Assembly (NCBI GenBank): GCA_013375475.1
Contig: JABXKD010000015.1
Location: forward strand, 1 to 53,065
From: Promethearchaeota archaeon
GTDB taxonomy: Archaea; Asgardarchaeota; Lokiarchaeia; Sigyniarchaeales; SOKP01
DNA length: 53,065 nucleotides
Direction: 5' to 3'
The notes under the pieces were generated by a model. The model was not told the origin of the DNA and did no database searches. It saw only the letters and a list, made by a program, of their open reading frames with translations. A program made the position numbers and the translations under genes. Shown here piece by piece: positions 1 through 53,065 of the stretch (positions are counted from its first letter, which is position 1; every line of letters starts with the position of its first letter).

Positions 1-773
1 AGTGCAATACATTTCGCGATTTGATTTTTTTTATTTTGATCATTTAATTTTTCAACAACTTGTAAACTACTCTCGAGATTAAGAGTTGCGTTAGCTCTAA
101 TTAGGTTATAATATAGTTCTAACTTTTCACTTTCATTAGTTAACTTCAATGAATTCTCTAACGCTTTGTAAAACTCCCCATTCGAAAGATACGATTTTGC
201 GAGGTTCTTTAAATTTGTATTCAAATTTTCAACTTCGGCCCTAAAGAGAGTGGGAGATTGACTATTATTCTGTGACTCTTCAAGGCGAATTGTAGCTTCC
301 TTAATTTTTTTTTCAATTATCTTAATTTCATTCTTGTTTGATGTGATTATGAAGTCTTTTGGGTTAAATTTATCTCCTTTATTGGAATTGAGAAATTGTT
401 TATCTTTTAAAATTTGTCGAATCCTACTTGAAGAAATTTTATCCCTAATCTGTTGAACTTTTACCGTGATTTCAACTAATTTCATCCAGTATGCATTTAC
501 TGTTAATTTACCAAACCCGTTCGCTGTCGGTTTCAATTGTAAATTTATCTTTTTAGTTTCTCCCGGCTTGAAGAGAACTTCATTTAGAAATTCAATTGGC
601 TTGATGTCGATCTCGAGATTCTCTCCTTCAAACATGAATTTGAAATGTTCTTCCTTAGTAGATTTATTGATAACTTGGAAGGAAACAGCATTATCAACAT
701 CTGGAATTAGAAGGTTCTGAGGAAACTTAGTTATACTAATCGATATTACATGATTCGGATCTGCGTTAGACAT
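1..773 (-). CDS. Hypothetical protein, runs off the window start; beta-rich N-terminus followed by a helical region
   Basis: Not in the ORF track. Hand translation from ATG at 773 gives MSNADPNHVISISITKFPQNLLIPDVDNAVSFQVINK..., open to the window edge. Confidence 0.8.
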   Translation of the reverse strand, partial: MSNADPNHVISISITKFPQNLLIPDVDNAVSFQVINKSTKEEHFKFMFEGENLEIDIKPIEFLNEVLFKPGETKKINLQLKPTANGFGKLTVNAYWMKLVEITVKVQQIRDKISSSRIRQILKDKQFLNSNKGDKFNPKDFIITSNKNEIKIIEKKIKEATIRLEESQNNSQSPTLFRAEVENLNTNLKNLAKSYLSNGEFYKALENSLKLTNESEKLELYYNLIRANATLNLESSLQVVEKLNDQNKKNQIAKCIA

Positions 774-931
774 AATTGAAAATGTATTTGGTTTTTGTAG
801 TATAATTAATTGCGTAAAATAGATATTATTTATGGTTTCCTTAGAGTGTAAAAATCGTGAACAAGTGCTATATTACCTTAATATCAACAATATAAAACTT
901 ATTGATTTTAAATATTTACAAATAAAAAAGT

Positions 932-1669
932 TCACTTCCCCTTCCTTCTATTTCGATTTGCATATTCTTGTATATCTTCAAGGACCATTTCTTTGTCATA
1001 ATCAGGCCACAAATCGGTCCGAAACTTAAATTCCGCGTAGGAAGCATCCCACAATAAAAATCCTGAAATTCTTGCTCCATCTTCCATTCCTGTTCTTATG
1101 ATATAATCAACTTCAGGAAAATCACAAGTATAAAGACAACTTTTAACCATATTTTTATCAATATCGTCTACTTTTACACCGCTTTTAATAATTTTTTTTA
1201 CTGCATCAACGATCTCTTCCTGACCATCATACATTATGCACAAATTAATAAAGTTCTGGTCGTTTTCTCTCGTAAATTCAATTAATTCATTAATCTTCTT
1301 TTGAACTGCTTCTGGTAATAAATGTACTCGTCCAATTACATTAAAATTAACTTTTTCTTCTTTAACAGTTGCTTCCTGAATTACAGCATCAACTGCGTCT
1401 AAAATTATACGGAATATATATTTAATCTCTTCTTCGCTTCTTTTTTTTAGATTTTCAAGCGATAAAGCGTAGATACTTAAATAATGAATCCCAGCTTCAA
1501 AAAAATCAAATAATCTCTCTTTTAAATTCTGGTATCCAATTAGATGGCCAACATTTGCACCAAGCAGATTTTTCGTTGCCCAACGTCGGTTTACGTTTAA
1601 AAGTGGTAATCACATTTAAATTCCGTCCAAAATTAATCCAACGTGTTTAGGCAATTTATCTTCTGCCAT
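932..1669 (-). CDS. uppS: cis-prenyltransferase (UppS family), 235 aa after removing a 30-nt insert (exon 1 1669..1621, exon 2 1590..932)
   Basis: Hand translation: MAEDKLPKHVGLILDG|NRRWATKNLLGANVGHLIG...IYALSLENLKKRSEEEIKY...IIRTG..RISGFLLWDASYAEF..LWPD..RNRRKGK. The UppS motifs, including the C-terminal RxG, are intact. The ORF track shows only the last 103 aa. Confidence 0.93.
1591..1620 (-). other. Putative bulge-helix-bulge (BHB) intron in uppS mRNA
   Basis: Minus strand TTTAAATGTGATTACCACTTTTAAACGTAA carries in-frame TAA and TGA. Central helix ACGG/ACGU (3 of 4 paired), bulges AA^U and AA^A, inner stem UUAAA/UUUAA plus GUG/CAC, outer exon-exon helix UUGG/CCGA. Excision gives GAC GGA AAC CGA CGT (DGNRR). 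Confidence 0.8.
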
Positions 1670-1872
1670 TCTTTTTTGATCTTCCAAACCTATTTGACTC
1701 TTTAAAAGATGATTACTCTTTTTGTGATTCTTATAATTATAAAATGCTAGAAGACATATTATAATTTTGATTTCTATTAAATCTTGTTAAAATAGTTGCT
1801 ATGCTCCTTGGGTTAAGTTAGATTATTTATTTGAGGGAAGAGGTAGAAATACAAGCAAAAAATATAATTGAA

Positions 1873-3114
1873 TTATTCGATTGAGCCTAAAAATTTTTTC
1901 AAAATAAGATCGTGGAGGCCGTGAATATTTTTTTGAATATCGTAAAAGTCATATTCAATGCCTAATCTTGATTTAAGTAGGGTAGGAATATGATCAATAT
2001 CAAAAAATACAGGAATTATTGGTTTTCCTATCGCTTCGGCAGCCGTCCACTCCTTCTTAACGGGTACTGAATTAAGTGCGTTTTTGGAACAGAATAAGAC
2101 TATGATATCACATTTGTTAAGGTTTTCATTCATATACTCAAATATATTATCATCCATGTCCTCTTCCCAGTAAAGAACATCTTTTATCTCTTGGAAATTA
2201 GTGAGCATTTTAACTATTTCATGTATTTTGAATAAGTTTACATCTTTTGTTGCATAACTCACAAATATTAGTATCCTGTGTTGTATTTCATTACTAATTG
2301 GGATATTCTTGCCAATTATTTCGGTCGGTATAGGTTTTCCTAACATGTAAGAGGCAAGTTCAATCTCTCTTTTGGTAGGTATTTTCTTCTTCTTGGGTTT
2401 AGCAGGTTTATGAGGTTTTAAACCAGAATACATAAACAAAAAAGCAATCAAATAACCAAGTCTAACGAAAATTAAAGCAATACCGGGAATTGCATAACCA
2501 TCAAGTATTCCAAATGTGAGATATAAAAAAAATCCAATTGATAATAATAAATACTTTTTTCTTACTACACCTTTAGATTGAAAGCTTCTTAATAAGAATC
2601 CGAACCCGTTAAAAGTTAACATTGACAACAAAAAAATAACACTCAAAATACCTGCAGGAGCCCCGATCTTAAAAATATCTTCAATTAAATCTTCACCTGA
2701 TTTTGTCGGTGGTATAAATGTATGAGATCCTAATGGATCTAAAAAAATAAATAATTCATAAACTATACCCAAAATTAAATAGATCGGGATAATATACCTT
2801 TTTTTGTCTGGTGTTAATAGTTCAACACCAATATATATCGCAATTAAAAGACCAGGGATTATCCACATACCACCTAAAATACCAAGTAATCCGTATGTGT
2901 TATCCATATTGCTACCCGATAAAAGAATTATTAAGAAATCGTAACTTGATCCTAAATAACAAAGACCACCAAATATAATCATTAATCCTGCATAAAAAAG
3001 GAGCTTAGTTTTTGATTTCTTTGATTTGGATATAAGGAATAATCCAAATATACAACCGAAAATAACAACAACTATTGCTGTGCCACCGGTAATCCAACCT
3101 ACGTAAGAAAGCAT
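1873..3114 (-). CDS. Multi-pass (~7 TM) membrane protein with C-terminal TIR domain
   Basis: Hydrophobic segments over the first ~230 aa, a Lys/Pro-rich linker, then IFVSYATKD...CDIIVLFCSKNALNSVPVKKEW...KPIIPVF (TIR_2-like, conserved Glu present). Confidence 0.85.
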   Translation of the reverse strand: MLSYVGWITGGTAIVVVIFGCIFGLFLISKSKKSKTKLLFYAGLMIIFGGLCYLGSSYDFLIILLSGSNMDNTYGLLGILGGMWIIPGLLIAIYIGVELLTPDKKRYIIPIYLILGIVYELFIFLDPLGSHTFIPPTKSGEDLIEDIFKIGAPAGILSVIFLLSMLTFNGFGFLLRSFQSKGVVRKKYLLLSIGFFLYLTFGILDGYAIPGIALIFVRLGYLIAFLFMYSGLKPHKPAKPKKKKIPTKREIELASYMLGKPIPTEIIGKNIPISNEIQHRILIFVSYATKDVNLFKIHEIVKMLTNFQEIKDVLYWEEDMDDNIFEYMNENLNKCDIIVLFCSKNALNSVPVKKEWTAAEAIGKPIIPVFFDIDHIPTLLKSRLGIEYDFYDIQKNIHGLHDLILKKFLGSIE

Positions 3115-3528
3115 ACCCCCTCACAACAACTCTAACATATTTGATATTATAAAATTAATTAAAAAATGAAGTTTGACACAAAAGTCATAAATGTATATGA
3201 AAGTATTGTTTATAAAACTTTTCTCTTAAAATTCGGATTAATAATATTACTTACATATCGTTGTTAAAAGACTGGTTCAGAATAAAAAATAATCTTTTAT
3301 GAATAAAAATTCAAGTGTAGAGATTGTAATAACACATTTAATAGTATGAACAGTTAAAAGTATTAACTTATAGAGAATTCTTAAATAACCAATAAGCTTA
3401 AAATCTTTAATATTCAAATAAATGTTTGAACAAATAAACTTTTGAGTAAAGCGATATTATAAATCCTAACGGTTAAACTTTAATTGCTCAAATATTATTT
3501 ATACAAGAACTTATTCGAAAGGGAGTAA

Positions 3529-5163
3529 TTGCGAATGATTGGCAACGACTATTTATTCAGCGACATTGGCATCGATAGTATAGGTTTTCACGCCCCAAAA
3601 TATTATATAAAATTGGACGACTTAGCAGAATCGCGAAAAGTAGATCCCAATAAGTTTAGTAAGGGTTTAATGGCTCACGAGATGAGAGTTCCCGAGGTTA
3701 ACGAAGATATCATTTCCTTAGGCTTAAAAGCAGGATATCAAGCTTTAAATAAAGGCGGGATAAATCCTAAAAGTATAGACGCATTGTTTGTAGGGACTGA
3801 AACAATAACTTATGCTGTAAAGAGTGTTTCTAATATCTTTGCTGAACTGTTAGAAATATCTCCGAATTCTATAACCCAAGATACATACAACGCCTGTGCT
3901 GGTGGTACACTAGCCCTCCTCAATGCTATTGCTCTAATCGAAAAAGATATCATTAGCAAAGCACTCGTTATAAGTGCTGATATTTCTTCTTATCATTTAG
4001 GTTCGCCAAGCGAAGCAACTCAAGGCTCAGGAGCAGTCGCACTAGTAATATCAAAGCACCCCCGGGTTGCTTCTTTCAGTGAGAAATTCGGGAAAGTATC
4101 GGGAAATGTTGATGATTTTTTTCGCGCTGCTAATGAAAAAGAGGCTAAAGCGTTTGGTCATTATTCGGTTAAAACTTATCTTGACTTCCAATTAAAAGCT
4201 TACGACGATCTTGTTAAAAATATTGGCGATTTTCACGCGGATTATTATACTTTCCACGCACCCTTCTCAAAATTACCTATTAAATGCATGCAAGAGATAA
4301 TTCAAAAACGCTGGATAAAACATATTAATGATCTGCCAAAAATAAATATGAATAATATAAAATCCTCCATACTTAAGAAACTCGATTCTTTTATGCACGA
4401 CATTACAGTGTTACCTGAATGGTTGTATTTGAAGTTAAAGGAGAGAGGTTATTCATCGGAAACGCTGGAAAGTATCTCATATAAACTTATTGGTAATTTC
4501 ACAGAGAAAGTCCTCCCCCAATTAAGAGTTCCTTCCCACTTTGGAAATATGTATAATGCAGCAATTTGGGCACAGATAATATTTATCGCTGAAGAATATG
4601 CAAGGACTAATGACATCGTCTACTTCGGTTCCTATGGCTCAGGGGCTACTTGTATTTCTGGTTTACTAAAATTCAAAAAGGGATTTAGAAAAATCATAGA
4701 CCAATCACCTCACATTAGTGATTTTATTCAAAATAAAGAGCTGAAAACCATTAAAGAATATGAACAGATCAAAACCGGTGAATTCTTACAAAAAACAGTC
4801 TTAGGAAAAATTGTTGAACACGAAAAGAATGATAAAAGAGGATTTACACTTCGGTTCTGCGACGAGGGATGTATCCTCCCAAACATAGAAGGTTTAAACC
4901 ACTGTCCGAAAGGTCACTCAGGATTCCATGAAAAGTTCTTTCCACTATATGCTGTATTAGACTCAGAACCAGTTGAAAATCCTAACGAAAACAACCTAAA
5001 CTACCTTTATAACGGTTTTGTAAGGATAACGGGAGATGTTAAACCAGGAGCTTGCTTAGAATACGAGATCAGGCGCCTTGTAAAAGAAAACGAAACAAAC
5101 TTTAATGCGATTGGTTTATTAAATTGGAGCCCTATGTATTATCCCGTCGATAATATCTACTAA
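3529..5163 (+). CDS. mvaS: HMG-CoA synthase with C-terminal Cys-rich extension (paralog 1)
   Basis: VGTET, NACAGG, HAPFSK, GNMY and SYGSG motifs; ~130 aa extension with CDEGC-x10-CPKGH. Confidence 0.88.
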   Translation: MRMIGNDYLFSDIGIDSIGFHAPKYYIKLDDLAESRKVDPNKFSKGLMAHEMRVPEVNEDIISLGLKAGYQALNKGGINPKSIDALFVGTETITYAVKSVSNIFAELLEISPNSITQDTYNACAGGTLALLNAIALIEKDIISKALVISADISSYHLGSPSEATQGSGAVALVISKHPRVASFSEKFGKVSGNVDDFFRAANEKEAKAFGHYSVKTYLDFQLKAYDDLVKNIGDFHADYYTFHAPFSKLPIKCMQEIIQKRWIKHINDLPKINMNNIKSSILKKLDSFMHDITVLPEWLYLKLKERGYSSETLESISYKLIGNFTEKVLPQLRVPSHFGNMYNAAIWAQIIFIAEEYARTNDIVYFGSYGSGATCISGLLKFKKGFRKIIDQSPHISDFIQNKELKTIKEYEQIKTGEFLQKTVLGKIVEHEKNDKRGFTLRFCDEGCILPNIEGLNHCPKGHSGFHEKFFPLYAVLDSEPVENPNENNLNYLYNGFVRITGDVKPGACLEYEIRRLVKENETNFNAIGLLNWSPMYYPVDNIY

Positions 5164-5387
5164 GCTTATATTCTTTTGTATTATAATAATGTAAAACCTT
5201 CTATTACTGAAACCCCCCTTAATGGCGTGATAAATGAACACAATAAATTCTAAGGGTTTTATAAAAAATCGATGAATAGGTACTTTATACTAATCCAAAA
5301 TAAGGATTTTAAAATTCATAAGCAATTAATTTTTTAAATTTATAGTATTCAATTAATATCAAACAATCATAAACGTGATAAAATTTT

Positions 5388-6071
5388 ATGTCAATCTATT
5401 TCTGGTTAAATTTTTTTGTGATTTTAGGTCCATTTTTTTTATCTTTTGATAAAAAGGTGAGCTTTTGGCGTAGATGGCCCCCGCTATTTTTGAGTATTCT
5501 TGTCGTTAGTGGTAGTTTTATTATCTGGGATATAATTGTGACAAACATCGGACATTGGTCTTTCTCAGAAAATTACGCAGGAATACTGAAAATATTTAAT
5601 CTTCCTATAGGAGAATGGGTTTTTTTTATCTCTGTTCCTTATGCAACAATTTTTATCTATGAATGTGTTCGAGCGTATATAAAAGAAAAGAAATTCTTTT
5701 TTTCGAGATATGTAATTATAGCTATTGGGTTAATTGGGATTCTACCCTTGATATTCTATCCAGATAAAGGGTATACAGTGATCGATGGGATAGTATTTTT
5801 TATTACTATGTTATTAATCAGTTTAATAAAGTTCGAACAATTCCAATCCCGTTGGACAATAACCGCTCTATTTCTGAGTTATATTCCTTTTTTAATCTTT
5901 AATGGCATTTTTACTTTCCTACCTATTGTCTCTTATAGTAGTGAGGCAATTATTGGTTTTAGAGTTATTTCTATACCGATTGAGGATTTTTTCTATAGTT
6001 TTTCTCTTATTAGTCTTTATCTTTTCTTTTACTTTTTATTCAGAAAATACAGTTTTAAGAGGCATACATAA
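5388..6071 (+). CDS. crtY: Lycopene cyclase, fused CrtYc/Yd type
   Basis: Membrane protein with two repeated halves (WD..W.FS..LPIGEWVFF and IPIEDFFY); adjacent to crt genes. Confidence 0.85.
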   Translation: MSIYFWLNFFVILGPFFLSFDKKVSFWRRWPPLFLSILVVSGSFIIWDIIVTNIGHWSFSENYAGILKIFNLPIGEWVFFISVPYATIFIYECVRAYIKEKKFFFSRYVIIAIGLIGILPLIFYPDKGYTVIDGIVFFITMLLISLIKFEQFQSRWTITALFLSYIPFLIFNGIFTFLPIVSYSSEAIIGFRVISIPIEDFFYSFSLISLYLFFYFLFRKYSFKRHT

Positions 6072-6072
6072 A

Positions 6073-7554
6073 TTGAAAAAAGCTGCGATTATTGGTGCGG
6101 GTTTAGGTGGATTATCCGCATCAATATATCTAAAAGCCAAGGGATGGGATGTGGATGTATACGAAGCTCAATCCTTTCCAGGTGGAAAAGCAGCTGAAGA
6201 ATATTTTGATGGATATCGGTTTGATACCGGTCCCTCTCTAGTAACAATGCCTTGGGTTTTTGAGGATGTTTTTCAAACTGCAGGAAAAGATGTGCATCAA
6301 GAACTTACGTTAGTTAAACTGGAAGAGATTTGTACTTATTATCTATCAGATGGGAGATACCTCAAAGCATGGGCCGATACTGAAGAATTCGGCTTTGAAC
6401 TGGAAAAAATTGTTCCTGGAAGTCAAAATTCCTTCAAGAAATATTTAAAAGAAGCAGAAAAAGTTCATTCATTAGGAGGAAATTTTTTTTTAACCCAAGC
6501 AATTCATGAAATTAGGAATTTAATAAAGCCATCAGTTCTTCTTAAACTGATTCGGTTTGCAGGTATTCATCCTTTTAGCACTCTAAATAAACTTAATACG
6601 AAATTTTTCAAAGATCCTCGTATTGTTCAGCTTTTTAATAGATATGCTACATACAATGGATCAGATCCCTATCAAACTCCAGCAACTATGATTATTATAC
6701 CGTTTATAGAGTATATTGGTGGTGGATATGGAATTAAAGAGGGTATTTTCGAAATTCCTAAAAAAATTCATAAAGCTGCAGAGGAGTTAGGTGTTCATTT
6801 TATATTTGGGCAGAGAGTCGAAAAAATTAACGTACAAAAAAAGAAAATACTTGGTATTAACACAGCATCAAATGATATAGATTATGATGTTGTAATATCT
6901 AACGCTGATGTTCTTTATACATATGACACACTCCTTAATTTACCAAATTCAAAGGAAGCAAAAAGATATAGAAAACTCGAACCAAGTTCGAGTGGTATTG
7001 TTTTTTATTGGGGTATTAATCGAACTTTTAAGGAACTTTCAGTGAATAACATTTTTTTTTCGTCTAATTATACCGCCGAGTTTAAGGCAATGTTCGAAGA
7101 TAATATCATGGCAGAGGAACCAACTGTCTATGTCAATATTACCTCAAAATTAACACCCACTGATGCTCCTAAAGATTGTGAAAATTGGTTTGTTCTTCTC
7201 AATGCACCATCAAATCAGAATCAAGATTGGGACTTATTGGTTTCCAATGCAAGAAATGCTGCCATCAATCTATTATCAAAACGCTTAGGTACGAATATAA
7301 AATCTCATATTGTAACTGAAGGGATCCTTACTCCTCCAGAAATAGAGAAGCGGACAGGATCTAAATACGGCAGTCTTTATGGTATAAGTTCGAATTCTGT
7401 GACATCAGCATTTATGCGTCATAGAAATCGGAGTAAACGCATTAAAGGTTTGTATTTTTGTGGAGGTAGTGCACATCCTGGTGGTGGAATGCCTTTAGTT
7501 TTACTATCAGGTAAAATTTGTGCTAATCTCGTTGAAAAATATTCTGGTGAGTAA
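6073..7554 (+). CDS. crtD: CrtI-family desaturase, probably 1-hydroxycarotenoid 3,4-desaturase; likely TTG start at 6073
   Basis: GAGLGGL, FDTGPS, LFNRYATYNGSDPY and GGSAHPGGGMP motifs; directly upstream of cruF. The ORF-track start at 5902 overlaps crtY. Family is firm; CrtD versus CrtI is inferred. Confidence 0.75.
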   Translation: MKKAAIIGAGLGGLSASIYLKAKGWDVDVYEAQSFPGGKAAEEYFDGYRFDTGPSLVTMPWVFEDVFQTAGKDVHQELTLVKLEEICTYYLSDGRYLKAWADTEEFGFELEKIVPGSQNSFKKYLKEAEKVHSLGGNFFLTQAIHEIRNLIKPSVLLKLIRFAGIHPFSTLNKLNTKFFKDPRIVQLFNRYATYNGSDPYQTPATMIIIPFIEYIGGGYGIKEGIFEIPKKIHKAAEELGVHFIFGQRVEKINVQKKKILGINTASNDIDYDVVISNADVLYTYDTLLNLPNSKEAKRYRKLEPSSSGIVFYWGINRTFKELSVNNIFFSSNYTAEFKAMFEDNIMAEEPTVYVNITSKLTPTDAPKDCENWFVLLNAPSNQNQDWDLLVSNARNAAINLLSKRLGTNIKSHIVTEGILTPPEIEKRTGSKYGSLYGISSNSVTSAFMRHRNRSKRIKGLYFCGGSAHPGGGMPLVLLSGKICANLVEKYSGE

Positions 7555-8269
7555 ATTGAGCAAAATTAGATCAATAATAAGTAATTGGAAATTTCAAACT
7601 ATAATCTTATCAATATTTTTTGCTGTGGGTATAATTGGTCATTATTGGGATTATACTTATCCTTTTATGGTTGTTTTAACTCCCTTCGTAATCTTGATTT
7701 CTGGTATATGGGCTATTCATAAATGTTTAAAAAAACGATATTTAGTATTATGGATAATACTAGCATACATTGTCACTTTCTTATTAGAAGTACTTGGAGT
7801 TTCTCAAGGTTTTGTCTTTGGACCCTACTATTATGGTGATGTGCTTGGCCCGAAGTTATTTAATGTCCCGGTAATAATAGGTTTAAATTGGGTATTCATC
7901 ATTTTATCATTAGTATTGCTTTCAGAATGGTTAGTGAACCTATTATTTAAATCAAGATTTAATGCTAGGATTAAGACTTTGTTTACAGCAATATTTACGG
8001 CTGCATTTGCAACTTTTTTTGATTTCTTGATGGAACCCGCAGCTGTTGGATTAAATTATTGGCTTTGGACATTAACTGGTGACCCCTTGAATATACCTAT
8101 TCAAAACTATTTTGCTTGGTTTTTAATTTCCTTTTCATTTGCATTAACCTTATTATCTATAACTAAAAATGAACGGATCCTGCTTCAAGAAAGCCCTCAC
8201 AGTCCCTGGTTTGTTTTAATCCAAGCAACATTCTTTATTGCGATAAGGATTGTTCTGCTCGTTAGCTAA
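7547..8269 (+). CDS. cruF: Carotenoid 1,2-hydratase (CruF/DUF422 family)
   Basis: EVLGVSQGFVFGPYYYGDVLGPKL, DFLMEP and IPIQNYFAW motifs; GTG at 7547 overlaps the end of crtD. Confidence 0.85.
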   Translation: MSKLSKIRSIISNWKFQTIILSIFFAVGIIGHYWDYTYPFMVVLTPFVILISGIWAIHKCLKKRYLVLWIILAYIVTFLLEVLGVSQGFVFGPYYYGDVLGPKLFNVPVIIGLNWVFIILSLVLLSEWLVNLLFKSRFNARIKTLFTAIFTAAFATFFDFLMEPAAVGLNYWLWTLTGDPLNIPIQNYFAWFLISFSFALTLLSITKNERILLQESPHSPWFVLIQATFFIAIRIVLLVS

Positions 8270-8396
8270 ACTGATCTCTATATTAAACTATTCATCAGGT
8301 GAAAAGTTATTTCCTTTTAATAAGCTAAAAACTTTAATTTTATAAAAAGTGTTTCTGTAACTCCATTAGATAAAACCTTTAGTTCAAGGTGAAATT

Positions 8397-9494
8397 ATGG
8401 ATATATCAAATATTCCAATAAAGAATAGAAAAGATGAGCATATTTTACTTGTAAGCAAAGAGAATGTTGAAAGTCATACTACAACTTGGCTTGAACATAT
8501 CAAATTTGTGCATAATACGCTGCCTGAATTAAATATGGATGATGTTGATTTGTCATGTAAATTTTTAGGGAAATCTATATCTGCACCACTTATCATTGGG
8601 GCGATGACTGGTGGTACAGAATTAACAAAGAAAATTAATATCTCCCTCGCTAAAGCTGCTCAAAAATATCGAATTCCAATGATGGTTGGAAGTCAAAGAG
8701 TCATACTAAGACATCCAGAAACGAAAGGAACATTTGCTGCTGTTAGAGAATCTGCACCTGATGTTCCGATAGTTGGAAACATAGGAATCGCTCAAGTAGC
8801 AACATCAGAGAATTTTGATTATGTGGAAGAACTCATAACAAATATCAGTGCGGATGCGTTAGCAATACATCTCAATGTTATCCAAGAAGTTATTCAACCC
8901 GAAGGGGATAAAATCTTTTCGGGCGCAATAAAAAAAGTAAAAGCTCTAAAAGAACAATATAATATTCCAATCGTTATTAAAGAAACGGGTTGCGGAATTT
9001 CAAGGGAAGTTGCCCAACAATTAGTTGAAATCGGGGTTGATATCATTGATGTTTCTGGAGTAGGAGGAACAAGTTGGGTTGCTGTTGAATACTATCGAGC
9101 AAAAAAACAAGGTATTAAATCCAAGATGGATTTAGGAAAATTGTTTTGGGACTGGGGGATTCCCACTGCAGCTAGCATTATCGAAGTGAGTTCTATGGTG
9201 AACAATACTTCCAAAATTAAAATAATTGGGAGTGGTGGGATAAGGGATGGAATTGATATCGCTAAAGCGTTAAGATTAGGAGCACATTTCGCTGCGATGG
9301 CTCGACCGTTTCTGATGGTCGCTTTGGAAGGACAAGAGTCAATTTATCAATTTATTGAGAAAATTTTACGAGAATTAAGAATTACGATGCTTTTAACGGG
9401 CAGCAAGGACATTGGAGAACTAATAAAAACTCCCATTGTGATTGAATCGTCTCTTAAAAATTGGATAAAACAAAGAAATATTGAAATTAAATAA
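8397..9494 (+). CDS. fni: Type 2 isopentenyl-diphosphate isomerase
   Basis: RKDEHI, AMTGG, GSQR, HLN..QE..QPEGD, KETGCG and GGTSW motifs; AGGTGA upstream. Confidence 0.96.
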   Translation: MDISNIPIKNRKDEHILLVSKENVESHTTTWLEHIKFVHNTLPELNMDDVDLSCKFLGKSISAPLIIGAMTGGTELTKKINISLAKAAQKYRIPMMVGSQRVILRHPETKGTFAAVRESAPDVPIVGNIGIAQVATSENFDYVEELITNISADALAIHLNVIQEVIQPEGDKIFSGAIKKVKALKEQYNIPIVIKETGCGISREVAQQLVEIGVDIIDVSGVGGTSWVAVEYYRAKKQGIKSKMDLGKLFWDWGIPTAASIIEVSSMVNNTSKIKIIGSGGIRDGIDIAKALRLGAHFAAMARPFLMVALEGQESIYQFIEKILRELRITMLLTGSKDIGELIKTPIVIESSLKNWIKQRNIEIK

Positions 9495-9530
9495 TAATAA
9501 AAAAAAGAACACGAATATAGTTAATCAAGA

Positions 9531-11153
9531 TTACTCTAAAGGATGACTAATTGGTTTATAAGTTGGTTTCCAATTAATAAATCCGTTTAATACACAGCCT
9601 TTCGTTTCAGATTTTCCCGCTCGTAATAAATTATATTCGACGATTTGACCTTTTTTCGCATCAATAGATAATCTTACTATAGATTCAGATAAAAAATCCT
9701 TTTCATCGATATTTTTGACGGGATCAGATTTTACCACGGCATACATGGGATAGCTTTTTTTGTAGGAGCGAGTATTACCACCTGGACAATAGTTAAATCC
9801 TTCTAAATTTGAAAGTATACAACCATCATCACACACCGTCATTTCTATGAAAAAATTTTCCTTCGAATCAATTGGTTCGATGTGAGCATAACGGATATCA
9901 TCTGCATCAATACCCTTTCTCTGAGCTTCATAATCACTAATTGATTTGCGTTCTTTGTTTCGAATAAAATCCTCCACCTTAGGTGTCTTTTTCACGATTT
10001 TTTTAAATTCCGGCATTACTTTGAGCATTCCGGAGATACATGTAGCCCCTGATCCATAGGATCCAAAATATATCAAGTCATTTTCTTTAACAGCAGTTTC
10101 TAGCAGATAAATCAATTGAGCCCATGTGGATGCAGAATACATGTTACCAATAGACATAGGCACATTAAGCGTGGGAAGAACCTTATATGTTAGTTTATTA
10201 AACAATATTTCTTTCAATTCATCCGTATTCGGCACATTTTCTTCTTTATTTATTTTATCTATAACAGGGATAAGTAACTCTTTTAAATAATCAGATGCCT
10301 GTTCTTGGATTCCAATAGAATCAGTGTTTTTAACAGGTTTATCGAACAAAATTCTCTTCATAGTGTCCCATCTATTTAAAAGAAGATTTTGTACGTTTTT
10401 TAAAGGTAATTTAGCGAATGGTGAGTGAAAAACCATGTAGTCTGGTAATAAAGGTCCTGCATTTTGGAAGAAATCATCAAATGCACCTAATTGGAATTTG
10501 ATATAAGAATCTATTGAGTATTTACCAAAAACCACAGGATATTTCTCATATGGCATTCTATAAAAATCGTTTACATTAGCTGAGTATTTCCCAAATTTTT
10601 TTCCAAAAGCAGCAATACGAGGATTTTTAGAAATTACTACCGCTGCTGCAGCTGCGCCCTGAGTTGGTTCTCCCGCACTTTTGAGCTCATAGCTACAAAT
10701 ATCGGCCCCAATAATAAGGGCTTTATTAATGATTCCGCTATTGATGAGACCTATGGCATTTAAGACTGCGAGAGTTTCTCCTGCACAAGCATTATAGACA
10801 TCTTGAGTCACACAGTTTAAAGAAGTCCCCAATACATCTGTAAGGATATTGGAGACAGATTTTACGGCATAAGTCATTGTTTCTGTTCCTACAAAAATAG
10901 CATCAATTTCCTTAGGATCAATATTTCCCCTTAAAAGTGCGTGTTGACCCGCTTTTACAGACATGCTAATGATATCTTCTCCAGATTCAGGAATTCGCAT
11001 CTCTTTTGTTAAAAGTCCCTTTAAAAATTTGTCTGGATCGATATCTCTGAATTTAGCTAATTCTTCTAGATCAACATAAGACTTTGATGTATAGAAACCT
11101 AATGAATCAATACCCACATTAAAGAAGAAATCTTCTTCTGTTGAATCTTTCAT
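9531..11153 (-). CDS. mvaS: HMG-CoA synthase with C-terminal Cys-rich extension (paralog 2)
   Basis: VGTET, NACAGE, HSPFAK, GNMY and SYGSG motifs; extension CDDGC-x10-CPGGN; colinear with paralog 1. Confidence 0.85.
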   Translation of the reverse strand: MKDSTEEDFFFNVGIDSLGFYTSKSYVDLEELAKFRDIDPDKFLKGLLTKEMRIPESGEDIISMSVKAGQHALLRGNIDPKEIDAIFVGTETMTYAVKSVSNILTDVLGTSLNCVTQDVYNACAGETLAVLNAIGLINSGIINKALIIGADICSYELKSAGEPTQGAAAAAVVISKNPRIAAFGKKFGKYSANVNDFYRMPYEKYPVVFGKYSIDSYIKFQLGAFDDFFQNAGPLLPDYMVFHSPFAKLPLKNVQNLLLNRWDTMKRILFDKPVKNTDSIGIQEQASDYLKELLIPVIDKINKEENVPNTDELKEILFNKLTYKVLPTLNVPMSIGNMYSASTWAQLIYLLETAVKENDLIYFGSYGSGATCISGMLKVMPEFKKIVKKTPKVEDFIRNKERKSISDYEAQRKGIDADDIRYAHIEPIDSKENFFIEMTVCDDGCILSNLEGFNYCPGGNTRSYKKSYPMYAVVKSDPVKNIDEKDFLSESIVRLSIDAKKGQIVEYNLLRAGKSETKGCVLNGFINWKPTYKPISHPLE

Positions 11154-11401
11154 ACTAGATTAAATATTCATAAATTTAATAAAAATTTTTTGCAGATTAG
11201 AATGAATAAAAGAATTTTTTATTTTGAATAACTTCCTCTTGAAGTATTTAATCAAAGTATTTAAGCTAAGCATAAAATGTTAAAAAATCGAATTTTCATT
11301 TTTCTGAATTTCAACCAAAAAATGAAAGATGTTTGGTAAAGAATCTAACACTTTTCTATGGTTAAATATAAATTTTAAAAAATTGCAAATAAGTAGAGAC
11401 A

Positions 11402-11881
11402 CTATTTAATGTTAAACTTCTTAGACGCATAGAGAAAGCCGAAAGATTTGCCTGGTCCTTTTGAATTGGATGTCTGATGGTGATAAGAATGAGCTTTGAA
11501 TATTCTTTTCATGTAACTACTCTTTGGTTTATACTTAGTTTTAATCCTCCTATGAAACCATACATCGTGGAAAATAAAATACCCCACACCATATAAAGCT
11601 ACGCCTATCCCCATCCAGAACAGAATATTTAATTCTCTTGCATTAAAAAATATCAACATGAAGGATAGTAAGCTGAAAATCCCAGCAAAAGTGTCATTCT
11701 TCTGAAATCTCCCTTCTGTATATCTATGATGATCCTCGTGCAGAAACCAGCCAAATCCGTGCATAACAAATCTGTGGAGGAGCCATGCGACGCCCTCCAT
11801 TGATATAATAGTAAGGATCATAATACCGATGTAAAGCACTATCGCTATCGGAAATGGAAGGTAATCAGTAAGATTTAACAT
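11402..11881 (-). CDS. crtZ: Beta-carotene hydroxylase
   Basis: Four His boxes (HRFVMHG, HEDHH, HDVWFH, HSYHH) and C-terminal SFGFL. Confidence 0.92.
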   Translation of the reverse strand: MLNLTDYLPFPIAIVLYIGIMILTIISMEGVAWLLHRFVMHGFGWFLHEDHHRYTEGRFQKNDTFAGIFSLLSFMLIFFNARELNILFWMGIGVALYGVGYFIFHDVWFHRRIKTKYKPKSSYMKRIFKAHSYHHQTSNSKGPGKSFGFLYASKKFNIK

Positions 11882-12098
11882 AATTATATAAAAAATAAAG
11901 TAAAAATAAAATTTAATCTTATATTATATTGATATAATCTACAAAAATATATCTTTTCGAAGCGATAGTTCGTTTTAAAAGAAGTGATATCAAAAAAATT
12001 TCGAAATTATTTGAGATCATTTTCTGATTGATTTAAGTAAAATTAATATTTTTAAAGCAAATGATATAATAATTAAAAAAAGTTAATCAATTAATAAC

Positions 12099-12923
12099 AT
12101 GGAAATTTCAAGAGTCCATCGTGACATTTTTAAAAAAGGAAGTACGACGTACTTCAATAGCAGTATTTTCTTTCCAAAATCTGTAAGAAGAGATGTTTTC
12201 ATCTTATACGGATTTGTGAGGGTAGCAGACGACTTTGTTGATGCAGTCCCACAAAAAAAGGAGGAATTTCTAAATTTTTGTAACTTGTATAGGCAATCGC
12301 TTTCTGGAAAGAAGACTGATGATTTTATCATTGATTCTTTCGCTGAACTAATGGAAAGAAGGAATTTTGAACAAATTTGGGCTGAAGATTTTCTCCATGC
12401 GATGGAAATGGATCTTACAAAAAGGAATTACGACACTCTAGATGAAACTATTGAATATATGCATGGATCGGCAGAAGTTATTGGTTTATTTATGGCTAAA
12501 ATTCTTGATTTGCCTGAAAAATCATATTTTGCCGCAGAAAGATTGGGAAGAGCGATGCAGTATATTAATTTTATTCGAGATGTTAAAGAAGACAATACTT
12601 TTGGGAGACGTTATCTTCCTTTAAACGGTTATTCTTTAAATAATTTGACCAAAGAAGAAGCAATGAAAAAAAAGACAGAATTTGAGAGATTTATAAAGAA
12701 CCAAATTGACCAATACTTTGAGTGGGTAAAGGAGGCAGAAAGTGGATTTAAATTTATTCCAAGGAGATACTATGTCCCTATTAAGACTGCCTCAGATATG
12801 TATAAATGGACAGGATTACAAATTAGGAATAATCCATTTATCATTTATGATGTAAAAGTAAAGCCTTCTAAACGAAGGATAATATTGAATGTTTTAAAGA
12901 ATTCATTTAGGATTAAAAAATAG
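12099..12923 (+). CDS. crtB: Phytoene synthase
   Basis: GSTTYF, LYGFVRVADDFVD and LGRAMQYINFIRDVKED..GRRYLP motifs. Confidence 0.93.
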   Translation: MEISRVHRDIFKKGSTTYFNSSIFFPKSVRRDVFILYGFVRVADDFVDAVPQKKEEFLNFCNLYRQSLSGKKTDDFIIDSFAELMERRNFEQIWAEDFLHAMEMDLTKRNYDTLDETIEYMHGSAEVIGLFMAKILDLPEKSYFAAERLGRAMQYINFIRDVKEDNTFGRRYLPLNGYSLNNLTKEEAMKKKTEFERFIKNQIDQYFEWVKEAESGFKFIPRRYYVPIKTASDMYKWTGLQIRNNPFIIYDVKVKPSKRRIILNVLKNSFRIKK

Positions 12924-12928
12924 TTGTT

Positions 12929-14434
12929 TTGAAAATGAAGCAAAAAGAAGAAAGAAAGGTAATTGTTATAGGTGCTGGTTTCACAGGTCTAGCATCAGCT
13001 GCAATTTTAGCAGATGCAGGATATGAGGTAACATTACTCGAAAAAAATGATAGACCTGGTGGACGCGCTATGGTATGGGAAGAAAATGGTTATACCTTTG
13101 ATATGGGACCCTCTTGGTATATGATGATTGAAGCATATGAAAATTTATTCTCCATTATTGGAAAGAAACCTGAAGATTACTATAAAACAATAAGAATAAG
13201 CCCGTCCTATCGAGTTTTTTTTAGTGAAAACGAATCTATGGATGTTATGGATGATATAAATAAAAACTACTCGTTATTTGACGGATTTGAATCTGAAGGT
13301 GGAAAGAAGCTAAAGAAATTTATAGATCAATCCCAAAAAATGTACGAAATTGCACTTCAAAAGTTTCTCTACAAGGATTACTGGAGTTTCAGGGATTTAA
13401 TGGATAAATCCCTCATTAAGGATGGATTAAAGCTTAAGATTTTTACGAAACTGGATAAATATGTGAAAAAATTTTTCACTAGTGATAAAGCGCAAAAGAT
13501 TGTTTCGTATCACGTTGCTTTTGTCGGTGCGTCACCACCCACTAGTCCCGCGGTTTACGCTCTACTCGCGCATTGTGATATGAACCTTGGAATTTGGTAC
13601 CCTATGGGCGGTTTTGGTGCTATTGTAGACGCACTTATGAAGGCGGGATTAGAAAAAGGAGTAATTATAAAATTCAACACAGAAGTCTCCAAAATTGTTG
13701 TAGAAGATAAAGTTGCTAAAAAAATCATTACAAATAACGGAGATTTTGAAGCAGATCTAATTTTAAACACGGGAGATTATGAAAGTGGAGAGATGGAGTT
13801 ATTGGAAAAAGAACATCGGTCTTATCCAAAGAAATATTGGGAAAAGAAGATGATTGCGCCTTCTGCCTTTCTAATTTACCTTGGTCTCAACAAAAAATTA
13901 AATAATTTTTTACACCATAATTTTTATTTTAATTCAGATTGGGACAAATATTTCGATCAACTCCTTGGTTCAAATCCCGAGTGGCCAGAAGATCCTTCTA
14001 TTTATATCACAGTGCCCTCTAAATCAGATCCTTCACTTGTTCCTCCAGAAGGAGAACTCATGACTATTCTTGTTTTAGTCTCTGCTGATCTTGAAGATAT
14101 TGAATCTAATCGTGAACCTTATTTTGATAAGATACTTGAAAAGGTTGAAAAAATAAGTGGGGAATCTATCAGGGATTCTATAGTTATAAAAAAAATAGTT
14201 GCACATGAGCATTTCAAAAACACATTCAATGCTTACAAAGGAACTGCTCTTGGTTTGGCTCATACGTTACGGCAAACTGCACTTTTTAGACCCCATCATA
14301 AAAGTAAGAAAGTTAAAAATCTGTATTATGCAGGGCATTATACCCATCCAGGAGTTGGTGTTCCCGTATCATTAATTTCTGCCCAGCTTGCTTGCGAAAA
14401 GATTATAGATGATGTTAAAAAGCAACTAGTTTAA
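12929..14434 (+). CDS. crtI: Phytoene desaturase (start may be ATG 12935)
   Basis: GAGFTGL, FDMGPSWY, WYPMGG, GLAHTLRQTA and THPGVGVP motifs; follows crtB. Confidence 0.9.
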   Translation: MKMKQKEERKVIVIGAGFTGLASAAILADAGYEVTLLEKNDRPGGRAMVWEENGYTFDMGPSWYMMIEAYENLFSIIGKKPEDYYKTIRISPSYRVFFSENESMDVMDDINKNYSLFDGFESEGGKKLKKFIDQSQKMYEIALQKFLYKDYWSFRDLMDKSLIKDGLKLKIFTKLDKYVKKFFTSDKAQKIVSYHVAFVGASPPTSPAVYALLAHCDMNLGIWYPMGGFGAIVDALMKAGLEKGVIIKFNTEVSKIVVEDKVAKKIITNNGDFEADLILNTGDYESGEMELLEKEHRSYPKKYWEKKMIAPSAFLIYLGLNKKLNNFLHHNFYFNSDWDKYFDQLLGSNPEWPEDPSIYITVPSKSDPSLVPPEGELMTILVLVSADLEDIESNREPYFDKILEKVEKISGESIRDSIVIKKIVAHEHFKNTFNAYKGTALGLAHTLRQTALFRPHHKSKKVKNLYYAGHYTHPGVGVPVSLISAQLACEKIIDDVKKQLV

Positions 14435-14472
14435 ACATAAGTAAGATTGATATTTTTTTTTATGCAAAAATT

Positions 14473-15642
14473 TCAATCTTCATTACTTTTTTGTTTCTTT
14501 CTTTGATGTAACTTCATGTGCCCTGCTTGTATTCCTTCTGATGCTAAAGCTCGCAAAGCTGCTACATTTTGACAAAGCCCAAGAGCTACCGCTACTTGTG
14601 CTAGTTCTTCAGCACTATTAATCCCAAGAATTTTTAAGGAAATCCTGGCTAATGGATGTGTTTTAGTTAATCCACCTATAATTCCAAACGCAAGTGGAAG
14701 TTCTAATTCCCCAATTAAATTTCCATCTGAATCAATATCAAATTTACTAAGTGGAGAATAACCATTTAAGGCGGCATAGGTATGTGCGCCTGCCTCGATC
14801 GCTCGAGTATCATTACCGGTTGCTGATGCCAGCGCAATAATTCCATTCATAATCCCTTTATTGTGAGTTGCTGCCCGAAATGGATCTGCTTTGGCAAATG
14901 CATATGCATATATAATAGCTTCAACAGCTTGAGGACCTCCTAACATATCTTTATCAAAAGTCGCCTTGCATTTTGCAATTCTATGAATTGCTAAATTAGA
15001 TATGATTCTAAGAAGATATTGACCTTCACACAATTCTGCGAGATAAGGTGCCACAGTTTCAGCCATAGTGTTTACGGCATTTGCTCCCATTGCATCCAAC
15101 ACATTTACAAGTAGATGCACTATAATCATAGGTCCTTTTATAGTTTCAATAGGTCTAATTTCTAGGTCTATTACACCTCCACCTAACTTAATAAGAATCG
15201 GGTCTTTTTCATTTGCTAATTTAATAATCTTTTCCTTATTTGCTTCAATATTTCTTACTGCATCATCCATGTTTTTAATTTTCACAATTTGAACTTGACC
15301 AATCATTACTTGCTTTATTTTCTCACAATGAAATCCTCCCAATTTCCTTGCCATTCTTGCTACATTGGATGCAGCAGCTACAACGGAAGGTTCTTCAATG
15401 ACCATTGGCACAAGATAATCTTTTCCGTTGATTTTGAAATTACATGCTATTGAATATGGTAATTGGTAGCTTGCAATGACATTTTCAATCAGAATATCCA
15501 TACTTTCTGGTTCGAAATAACCAAAATTCTTTAGAACTTTTGTTTCTTCATCTGTAAGGCCAACTTTCTCCTTTATAAGCTTTAATCTCTCGCTTATAGA
15601 GAGTTTATAAAAACCAGATATCTCTGAAGAATAACTATTCAT
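14473..15642 (-). CDS. mvaA: HMG-CoA reductase, class II
   Basis: ENVI, EEPSVVAA, DAMGAN, THNKGIMNG, GNDTRA and GIQAGHMKLH motifs. Confidence 0.95.
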   Translation of the reverse strand: MNSYSSEISGFYKLSISERLKLIKEKVGLTDEETKVLKNFGYFEPESMDILIENVIASYQLPYSIACNFKINGKDYLVPMVIEEPSVVAAASNVARMARKLGGFHCEKIKQVMIGQVQIVKIKNMDDAVRNIEANKEKIIKLANEKDPILIKLGGGVIDLEIRPIETIKGPMIIVHLLVNVLDAMGANAVNTMAETVAPYLAELCEGQYLLRIISNLAIHRIAKCKATFDKDMLGGPQAVEAIIYAYAFAKADPFRAATHNKGIMNGIIALASATGNDTRAIEAGAHTYAALNGYSPLSKFDIDSDGNLIGELELPLAFGIIGGLTKTHPLARISLKILGINSAEELAQVAVALGLCQNVAALRALASEGIQAGHMKLHQRKKQKSNED

Positions 15643-15841
15643 ATTTACAATTGTTCTTCGTTTTTATTAAAAGATTAGGTTATAAATTATTTAATTGTTT
15701 TGATCAAGTATCACGAGGTTCCAGACCCTCCCGTTTCGTTTAGTGGACATGAATTTCTTAGAAGTTCTTTTCTTTAAAGTTATTGAAGCTAGATTCTTAC
15801 GAAGAATAAACTATATATATTGTATTATTATTAGTGATAAT

Positions 15842-16933
15842 ATGAAAGCTTCAGCAATAGCACATCCAAATATTGCTTTAATAAAATACTGGGGTCGTGC
15901 GTTAGATCAACCATCATACCTTAATATCCCTACAAATGATACTGTAAGTATGACGAAAGAATCAATTAATTATGCTAAATCAGGAATAGATTTGATCACT
16001 CATACTACTATTGAATTTTCTGAAAATTTTATTGAGGACACTGGTTTTTTGAAAACCAATGAAAAATTAGTTCCGTTTGATAATGTTCAAATGAAAAGAG
16101 TTGTAAAAGTGGTTGAAGCTTTAAGAGAAATGGCGGACATCACCCTAAAATTTAAAATGGTGAGTGAAAATAAATTTCCAACTGCAGCAGGTTTAGCATC
16201 ATCAGCTTCCGGATTTGCGGCACTCGCAACCTGTACTAGTAAAGCGTTAAATCTTAATTTAAATAGAACGGAACTATCAAAATACGCTAGATTAGGTTCA
16301 GGTTCAGCAGCTCGCTCGATTCACGGAGGATTTGTTTACTGGAACAGAGGAAATTCTCATGACACATCATATGCAGAACAAATATGCGAATGTAATGAAT
16401 TCGATATAGCTGCTGTAATAGCAGTTATAAACAGAGGAAAAAAAGATGTCACCTCTGATGTTGGCCATGATTCAGCCCATTCTAGTTTATTTAATCAGAT
16501 TAAAATAAAAGAATCTCAAGAGAAATCTGTAGAAATCAGAAAAGCAATTGAAAATAATGATTTCACCACAGTAGGAATGATCTCTGAGAAAAATTGTCTT
16601 TATATGCACAGTGTAATGATGACATCGGACCCTCCTTTGTTCTATTGGAATCCAGATACTCTGAAAGTTATAAAAGCTGTTATAAATAATAGAAACCAAT
16701 ATTTCCAGACTTATAAGATGATTAATAAAGGTGTAAAACAAAAAGAGAAAGAGGGGATTGAATGTTATTTCACTGTCGATGCGGGACCAAATATTCATTG
16801 CTTATGTAGAACTGAAGATATTGACGCTGTTCAATATTTTATCCAAAATAAAATTGGGATTCAAGAGAGAGATATAGTGAAGGTAAGGCAGGCAGAATTC
16901 GGCTCTAAAATCGTAGAGCAGCATTTATTTTAG
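15842..16933 (+). CDS. mvaD: MvaD-family (di)phosphomevalonate decarboxylase; probable ATG start at 15842
   Basis: AHPNIALIKYWG, FPTAAGLASSASG, ARLGSGSAARS and FTVDAGPN motifs. Confidence 0.92.
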   Translation: MKASAIAHPNIALIKYWGRALDQPSYLNIPTNDTVSMTKESINYAKSGIDLITHTTIEFSENFIEDTGFLKTNEKLVPFDNVQMKRVVKVVEALREMADITLKFKMVSENKFPTAAGLASSASGFAALATCTSKALNLNLNRTELSKYARLGSGSAARSIHGGFVYWNRGNSHDTSYAEQICECNEFDIAAVIAVINRGKKDVTSDVGHDSAHSSLFNQIKIKESQEKSVEIRKAIENNDFTTVGMISEKNCLYMHSVMMTSDPPLFYWNPDTLKVIKAVINNRNQYFQTYKMINKGVKQKEKEGIECYFTVDAGPNIHCLCRTEDIDAVQYFIQNKIGIQERDIVKVRQAEFGSKIVEQHLF

Positions 16934-17060
16934 GTTTAAAATAAAATGCAATAGACTTCCTATAATAAAAGAATTAAGATATTACTAAGATTATAAAATT
17001 TTTCTATACATAATTTAATTGCGTCTTAACTTCTGTAATTTCAACATTACTATAGTTTTG

Positions 17061-17891
17061 TTATTTTATAACCAGTGTACAATCAATTTTTTGACCTTTC
17101 AACGATTTATAAATATACTTGCTCTCTAGGCCATTAATTAATTGAACTGGGATATTATTTTCACAAATTTTCTTAATTGAATCCAATTTTCCTTTAATGC
17201 CCCCCGTTACATCTATTTTCTGTCCCATATCTGCGAGTTTTAAACTACCTAATTCATCACACTTACATTGTTCAACTAATATATAATTATCTGAATCATT
17301 TTCATCTTTCACATATAAACCATCAGTCTCCATTGTAAAGATAACTTTTGATATATCATGTTTTTTCAAATTTTTACTTAATTCAAGGATGATTTGGTCT
17401 CCTGAAATAATTGAAAAAGAACCACTAATATCGAAAATTATATCTCCATATAAAATTGGCAATATATTTAAGTCTAAAGCGGCTTCAATCGCATCAATAG
17501 AATTTGTAACAATTTTATTTAAATTTTTTATAAAGATGCTCGAAGATTGTATTGATAAAACAGGGAATTGATTATCCAGAAACAACTCAATTAAAAAATT
17601 ATTGAATTTATTCATTGAATGATGAGTCTCAGCTACCCCAAGAATTTGATTAGGAATAGATTTATCAAGCCCTTTTGTAATATTGTATTTTTTCGCGAGA
17701 GGATGACCAAAGGAGCCACCACCATGGATCAAAATAAGTTTTTCATTGGCTTCAATTATTTGGCGAACTGCGCTTTTAACGACATCTTCTCTGATGGAGA
17801 AAGGTTTGTTTTTATCAGTAAGTAAACTTCCACCTAATTTCAATAGAATTATTTTTTCTTTACTATTCAATTTTATAAAGCACTCATCCAA
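17061..17891 (-). CDS. ipk: Isopentenyl phosphate kinase
   Basis: KLGGSLLTDK, HGGGSFGH, ISGD and DVTGGIKGK motifs. Confidence 0.93.
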   Translation of the reverse strand: MDECFIKLNSKEKIILLKLGGSLLTDKNKPFSIREDVVKSAVRQIIEANEKLILIHGGGSFGHPLAKKYNITKGLDKSIPNQILGVAETHHSMNKFNNFLIELFLDNQFPVLSIQSSSIFIKNLNKIVTNSIDAIEAALDLNILPILYGDIIFDISGSFSIISGDQIILELSKNLKKHDISKVIFTMETDGLYVKDENDSDNYILVEQCKCDELGSLKLADMGQKIDVTGGIKGKLDSIKKICENNIPVQLINGLESKYIYKSLKGQKIDCTLVIK

Positions 17892-18274
17892 TCATTGATC
17901 TCCAAGCATCCAAACTCCCAAAAATATATACCTTATTACACTTTTGTTTTGCTTAATTTTAAGAAGTTATTTAAATCTAAACTTTAGCTTAGAATAATTA
18001 TATTAGATAATTTTCAGCTAAATTTAAAAAATTAGATTTGAAATTAGTATAAAAAATAGATTATACTTCGAATAAAAAAAAATATTTCAAATAATAAAAC
18101 ATCTTAAAAAAAATAAAGCAACTTCAAAAAAAAATTGAAACTAGTCTTATAATTTTCCTCTCCAGATTAGATTATTATGGAAAAAACCTTTAGTTTTATA
18201 AAAAGTGTATCACAAATTCCTCTAGTAAAAACTAATAAAAATGTAAATCACATCGCAGTAAATAAAAGTATGAG

Positions 18275-19591
18275 ATGGAGTTTATGGGATTTAGAGAATA
18301 TTTAGAAAGTATAGACAAAAAAGGATTATTAAAAAAAATAGATGTTGAAGTATCAAAGAAGTTAGAGATTTCTGGTATATTAAAGAAGATGGAACCAACT
18401 CCTATAATGTTTAATAATGTTAAAGAATCTAAGTTCAGAGTTGCAGGTAATATTTTTTGTACTAAAAATGTTATTGCTTCGTATTTCAATGTAGCTCCAA
18501 CTGACATTATACCAATGCTTTCGAAAGCAATATTAGAAAGCTCTGAACCAGAAGTAATTAATGATGCCCCTTGTCAAGAAATAATTGAACCAGATGTAGA
18601 TTTAGATAAATTACCAATTTTATTCCATTGCGAAAAGGACGGTGGAAACTACATTAGTTCTGCTGTAGTCGTAGCAAGAGATCCTGAATATGGACAGAAT
18701 TTGGATTTTCACCGAGCTATGCAGTTTTCCAAAGATAAATTTTCTACTCGAATAGTTCGAGGTCGTAATTTTCATACATTTTTAGAGAAAAACGATGAAC
18801 TAGATGTTGCTTTTTGTATAGGAAATACTCCAAACATACTAATTGCTGGAGCTACCTCTGTTGAGATTGGATTTGACGAATTAAAAATAGCTAATGCTTT
18901 AGAACCAATAAAACTGGTGAAGGCAAATTCGGTTGATCTTTTAATTCCTGCTGAAACTGAGTTTGTTTTAGAAGGGCGCGTCTATAAGGATGAAAAACAC
19001 GCCGAAGGGCCTTTTGTAGATCTAACTGAAACTTACGACACGATAAGGGAAGAACCCGTTTTCGAGGTTAAGAAAATAACTCATAGAAAGAATGCGATAT
19101 GGCAAGCTTTATTGCCGGGAGCTCTTGAACATAAGATATTAATGGGCATGCCACGCGAACCTACAATATTCAATAAAGTTAACGAAGCTGGAGTTAAATG
19201 CTTAGATGTTAATGTAAATCCTGGAGGGTGCTCCTGGTTACATGCCATCGTCCAAATTGATAAAAAATCAGAAGAAGATGGAAATAAAGCAATAAGTGGT
19301 GCTTTTGCTGGTCATGGTAGCTGTAAGCACATTTTTATCGTAGATAGCGATATAAATATTTACGATCCTTTGTCAGTAGAATGGGCTATGGCAACTAGAT
19401 TTCAAGGCGACAGTAGAATGATCGTTAAAGATAAAGAACCAGGAAGCAGTCTAGATCCTAGCGCAGAACCAGGGACAAAAATGACTACTAAAATAGGATT
19501 TGATTTAACAAAACCTTTAATTATAAAAGGGAAGAGTTTTGAAATAGCAGATTTTCCCGAAATAGATATTAAGAAGTATTTTAACCAATAA
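18275..19591 (+). CDS. UbiD-family decarboxylase, probably anhydromevalonate phosphate decarboxylase (start may be 18284)
   Basis: EGPFVDLTETYD, EHKILMGMPRE, VEWAMATRFQ and SLDPS motifs; operon with AcnX subunits and mvk. Confidence 0.88.
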   Translation: MEFMGFREYLESIDKKGLLKKIDVEVSKKLEISGILKKMEPTPIMFNNVKESKFRVAGNIFCTKNVIASYFNVAPTDIIPMLSKAILESSEPEVINDAPCQEIIEPDVDLDKLPILFHCEKDGGNYISSAVVVARDPEYGQNLDFHRAMQFSKDKFSTRIVRGRNFHTFLEKNDELDVAFCIGNTPNILIAGATSVEIGFDELKIANALEPIKLVKANSVDLLIPAETEFVLEGRVYKDEKHAEGPFVDLTETYDTIREEPVFEVKKITHRKNAIWQALLPGALEHKILMGMPREPTIFNKVNEAGVKCLDVNVNPGGCSWLHAIVQIDKKSEEDGNKAISGAFAGHGSCKHIFIVDSDINIYDPLSVEWAMATRFQGDSRMIVKDKEPGSSLDPSAEPGTKMTTKIGFDLTKPLIIKGKSFEIADFPEIDIKKYFNQ

Positions 19592-19603
19592 GAGTGCTTA
19601 GTT

Positions 19604-20797
19604 ATGAGATTAGATCAAGAAGAAAAAGACATGCTTGAAGGGAAATACGGAAAAGCTACTCAAAAATCTATGGAAATTTTAACTACTTTAGGCGATATAT
19701 TTGATGCTGAAAGTATGATCGATGTTCATGGAGTTCAAATAGCGGGTGTTTCTTATGTCAATCTTGGCGAGGCAGGATTGGAATTCCTTAACGAAATGGC
19801 AGAAGACGGGAAGGTCAGAGTTTTAACGACCTTAAATCCCGCAGGAATGGATCGCGAAAATTGGCAAGCGCTAGGAATAGATAAGGAATTTGCGAAAAAT
19901 CAAAATCGAGCTATAGACGCATTTGCCAAAATGGGGATTATAACTACATGTTCGTGCACTCCATACTTGATTGGAAATAATCCTCATTATGGACAACATA
20001 TTGCTTGGGCAGAAAGTAGTGCTGTTTGCTATTCTAATTCTGTTATAGGAGCTCGAACAAATCGTGAGGGGGGACCAAGTGCGCTAGCGGCTGCTTTAAC
20101 TGGAAAAACTCCTAATTACGGTTATCATTTGGATCAAAATCGTCATGGCCAAGTTTTAGTAAAAGTTAATGCTCCAATTAAAGGTACAGACGAATTTGGT
20201 GTACTGGGAAAAATAATCGGAGACAAGCTCGTTGATTTAGGAAAAAAAATTCCATATATCACTGGAATTCCTTCAGCTACAGTCGAAGAACTCAAATCTT
20301 TTTGTGCTTCCGTAGCGACTTATGGGGGAACAGCGTTATTCCACATGGAAGATATAACTCCTGAGTACGATAAATACCCAAGACCAAGCGAGATTGTATT
20401 TAAGATTGATCAGAATGACTTAGATATTGCTCGGGTTGAGCTTATTGATAAAGATGTTGAAATAGATTTTGTAAGTATAGGCTGTCCTCATGCTTCAATT
20501 CACGAAATAGCGAACCTCGCGAACTTATTAAAGGGAAAAAAAGTAAAAAAGGAATTTTGGATAACTACAGCTCGACCCACCAAGAAGATTGCTGACGAAG
20601 CTGGCTATTCTAAAATCATCGAAGATTCTGGAGCAAAGTTTGCTGCGGATACATGTTGCGTAGTAGCTCCTATAAAAGGACGCTTTAAAGGGATCATGGT
20701 GGATTCAGCAAAAGCGTGTTATTACGGTCGAGCTAAAAATAAATTTAAAGTTAAAATCGGATCTATTGAAGAATGTGTTGAGGAGGCTACAAAATGA
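19604..20797 (+). CDS. Phosphomevalonate dehydratase large subunit (aconitase X family)
   Basis: GVSY, TTLNP, CSCTPY, WAESSA..NSVIGARTNREGG, GCPH and DTC motifs. Confidence 0.9.
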   Translation: MRLDQEEKDMLEGKYGKATQKSMEILTTLGDIFDAESMIDVHGVQIAGVSYVNLGEAGLEFLNEMAEDGKVRVLTTLNPAGMDRENWQALGIDKEFAKNQNRAIDAFAKMGIITTCSCTPYLIGNNPHYGQHIAWAESSAVCYSNSVIGARTNREGGPSALAAALTGKTPNYGYHLDQNRHGQVLVKVNAPIKGTDEFGVLGKIIGDKLVDLGKKIPYITGIPSATVEELKSFCASVATYGGTALFHMEDITPEYDKYPRPSEIVFKIDQNDLDIARVELIDKDVEIDFVSIGCPHASIHEIANLANLLKGKKVKKEFWITTARPTKKIADEAGYSKIIEDSGAKFAADTCCVVAPIKGRFKGIMVDSAKACYYGRAKNKFKVKIGSIEECVEEATK

Positions 20798-21183
20798 AGC
20801 TGACGGGGAGAAAAATATACAAAGGAAGGGTTGAAGGAGAAGCTATAGTAACAAATGATGGTATCTCTTTTTATGGGGGTGTTGATCCCGATAGCGGTAA
20901 AATTGTTGAAGTTGGACACGAACTTGAAGGTCAATCAATAACGGACAAAATATTAGTTTTTCCTACTGGTAAAGGATCAACCGTAGGGTCATATACGATG
21001 TATAGAATGAAAAAAAATAATACAGCCCCATTAGCAATTATAAATAAAGAAATAGATACCATCATTGCTGTTGGCTGTATTATTAGCGAAATTCCTTGTG
21101 TTGATAAAATAGATATTAATAATATTAAAACTGGACAAAATTTAATTGTTAATGGTTCTGAAGGAACTGTGGAGGTGAAATAA
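20794..21183 (+). CDS. Phosphomevalonate dehydratase small subunit (AcnX swiveling domain, DUF126)
   Basis: ISFYGGVDPDSG and GKGSTVGSY motifs; ATGA overlap with the large subunit. Confidence 0.92.
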   Translation: MKLTGRKIYKGRVEGEAIVTNDGISFYGGVDPDSGKIVEVGHELEGQSITDKILVFPTGKGSTVGSYTMYRMKKNNTAPLAIINKEIDTIIAVGCIISEIPCVDKIDINNIKTGQNLIVNGSEGTVEVK

Positions 21184-22119
21184 ATGGGTCTTGGAAAAGG
21201 ATTTGGCAAAACAATCCTATTTGGTGAACACTTCGTCGTTTATGGACTCCCAGCTATTGCTTCAGCCCTAGGTTCTTATACAACAGCTGAAGTTAAAGTA
21301 GTTGATGGAAAGGGGTGGGAAGTCATCGATCAGCGCTTAGCCACTCCAGGTTATAAAGAGAAAAAATACGATGAAGCAATGCAATCTATAAAGAATGTTA
21401 TCGAATACATGAACATAGATGTTGGATACCAGAAGCTTGAAATAATTTTTTCTGGAGATTTATTTGCCGCTAGTGGCGTTGGTGCTTCTGCTGCCCAAGC
21501 TACTTCTCTAGCCCGGGCAATTAATGATAGCTTTACTCTAATGTGGGATGATGAAAAGATTAACGAAGCTGCCTACGAAGGCGAGAAAGCCTATCATGGA
21601 ACGCCATCAGGAATAGATAATACTGCTTCTACTTATGGCGGATTGATATGGTTCGTAAAAAATTTAAAAGGTGGTAAAAATATTATGGAAGTCCTTCGAT
21701 CGCCAAAAAAAATGGCGTTAGTTATCGCAAATTCGGGAATAACAGCTTCCACTACAGAAGTAGTTGCCGATGTGCGGAGATTAAAAGAAGCCAATCCTAA
21801 AAAATTTGAGAAAATATTTGAAGATTATAAAGATATATCCAAAAAAGCTAAATCAGCATTACTTAAGAGCGATGTTGAAAGTATTGGTAATTTAATGAAC
21901 CAAAATCATAAATTACTTCAAGAAATCACAGTTTCGGGAGAAATTAACGATAAACTGGTTAAAATAGCTTTAAGCAACGGAGCACTAGGAGCAAAGATGA
22001 CGGGAACTGGTAGGGGCGGATTAGTTATTGCTCTAGCTGAGAACGACGAAATTCAGGAAAATATCGCTAAGTCTATAGAATTGGAAGGCTACGATGCCTG
22101 GAAAACGATGATAGGATGA
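21184..22119 (+). CDS. mvk: Mevalonate kinase
   Basis: GKTILFGEHFVVYG, GVGASAA, HGTPSGID and KMTGTGRGG motifs. Confidence 0.94.
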   Translation: MGLGKGFGKTILFGEHFVVYGLPAIASALGSYTTAEVKVVDGKGWEVIDQRLATPGYKEKKYDEAMQSIKNVIEYMNIDVGYQKLEIIFSGDLFAASGVGASAAQATSLARAINDSFTLMWDDEKINEAAYEGEKAYHGTPSGIDNTASTYGGLIWFVKNLKGGKNIMEVLRSPKKMALVIANSGITASTTEVVADVRRLKEANPKKFEKIFEDYKDISKKAKSALLKSDVESIGNLMNQNHKLLQEITVSGEINDKLVKIALSNGALGAKMTGTGRGGLVIALAENDEIQENIAKSIELEGYDAWKTMIG

Positions 22120-22221
22120 ATCTAAGGCAGACTTGACTGGCAATAAAAAAGTAATTCTATTAAAATTAGGTTTTACTTTTGGTTAAATCCTAAGTAAACC
22201 ATTAAATAAATTTCGAATTTC

Positions 22222-22782
22222 TTACTTCTCTCCCCAACTCTTAATCCCACTATCAATACTCATATGATCAAGAATTCTCCCTATAAAATATTCGTTTAGT
22301 TCTGTGATATTTTTAGGTTTGATGTAATAAGATGGAATTGGTGGAGCAATTAATACCCCCAATCTCGAAAGTTTTAGCATGTTTTCTAAATGAATTGCAC
22401 TGAATGGACTTTCTCTTACAACTAAGATAAGTTTTCTTTGTTCTTTTATTGCAACATCTGCTGCTCTAGTGATCAAGTTGTCTGCAAATCCGTTAGCAAT
22501 TGCTGCTAAAGTCTTCATAGAGCAGGGGATTATAACCATGATGTTATTCTTGTAAGAGCCACTCGCAGGACCTGCTGATAAATCGTCTACTTCATAGTAA
22601 TTATCAGATAATTCAATTATTTCATCAACTTTGTAATCAGTTTCGATGTTTATGATCTTCTCGGCTTCTTTTGAAATAGTTAATTCTGTTTGTAATCCCT
22701 TTTGTTTCAATTGTTTTAGCAAAATTACCGCTAAATCAACTCCACTAGCACCAGTAATTGCAACAAGGACCAAATTTTTCAC
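22222..22782 (-). CDS. ubiX: Flavin prenyltransferase
   Basis: ITGASG, ASGS, PCSMKTL, RAADV.IKEQRKL and RESP motifs. Confidence 0.95.
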   Translation of the reverse strand: MKNLVLVAITGASGVDLAVILLKQLKQKGLQTELTISKEAEKIINIETDYKVDEIIELSDNYYEVDDLSAGPASGSYKNNIMVIIPCSMKTLAAIANGFADNLITRAADVAIKEQRKLILVVRESPFSAIHLENMLKLSRLGVLIAPPIPSYYIKPKNITELNEYFIGRILDHMSIDSGIKSWGEK

Positions 22783-22806
22783 ATTAATTAAAATTATTAA
22801 TGGTAA

Positions 22807-23874
22807 TTAGAATTTTCTTTCTAATACAAATTTTAGTAAATTCTCAAAAAATTCTATCTCTGAATCGTTTATAACTGGTTTCAATTTTTCAAGCGCATCA
22901 CGAGCTTCATCGTAATACTTTGTCGCTAACTCCCTACAAGTATTAATTACATCAGCTTTCATAAACAAATCTTTTACTTCTTGGACATCTTCACTACTTA
23001 TCTCTGATTTTGAAAAAATGGTTAACAGATCATCTTTCCTTTTTGCTTCTAATCTATTCATAGCTTCGATTAGTAAACACGTACGTTTTCCTTCACGAAT
23101 ATCTCCGTCTGTAGGTTTTCCAGTTACTTTTTCATCTCCAAAAGTTCCTAATATATCATCAATTATTTGAAAAATTATCCCTAAGTTGATGCCATATGTT
23201 GATAAAAGAGGAGTGTACTCTTTTTCAACTTGCGCGTAGTTTGCTCCAATTAAGATTGATTTTTCTATAAGAGCTCCAGTTTTAAGAGAAACCATTTGGA
23301 TATACTCATCCATCGATAAGCTACTTCTATTCACCATATCGATTTCTATTAAAACACCGTGGATCACTTCAGTGAAAGCCTGTCTGTAATAATAAATCGA
23401 ATTTAAATTCAAATCTCTTGAAAAATCTTGGTTAAAATACGCATCTGCACCCATAATAAAAGTAGTATCTCCCCCAATAATGCCTATGCTCGTTCCAAAA
23501 TCTGTAGCATCTGTTTTTTCGAATTGATTTTTTAAGTGATATTGTTGAAACCTATAATGAAACGCGGGATTTCCGCGTCGATAATCATCTTTATCAATTA
23601 TATCGTCATGGACTAAAGTTGCATTATGCAAAAATTCAATCCCTACGCTAGGGCGAACAATTTCTTCTGCCATTTTTTTAGTTATTCCATTAAATGTCGC
23701 AATAGTAAGCAATGGTCTTATTCGCTTTCCACCAACCAAGATATAATTTTTAATTTCCGAATAATAATCTTTAAGAAAACCATTGTCCATACTGTTAATT
23801 CTCTCATCAAAAATAGATGCGATCACAGAATCAATTTTAGGTTTATACAATTTTGTGTACGGTATAAATTTTAT
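22807..23874 (-). CDS. idsA: Geranylgeranyl diphosphate synthase; start is TTG 23850 or possibly ATA 23874
   Basis: GGKRIRP, LVHDDIIDKDDYRRG, KTG and FQIIDD motifs. Confidence 0.9.
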   Translation of the reverse strand: MKFIPYTKLYKPKIDSVIASIFDERINSMDNGFLKDYYSEIKNYILVGGKRIRPLLTIATFNGITKKMAEEIVRPSVGIEFLHNATLVHDDIIDKDDYRRGNPAFHYRFQQYHLKNQFEKTDATDFGTSIGIIGGDTTFIMGADAYFNQDFSRDLNLNSIYYYRQAFTEVIHGVLIEIDMVNRSSLSMDEYIQMVSLKTGALIEKSILIGANYAQVEKEYTPLLSTYGINLGIIFQIIDDILGTFGDEKVTGKPTDGDIREGKRTCLLIEAMNRLEAKRKDDLLTIFSKSEISSEDVQEVKDLFMKADVINTCRELATKYYDEARDALEKLKPVINDSEIEFFENLLKFVLERKF

Positions 23875-23884
23875 AAGATTTCAC

Positions 23885-24994
23885 CTAATCCATTAATTTT
23901 CCCATAACTATCTGGGAACTACGGTAATTTTCCCATAGTTTTAAGAATTTTTTTAAGTTTTCATCGCTTTGAAATATCTTATCTCTGGCAATTCTCTTAG
24001 CTTTCAAAACTTTAAGAAAATTACGATCTAAAGATTTTTCGTATATTTTGCCTAACCTATCAAGTTTATCCTTTTCCTCGCAAGTTTTAATGGTTTCAAT
24101 TGCGATTTGTCCTGACATCATGGCATATGGAATACCTTTTCCTGAAATAGGATCAACAATTCCACCAGCGTCTCCAACAGCAAAAACATTATCCTCATAA
24201 AGCTTAGATCTTAATCCTACAGGGATTAAATGAGGCTTAAAAATTTCTAAAGTCGAATTTTGTAACACTTGATTGACAAAAGGAAGTCCTGTAAATTTTT
24301 TAAATTCCTCTCTGGAATTTTTTACTAAATTAATCTGATTACCCCATCCTACCGTAATTTTGTCTTCTTTTGGGAATAACCAAGCATAACCCACAGTAAT
24401 CAGATTTTTTATACCAAAAAAAAGATGAACTGAATCTGATCCCAAGTGTTTATCTATACTAGATATTGTTGTTTTCCTCTCTTCTGTAATTGTTAGTATG
24501 ATGTCTTCGCTAGCAAAAAATGGCCAATTTAATAATTTTAGAGTCGGAGAATTTACTCCATCAGCAGCAATTACATATTTCGCAGAGTATTTATCTTTAT
24601 TAGTGGTTACCACGTATGAGCCATTTTTTTGTTCCACGTTAATCATAGGCTCTTCTTCCTTTAAAAGCGCTCCACTATCAACCGCCATATCCGTTAGAAA
24701 CTTATCAAAAGTACTTCTCCAAACAACTCCGCCCTTACCTTTCTTGCTATATGTTTCCCCATCGACATGATGCAATTCTAAAGATTCAATAACTCTAGCA
24801 ATCTTTTCCTCAGGGTAATCGATTTCTTCTACAAGTTCCCACGCAATGGCGCCACCACACGCTTTATATCTGCCATTATCACTAAGCTCTTCCTTTTCAA
24901 GAATACACGAAGAGTATCCATTTTCAGCAGCAGTTTTTGCCGCAAATGATCCTCCGGGGCCTGCTCCTATTATAATGATATCAAAGTTTTTCAT
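23885..24994 (-). CDS. Geranylgeranyl reductase family FAD oxidoreductase
   Basis: GAGPGG, KACGG, ADG, YAWLFP and GDAGGIVDPISGKGI motifs. Confidence 0.88.
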   Translation of the reverse strand: MKNFDIIIIGAGPGGSFAAKTAAENGYSSCILEKEELSDNGRYKACGGAIAWELVEEIDYPEEKIARVIESLELHHVDGETYSKKGKGGVVWRSTFDKFLTDMAVDSGALLKEEEPMINVEQKNGSYVVTTNKDKYSAKYVIAADGVNSPTLKLLNWPFFASEDIILTITEERKTTISSIDKHLGSDSVHLFFGIKNLITVGYAWLFPKEDKITVGWGNQINLVKNSREEFKKFTGLPFVNQVLQNSTLEIFKPHLIPVGLRSKLYEDNVFAVGDAGGIVDPISGKGIPYAMMSGQIAIETIKTCEEKDKLDRLGKIYEKSLDRNFLKVLKAKRIARDKIFQSDENLKKFLKLWENYRSSQIVMGKLMD

Positions 24995-25303
24995 ATTTAT
25001 TCAAAGTTCATACATCAATGGTTCTTGTAGTGAATAAAAGCTAGAATAAAAATTGTTTCACATAATCAATAGTATTAAATATATATTACGCATAAGTAGA
25101 CATCAAGAGAGGAATAAACCTAAGATAAACGCAACCTAAACAAATACCTACAACAGTTAAAAATTATCAGTCTTTTGAGATAAACCGTTTGAGAAAACTT
25201 CTATTTTCGATTTTCCATTTTTAAATTTTTTTTTTCTAAAGTTTTAAAATTATTCCTTAATTTATTCCTTAAACATTTACTATTGATTGAGAATCAATAA
25301 AAT

Positions 25304-28168
25304 ATGAATTCTTATAGATTTATTGATAAAATTGGTTACTATTCTGGAAATAGAAGGTTAGATTGCCAGAACCTTGAGGAACCCGACGCGGATACTGAAA
25401 AAATTAGGGAAAGATGGTTAAGAGCCGACAGAGAAATATCACTCACGCGAAAATTAAGGTTATGGAAGAAAACTTGCCCAGAGATTGATGATTTAATCAT
25501 TCATCAAGTTGGAGAGTCCCATATTGATTGTGCTTGGATGTGGAGGTATGAACAGACACGAAAAAAAGCGCAAGTTACCTTTAGAAAAGCAATACTCCAT
25601 GCGAAAATGTTCCCAGACACGTTCTGTTTTGCTTTAAGCGAGCCATTGCTTTTAGAATGGATTAAACAAGATGATCCCGAGCTATTCAAACAAATTCAAG
25701 AGACTGTAAAGGCCGGAAATATCGAACTTGTAGGGGGGTCCTATGTTGAGCCCGATTGCATGATGCCTTCGGGAGAATCGTTTGTGAGGCAAAGATTATA
25801 CGGAATGCGATTTTTTAGAGAAAAATTTGATATCCTTCCTAAAGTGGAATGGTTTTTAGATTCATTCGGTTATAACCGGGGCTTACCTCAAATATTAACC
25901 AAATCGGGAGCAAAATACTTTTGGACAACTAAAATTACCTGGAATCTTCAAACAACCTTTCCCTTCGTGAATTTTTGGTGGCAAGGACCCGATGGTTCTA
26001 AAATATTAACAGGACATTTTCACATGGGAGGAGAAGGTGCCATAAGTTCTTGGAAGAAATTCGGGATAGGTCATCGTCTGTTAAAAGATAAAGGGCAAAA
26101 AAGTTGGAATTATAAGAATAATTATGATCATCTCAGTAATCATGTAGGAGAAGAATATTGTCCTCATGTTGGATATTTCTTTGGATTGGGCGATGGGGGT
26201 CACGGTCCTACTCACAAGGAAGTCGCAATAGCAAATGAACTTGCTAAACTCCCTATGTTTAAATGGAGTCGTGTGGAAAATTTCTTCGAGGAATTAAATA
26301 AATACTCCGAAAGGTTTCCAATTTGGGATGATGAATTATATCTTGAAAATCATCGAGGATGTTTTTCAAATCATTCAGATGTAAAAAGATATAATCGCAA
26401 ATTTGAAAATATTTTAATCTCACTTGAAATATTGGCTGTTTTAACCTCATTAATTACTCCTGATTATAATTATCCTACTGAGCAATTTGAGCAACTATGG
26501 AAAACAACCTTAAAAAATCAGTTTCATGACGTTTTACCTGGCAGTTCCATACCTGAAGTATATGATGATTGTTGGGATGATTGGAAACTACAAGAGAGTT
26601 CGATCTCCAATATAATAGAAGATATAGGATCGAAATTATCTTCACAAAACAATAAGCAGAATTTAAAATCTGGTGTAAATTTATTTCTATTCAACTCGCT
26701 CCCTTGGGAAAGGACATCAAGACTTTTTATACCTGCTGAAATTGTAGGAGAGAGTATATCAGAAGAAAAAGATTGGAAACCGAAACCTGCGAAAATTTTA
26801 TCTTTAAATTCAGAGAAATTCGAATATGACTGTCAACCAGTCTCCAAGGAAGATGAGAGTTGGAAGGACTCTAAATCCGCTGGCTGGTGGACAATCATTA
26901 CATTAAAACCTCTATCAGTAACTCCTATTAAATTAACTATGATAGAAGAATTATCGAATCAATCTGAAATCAAGACTTCCTCAAATATAATCTCAAACGG
27001 AATCACCCATTTAGAACTAAGCAAAACCACAGGTGCTTTTGTAGATTTACGAGTAGAAAAACTTAACAATGGAGCAAATCTATTGGAAGGAATTTCATCT
27101 AATCTTACCTATGGTTTTATCGATGATGATAAAAAGTTTCCTGCTTGGAATCTTACTCCTGAATATTGGAATTTTCCCCTGAATTTATCCAATGAGAGTG
27201 GAGTGGAAATAAAAGTGGTAGATAGTGGACCTATTTTTACCTCTGTTCAAATTAACCGTTTATTGGGAAAGGACGTCGTTATTCAAAAAATTACACTATT
27301 TAAGAGCTTACCAGAAATCTATCTTGAATATATTACCGACTGGAATCAAACTAACACGATGCTCAAAATTTTGTATAGTACCGCAACAAATTCAGAGATA
27401 GCCACTACTGATGGGGCATACGCAATAGTAAATTTTAAAACAAATCCAGAAACCCCTTGCGACAAGGCTCGGTATGAGAAAATTTGTCATAAATTCGTTG
27501 ATATAAGCTCTCCTGATAAAAGATGGGGTGTTGCATTAATCAATGAAGGAAAATATGCATTCGATGTTAATGGTGGTGATATTCGTTTAACTCTTTTGAG
27601 GTCTTGCAGATATACACCTCCTTCTCCGGAAGCGTGGGTGAATATAGAAAGAAAACTCAATAAAGACGAATATAATCATGAACCCCCCCAATTTAGTGAA
27701 CTGGGGCCTTTTAGATGTAATTATGCATTATATCCTCATGATGGAAGTACTTTAACCAATTCTGATGGTACAGCAAATCCAATGATAAGAAGAAAAGCTG
27801 AAGAATTTAATAATCCAATTATAATTATACCACTAGTAGGAATTAATGAAATTGAAAATGGATTACTATTAAATGGAGAATCATTATTGGAAATTTCACC
27901 TTCAAACATCAATTTAGGAGCCTTAAAATATGAAGAATGGAAGAATGATAATTCAATCATTATCCGATTTTTTGAAGGTTGTGGACTTTCCGTGTCGACT
28001 GAAGTAAAAATTCATGCAAGAATGGCTAAGATGATCTCTAAAATAGAAGAAATCGATTTGTTGGAAAGAGCTTTAAATAATGATCCCAAATGGAATGAAA
28101 AAATAGGTATTTTAAGTTTTAAAATGGATAAATTTGAAATTCGCAGTTTTAAAATCGTATTAAGTTAA
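25304..28168 (+). CDS. Alpha-mannosidase, glycoside hydrolase family 38
   Basis: SHIDCAWMW, PSGESFVRQ, DSFG, GDGGHGP, ELYLENHRG and QFHDVLPGS motifs. Confidence 0.93.
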   Translation: MNSYRFIDKIGYYSGNRRLDCQNLEEPDADTEKIRERWLRADREISLTRKLRLWKKTCPEIDDLIIHQVGESHIDCAWMWRYEQTRKKAQVTFRKAILHAKMFPDTFCFALSEPLLLEWIKQDDPELFKQIQETVKAGNIELVGGSYVEPDCMMPSGESFVRQRLYGMRFFREKFDILPKVEWFLDSFGYNRGLPQILTKSGAKYFWTTKITWNLQTTFPFVNFWWQGPDGSKILTGHFHMGGEGAISSWKKFGIGHRLLKDKGQKSWNYKNNYDHLSNHVGEEYCPHVGYFFGLGDGGHGPTHKEVAIANELAKLPMFKWSRVENFFEELNKYSERFPIWDDELYLENHRGCFSNHSDVKRYNRKFENILISLEILAVLTSLITPDYNYPTEQFEQLWKTTLKNQFHDVLPGSSIPEVYDDCWDDWKLQESSISNIIEDIGSKLSSQNNKQNLKSGVNLFLFNSLPWERTSRLFIPAEIVGESISEEKDWKPKPAKILSLNSEKFEYDCQPVSKEDESWKDSKSAGWWTIITLKPLSVTPIKLTMIEELSNQSEIKTSSNIISNGITHLELSKTTGAFVDLRVEKLNNGANLLEGISSNLTYGFIDDDKKFPAWNLTPEYWNFPLNLSNESGVEIKVVDSGPIFTSVQINRLLGKDVVIQKITLFKSLPEIYLEYITDWNQTNTMLKILYSTATNSEIATTDGAYAIVNFKTNPETPCDKARYEKICHKFVDISSPDKRWGVALINEGKYAFDVNGGDIRLTLLRSCRYTPPSPEAWVNIERKLNKDEYNHEPPQFSELGPFRCNYALYPHDGSTLTNSDGTANPMIRRKAEEFNNPIIIIPLVGINEIENGLLLNGESLLEISPSNINLGALKYEEWKNDNSIIIRFFEGCGLSVSTEVKIHARMAKMISKIEEIDLLERALNNDPKWNEKIGILSFKMDKFEIRSFKIVLS

Positions 28169-28204
28169 TTTTTTATCCATCTTTTTTTATTTTAAGCCTG
28201 TAAA

Positions 28205-29728
28205 CTAAGAATAATCAAAAATAGATTTTCCAACAACGCTGTAGTGGGGTTTTTCTCCTAACAAATATAAAAGCGTGGGGACCATATCAGTAGTTTTACA
28301 ATATGAAAGTTCTAGTTTAGGAATGTTTGGAGATCCTCCAATTATAAATGGAACCGTCATGGACTTCTTAAGCGCTATATCATGAGAGTATGGATCGCTT
28401 GTCAGAGTTTTTCCGTGCTCGTATCCAAAGAAATATTCACCAAGCGTAGATGTAATAATATCGCAAGAGCGGGGATTTTTTAAATATCGCGGGACTTGGT
28501 CAACAATCATAGGAAAATCAATTTGATTAGTTGCGTTGAGCCACTCATCGATAGTATGACTTTTGTTATCTAAAAGGCGAGCAGATTCCTCGTGTTCGCT
28601 ATAATTATAAAAATCCTTTTCATCTGGGATATATTTAGTTTTTTGTTTTATTCCGTGCCCTTCATACTCGATCCTATCCTTTAAGATTTTTCCCGTTTTT
28701 TCATCTCGATGCTCAAGATAAATGATACCTTTATCGGGGGTGTTACTGTCATCTCGATAATACATCAATTTTACTCCTGGAATTTTCCATAAAGTTTCAA
28801 ATAAATTCAATTTCTTATTTCCCGGACTACTAGTGACAAATTCTTCTAATTGATTAAATGTAGGATGATGAAACCAATCCTTACCTCGGAAGTTAAAGAA
28901 ACCAACAGATCCCATTGAAACATCGAAATCTCCAGTTCCTTTTCTTGGTAAATATTGTTTTAATCCTTTTTCTTCAAAATAAGGTCCAATATCGTAAATA
29001 TTTTCTGCTTTATAATTTCCATGGTCAGAAATAATTCCAATAGCAGTGGACTCGAAATATCCAGTATTTTTTAAAGTCTCAATAAGGGAACCAATAGCTT
29101 TATCACATTTTATTAGCTCTGCAATATATTCTGGATGGTCAAATCCCTTATGATGCATTAAATCGTCAGTTTTAGGAATATATGCAACTGTTACTTTTGG
29201 TACTTCTTTGTTTGAAAAGATTTTTTTTGGATCTTTATATATATCTTCAACTCCCTTTAATATTGATTGAGTGGTGTATTCTATTGGGGGAATCAATACC
29301 GATCCTCTATTAAAAAAGTTCAACGAGCTTAGAAAATTACCTTCTCCTGCTTGTTCAAAAATAGTCTGACAATTTGGTCCTAAATCACTATTAAATTTCA
29401 GGATATGGCTTCCCTTTCCGCCATTTCTGATAATCGGAAATTTTTTTCCTTCTGATGGAGGGTCAGTTCTACCTACCCAATGATACATTGGTATGCCACT
29501 TCCTTCTATAGGATAGTATCCCGAATAGGATCCAATAACTACATTAGTGTAGCAAGGATATGTAATACTTGGATAAGATGTGGTACAATTTTGTGAAGAA
29601 GTCCCGTTCTCAGCAATTTGAGCAATATTAGGCAACTTTCTTTTATCTATTAGATCAAACAAGTGAGATGATCTAACATCATCAATCAGTATTAATATTA
29701 CTTGATTTACTAAACTATTTCGGGTCAT
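28205..29728 (-). CDS. Alkaline phosphatase superfamily protein (nucleotide pyrophosphatase/phosphodiesterase type)
   Basis: LIDD, YPSITYP (Thr nucleophile), DDLMH and SDHG motifs. Confidence 0.85.
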   Translation of the reverse strand: MTRNSLVNQVILILIDDVRSSHLFDLIDKRKLPNIAQIAENGTSSQNCTTSYPSITYPCYTNVVIGSYSGYYPIEGSGIPMYHWVGRTDPPSEGKKFPIIRNGGKGSHILKFNSDLGPNCQTIFEQAGEGNFLSSLNFFNRGSVLIPPIEYTTQSILKGVEDIYKDPKKIFSNKEVPKVTVAYIPKTDDLMHHKGFDHPEYIAELIKCDKAIGSLIETLKNTGYFESTAIGIISDHGNYKAENIYDIGPYFEEKGLKQYLPRKGTGDFDVSMGSVGFFNFRGKDWFHHPTFNQLEEFVTSSPGNKKLNLFETLWKIPGVKLMYYRDDSNTPDKGIIYLEHRDEKTGKILKDRIEYEGHGIKQKTKYIPDEKDFYNYSEHEESARLLDNKSHTIDEWLNATNQIDFPMIVDQVPRYLKNPRSCDIITSTLGEYFFGYEHGKTLTSDPYSHDIALKKSMTVPFIIGGSPNIPKLELSYCKTTDMVPTLLYLLGEKPHYSVVGKSIFDYS

Positions 29729-29859
29729 AATGAAACCTTTAATGATTTTTTAGTATTTAAATTCATGTAAGAATAAGAATTTTATTTAGCAATGTTTAAA
29801 TCCTTACTTTCAAGTGGAAATACGATAAATTTTTGTTAGATTCTATGTTTTGTTAGATA

Positions 29860-30960
29860 ATGAGTGAAGTAGTAGAAAAAAATTTTGTAGTGGGAATTTT
29901 AGGGGATAACTTTGATATAAATAATTTAATAGGACAATCCCTAGGTTCTCCAGGAACAAAATCAGATATTCTCTTTTATAATCGGTTGGATCTTAACTTA
30001 AATCAAGTCTTTTGTGGCTTAACTCCTCTTGATTACCCAGAAAAAATCAAGCCCCTTTTACAAACATTAGTTATTTCTAACATTCACATCCTTGTTATAG
30101 ACTTAAATACTGGGTTAAACGCTTCTATTGGAGAAATTCTAGTAGCTATGGACCTATTTTATCGTCTTTACAGAACAAAAACACTAATTGTAATAGCTGG
30201 TATTAATTCCAAAACAGAATGGAAGTTGAGTGAAACAAAAAAGAAAATTGCTGCGATTTTAGAAACCACCAGTTTGAAAAATACTGCAATCTTCGAACTT
30301 AAAGCAAAAGAAGATTACGATAATTTAAAGAGAGAAATTATACACCTAGGAGTTAATCTCTTAGAAAAGGGATCCCCTGATGGAGCATTTACAAAGATAC
30401 TTATTGACCATGTTTTTCCCGTGAAAGGTATAGGTACCGTCATACTAGGTATTGTAAAACAAGGAAAGGTTGAGAGCGGTCAACTATTAGAAATTACAGG
30501 TTATGAATCTGCGGTAAAAAAAGTTATAATTAGAAGCATTCAAAAACATGATAGAAACTTCAAAGTTGCATACGAGGGTGATAGAGTCGGTCTTGCATTA
30601 AAAGGAAATATTTCCCCTCAAGATGTGAGTAGGGACAATATTTTAGTGAGTCCTGGAGTTTTTAAGCAAGTGAAAGAAATAAAAGCTGAAGTTTATATCA
30701 ATCAATTTTATGCACCTAAAGGAGGAGTTATTAAACCAGGTGATGGTATACAATACTACGGTTTAGTAGGATTAAAAATATCTCCGTTCAAATTTATGAA
30801 TGGACAAGACTTACTTCCTGGTAAGAGTGGAGTTGTAAGTATTCATTTTGATAAATCTGTAGTATATGATGGGACGGAACTCAAAGGGATCATAACCGAA
30901 CAAAATCGCTTTACTAACAAATTACGCATAGTTGGACATTTTTCACAAATAAAGGACTAA
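29860..30960 (+). CDS. EF-Tu/SelB domain II-containing protein with degenerate G domain
   Basis: IDHVFPVKGIGTVILG, IRSIQKHD and GDRVGLALKG motifs; no P-loop recognisable. Confidence 0.8.
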   Translation: MSEVVEKNFVVGILGDNFDINNLIGQSLGSPGTKSDILFYNRLDLNLNQVFCGLTPLDYPEKIKPLLQTLVISNIHILVIDLNTGLNASIGEILVAMDLFYRLYRTKTLIVIAGINSKTEWKLSETKKKIAAILETTSLKNTAIFELKAKEDYDNLKREIIHLGVNLLEKGSPDGAFTKILIDHVFPVKGIGTVILGIVKQGKVESGQLLEITGYESAVKKVIIRSIQKHDRNFKVAYEGDRVGLALKGNISPQDVSRDNILVSPGVFKQVKEIKAEVYINQFYAPKGGVIKPGDGIQYYGLVGLKISPFKFMNGQDLLPGKSGVVSIHFDKSVVYDGTELKGIITEQNRFTNKLRIVGHFSQIKD

Positions 30961-31028
30961 AAATTTATATAAGTTCCAAGAGCTATTTATAAGCAATCAA
31001 TGCAAATTGTTTAGCAATTAATTCAATT

Positions 31029-32090
31029 ATGGAAACTGTCCACCAAATATTTTTCAAGAATTCTTCGCGAATGGATGAAGTCGCATCAAATTCAATCGAT
31101 TTAATCGTAACTTCGCCGCCTTATCCTATGATAGAAATGTGGGATTCATTATTCTCAAGCCTAAACGAGAAAATTCAAGGAGCACTTCAAGAAGGAGCCC
31201 ATTTTAAAGCTTTCAACCTTATGCACCAGGAATTGGATAAAGTATGGCTTGAGGTCGTTAGGGTAGTAAAACCAGGTGGAATTGTATGCATTAATATCGG
31301 AGATGCTACTAGAAAGATTAATAATAATTTTCAACTGTTCCCTAACCATGTTAGAATTACAACATTTTTTCAAGACAACGGGTTTGTGGTTTTACCGAGC
31401 ATATTATGGAAAAAGCCAACAAATAGTCCCAATAAATTCTTAGGATCAGGTATGCTCCCAATTAATGCATATGTTAGCCTTGAACACGAGCATATCTTAA
31501 TTTTTAGAAAAGGAAATGAAAAAAGGAAACTACCTCCGGCATTTGAGCGTAGATATCATAGTGCTTATTTTTGGGAGGAAAGAAATAAATGGTTTTCGGA
31601 CATGTGGCTAGATCTTAGAGGCGTATCTCAAAAAATGAATAATAAAACGGGGAATAAAGGGAAATTAAGAGAGAGATCCGCAGCTTTCCCTTTAAAGTTG
31701 CCTTATAGGTTAATTAACATGTTTTCTATTTACGAGGATACTATTTTAGATCCATTTTGGGGGAAAGGTACGACAACATTTGCCGCAATGATCTCTGGGA
31801 GAAATTCTATTGGATATGAAATAAATTCTGAATTCATGGAGAGCTTTAAAATTAGTCTTAGAGATTTAAAAGAAACAGCTCAGTCGATCAATATTAAACG
31901 ACTAAAAGACCATGTTGAGTTCATAAAAAACTATAAGAAAAATGGAAAAGAGCCTAAATATAAAGCTAAAAATTATGAGTTCTCAGTTATTACAAAACAA
32001 GAAACCGAAATTTTGTTATATTCAATTAATGAACATAAGGAAAGCAAAGATCAATTTACTGTCCTATATAGTGAATTTGAGTCAGAGTAA
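31029..32090 (+). CDS. DNA methyltransferase, beta class (SPPY, likely m4C)
   Basis: TSPPY precedes DPFWGKGTT. Confidence 0.9.
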   Translation: METVHQIFFKNSSRMDEVASNSIDLIVTSPPYPMIEMWDSLFSSLNEKIQGALQEGAHFKAFNLMHQELDKVWLEVVRVVKPGGIVCINIGDATRKINNNFQLFPNHVRITTFFQDNGFVVLPSILWKKPTNSPNKFLGSGMLPINAYVSLEHEHILIFRKGNEKRKLPPAFERRYHSAYFWEERNKWFSDMWLDLRGVSQKMNNKTGNKGKLRERSAAFPLKLPYRLINMFSIYEDTILDPFWGKGTTTFAAMISGRNSIGYEINSEFMESFKISLRDLKETAQSINIKRLKDHVEFIKNYKKNGKEPKYKAKNYEFSVITKQETEILLYSINEHKESKDQFTVLYSEFESE

Positions 32091-32207
32091 ACTGTAGATT
32101 ATTTACCTAACACCTAAGCATACTTTTTGTTTAAATCCAAACTCTCGCAGAGTTTTCATCAAATAACTCTCCTACTTGGATTTTTTATTTGAATCATTAA
32201 TCAGGAT

Positions 32208-33074
32208 TTAATCGTTACAATCAACAGATTTTTGGACATTTAATTTCAGAAAAGCTTCTTCTTGTTTATTCCTTTGCTCTGACTTTATCGATCTATTGAC
32301 TTGAGACAAAAATTTAATCGCATTATTTTTACCCTCTTTAATGTTTTCAGTTAATTCTTCTCTACTTAAAGCCCCAGATATAGTTAATGCAGTTTGAAAC
32401 GATTGATCGGGCTCTAAAGTTTTAAACTCAATTTGCAAAGCAGAAAGAATTTCTCCAGCCTTATCGTGTAAAGTGTTTGAAAGATTTAACTTTTCATAAT
32501 CAATTTTGAAATCTTTTGTTAGGCATGTTTCATAATGAGTTGTTCTTGATATTGGGGAAAATCCCGCGTATAAACTTGTTTCATCGTATTGGTAAAGTAT
32601 ATCGTTTTCATCATCGTATCCTGATAAATCATTATCAAATCCCTCTAATCCGTTGATGTCAAAGTCAAAAACGAAGTACATTGAGAAATCATTTAAATCA
32701 TAGTCGGATATATTTTTCAATGTGAAGTAAGTATTGATGTACGGAACCTTTGGAGGATTAAAAACATCAATATATAATCGAATCAGTGAACTCTTATTTT
32801 TAAAATCAATTGGTTGGAGTTTCTTATTTTCTATTAGAATCTTTAGGTATTCGTTAATGTCAAAATCAAGCGTAATTCGGTTAATAGTTGTTCCTGTTCT
32901 ACTATTTACCATTTTATATATTGGAGTTGGTTCGATATTCTTCAATAATACTGGAATCGTTTCTAAATTCTTCCCTTTAAGTTTAAAACTGAACCAGGGT
33001 CCAGCAAATTCTTGTTCTGTGAGAAATAATAGATACTTGTTCATGTAAGTAACTTCTTTTATTGAAAAGCCCAT
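32208..33074 (-). CDS. Hypothetical protein
   Basis: 288-aa ORF; no family recognised. Confidence 0.7.
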   Translation of the reverse strand: MGFSIKEVTYMNKYLLFLTEQEFAGPWFSFKLKGKNLETIPVLLKNIEPTPIYKMVNSRTGTTINRITLDFDINEYLKILIENKKLQPIDFKNKSSLIRLYIDVFNPPKVPYINTYFTLKNISDYDLNDFSMYFVFDFDINGLEGFDNDLSGYDDENDILYQYDETSLYAGFSPISRTTHYETCLTKDFKIDYEKLNLSNTLHDKAGEILSALQIEFKTLEPDQSFQTALTISGALSREELTENIKEGKNNAIKFLSQVNRSIKSEQRNKQEEAFLKLNVQKSVDCND

Positions 33075-33245
33075 TAGATACCCAGATTGATTTCAGGTCG
33101 CCAAAACATCGTTGAATAAAACCTTTAATACTATTTTTTAATGACCTCCTTTGATTTTTATTAAAAATTCTTATTGCCTATATTTGACATAAGTTTTTCA
33201 AATTAAAGAATAAGCAAAGGATTTAAAAAGTTTTCATTAAGTGAG

Positions 33246-34235
33246 TTATGCTTTTTCTATGAATCTATAGGCAATGTAAAGGAAAGCTTCGTTGACATTT
33301 TCTCCAGTTAGAGCTGAGGTTAAAATGTAATGAAAACCGAGTTCTTTAGCAACTACTTTTATTTCTTCTTCACTAATCACTACCTCTTCTTGTAAATCCG
33401 ATTTATTTCCAACAATTACAACTGGTATATTGCGAGTTACGGATTCTTTTATGTCCTTATACCATGATTTAACACTTTCTAGATTATTTGGGCGAGTTCT
33501 ATCTATTACAATAAAAGCAGCACTTGCTCCTTCGTAAAATCTGTGCCTATAAGGTGCCATTGAGCTAATTTGACCGCCTATGTCCCACAATACAAAATTA
33601 ACTTCTGTGTCTTCGTCCATTACTACGGTTTTCTTAGAAATTTCTACCCCAATTGTAGAGATATAGCTCTCTGAAAATAGATTTTCAATAAATCTTCTAA
33701 TAAGAGAGGTTTTTCCAACTTTAAAATCCCCTGTTAAAATCAATTTCGAAGTGAAACGCCCCTTGGGTAGCTTACCTTCTCTCCTTTTCGATAACACGCG
33801 AATTATTTCTGGGATTTCTGTTGAAACTTTATCATATCCCTCTAAGACAAGCTCAATCTTTCCGGCGACATATTCTGAATAAATTCTCAACTCTACTTCT
33901 GAAGTAGCAGGATCCGCAATAGTAGTTAATATTGAACGCGGACCCATCGAACAATAAGCAAATTTTTTATCCTGCATCGATGTAATGTTAAAAAAATTAC
34001 TTTGCGTCTGAAACTCGCTCTTTATTCGGTCAATATATATATCTAGAAATGCTGAGATTGCGCCCATTATGGAATCAGAATCAGTTCCTCCTTTTTCTTT
34101 GCTATTTGAAGCGATAATAAAACCATCTCTATCACAAATTGCCACTGCTACAGCACCGTCAATATCAAACATGTAATTTGTTAATAACGATTGAAGTAAA
34201 TCAAGGTTAGGTAGATTTTCCATAGGAACCATCAT
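33246..34235 (-). CDS. Roadblock/LC7-like domain fused to a Rab-like small GTPase
   Basis: N-terminal AVAICDRDGFIIAS; G1 GDFKVGKT, G2 STIG, G3 WDIGGQ, G4 NKSD, G5 TSA. Confidence 0.9.
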   Translation of the reverse strand: MMVPMENLPNLDLLQSLLTNYMFDIDGAVAVAICDRDGFIIASNSKEKGGTDSDSIMGAISAFLDIYIDRIKSEFQTQSNFFNITSMQDKKFAYCSMGPRSILTTIADPATSEVELRIYSEYVAGKIELVLEGYDKVSTEIPEIIRVLSKRREGKLPKGRFTSKLILTGDFKVGKTSLIRRFIENLFSESYISTIGVEISKKTVVMDEDTEVNFVLWDIGGQISSMAPYRHRFYEGASAAFIVIDRTRPNNLESVKSWYKDIKESVTRNIPVVIVGNKSDLQEEVVISEEEIKVVAKELGFHYILTSALTGENVNEAFLYIAYRFIEKA

Positions 34236-34376
34236 TATTGCTTGTTATATTAAAAATATTATAGATTTAAAAAATATAAATATAGCTATAAAATTGACAC
34301 AAAACACCTTTATTACGCTCTGATTATCCTCATAACATAGATATATTTATTTCAGAACTTCCATAGATTTTTTAGA

Positions 34377-34526
34377 ATGGAAGAGCGCTTGGTAAAACAC
34401 GAGGAAAATATAGCGAAAATTCTAGGTCGAGTAATTTCCTTGTGCAAACGAACAGAACTAACAGATCTTGCAAAAAAGGGAGAGCAAGTTCTAAAAACCT
34501 ATGAAAACGCAAAAAAAATACGATGA
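34377..34526 (+). CDS. 49-aa small protein, paralog of the next ORF
   Basis: Hand translation MEERLVKHEENIAKILGRVISLCKRTELTDLAKKGEQVLKTYENAKKIR; aligns without gaps to the next ORF. Confidence 0.7.
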   Translation: MEERLVKHEENIAKILGRVISLCKRTELTDLAKKGEQVLKTYENAKKIR

Positions 34527-34601
34527 TTTTTGACTGAGAAATTAACTTTTAATATCACCATAATATTCCCTTTTTTATTCAATATAATTTTACTTTCATC
34601 T

Positions 34602-34766
34602 ATGATGGATAATACACCTCTGAGAAAAGATATCATCGGAGATAATCAAATTGAAGAAATTTTATTCAGGGCTGTAAACCTTTTTAAAAAAACGGGACTA
34701 ACAGAACTGGCCGAAAAGTGGGACAAAATTTTGAAAAGTTATGTCGGGAAAAAAAGCTTGACATAA
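34602..34766 (+). CDS. 54-aa small protein, paralog of the previous ORF
   Basis: MMDNTPLRKDIIGDNQIEEILFRAVNLFKKTGLTELAEKWDKILKSYVGKKSLT; start moved from the ORF-track TTG to the ATG. Confidence 0.7.
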   Translation: MMDNTPLRKDIIGDNQIEEILFRAVNLFKKTGLTELAEKWDKILKSYVGKKSLT

Positions 34767-34777
34767 ATAATCCACAT

Positions 34778-36706
34778 CTAATTACTTTTCTTCCCTATTT
34801 TTATGAAATTTGAAATATGCAACCTTTGGTCTTCTGAAATATTATATAGATCAAAAATGAGAGCGTCTAAACTTTTTTGTGATTGGAGATATGAACCAAT
34901 ATCTTTTACAATAAAAACTGAGATATCCTTAACGATTTCTATAATTTTCTTCGCAATTTTCTTCTCCTCTTTATTTTTTGGAACTTTAATCGGTAATTTC
35001 TTTAATTTTTCAATTAAAATTCTTGGAAATAATGTTTTATAAGAGCTAAATGATTTTATTAAGTAATACGAGAGTAATTGAGAATTTAAAAGCCCTAAAA
35101 GATAATAATGATTGAATTCTAAAATAGGAGATTGAATAATTTGTATGTTATAAATCGATTGTGGGGTGAACGCATTTTCATCATAAGCAGCACATATCAT
35201 GTTCTCTTGACTTAACTGCCTAATAACTATTTTGCTTTTGTAAAGGTCGTAGCTTTTATAATTAATCCCCTCTACCCCAAGTTTGATATATTTATATTTT
35301 CTGATTATATATCTATTTAGTGAATACACAAAAGGTACATATTCGTTTTCTAAATCCTCAGATATACTATCTATTATAATATTTTCAATTTTATTTGCAT
35401 TTAAGAATGAACCGCATTTAGAACATATCAAATTACCTTTTGGTAACGGTAAACTCCTATGACAAACTTCGCAGTAAATTATTTCACCCTCTTTTCCTAA
35501 TTCCACACCTCTACTAATTAAAATCTTATATTGTGAATCATACATTAAATCTAATAAATTAGGAAAATTTGATTTTAGATGTTCAAGGATATTTATATCT
35601 CTCTGAGTTAGATTTATAAGAAAGTTATAATCCCATTTTCCGATACTATTTTGAATTAATTGTGATTCTAATTGATCTCTTTTTAATGTCTTTTTAATTA
35701 ATATTGTATTATTTAATCTTTCCTCTTGTTTGGATTCTTTCTGTAAAATTATAATTACATTAGAAACAACTGGTTCCTTAAACCCTAAACCTAAATAGCA
35801 TATCTCTTTTATTTTAGTTGAGTGATAAATATAACCTCGTATTACTTTTCTATTTGAAAGAGCTAAAAGAGAATCAGGTACAATATATCCTAATAATCCC
35901 CGTTCTTTTAAAATTTTTATTCCAATTTCAATAAACAATTGGTAATAATCATATTGACCTTTATTTGTTTCCAGCGGTATTTTTTCAATTAATTTTCTAT
36001 TTTCCAACGGAATGTCTCGAATGAATAAATAAGGGGGATTTCCTACAACATAATCGTATTTATCATTGGTAAAGAATTGAAGGGTATCTTTGTTAAGAAT
36101 ATTAAATTCTGGTATAAGGTAATCCTTATTTTTTTCTACAATAATTTTAAAAAGGTCGAAAAGTGCAAAGTAGAGATTGATTTGACATAAAATACAAACA
36201 ATTGGATTAATATCAATTCCAATTATGTTATCTTTAACTTTTGTTATAATTTTTTCGGCTTGATTAAATTTTAACTCTGATTTTTCTTCCAATTTAAGTT
36301 GCTCTCTTAATTTTTCTAAGAGAATCTTTACTGCTCTTATTAAAAAACTCCCAGAACCACAACTCAAATCTATTATTTTTTTATTTTCAATATCATGGCG
36401 GTTTGTGTATCTAACACTCTTTAGTATGTAATCAACTATTTGAATGGGTGTGAAAAATTCACCCATTGTTTTTCTTTGGGAATGAGGAATAATACCTTCG
36501 TAAAATTTAGCTATAATATCCAGATTAAAACTGTATTCTTCCTTCTGTTCTGTAATGCAAGTTCTAGTAGAATCAATTTCAGATAAATTTTCAACGAATT
36601 TAAGAATGAAATCGTTTACTTCAGTATCTTGTGAATTGATTCCATACCGTTTCATTAATTTTGATACCAGTCTTCTTTCAATTAGGAAATCTGTAAAATC
36701 GCTCAT
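34778..36706 (-). CDS. Gamma-class N6-adenine DNA methyltransferase (Eco57I/TaqI-like) with Zn-ribbon insert
   Basis: GEFFTP, DLSCGSGSFL and GNPPY motifs; TaqI_C-like LLGLLNS..LPI; CEVC..CSKC. Confidence 0.88.
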   Translation of the reverse strand: MSDFTDFLIERRLVSKLMKRYGINSQDTEVNDFILKFVENLSEIDSTRTCITEQKEEYSFNLDIIAKFYEGIIPHSQRKTMGEFFTPIQIVDYILKSVRYTNRHDIENKKIIDLSCGSGSFLIRAVKILLEKLREQLKLEEKSELKFNQAEKIITKVKDNIIGIDINPIVCILCQINLYFALFDLFKIIVEKNKDYLIPEFNILNKDTLQFFTNDKYDYVVGNPPYLFIRDIPLENRKLIEKIPLETNKGQYDYYQLFIEIGIKILKERGLLGYIVPDSLLALSNRKVIRGYIYHSTKIKEICYLGLGFKEPVVSNVIIILQKESKQEERLNNTILIKKTLKRDQLESQLIQNSIGKWDYNFLINLTQRDINILEHLKSNFPNLLDLMYDSQYKILISRGVELGKEGEIIYCEVCHRSLPLPKGNLICSKCGSFLNANKIENIIIDSISEDLENEYVPFVYSLNRYIIRKYKYIKLGVEGINYKSYDLYKSKIVIRQLSQENMICAAYDENAFTPQSIYNIQIIQSPILEFNHYYLLGLLNSQLLSYYLIKSFSSYKTLFPRILIEKLKKLPIKVPKNKEEKKIAKKIIEIVKDISVFIVKDIGSYLQSQKSLDALIFDLYNISEDQRLHISNFIKIGKKSN

Positions 36707-36803
36707 AAAGTTCGGTTAAGGATATTATAAGTCAAATTAAATTTTATATTATTATACTACTATCTAACCCGAATAAACCTTTATATTTAATTAAGAGTTC
36801 TTA

Positions 36804-37316
36804 ATGATTATGGAAATTAGTAAAAGAGAGCTAATTAGCTTTAAGGAAAGAAAATTTCCAGAAGAAATTTGTTTTCGCTCAATTGGGATGATAAATTCTC
36901 CATTTACAGATTTAACGGGAATACCTATCCAACCAAGTATGTCAAACGCGAAAGGATCGATAGAGATATTTAAGCAATATCAGGACGCCTTAAAGGACCT
37001 AGATGGGTTTTCATACATATTTTGCGTATATTTTTTTGACATGGTAAAGTTGCCAGTTCCACTTCAATCTAAACCATTTCTGAAAGACGAAAAGATGGGA
37101 GTGTTTGCTATACGCACACCATTTAGGCCTAATCCCATCGGATTATCCTTATTAGAGCTTATAAAAATTAAAGAAAATACTATCTTTGTTAAAAATTTAG
37201 ATATTTTAGATAGAACGCCTGTAATTGATATTAAACCCTATGTTCCACAGTTTGATAATCGAGAAACGAGCAAAATTGGATGGTTAGAGGGCAATATAAG
37301 GAGTAAATTAAGTTAA
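36804..37316 (+). CDS. trmO: tRNA m6t6A37 methyltransferase
   Basis: GVFAIRTPFRPNPIGLS and TPVIDIKPY motifs. Confidence 0.9.
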   Translation: MIMEISKRELISFKERKFPEEICFRSIGMINSPFTDLTGIPIQPSMSNAKGSIEIFKQYQDALKDLDGFSYIFCVYFFDMVKLPVPLQSKPFLKDEKMGVFAIRTPFRPNPIGLSLLELIKIKENTIFVKNLDILDRTPVIDIKPYVPQFDNRETSKIGWLEGNIRSKLS

Positions 37317-37442
37317 CAGATCAATTTTGCTAACAGAATATCATGTAAAAATTCTTATAAGGTGCTAGACCAATATATATTTATATAAACTTTGATAATT
37401 CTACTTTTACAAAGAGTAAACGAAATTCATTCCTAATAAAAA

Positions 37443-38546
37443 TTGATGTTTGCAAGCTTATTTACTAGTATTTTTGTGGCTATATTTCTAATTGGAACTA
37501 TATATGTAATATTAAATAGAGAGAAATATGACGTAGAAACTACATTTTTTATTACATTAGTTACATACTTCTTAAGTGAAATCTTCTACTTCATTTCGTT
37601 TAATCTATCAGCAGAAAACTTCTTTGATATCCCCATCGCATTAGTATTTTGGTATATTTCTATTATTACAAGAAGTATATCCATAGGATTGTTTGCTTCA
37701 ATGCATAACCTCGAGTTAAACAAAGGTAGTAAAGTAAGATCTTTACCGGCATTAGTTTATATTTTTGTAGGGGGAAGTGTTTTGAGTTTTCTGTTCGTTC
37801 CCAATTCGTTTACTATAATACAAATAGGAATTGAATACTATTACTTATTTAATAATATTGGACTATTAATCTCAATTAGCCTGTTCAATTTTTGTATTGT
37901 GTTTATATCCTGGATGATTCAAATAACGGGATATAAGAATTTTGCTGATAAAAAATTGGGCAATTTATATTATATCTTTATGCTTCTCTTTAGCTTACAA
38001 ATTTTACTTCAAAATCTCTATATTATTACACCAAATATTTATTTTAAAATTTTTCATTCGTCTTTGTATCTTATTAGTATTGGATATTTTGTCGGTATTG
38101 TCCTTAGAAAACCGAATCTATTAGCAGTTTTTACTAATAAAATTTATGATTTCATTGTTTTCCATAAGTCAGGAATCTTGCTTTACTCCTATAACTTTCA
38201 AACAAGAGAGGAGGTTAACGAAAGTCTCTTGAAAGGAAGTATTCTGATTGGGATAAGTCACATCTTAGCTAATTTATCCAATGTTGAGGCTCAGGTTACG
38301 CACATAAAAATGAGAGAGCGTGCTGTCGTCTTTAACTTCAACACGCAATTAGGATACGCTACACTACTAATAGCAAAACATCGGAATAATATCCTCGAAA
38401 AATCTATTGATAGTTTTATGAATGAATTTTCGAGTATTAATGAGGAAAACCTACAAAATCTAACCGGCTTAATAGATGTTTCTACCTTTATAAATGCAAA
38501 AGGATTAATTAATAAATATTTTCTTCACTTCATTACTGGGATATAA
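37443..38546 (+). CDS. Multi-pass membrane protein with C-terminal longin-like domain
   Basis: About 7 hydrophobic segments, then FIVFHKSGILLYSY...ILIGISHIL...FMNEF. Confidence 0.7.
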   Translation: MMFASLFTSIFVAIFLIGTIYVILNREKYDVETTFFITLVTYFLSEIFYFISFNLSAENFFDIPIALVFWYISIITRSISIGLFASMHNLELNKGSKVRSLPALVYIFVGGSVLSFLFVPNSFTIIQIGIEYYYLFNNIGLLISISLFNFCIVFISWMIQITGYKNFADKKLGNLYYIFMLLFSLQILLQNLYIITPNIYFKIFHSSLYLISIGYFVGIVLRKPNLLAVFTNKIYDFIVFHKSGILLYSYNFQTREEVNESLLKGSILIGISHILANLSNVEAQVTHIKMRERAVVFNFNTQLGYATLLIAKHRNNILEKSIDSFMNEFSSINEENLQNLTGLIDVSTFINAKGLINKYFLHFITGI

Positions 38547-38635
38547 ATAAAAATAAAAGTATCTTTTATTCTAAAAAGTATGTAACATTTATTGACTTTC
38601 AAGAAATTGGATTATTTTAGCAAATTTATATTAAT

Positions 38636-39799
38636 ATGAATTATATAGTTCCCATATCGTTAATTATCGGTTATTTTTTCATACTCTCTTTAGGTTTACT
38701 AGTAACAGTTCACATTATAAAAAATCGAAAGAATTATGGAACACCATATATGGCCTTTTTATTTGCAGCCATAGCTTTTATTTTGGGAGTCATACATACT
38801 TCACTTTACATACTTTCTGTAGTTTTTTTCTTCTCAGAGCAGATAAATATCTTATTCTGGAAATTCTCAATTTTTTCTTGGTTCGTCTTATTAATAATAA
38901 CTTCGCTTCTTTTCTCGTCCTTTAGGAAGTATAAGAAATTACCATCATTTCCTTTCCTATTCTACACCCTCTTTCTAGGTTTATTATTCGGTGCTTTACT
39001 AACTCCTGATTCCATAATTTTAAATCTTAGCATACCTCTTCCCTCATTCATTCTTTTCATAGATCCTTCTCTTATAAAATATTTATTTAATTTCGTCACT
39101 GGAGTAATAATCATCTTGTTCCAAATACTGATTATATCTCATTATCTTTATATAGCAATATTGATAAATGTCCGTTCAAAAAAAAAAGAAGAAACCTTAC
39201 CGGTTTTGTTAACTGCTCTTATTTTTTCATTACTGATTCTGCTGAATATTTTTTATATCATATTCCATCAAACTCCCTTTAGTAATTTTTTTATTAGAGA
39301 TTTATTCATTATTATTCTTTGGATAGCAGATTTCGGTTTTAGTATAATGATCATCAAAAAACCAGAAATATTTTATGTTTTACCAAATAGAATATATTCC
39401 ATTAATATTTTTCATAAATCTGGTATTTTACTATATACTTATGATTTTGAAGAACAAACTGATTCTAAAACCGAGTCCATGATCTGGGGTAATATTCTTA
39501 TAGGTTTAAATCACATTCTTAGTGAGTTTTTAGATAAAAAGGATAAAATTAATGTCATCCAAACTAAAGAAGCGGATGTAGTTGTTAGATATGAAGAAGA
39601 TAGCGGTTACGCCTTAATTGTTATTACCAATAGAAAAAATAGTATTGTAGAAGATCTCATGAAAAATTTTTCAAACGAGTTTAAACTAAAGTATAAGGAT
39701 GAACTAAGCGAGATTCTCGACCTTAATAAGATTATCAACGTCTCAGAATTCAGCGATTTGAAGGATTTAATAGAAAAAAATTTTCAATTATATCTTTAA
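38636..39799 (+). CDS. Multi-pass membrane protein with C-terminal longin-like domain (tandem paralog)
   Basis: About 7 hydrophobic segments, then INIFHKSGILLYTY...ILIGLNHIL...FSNEF. Confidence 0.7.
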   Translation: MNYIVPISLIIGYFFILSLGLLVTVHIIKNRKNYGTPYMAFLFAAIAFILGVIHTSLYILSVVFFFSEQINILFWKFSIFSWFVLLIITSLLFSSFRKYKKLPSFPFLFYTLFLGLLFGALLTPDSIILNLSIPLPSFILFIDPSLIKYLFNFVTGVIIILFQILIISHYLYIAILINVRSKKKEETLPVLLTALIFSLLILLNIFYIIFHQTPFSNFFIRDLFIIILWIADFGFSIMIIKKPEIFYVLPNRIYSINIFHKSGILLYTYDFEEQTDSKTESMIWGNILIGLNHILSEFLDKKDKINVIQTKEADVVVRYEEDSGYALIVITNRKNSIVEDLMKNFSNEFKLKYKDELSEILDLNKIINVSEFSDLKDLIEKNFQLYL

Positions 39800-39850
39800 T
39801 ACTTCATCTTGCTCAAAATTACTAAACCTTAGATATCTAAACATTTTTTA

Positions 39851-40090
39851 ATGAGTGTTTCCATAAAATTTCATAAGATGGAACAAATCGAACTTCATGA
39901 TAAGGAATGGGAGAAAGACTGGAAGAATATTGTAGACATTTTCGATACTATTGATAATCTCGAGCAACTATTTAATAATTTGGATGTCCCATATTTAAGA
40001 GAAATTCAGCAAAAAGTATTACTTTTAAATCTCGAGAAATACGCTTGGTCCCTCCAAAATTACATCATAGAAAAATATTCCCGAGCGTAG
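39851..40090 (+). CDS. Small hypothetical helical protein (start may be ATG 39878)
   Basis: ORF fills the intergenic space and has an amphipathic composition. Confidence 0.6.
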   Translation: MSVSIKFHKMEQIELHDKEWEKDWKNIVDIFDTIDNLEQLFNNLDVPYLREIQQKVLLLNLEKYAWSLQNYIIEKYSRA

Positions 40091-40207
40091 TGTTTAGTCA
40101 AGCAATATTAATGTAATTCATTTTCGACTTTTTCTAGAGGGTAATATAATCAATTTAAAATAGTACTGTAAATTTATTTTTCTATTAATTTATAGATTAG
40201 TTTTAAG

Positions 40208-41584
40208 TTGATTTATATGAGTACGCGATTTAGTAAAGGTCAGAAATGGAGTTTTTCATTAGGGAATGGTGTGGAATGGTTCATTAATAGTGCATTTAAT
40301 CTTTGGGTATTTACTTTTTATTTCGCTGCAGTAGGCATGGATGTTGGTTTAATCAGAACGGCATTTATTATTTGGACAATTTGGAACGCAATAAATGACC
40401 CTTTGATTGGATATCTTTCGGATAGAACAAATAGCCGATGGGGGCGTAGAAGGATTTATATTATGATTGGTGTAATTCCGGTATTAACCTTGGAGATATT
40501 AATTTGGCTACCTCCTCTAAGTGGAGAAATGGCACAATTCTTTTATCTTCTTATTATGTTATTATTATACGATACGGCTTATACACTGATTGCGCTTCCT
40601 ACAGATTCTTTGTTTCCAGAATTATATACAACAGTAGAAGAAAGAACCCAAGTTAACACGATAAGACAAATTTTAGCCGCGATTGGTTTGATTTTAGCAG
40701 CTCTTATTCCAGGAATCTTTATCGGAAAACAAGATACAATTGATGGGTATTTGATAAATGGTATTGTAACTGCTATCATCGTTGGAGTAGCAATGTTTAT
40801 ATTTCTTAAATGGGGCGCTGTCGAAAGAGAAGAATTTAAACTTGATTACAAGCAAGGATTTAGTTACCCCAAAGCGTTGAAGACCACATTTAAGAACAAG
40901 GGATTTGTGCTCTACATTATTATGTTCTTCTTTTATGAATATATCCTATTATTGCTCGCTACAATTGTGCCGCTATTTTCCGCAGAAATCCTTGGAACAA
41001 CTACAGCTCTCGAAACTTCGATCCTCATGGGATTATTGTATATTGTTGGAATTGTATCCATGTTTTTATGGAAAAAACTCGATGTTAAACTTGGTGGGAG
41101 ACTTGGATATGGAATATCAATGGTTGCATATGTGTTAGCAACTATACCGATGTTATTTATTTCTTCATATGTATCGGCTATTATAAGCGTTTTGCTTATG
41201 GGCATTGGTTTTGGGGGGATGTTATACTTCATTTGGTATATTATCGCCGATGTTATTGACCACGACGAGTTAAAAACAGGTGTTAGAAGAGAAGGTAGCT
41301 TTTTTGGTATCGCTAATTTCTTTATGCGACTTTCGATGGTTCTTTCCATTATTACGATAAGTCTTGTCTTTACTGAGACAGGTTGGGAAGAATATATTCC
41401 TAATCCCGGAGTTGATGTGATCTTCGGTCTACGATTTTTATTTGTAATCGTTCCCGCGATTGCTATAGGAATTTCGCTAGTTTGCCTCTACTTTTACCCA
41501 TTTACGAAAGAAAAAGTATTAGAAATGAAGGAAAAACTTAAGGAATTACATGAAAGTAAAATGGAAAAAGTAAAATCTACATAA
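40208..41584 (+). CDS. MFS transporter, GPH/MelB family
   Basis: WNAINDPLIGYLSDRTNSRWGRRR and DELKTGVRREG motifs. Confidence 0.92.
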   Translation: MIYMSTRFSKGQKWSFSLGNGVEWFINSAFNLWVFTFYFAAVGMDVGLIRTAFIIWTIWNAINDPLIGYLSDRTNSRWGRRRIYIMIGVIPVLTLEILIWLPPLSGEMAQFFYLLIMLLLYDTAYTLIALPTDSLFPELYTTVEERTQVNTIRQILAAIGLILAALIPGIFIGKQDTIDGYLINGIVTAIIVGVAMFIFLKWGAVEREEFKLDYKQGFSYPKALKTTFKNKGFVLYIIMFFFYEYILLLLATIVPLFSAEILGTTTALETSILMGLLYIVGIVSMFLWKKLDVKLGGRLGYGISMVAYVLATIPMLFISSYVSAIISVLLMGIGFGGMLYFIWYIIADVIDHDELKTGVRREGSFFGIANFFMRLSMVLSIITISLVFTETGWEEYIPNPGVDVIFGLRFLFVIVPAIAIGISLVCLYFYPFTKEKVLEMKEKLKELHESKMEKVKST

Positions 41585-41600
41585 AATTATTCTTTTTTTT

Positions 41601-42884
41601 TTATATTTGATCAAGGGCTTGATCTAGATCCTTTATTATATCATCTGGGTCTTCTAAACCTAATGAAAATCTGAAATGAGTATCCGACATATTCATTCTA
41701 CGTTTTTCCCATGAGGCTAGATCAATCCCAGTCATAACTGATGTGTATTCTATTAACGAGGTCGTGTCACCTAAAGAAACTCCAACTTTAATTAATTTCA
41801 ACAAATCTATAAATTTATAGCATTTTTCGATTGTTTCTAATTCAAATCCAATCATGCCTCCGAATCCTTTCATCTGTTTTTTAGCTAAAGCATGATTTGG
41901 ATGTGATTTCAAGCCAGGATAGATTACTTTTGCTACTTTTGGATGTGCCTCTAAAAATTCTGCGGTTTTCATAGCATTTGAGCAATGGCGGTCCATCCTC
42001 AGACTAAGTGTTCTGCACCCCCTTAATATAAGCCAAGCACTAAATGGATGCATTACAGCACCCTGAGTTTCTAACCAGAAATATCTTATGTTCTGCAGCT
42101 CATTTTTTTGTCCTATTATCACCCCACCTAAGGTGTCTCCATGCCCATTGACAAATTTAGTAAGGCTCTCAACAACTAGATCTGCTCCTAAATTTAGAGG
42201 TTTCTGCAGAGCTGGAGAAGCAAAAGTGTTATCTACTATACATTTTCCGTCTACTTCATGAATTAAATCTGCACATCCTTGAATGTCTAGTACGTCTAAA
42301 TTTGGATTAGAAGGAGTTTCCACAAACACCAATTTAGTATTTTCATCAATTGCGTCACTTAATTCAATGAGATTTCTCATATCAACAATTTTAGTCATTA
42401 CTCCAAATTGAGAGTATATTTTTGTTAAAAGGCGGTAAACTCCGGTGTACTGATTGTTATGAATAATAACATTAGGTACCGTTTCGGGGTTACTTTGAGG
42501 AAGTAAAGCTCTTATTTTTTTTGGTCTTATTCTTTCTACACGTTGTTGCAATATGCTCGAACATGCTAAATGGACAGCTGCCATTCCTGACGCCACAGAA
42601 ACCGCAGCTTCACCACCATGAAGTGTAGCAAGCTTTTGATCCAAAGCATATAAAGTTGGGTTTTCAGTACGAGAATAATTATAATGATTTTTTAGTAATT
42701 CTGTTAAGGATGAATAAGCATAAGATTTCGTTGCATAAAGAGGTGTCCTTAAACTCCCAACTGCTGTAGGATAAGGATCCTCCCCAGCTCTTCCTTGTTG
42801 TGAGTCAAAGTGTAACTTATCCCATTTTTTTCTTATTTCCTTATTTTTTTCGTCTAATGTTTCTTTTCTTTTATCATCAAACAT
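41601..42884 (-). CDS. Cys/Met metabolism PLP-dependent enzyme (gamma-lyase/synthase family)
   Basis: YSRTENPT, SGMAAV, ETPSNP, VDNTF, SLTKFVNGH and SLGLED motifs. Confidence 0.9.
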   Translation of the reverse strand: MFDDKRKETLDEKNKEIRKKWDKLHFDSQQGRAGEDPYPTAVGSLRTPLYATKSYAYSSLTELLKNHYNYSRTENPTLYALDQKLATLHGGEAAVSVASGMAAVHLACSSILQQRVERIRPKKIRALLPQSNPETVPNVIIHNNQYTGVYRLLTKIYSQFGVMTKIVDMRNLIELSDAIDENTKLVFVETPSNPNLDVLDIQGCADLIHEVDGKCIVDNTFASPALQKPLNLGADLVVESLTKFVNGHGDTLGGVIIGQKNELQNIRYFWLETQGAVMHPFSAWLILRGCRTLSLRMDRHCSNAMKTAEFLEAHPKVAKVIYPGLKSHPNHALAKKQMKGFGGMIGFELETIEKCYKFIDLLKLIKVGVSLGDTTSLIEYTSVMTGIDLASWEKRRMNMSDTHFRFSLGLEDPDDIIKDLDQALDQI

Positions 42885-42887
42885 TAT

Positions 42888-44396
42888 TTAATCCTCCAAT
42901 CCCTTTACAATTTTTGGCGCATCTGCCTCATCCATATCTTCAGCTTTGCGAAAATCCTCGTAACTACGAGATGATACGATTTTGAAATACTCTTGTAATT
43001 GTTCTTCCACGGCTTTAGACATACCAGGGCCTTTTTGAGTCTCAAGAATAGAATCAACCTTTTCTTTTGCTCTGGTTATGATATCTTTCGCACCATTTCT
43101 TTGCCATATACCTCTACGGTCTCTATCAACTAATTTTGGAACAAATATTTCTTTTCGGATGTTTTTAGCAGTGTGTTTTAGCATCAAATAATTCTTACCT
43201 TCCGACGCTACTTTTGATATTTCATCAATTGCAATGCTTTCATCATCAACTCTTATACCATTAAAGCCTCGTTTCACGATATCTATTAATTCGTCATCTA
43301 TAACTAGTAGCTCTAATGCCTCTGCTAAAGAAGACTCGTAGGTACCAGCACAAGTTATGTAATTTATTCCTGCGTTAGCAGAACAAAACAGCGTCATGAA
43401 TCTTTCAAATCCATTTTGAATATCAAAACATTTAGATTCAGTAACTAAGCCAGGCCCTCTAGAAGGGATGTTGTAATAACGCGCTAGTTGTGCTGCACCA
43501 ATGGTAATCAATCCCGTTTCAATCGATCCCCACGCAACATTGCCTGTTGGTGGATCCATTGGAGCATTCATCGTCGAATAGAAGATAGAACACCCGGGAT
43601 TTATAAGTTGGGTAAGTGTGATTGAAGATAACGTTTCCATGTTTGATTGAATAAGTAATCCCGCTAATGATACTGGAGCAGTTGCCCCCGCACTCGCAGC
43701 TGGAGCAATTATCGTAGGTTGATTGTGTTTTGCAAAAACAAATAACCCGTTTAACTGCAATTTGTTTAGAATTAGTGGACTAACTGGGTTGAAAAAACCG
43801 ACCAAGCGCGGCTTTTTTATAAGTTCTTCTCTCCCTCCAACTATAATTGAGACGAGATCCATCATATCTTGGGAGGCTACGCGCCCCAAACACCCTAAAC
43901 CATATGGTTTTTTGCTGTGTGTTGCCCACGCTTTTATCACGTGATAATGCAATTCTAAATACGGAACATCGTTCGGCCATACATCAGTATGCGAACACAT
44001 TATGTTTTTTAAGCTATCTACAATACGAATTTGTTTAATATTATCTTCTAAAATTGTTTTTCTGACTCCTTTCTTGTTAGAAGGATCGTAAATCTTAACG
44101 GGAGTTCCTACAGTTGCAAAATTTACGCTCTTAGTATTTACTTCAAATTTAAAGGATCCATCGGACCCCCACAAAGTAAATTTACTTGGCACATGTTTAA
44201 GCTGTTCAATAATTAATTCTTCCGGAAATTTCACAACATAAGTAGCGTTATCAACATCTGCCCCATTTTCCTTTAGAAGATCACGCGCTTCTTCAGATTC
44301 TACTTTAATTCCTATTTTTTCTAAAAGTTTTAATGATTCTCCATGTATAAGTTTAATTTCATCCTTATCTAATACTTCAAGTCTATTCAGTTTCAT
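42888..44396 (-). CDS. MttB-superfamily methyltransferase, non-pyrrolysine
   Basis: NPVSPL, GATAPVSLAG and AQLARYYNIPSRG..ESKCFDIQNGFE motifs. Confidence 0.9.
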   Translation of the reverse strand: MKLNRLEVLDKDEIKLIHGESLKLLEKIGIKVESEEARDLLKENGADVDNATYVVKFPEELIIEQLKHVPSKFTLWGSDGSFKFEVNTKSVNFATVGTPVKIYDPSNKKGVRKTILEDNIKQIRIVDSLKNIMCSHTDVWPNDVPYLELHYHVIKAWATHSKKPYGLGCLGRVASQDMMDLVSIIVGGREELIKKPRLVGFFNPVSPLILNKLQLNGLFVFAKHNQPTIIAPAASAGATAPVSLAGLLIQSNMETLSSITLTQLINPGCSIFYSTMNAPMDPPTGNVAWGSIETGLITIGAAQLARYYNIPSRGPGLVTESKCFDIQNGFERFMTLFCSANAGINYITCAGTYESSLAEALELLVIDDELIDIVKRGFNGIRVDDESIAIDEISKVASEGKNYLMLKHTAKNIRKEIFVPKLVDRDRRGIWQRNGAKDIITRAKEKVDSILETQKGPGMSKAVEEQLQEYFKIVSSRSYEDFRKAEDMDEADAPKIVKGLED

Positions 44397-44523
44397 TCTT
44401 CTTCAATCTCGAAATTCAAGAAAATGAGTAATTTTAAGCTAATAAACCAATGGTATATGAAAAACTTTTTTTTCAAATGATTATGTCACAATACAAAAAA
44501 ACAATAAATTAGCTGGAAATAAA

Positions 44524-45171
44524 GTGTCTATTAAAGAAAGAATTAAAGAACTCGTTGTTGAATGGGATTCTGAAGGATTAAAGAATTATTGTCAATCAAT
44601 TCTAAAAAAAAATGACGCTACGGCTTCTGATCTATTAAAGATCATTGGAGATGTCATGAAATTTGTAGGAGATCAATTTGAAAATGAAGACATTTTTCTC
44701 CCTGAATTAATTGGTTCTGCTGAGACGGTAAAAGGCGTTATTGACGAAGTCTTAGATCCTGCAATTAGAGCTGCTGGAGAAGAAAAAGAAACGATGGGAA
44801 AAGTGGTAATAGGGACCGTAGAAAGTGATGTTCATAGTATTGGTAAAGATCTTGTTGGTTCCTTTCTATTCTCTAATGGTTTTGAGGTGTATAATTTGGG
44901 GGTAGAAGTAACTGCCGATCAGTTCATTACTAAAGCAGAAGAAGTTAGTGCTGATGTTATAGGCTTGTCCTCTCTGTTAACGATGTCAATGGATTTTCAG
45001 AAGCAAGTTATTGAGGAGCTTAATAAAAGAGGTTTAAGAGATAAATATAAAGTCATAGTAGGGGGGTCTCCTACTTCAGAAGATTGGGCTGAACAAATAG
45101 GTGCTGATGGATGGGCTGATGACGCGATCGAAGCTGTAGAATTAATTAAACGTATAATGAAAGAGGGGTGA
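44524..45171 (+). CDS. Methyltransferase corrinoid protein
   Basis: DVHSIGK, LSSLLT and VGG B12-binding motifs. Confidence 0.93.
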   Translation: MSIKERIKELVVEWDSEGLKNYCQSILKKNDATASDLLKIIGDVMKFVGDQFENEDIFLPELIGSAETVKGVIDEVLDPAIRAAGEEKETMGKVVIGTVESDVHSIGKDLVGSFLFSNGFEVYNLGVEVTADQFITKAEEVSADVIGLSSLLTMSMDFQKQVIEELNKRGLRDKYKVIVGGSPTSEDWAEQIGADGWADDAIEAVELIKRIMKEG

Positions 45172-45178
45172 AACAAGT

Positions 45179-46705
45179 ATGAAATTAAAAAAAATTGAAG
45201 TTTTTACAATGGATGAACTTGAAGCGGTTCATTCTGCGACAATGACTTTATTATCTGATGTTGGAATAAAAGTAGATGCAAAAGATGCGAGAAACATTTT
45301 AAAAGAAGAAGGAGCCGAGATAGACGAAGAAACAAACTTTGTTAGGTTCCCTGAATCACTTGTAAAGGAGAAGTTGAAAACAGTTCCAAATTCATTTAAA
45401 CTACACGGTCCTGATGGGTCATTTAACTTTGAAGTTAATACAACCACCACACAATTTGCAACAATCGGAACCCCAGTCAAGATCTACGATCCTTCGAACA
45501 AAAATGGAGTTAGAAAAACAGTTCTTGCTGATACTATTGAACAGATTAAAATTGTCGATAGTTTAGAAAACATCATGTGTTCACATATAGATGTTTGGCC
45601 AAACGATGTATCATATATAACGATTCATGCTCATTGCATTTATCAATGGGTAAAAAATACAAAAAAACCTTATGGTCTTGGGTGCTTAGGGAAATTAGCT
45701 TCCCAAGATATGATGAACATGGCGTCAATAATTGTAGGAGGGGAAGAAGAACTGATTGCAAATCCTCGATTTATTGGTTTTATGAATCCAACTAGTCCTT
45801 TACACTTGCCACAAATAATGACCAACGGTTTTGCGGTATTTACTAAGTATAAACAACCCACTATTATAGCCCCTGAAGCGTTAGCTGGCGCTTCTGCACC
45901 AGTTACATTAGCAGGTTTAATTACTCAAACCAACGCTGAAATAGTAGGAAGTGCCGTATTTTCACAAATGTTGAATCCTGGAGCTCCTGTGTTTTTTGGC
46001 ACGGTTTCCCACATTACTGACATGCGTTCTGGGAATTCAGCCATGGGTTCTCCAGAGATGGGCTTAATTACGGCAGGCATTGCGCAATTAGCTCGCTTCT
46101 ACAATATTCCTTCTCGTGGACCCGGAGCTGGAACTGATTCCAAATTGTTGGATTTACAGAATGGATACGAGCGGTTACAGACTCTATTGCTTGCCGCTCA
46201 GGCTGGCGTGAATTATATAACCTGTGCGGGCACCTATGAAGCTACATTGGTTGAGGCTTTAGAACTTTTGGTTATTGATGACGATTTGGCAGGAATGGTA
46301 AAAAGAGCTATAGAAGGGGTTACTGTAAGCGAAGATACGATTGCTTTAGATGTAATTAAGAAAGTAGCTACAAGTGAAAAAAAAGGAGTAAATTTTCTTG
46401 CAGAATCACATACGAGAAAATACATGAGATCAGAACTATATATGCCTCGATTAGCTGATAGGTCTAGGCGATCAACTTGGAAGAAAAAAGGCGCGAAGGA
46501 TATAATTGAGAGAGCGCGAGAGAAAGTTGATAAAGTTCTCAGAGAACACCAACCTAATAAATTAGATAATGAGATGGAGGATGAGCTGTTCAAATACATG
46601 AAAATCGTGGAAGCGAGGACATTTGATGATTATAGAAAAGCTGAAGGTTTGATGGTAGATAGCATTACATTACCTGATGGTATAGAAATTAAAGAAGAAA
46701 AATAA
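45179..46705 (+). CDS. MttB-superfamily methyltransferase, non-pyrrolysine (paralog)
   Basis: NPTSPL, GASAPVTLAG and AQLARFYNIPSRG..DSKLLDLQNGYE motifs. Confidence 0.9.
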   Translation: MKLKKIEVFTMDELEAVHSATMTLLSDVGIKVDAKDARNILKEEGAEIDEETNFVRFPESLVKEKLKTVPNSFKLHGPDGSFNFEVNTTTTQFATIGTPVKIYDPSNKNGVRKTVLADTIEQIKIVDSLENIMCSHIDVWPNDVSYITIHAHCIYQWVKNTKKPYGLGCLGKLASQDMMNMASIIVGGEEELIANPRFIGFMNPTSPLHLPQIMTNGFAVFTKYKQPTIIAPEALAGASAPVTLAGLITQTNAEIVGSAVFSQMLNPGAPVFFGTVSHITDMRSGNSAMGSPEMGLITAGIAQLARFYNIPSRGPGAGTDSKLLDLQNGYERLQTLLLAAQAGVNYITCAGTYEATLVEALELLVIDDDLAGMVKRAIEGVTVSEDTIALDVIKKVATSEKKGVNFLAESHTRKYMRSELYMPRLADRSRRSTWKKKGAKDIIERAREKVDKVLREHQPNKLDNEMEDELFKYMKIVEARTFDDYRKAEGLMVDSITLPDGIEIKEEK

Positions 46706-46732
46706 TTTCTTTTTGTTCAGTTCTGGGATCAA

Positions 46733-48238
46733 CTACGGTTTAGCGTTAATAAATAACTGGTATCTATGGAGTTTTTTTAAAACAACAGCAGCATTCTCAG
46801 GATTTCCTCCAAAAACCATGATTTTGTTTTCATCATATTTTTCAAGAGAAAGGCTCTCTAAACTGTTGCCAAAGGAAATGTAGATAATTCTTTTATTGGG
46901 GAATTTTTGGTTTAATTCAATTTCATATTTGATGGCTTTATCATGCCTATCACTCGCACTGAGCTTCATCAACTCAGCCATTTTTTTTCCAATCTCATTT
47001 ATAGGTTTTAAGAGTTTCATTCGATCAAGAAATGTGAGAGATGACATCGTAATTATTACATCAAAGCAATCTGAATTTAACATTAGTTCTGTAACTGTCT
47101 TATAAACGTTAGGATTGCCTGTAGCAACCATATCAACAGGATTATTATGACTCCAATAAAAAGGAAGATGTTTTGAAATATCTTCTATAAGTTTAGGCCC
47201 ATTTGGCTCTGTTCTTAAATCAACAACATTGAGTCCGTGTTTTTCACAAAGATCTGTAAGGTGAACAACAAATCCGCCTCCTCCGCTAACTATTCCTACT
47301 CTTAGGCGCCCATTTGTAGGAAGAGGTAATAAATATTGTGCTCCTTTAACTAGATAAATAAATTGTTCTATTTGATCTGCCGAAATCACACCAGTCTGTT
47401 TAAACAAAGATTGGTAAATGTCTAATGAACCTGCAATTGACCCTGTATGGCTGTTTGCGGCTCTAGCACCAGTTTTAGTAGTTCCCGCTTTAAGAAAAAT
47501 GATTGGTTTTTTTTTCGTAGTTTCGGCACAAATTTCTTTAAACCGTGAACCTGCTCGTAAACCCTCAGCGAATAAAGCTATTGTTTTAGTTCCTGAATCT
47601 CGAGCATAATATTCTAAATAATCTTCTAAAGTTAGGGATGCTTCATTCCCACTAGAAACAAAATATCTGATATTTTGAAATGCATTGCATAAGACAGTTC
47701 CCATTGTCCCCGATTGAGAAACAATTGATAAATTTCCAGGTCTTGGCATCATAAATCCAAATCCTAAATGGAGAGGTGATGTTTTATCTTCTGACGAGTA
47801 GAATCCCATAGAATTAGGTCCTACAAAGATCAATCCTCCCTTTTGAGCTATTTTAACTAATTCCTTATTTTCTTCTTGTCTCACTTCAGTTTTTACTTCA
47901 CCAAATCCAGCAGTAATAATGGCTGCCGTTCTAACTCCGTTTTCAATGGCTTGCTTAACTGAATCTATAACAGCATATGGTGGAACAACAATTCCAACGA
48001 GATCAATTGGTTCAGGACATTTATCAAGCGAGGGGTAAATATCCTTCCCAAAAATTCTCTTATTTTCGTATTTTGGGCTCGGGTTTATCCCGTAAAGATT
48101 CTTCGTAAATCCACAGCTTAGAACACTCCCGAATACGCGAGAACCAATTTTAATCATGTTGTCAGTTGCTCCCACAATAGCAACATTTTTAGGATTAAAT
48201 AAAACCTTCATTAGTTCTAACTTTTCTTCGATATCCAT
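46733..48238 (-). CDS. NDP-forming acyl-CoA synthetase alpha subunit; probable ATG start at 48238
   Basis: LFNPKNVAIVGA, GPNSMG, SQSG, SHTGS (phospho-His) and NPVD motifs. Confidence 0.88.
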   Translation of the reverse strand: MDIEEKLELMKVLFNPKNVAIVGATDNMIKIGSRVFGSVLSCGFTKNLYGINPSPKYENKRIFGKDIYPSLDKCPEPIDLVGIVVPPYAVIDSVKQAIENGVRTAAIITAGFGEVKTEVRQEENKELVKIAQKGGLIFVGPNSMGFYSSEDKTSPLHLGFGFMMPRPGNLSIVSQSGTMGTVLCNAFQNIRYFVSSGNEASLTLEDYLEYYARDSGTKTIALFAEGLRAGSRFKEICAETTKKKPIIFLKAGTTKTGARAANSHTGSIAGSLDIYQSLFKQTGVISADQIEQFIYLVKGAQYLLPLPTNGRLRVGIVSGGGGFVVHLTDLCEKHGLNVVDLRTEPNGPKLIEDISKHLPFYWSHNNPVDMVATGNPNVYKTVTELMLNSDCFDVIITMSSLTFLDRMKLLKPINEIGKKMAELMKLSASDRHDKAIKYEIELNQKFPNKRIIYISFGNSLESLSLEKYDENKIMVFGGNPENAAVVLKKLHRYQLFINAKP

Positions 48239-48506
48239 TTTTAGTTTCTCCCAGCTTAGATTTTTAACTGAAAATATATTATGTAATAGGTAGATTCTTA
48301 AAGGATTCAAAGAATAATAATTTTCTTAATGCGGATAATGCTCAGAAGATATCCTTCTATTGCTTTAAACATTTAATTTCCTTTTTGACTCTCTTGTCAC
48401 TTAGATGACATATTTCCAAATAACGATTAAGGAATTGATACTATCATGAGTGTAAACCAAAAAAATTTTCTTCTAGTATAATTGGTCTTTTATGAACCGA
48501 GAACTT

Positions 48507-49229
48507 CTAATCTTTTTTCCTTTTTTCCACGAGATTCTTAAAGAATGCCAATAAATCTATTTTTATAATTATATACATGACAACAATAATTAAGTAAAGA
48601 GATATAATACTTAAAACCCAACTCTCTCCTCCTAATAGGCTACAAATACTTATTATATTATACGAGAAAAATAGCATCAAACCCATTTTACCTAACCAAC
48701 ACCAAAATACTGTTTTTAGAAGACTATACTTAATAATTCCAAGGGGTATTGTTATAAAATCATCGTTTAAAGGTGTAAGACCAAATATAAATATTAAAAG
48801 GGGTGCAGCCCTTGGATGCTCAATTAAGAATAATTGGTATTTCTTCAAATTCTGTCTCCGATCTTCAGATATCAATGCTGAAGCCCCTCTACCTACAGCA
48901 TATCCTCCAATTTCTCCAAGCATACATCCTAAACTAGCAATAAACGCGACAAGAATAGGAATGAAAAGATTCATCTCTAAGAAAGGTAAAGAACTGTAGC
49001 ACACTACAAATGTGTAGGGGGTAGGAATGGGTAACAAATTCCCAATCAAGCATATTAAGAAAGTAATTATCAATCCTGAGGGTAAATCTTTAAACTGGGG
49101 ATATTTAGATATATTCTCAATAATTTCCCGGTGGGATTCGTTTATTATGAAATCGATTGAAACAATAGTGATGATTATAAGTGCAATGATAAAAATTATG
49201 TCAATTCGTTTTAGTTTCATTTTAACCAA
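48507..49229 (-). CDS. DedA/VTT-domain membrane protein
   Basis: LLPIPTPY, GCMLGEIGGYAVGRG and LTPLNDDFITIPLG motifs. Confidence 0.82.
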   Translation of the reverse strand: MVKMKLKRIDIIFIIALIIITIVSIDFIINESHREIIENISKYPQFKDLPSGLIITFLICLIGNLLPIPTPYTFVVCYSSLPFLEMNLFIPILVAFIASLGCMLGEIGGYAVGRGASALISEDRRQNLKKYQLFLIEHPRAAPLLIFIFGLTPLNDDFITIPLGIIKYSLLKTVFWCWLGKMGLMLFFSYNIISICSLLGGESWVLSIISLYLIIVVMYIIIKIDLLAFFKNLVEKRKKD

Positions 49230-49257
49230 ATCATTTAATTCATCCCTATTCTAAAAC

Positions 49258-49410
49258 TTAGGGTAAGGAGATTAAAACCAAGAAAATACTTATGACAGTG
49301 CTCGCAAAAAGTATGAAAATTAATATAATTCCATTCTTAGTGAGTTTTTTTTTCCTTTTTTTGACGTAGTTCCTTCTTTTCTGACTTTGCCTTGATCTGG
49401 GTGTACTCAT
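49258..49410 (-). CDS. 50-aa basic protein with a single C-terminal transmembrane segment
   Basis: Hand translation MSTPRSRQSQKRRNYVKKRKKKLTKNGIILIFILFASTVISIFLVLISLP; ATG lies 2 nt after the upstream stop and the ORF fills the gap. Confidence 0.72.
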   Translation of the reverse strand: MSTPRSRQSQKRRNYVKKRKKKLTKNGIILIFILFASTVISIFLVLISLP

Positions 49411-49412
49411 AT

Positions 49413-50162
49413 TCACGCATCTAAATCTTTTAGGGATTTCTTAATTATTATGTCGTCATTTTCTACTTTTTGTAGTAATTCCGTTAGAACTACGTTGTTA
49501 TAAGAAAAAAGCATACGAGGAACAAGATTATCAGCTAAATAGTTTCCATCTGAAATCTCTTCTTTTAAAGGAAACAGTTGTTTTTCTTTTATAACTGATC
49601 CTAAATAATTTCGTTCGTACTCACGATACCCAAAAATGCTATTCTTTACTATGACCATTTTACGTTCGTATCCCTCAGGAATTCCTTCTTTCTCCAAAAG
49701 AAGGAGTATTTTTTCTCTTGAAAGCGATTCAAGGAGTTCAAGATCTTCAGTTGTACCTTCATAAGCAGGTCCAGTTTGGGCTTGATCGTAATCTATTTCT
49801 TCTGCTAATCCCATCATAACTTTAAAACCATGAGTTTCGTTATCTTGGTCTACAGCAGTAATTTTAAAAGCAATCCCGTGTTTATCTCTTATGGCTGGGG
49901 CCATTTTTGCAGCGATAAATTTCATTCTAGTCGTAGTGTTGAATCCGTGCCATAACCAGACTCTAAAATGTTGGGGGTCTGCAAAAAGAAGTACAAAATC
50001 GTCATCTAATAAATCTTTTAACTGTACGTCTGGATCGATTATCAGCTCTTCGAAATCACCAATCTCGTCATTAAATTGATATACAGTAATAGTTTGATCT
50101 TGTCTTGCAGCAATCTGCTCTTCTATTTTCCTATCTTTCCCCTTCAAGTCTTCATTTGACAT
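49413..50162 (-). CDS. Gelsolin-domain protein with C-terminal extra domain (Asgard 1DGelX-like)
   Basis: LLDDDFVLLF...VWLWHG..TTRMKFIA...VDQDNETHGF matches a gelsolin repeat. Confidence 0.78.
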   Translation of the reverse strand: MSNEDLKGKDRKIEEQIAARQDQTITVYQFNDEIGDFEELIIDPDVQLKDLLDDDFVLLFADPQHFRVWLWHGFNTTTRMKFIAAKMAPAIRDKHGIAFKITAVDQDNETHGFKVMMGLAEEIDYDQAQTGPAYEGTTEDLELLESLSREKILLLLEKEGIPEGYERKMVIVKNSIFGYREYERNYLGSVIKEKQLFPLKEEISDGNYLADNLVPRMLFSYNNVVLTELLQKVENDDIIIKKSLKDLDA

Positions 50163-50251
50163 TTTATATCATCACAGTTGCTTTTATTCTTTATAACTTA
50201 GTTAGGATTAATAATATATTATTCTTATTGCTATAAAAATTGATGTAGATT

Positions 50252-51046
50252 TTACAATAGAAATTGAAATATAGCCTTTAGGACTAAATCTGGCTCTTCG
50301 ACAAAAGGGGCATGTGCACTTTCAGAAAAAATTTTGACTCGTGAATTTGGTAGTAATTCGGCGAGAAGATATGCGTTATGGGGTGGTACTAAAACATCTT
50401 TCATTCCATGTAGTATTAACGTTGGGATTTTAAGATTTTTTAACCTATTGCATGTATCAAATAATTCAATTGCCTTAGTTTGTCGTAAATAACTTTGAGG
50501 ATCCATCGGCGCTTCAATCATATTTTGAGTCGCTAAATTGATCAGCTGAGGGTATTTTTCCATAAAATCAATTGAATAGAAGATTTTTAAATTTTCTTTA
50601 ACAATTTCTTCTGGATTCCTTCCTTTCCTCGGCTTCGCTAATATATCTAACACTTCTGGAGGTGCTAATACTGATTTATTTCCCCCACAACTTGTCGAAC
50701 ATAAAACAATCTTATCCGCCCTATTATAATTCAAAGCTAATTCTTGTGCGATATATCCCCCCATGGAATGTCCGAATATGTGAACATTATCTATGTTTAA
50801 GGCATTTAATAAACCAATCGCATCATCTGCTAATGTTCTTATGAAATAATCCTGTTGTGGATCCTCTGATTTTCCTGTTCCCCTATTGTCAAAAACTATA
50901 ACTTCAAAATGTTTTGCCAGTCCATTTATGAAGTATTTCCCCCACCAACTAATGTTTGCTCCAATTCCTAAAATCAATAATAGAGGAGGACCATCCCCAT
51001 AAATTTCGTAGTTCAATTTAAAGTTTTTAATCTCTAGTTTGGGCAT
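50252..51046 (-). CDS. Alpha/beta hydrolase
   Basis: FDNRGTGKS, GHSMGG, HGMKD and SAH motifs. Confidence 0.92.
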   Translation of the reverse strand: MPKLEIKNFKLNYEIYGDGPPLLLILGIGANISWWGKYFINGLAKHFEVIVFDNRGTGKSEDPQQDYFIRTLADDAIGLLNALNIDNVHIFGHSMGGYIAQELALNYNRADKIVLCSTSCGGNKSVLAPPEVLDILAKPRKGRNPEEIVKENLKIFYSIDFMEKYPQLINLATQNMIEAPMDPQSYLRQTKAIELFDTCNRLKNLKIPTLILHGMKDVLVPPHNAYLLAELLPNSRVKIFSESAHAPFVEEPDLVLKAIFQFLL

Positions 51047-51245
51047 AATATCTCAGTTTGCTCTCTTTTACATGAAGAAGCAATAATATCTATTTTATTT
51101 GAAGATAAAGATCTTTTTATTTTAAACCATGGTAAAATCCATTTGTTAACTACTGGAAAGTTCAAAAGATATAAAAATTTCAAGTAACTATATTCTTCAA
51201 ATTCAACTTTTATGAGGATTAACTGGTTTTAACACTTTTTTGAAC

Positions 51246-51330
51246 GCGGGAATTGCCAAGTCTGGTCTAAGGCGCTGGACTCAGAATCCAGTCCCGTAGG
51301 GGTTCGGGAGTTCGAATCTCCCTTCCCGCA
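51246..51330 (+). tRNA. tRNA-Leu(CAG), intronless, CCA not encoded
   Basis: Acceptor GCGGGAA/TTCCCGC-A, anticodon arm CTGGA-CTCAGAA-TCCAG, long variable arm, T arm GGGAG-TTCGAAT-CTCCC. Confidence 0.97.
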
Positions 51331-51415
51331 TTTAAACAATACTGAAAATTATGGCGTTCTTATAATCCCTGGACACTACCCTAAGGAAAAACATGTAGAA
51401 ATATAAATTGATAAT

Positions 51416-53065
51416 CTAAACTACTTCAAGGTCGTTTTCACAATGAGGACAGTAGAGAGGCAGAGTTTCTTCACATGGTTCTAAATCATCGTTACTAAGC
51501 ATTTTTCTCCAACAAACTAATTTTCCTTCTTTTTCAATCATATCACGTCCATGATGTTGGGGTATGATATTTTTAGTTTCACAAGTTTTGCAAATGATGT
51601 TTTTCGCATCACTTTCTAAATGTTCTACCGAGATGTCTTTAAATTTCGTTCTATATCTGAATATTGTCATTCCGTTAATTAATACTAAGAGGGAAACACC
51701 CATATCTCCTATTCCAACAGCAAGCCAAAGCGTCATTAAACCAATAACGGTTAAAATTGCGAATGTGACTTTAACGATAATCGATGTCCATATATTTTGT
51801 CTTATGATTCTATTAGTCTTCTTTGTAATATCAAAGAACGTCACTATTTTTTTCAAATCATCACTCATCACAATAACATCCGCTGTTTCTAAAGTTAAAT
51901 CTGTTGCCGAAGCTCCAATCGCAATTCCAAGATCTGATAACGCTAGAGCAGGAGCATCGTTTATACCATCACCTACCATCGCAACACCTTTATATTTTTT
52001 CTTTAATTCTTTAATTTCCTCTAGTTTCTGATCTGGAAGTAATTCACCATAGGAAGTATCGATATCCAAGCACGCACCAATAGTGTTACACACTAATTGA
52101 TTATCCCCTGAGATTATAGCTGATTTAAATCCTCGCTTTTTCAAACCATCGACTAAAAGAGGTGCTGATACTCTTAAAACATCTCGTATAGTGATAATTC
52201 CCAAAATTTTGTTGTTAGTTCCAAGTAATATCGGTATTGTTCCGGATAGTTCGATATCTTCAAAGATTTCTTCAGGAAGGTTAAATTTTAGTTCTTCAAG
52301 ATATTTTTTGCTTCCAACAAAATAAGTGTGTCCGTGAATTTCACCTTTAATACCTCTACCTTTGGAGATCTTAAAAGAATCAACTGTATATAAGGATAAA
52401 TCCATATATTTCGCCTGATTAACTATAGCTTTTCCAATTGGATGCTCCGAAAGAACCTCCAAACTCGCAGCTATTTTTATAATCTCTTGTTTATCGAGAG
52501 AATACTCATAAACATCAAAAACTTTTAAGTTCCCTTCGGTTAGAGTTCCAGTCTTGTCAAAAGCGATTAATTCAATCGAGTTTGCTTTTTCTATATATTT
52601 ATTTCCCTTAACAAGTATTCCTTCCTTTGCTAATTTTGTTAGAGCTGCTATGTTAGCTAGCGGAGTAGATAATGTGAGAGCGCAAGGACAAGAAACAACC
52701 AATAATATAAGCCCTCGGTAAAACCATGTGTTAAAATCTAAACTAAATAATAATGGGGGTATAAACATTACGAGAAGTGAACTAATTAATATGATAGGAG
52801 TATAATACCTGGCAAACTTCTCTATGAATCTTTCATTTTTACTCTTATTTTGACGAGCTAATTTGATACTCTCGGCTATTTTTGCGACTACGGTATTTGA
52901 GCTTTCTCTAATTACTTCTATATCGATAAAACTATCGCTATTCATACTAGCAGCATATATTTCATCGTTAATACTTTTAAAAACCGGAAGAGACTCCCCT
53001 GTTATTGCACTTTCATCGAGATAAGATTCACCTTTGACAATTTTTCCATCTATTGGTACTTTCAT
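51416..53065 (-). CDS. P1B heavy-metal ATPase (Zn/Cd/Pb type), N-terminus outside the window, with Cys/His-rich C-terminal domain
   Basis: TGES, CPC, DKTGT, SEHP and GDGINDAP motifs; IIVK and GDMG in the late TM helices. Confidence 0.92.
   Translation of the reverse strand: MKVPIDGKIVKGESYLDESAITGESLPVFKSINDEIYAASMNSDSFIDIEVIRESSNTVVAKIAESIKLARQNKSKNERFIEKFARYYTPIILISSLLVMFIPPLLFSLDFNTWFYRGLILLVVSCPCALTLSTPLANIAALTKLAKEGILVKGNKYIEKANSIELIAFDKTGTLTEGNLKVFDVYEYSLDKQEIIKIAASLEVLSEHPIGKAIVNQAKYMDLSLYTVDSFKISKGRGIKGEIHGHTYFVGSKKYLEELKFNLPEEIFEDIELSGTIPILLGTNNKILGIITIRDVLRVSAPLLVDGLKKRGFKSAIISGDNQLVCNTIGACLDIDTSYGELLPDQKLEEIKELKKKYKGVAMVGDGINDAPALALSDLGIAIGASATDLTLETADVIVMSDDLKKIVTFFDITKKTNRIIRQNIWTSIIVKVTFAILTVIGLMTLWLAVGIGDMGVSLLVLINGMTIFRYRTKFKDISVEHLESDAKNIICKTCETKNIIPQHHGRDMIEKEGKLVCWRKMLSNDDLEPCEETLPLYCPHCENDLEVV

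Follow-up and report, generated by a model that had tools for sequence, protein, structure and literature searches.

How can a gene yield its enzyme when its catalytic motif is broken by in-frame stop codons? The question is raised by uppS, which encodes a cis-prenyltransferase and lies on the minus strand at 932..1687 of the window (the whole stretch of 53,065 nucleotides analysed here, from a contig of a Promethearchaeota archaeon). A 30-nt insert at 1591..1620 carries an in-frame TAA and an in-frame TGA, so that the unspliced minus strand reads ...LPKHVGLILDG-I*M*LPLLNV-NRRWATKN.... The preliminary description of this locus held that removing the 30 nt gives LDGNRRWA, and translation bears this out: the motif is regained and the conceptual product has 241 amino acids. 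It also took the rest of the gene to be an intact frame with an ATG start. The intact frame stands: apart from the insert it is open from 1608 to the stop codon at 932..934, and exon 2 alone (932..1588) matches positions 6-219 of the Pfam model PF01255 (E-value 4.5e-55). The ATG does not, since homologues place the start six codons upstream, at the TTG at 1687..1685, which gives 241 codons once the insert is removed. Exon 1 (1621..1687, minus strand, 67 nt) then runs from this TTG to the first base of the Asn codon, ending in ...LPKHVGLILDG plus the A of AAC, and exon 2 (932..1590, minus strand), where the PF01255 match lies, supplies the last two bases of that codon, 217 more codons and the stop. 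The genome is metagenome-assembled (3.92 Mb in 288 contigs, completeness 100%, contamination 6.4%). It contains one PF01255 match, i.e., uppS is single-copy, and the candidate intron (1591..1620, minus strand) is unique in it: a search with nhmmer for further copies of the intron sequence in the genome returned only the self-match.

The preliminary description proposed a search for inserts at the same site in related genomes, and they are present. We searched 154 genomes of the order, 135 of which have a uppS match. In the genus of the window (hereafter g1), uppS was found in 39 of 42 genomes: 12 carry a 30-nt insert in the same codon (13 copies, because G014 has two), 25 have an uninterrupted gene, and in two the gene is cut at the site by contig ends. 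A second genus of this family (g22) also has same-site inserts of 30 nt, in 10 of its 49 genomes with a match, including the single-contig genome G105. One genome of a third genus (G065, genus g12) has an intact uppS and, at a contig end, a second, g1-like copy bearing the insert. The order's three other families (18 genomes) yielded only matches that cover the whole model, in open frames of at least 252 aa. The insert is exactly 30 nt long in all 24 genome-derived copies, and 23 of them contain in-frame stops (the copy of G100 has none). A metagenome scan with an exon-anchored pattern and a free gap of 20-50 nt returned 32 contigs, 26 of them uppS, where the insert was invariably 30 nt long; the remaining six, whose gaps differed in length, were unrelated sequences. 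The length is thus constant over 50 sequences (24 genome-derived and 26 metagenomic). Once the insert is conceptually removed, the product has 241 aa in 13/13 g1 holders, the length of 22 intron-less homologues, with which these holders also share the 67-nt exon 1 and the position of the start; in g22, removal leaves a 723-nt frame in 10/10 holders.

The gene is conserved as a protein on both sides of the insert. Among the 13 g1 copies, the pairwise dN/dS is 0.078 at a dS of 0.88 (0.20 for exon 1 and 0.07 for exon 2); among the 10 g22 copies, it is 0.092 at a dS of 1.16 (0.12 for exon 1). Both exons are under strong purifying selection in the holders. Synonymous sites in the junction codons of g1 holders are constrained as well: six of seven are invariant, versus 31 of 154 elsewhere in the gene (Fisher p 0.0006). 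Intron-less relatives have no invariant site among the six of these codons. The same test, which is crude, gives 0/6 in g22, where the changes are the covarying ones described below.

These data bear on two explanations in which there is nothing to splice. An insert that breaks a frame in a metagenome-assembled genome with this level of contamination could be an assembly or sequencing artefact. Yet the same insert is found in 22 species-level genomes (23 copies), one of them the single-contig G105, and again in the second uppS copy of G065, in the 26 metagenomic uppS contigs, and in contigs of two sequencing studies. The latter, mapped on the window, bridge the insert unchanged, and no DNA junction skipping it was seen among them; the preliminary description had asked for confirmation of the insert in DNA reads. 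A search for sequencing runs containing this stretch listed none made from RNA. DNA contigs of a divergent strain also keep the 30 nt, with a substitution at 1614 that turns a U.U mismatch of the intron hairpin into an A-U pair. The artefact reading is already effectively refuted, and we give it a negligible probability. The other explanation is that the gene is dead or dispensable, either a pseudogene made by a small insertion or a gene whose protein starts downstream of the insert, as suggested by public gene calls that begin in or after it (46 of 120 listed matches, of 197-235 aa, with seven N-termini read). A product begun in exon 2 would miss the Asp of DGNRR, which we take to be catalytic, and the exon 2 frame of the window runs for 122 codons without an ATG, GTG or TTG. 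Furthermore, this is the sole uppS copy in the genome, the length of the insert does not vary across the 50 sequences, and dN/dS is 0.08-0.09 at saturating dS. With a dead gene or a downstream start, exon 1 would not stay so constrained; we regard this explanation as barely credible, and its pseudogene form as excluded by selection together with single-copy status. The preliminary description had named relaxed selection alongside another intact uppS as part of a pattern that would speak against an intron; the holders instead show purifying selection, and uppS of this genome is single-copy.

We then asked what the RNA looks like. The preliminary description had folded the site by eye into a BHB motif, with 9 of 10 pairs in the outer helix, three pairs and a G.A in the central helix, and an intron hairpin with one U.U mismatch. 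In this register, all on the minus strand, the outer helix pairs 1627..1636 of exon 1 with 1580..1589 of exon 2. The central helix pairs ACGG at 1623..1626 (in exon 1, from the second base of the Asp codon to the second base of the Gly codon) with ACGU at 1593..1596 in the intron. The bulges are AAU at 1620..1622, with a predicted cut at 1621/1620, and AAA at 1590..1592, with a predicted cut at 1591/1590. The inner helix and its loop occupy 1597..1619: 1611..1619 pairs with 1597..1605, one pair being the U.U mismatch, around a 5-nt loop at 1606..1610. The computed minimum-energy fold of the 66-nt segment is BHB-like and close to this one, with three pairs in the central helix and the first intron U paired instead. 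In the register of the preliminary description, the pairs hold as described for the window; what does not extend to the relatives is the full outer helix, of which both genera keep only the three bulge-side pairs (1627..1629 with 1587..1589, beside the central helix). The stability of the window's fold does not exceed chance (z -0.26; 79 of 200 shuffled sequences fold as well). Its geometry is unusual: folds that pass loose BHB criteria occur at roughly 2 per 10,000 boundary pairs tested (214 matches in ~0.94 million in the genome screen), and the one in the window coincides with the one boundary pair that restores the protein.

The comparative signal comes from an alignment (A4) of the 24 genome-derived holders (23 distinct rows), which were found via the protein, so that the nucleotide pattern is free of ascertainment. 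Five pairs between alignment columns are formed in 23/23 rows. Three are in the outer helix: 16-58 (U-G in 23/23), 17-57 (G-C in 14 and U-A in 9) and 18-56 (G-C in 22 and G-U in 1). Two are in the central helix: 20-51 (C-G in 14 and U-A in 9) and 21-50 (G-C in 23/23). Pairs 17-57 and 20-51 tie the third positions of the Leu/Ile and Asp codons to the first base of the Arg codon and to an intron base, respectively. The 20-51 switch couples the synonymous third position of the Asp codon to the intron base: column 51 is A exactly where the exon has GAT. Both switches track the g22 clade, and each is probably one evolutionary event. When the partners are slid by one to three columns, two-sided changes fall to at most 15 cells, compared with 33 for the real structure. 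The hairpin is paired in 97.7% of cells in a set of 33 sequences (29 distinct) and in 92.3% on A4, with four to five covarying pairs. Its compensatory series are 26-48 (U-A/U-G/C-G), 29-45 (A-U/G-U/G-C), 33-41 (U-A/U-G/C-G), 34-40 (G-C/G-U/A-U) and 32-42 (G-C/A-U). Among the bulge bases, all four letters occur at the third position on the 5' side, and A or U at the first position on the 3' side. The last intron base before the 3' cut (1591, column 54) is always A (23/23 and 29/29 sequences). This pattern of free bulge columns (25 and 53) beside a fixed A54 fits a BHB.

Most of this discrimination is owed to g22. Within g1, the flanking pairs and the intron columns 50-51 are invariant, and two rival foldings fit equally well. 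The flanking pairs of g1 therefore say nothing alone, and g22 decides between folds. Its intron is diverged and its exons read (A/G)TT-GAT-GGN-A / A(C/T)-AGA, versus TTG-GAC-GGA-A / AC-CGC in g1. An exon-exon CGG/CCG helix is 99% paired in g1, in invariant columns, and would explain the C at column 59 of 27/29 g1-type sequences, for which the BHB gives no explanation; it breaks in g22 (21-57 unpaired in 9/23 rows and 18-59 in 10/23). A hairpin on the 3' side (columns 50-53 with 58-61) breaks too, with 51-60 unpaired in 9/23, and its apparent covariation at 52-59 fails in 13/29 g1-type sequences. We also considered the G.A pairs beside the bulges as a K-turn, which was discarded by reasoning alone given their wrong orientation. 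No Rfam family matched the site at E-values up to 1, i.e., it is neither a catalogued RNA family nor a group I or group II intron. An insert of 30 nt is in any case far below the size of self-splicing ribozymes.

The geometry is exact in 24/24 copies, and two pairs of the central helix are always formed. Its end positions are weak: 19-52 is paired in 10/23 rows and 22-49 in 4/23, so that most sequences have two or three of the four pairs and most relatives a weaker central helix than the window. The distal outer pairs belong to the g1 register only; that of g22 is shifted. The minimum-energy fold is rarely the BHB, which lies 0.2-3.4 kcal/mol higher in the four g1 sequences that have U at column 52, 3.6-6.5 kcal/mol higher in the nine with G there, and 1.5-7.0 kcal/mol higher in g22. 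Judging from the aligned sequences, the predicted motif is a relaxed BHB and not a strict one, because the central ends are weak, the BHB lies above the minimum energy and the distal outer register shifts.

The anatomy of the insert, its conservation, its covariation, the constraint on exons 1 and 2, and the genes for the enzymes discussed below are direct observations. Together they make an EndA-spliced mRNA intron the most likely reading: the 30 nt are probably a BHB intron in the uppS pre-mRNA, cut by EndA and joined by RtcB. The outer helix would arise from pairing of exon 1 with exon 2 in the transcript; ACGG, at the end of exon 1, would form a relaxed central helix with the 3' end of the intron, and the 9-bp hairpin of the intron itself would be the inner helix, leaving two 3-nt bulges on opposite strands. 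In each bulge a heterotetrameric (alpha-beta)2 EndA would then cut behind the second base, and the exons, ligated by RtcB, would read GGA-AAC-CGA (G-N-R) at the junction and encode a 241-aa enzyme with DGNRR intact. The rule invoked here, a cut between the second and third bulge residues, is the one given in PMC2738675. Applied in silico, it removes exactly 1591..1620, as the preliminary description had pointed out, and restores the frame in 13/13 g1 and 10/10 g22 copies. That the RNA is actually cut and rejoined, with EndA and RtcB as the agents, we infer from the sequences.

The genome encodes the machinery that such a reaction would use. It has two tRNA_int_endo paralogues. One, of 200 aa, aligns end to end with the EndA of A. 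pernix and keeps Y125, H133 and K164, R157 and W183, and K44 and R46, described respectively as the catalytic triad, the substrate contacts and residues of the specificity loop (PMC3241643). The other, of 202 aa, has a Ser in place of the catalytic His. The former would be the catalytic alpha subunit, and the latter, in which such a replacement is expected, a structural beta subunit. Asgard EndA is described as an (alpha-beta)2 enzyme with an L1 loop (PMC5829648). RtcB is also encoded. By sequence, then, the genome appears to possess both a broad-specificity (alpha-beta)2 EndA and RtcB. The BHB-intron reading of the preliminary description thus gains support from the constant 30-nt site, purifying selection, covariation in all three helices and the EndA and RtcB genes.

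Two further explanations accept that the enzyme is made and differ on how the 30 nt are dealt with. In programmed ribosomal bypassing, the mRNA would keep the insert, and ribosomes would take off at GGA or at the next codon, which directly precedes the stop, and land 30 nt downstream. In known bypass elements, the take-off and landing codons on either side of the gap are the same or cognate. The insert has some of the right features: the stop comes one codon past GGA, a hairpin fills the gap, and the codon before the 3' junction is GGA in 5/13 and GGU in 4/13 g1 copies, like the take-off Gly codon; in about half of the g1-type sequences, the codon ahead of the stop is AAU, for which AAC could serve as a re-pairing site. 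The match does not extend to the others. In the window, the would-be landing codon is GUA and the codon ahead of the stop is AUU, four of the 13 g1 copies have GUW at the landing codon, and in g22 this codon is AUU, AUA or AAA in 9/10 copies and AAU precedes the stop in 0/10. In all, GGN...GGN is found in 9/13 g1 and 0/10 g22 copies, AAU...AAC in about half of the g1-type sequences and 0/10 g22 copies, and neither in the window. Neither hopping model holds, because the codons mismatch across sequences that are all under purifying selection. Columns 52 and 53, which landing would need, vary freely, while 50-51 and 54 are fixed or covary as pairs. Bypassing is consequently very improbable in our view. 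Excision from the RNA by another endonuclease and ligase, or by some other activity, that recognises the conserved hairpin and its flanks strikes us as somewhat less far-fetched, if still improbable. In its favour, no element has better support than the hairpin itself, the central helix is incompletely paired, and most sequences favour a fold other than the BHB. Against this, two covarying pairs (17-57 and 20-51) and three fixed ones (16-58, 18-56 and 21-50) sit exactly where a BHB needs them and make two 3-nt bulges four positions apart, from which the textbook cut rule yields the one in-frame product. No other archaeal system is known to us that would cut out short inserts and rejoin the ends.

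The phylogeny of UppS indicates how an EndA-spliced intron may have reached its present distribution. In a careful tree of 43 proteins (without G043, which is truncated), the 13 g1 holders form one clade (support 99/96) among intron-less genes. In a quick tree of 79 proteins (without G043, G065b, G049 and G041), the 23 holders fall within one clade of 50 rows, interleaved with intron-less genes. The best tree of this set implies seven state changes, and its strongly supported branches force at least three; these counts are rough, as they come from a single-gene tree with many unresolved forks. By their sequences, the g1 and g22 introns appear plainly homologous. The simplest reading is one gain in the Lokiarchaeia-like family, followed by long retention and several precise losses. 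We also examined whether the repeated ACGGAA could be a 6-nt target duplication left by an insertion, and rejected this origin. The early-branching holders of both g1 subclades lack the repeat, and the exon change from C to U is matched by a complementary change of the intron base, not by a change at the same position of the repeat.

We looked for other introns of this kind in the genome, a scan that the preliminary description had recommended. Of 3435 stop-to-stop frames of at least 120 codons, 232 begin with at least 30 start-less codons, and 37 of these also have a loose BHB and an upstream exon. The 14 candidates inspected looked like adjacent genes or non-coding frames, and BHB-like folds are not enriched at candidate sites (214 real versus 249 in the reversed control). 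This screen, which is crude and insensitive, thus found no second mRNA intron, which does not by itself make uppS the only case. The cbf5 gene of this genome is uninterrupted, and Aragorn calls introns in 21 of its 43 tRNAs, with imprecise boundaries and some spurious calls.

The public annotation of these genes was surveyed in parallel. The 120 database proteins listed fall into two groups: the 46 with at least 80% identity to exon 2 of the window are all 197-235 aa long, and the 74 with 75-80% identity all have 241 or 246 aa; the seven N-termini read among the short proteins all begin in or after the insert. A product of the spliced form was absent from the 120 listed matches, and the one examined as such a product (P0007, 235 aa) starts inside the insert. 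This suggests that uppS of the holder clade is mis-called throughout public annotation, without its catalytic Asp. Metabolic reconstructions and protein databases thus carry a systematic error, which BHB-aware annotation would mend.

If the intron is spliced as proposed, splicing of mRNA with the enzymes of tRNA processing is no peculiarity of Crenarchaeota and occurs in the closest archaeal relatives of eukaryotes. The family then offers a natural experiment, with one gain followed by at least three, and probably about seven, state changes, in a motif that is half codon and half intron and in which the co-evolution of exon codon choice and intron sequence can be followed. More speculatively, EndA-dependent mRNA splicing might be a working, under-detected layer of expression in Asgard archaea, the intron being kept (at dS ~1) because its splicing couples production of an essential lipid-carrier synthase to the RNA-processing state of the cell. 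The preliminary description likewise suggested that carrier-lipid synthesis could be regulated by splicing. We think the existence of such a layer possible but rather doubtful; were that layer real, more such introns would be hidden behind truncated Asgard gene calls.

Among known systems, the closest is cbf5 of Crenarchaeota (Desulfurococcales and Sulfolobales). Its introns are described as 16-44 bp long, placed in the codon of the catalytic Asp, folded in an unconventional BHB and cut by a hetero-oligomeric EndA, with a patchy distribution read as gain and losses (PMC2738675). The uppS insert resembles them in many respects: it is short (30 nt) and within the reading frame, falls between the first and second bases of a codon in the catalytic motif, has a putative relaxed BHB with predicted cuts between bulge residues 2 and 3 and a host with a hetero-oligomeric EndA, and is patchy in a way that suggests gain and losses. 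It differs in that the gene encodes a cis-prenyltransferase, not a pseudouridine synthase, in an Asgard host, and in that splicing is here a prediction from DNA sequence, while that of cbf5 is backed by cDNA and in vitro cleavage. In Haloferax volcanii, HVO_1309 has a BHB intron in the 5' UTR of its mRNA, a substrate of the tRNA splicing endonuclease (PMC7714728). The likeness lies in the mRNA substrate (predicted for uppS); the HVO_1309 intron is instead in an untranslated leader, in a host with a homodimeric enzyme, and was demonstrated experimentally. Besides this leader intron, cbf5 is given in the available text of the same paper (PMC7714728) as the only archaeal BHB intron reported in a reading frame as of 2020, and in the available portion of a 2026 preprint on Asgard tRNA introns, protein-coding genes figure only as neighbours of tRNA loci. 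The preliminary description knew of no case in uppS or in Asgard archaea, and our full-text literature searches likewise found no report of a BHB intron in uppS or in Asgard mRNAs; on the sequence evidence, uppS would be the second protein gene known with a tRNA-type intron in its reading frame. The bypass elements known from phage T4 gene 60 and from yeast mitochondria (byps) are also short non-coding gaps with stops and a hairpin within an essential reading frame, but the matched take-off and landing codons are missing in most uppS sequences. Compared with the non-canonical BHB introns of Asgard tRNAs, the candidate described here lies in a protein gene, where the exon half of the motif is constrained by codons.

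The insert in the uppS gene, which encodes a cis-prenyltransferase, does not always interrupt the reading frame with a stop codon. In one genome (G100, locus L159) of g22, the second genus of the family with an insert at the same site, the insert (columns 25-54 of A4, the alignment of genome-derived intron holders) reads TGG where the other holders have TAG, and the 30 nt therefore contain no stop codon. Without splicing, the catalytic motif would be 10 residues longer in this holder. Its pairs of the bulge-helix-bulge (BHB) fold are intact. Conservation also extends to a base that the BHB fold does not account for among the 29 sequences of the type of g1, the genus of the window. Column 59 of the alignment (window 1586), which is the third position of the Arg codon that comes first past the junction, is C in 27 of them, the exceptions being the window itself (A) and genome G012 (U); the background to this preference is a G+C content of 32.5% in the window's own genome. 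A helix between the exons, which could form in the spliced mRNA or as an alternative fold of the pre-mRNA, would account for this C.

The insert also bears on the public annotation of UppS in the clade of the holders. Among the 120 database matches listed, 46 (P0001-P0035 and 11 more) are 197-235 aa long, and the intron-less relatives have 241 aa. The N-termini of the short entries that we examined (seven out of seven) lie within or downstream of the insert, so that the Asp of DGNRR is missing from these calls. Some of the short entries listed bear NCBI product names as for complete proteins.

Two genomes encode two uppS copies. In G065, of genus g12 (loci L150 on contig C1 and L161 on contig C7), copy 1 is of the g12 type and lacks the insert; copy 2 is g1-like, bears the intron and is placed at the extreme end of a 490-kb contig. 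This g1-like copy could result from lateral transfer or from a join during binning or assembly. In G014, both copies bear the intron, are on separate contigs (L031 on C121 and L032 on C173) and differ at the free bulge base. They may represent two strains within one bin, because the contamination of this genome is rated at 9%.

Two further uppS genes are aberrant in other ways. The gene of G019 (L039, contig C60) encodes 300 aa, and its single open frame matches positions 1-165 and 145-219 of the Pfam model; such overlapping matches indicate an in-frame internal duplication or insertion rather than an intron. The sole uppS of G080, from genus g18 (L160, contig C347, 332..939), is broken: model positions 1-71 and 135-219 fall in two overlapping frames and the middle portion is absent. 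This looks like a deletion or a misassembly and has no connection with the BHB site.

Upstream of the window's uppS (932..1687, minus strand) lies a gene for a predicted membrane protein of 413 aa with a C-terminal TIR domain (1873..3114, minus strand; PF13676, E 3.9e-11), and beyond it an HMG-CoA synthase-like gene (3529..5163, plus strand), which gives uppS an isoprenoid-pathway neighbourhood. A C/D-box snoRNA family of Rfam matches 1810..1888 (plus strand) weakly, with 18 bits (E 0.94) where the gathering score is 45, most likely by chance.

Elsewhere in the window's own genome, an ORF on contig C77 (approximately 11785..12312, minus strand) reads ...CTGCAQTTIAAIFEALGI*NEDVFKAGSGL..., with one in-frame TGA, and the search for further mRNA introns with a BHB fold picked up 24 nt there. 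However, these 24 nt encode residues like those of the C_GCAxxG_C_C family, which the ORF presumably resembles. An intron seems less likely here than selenocysteine, read-through or an error in sequencing.
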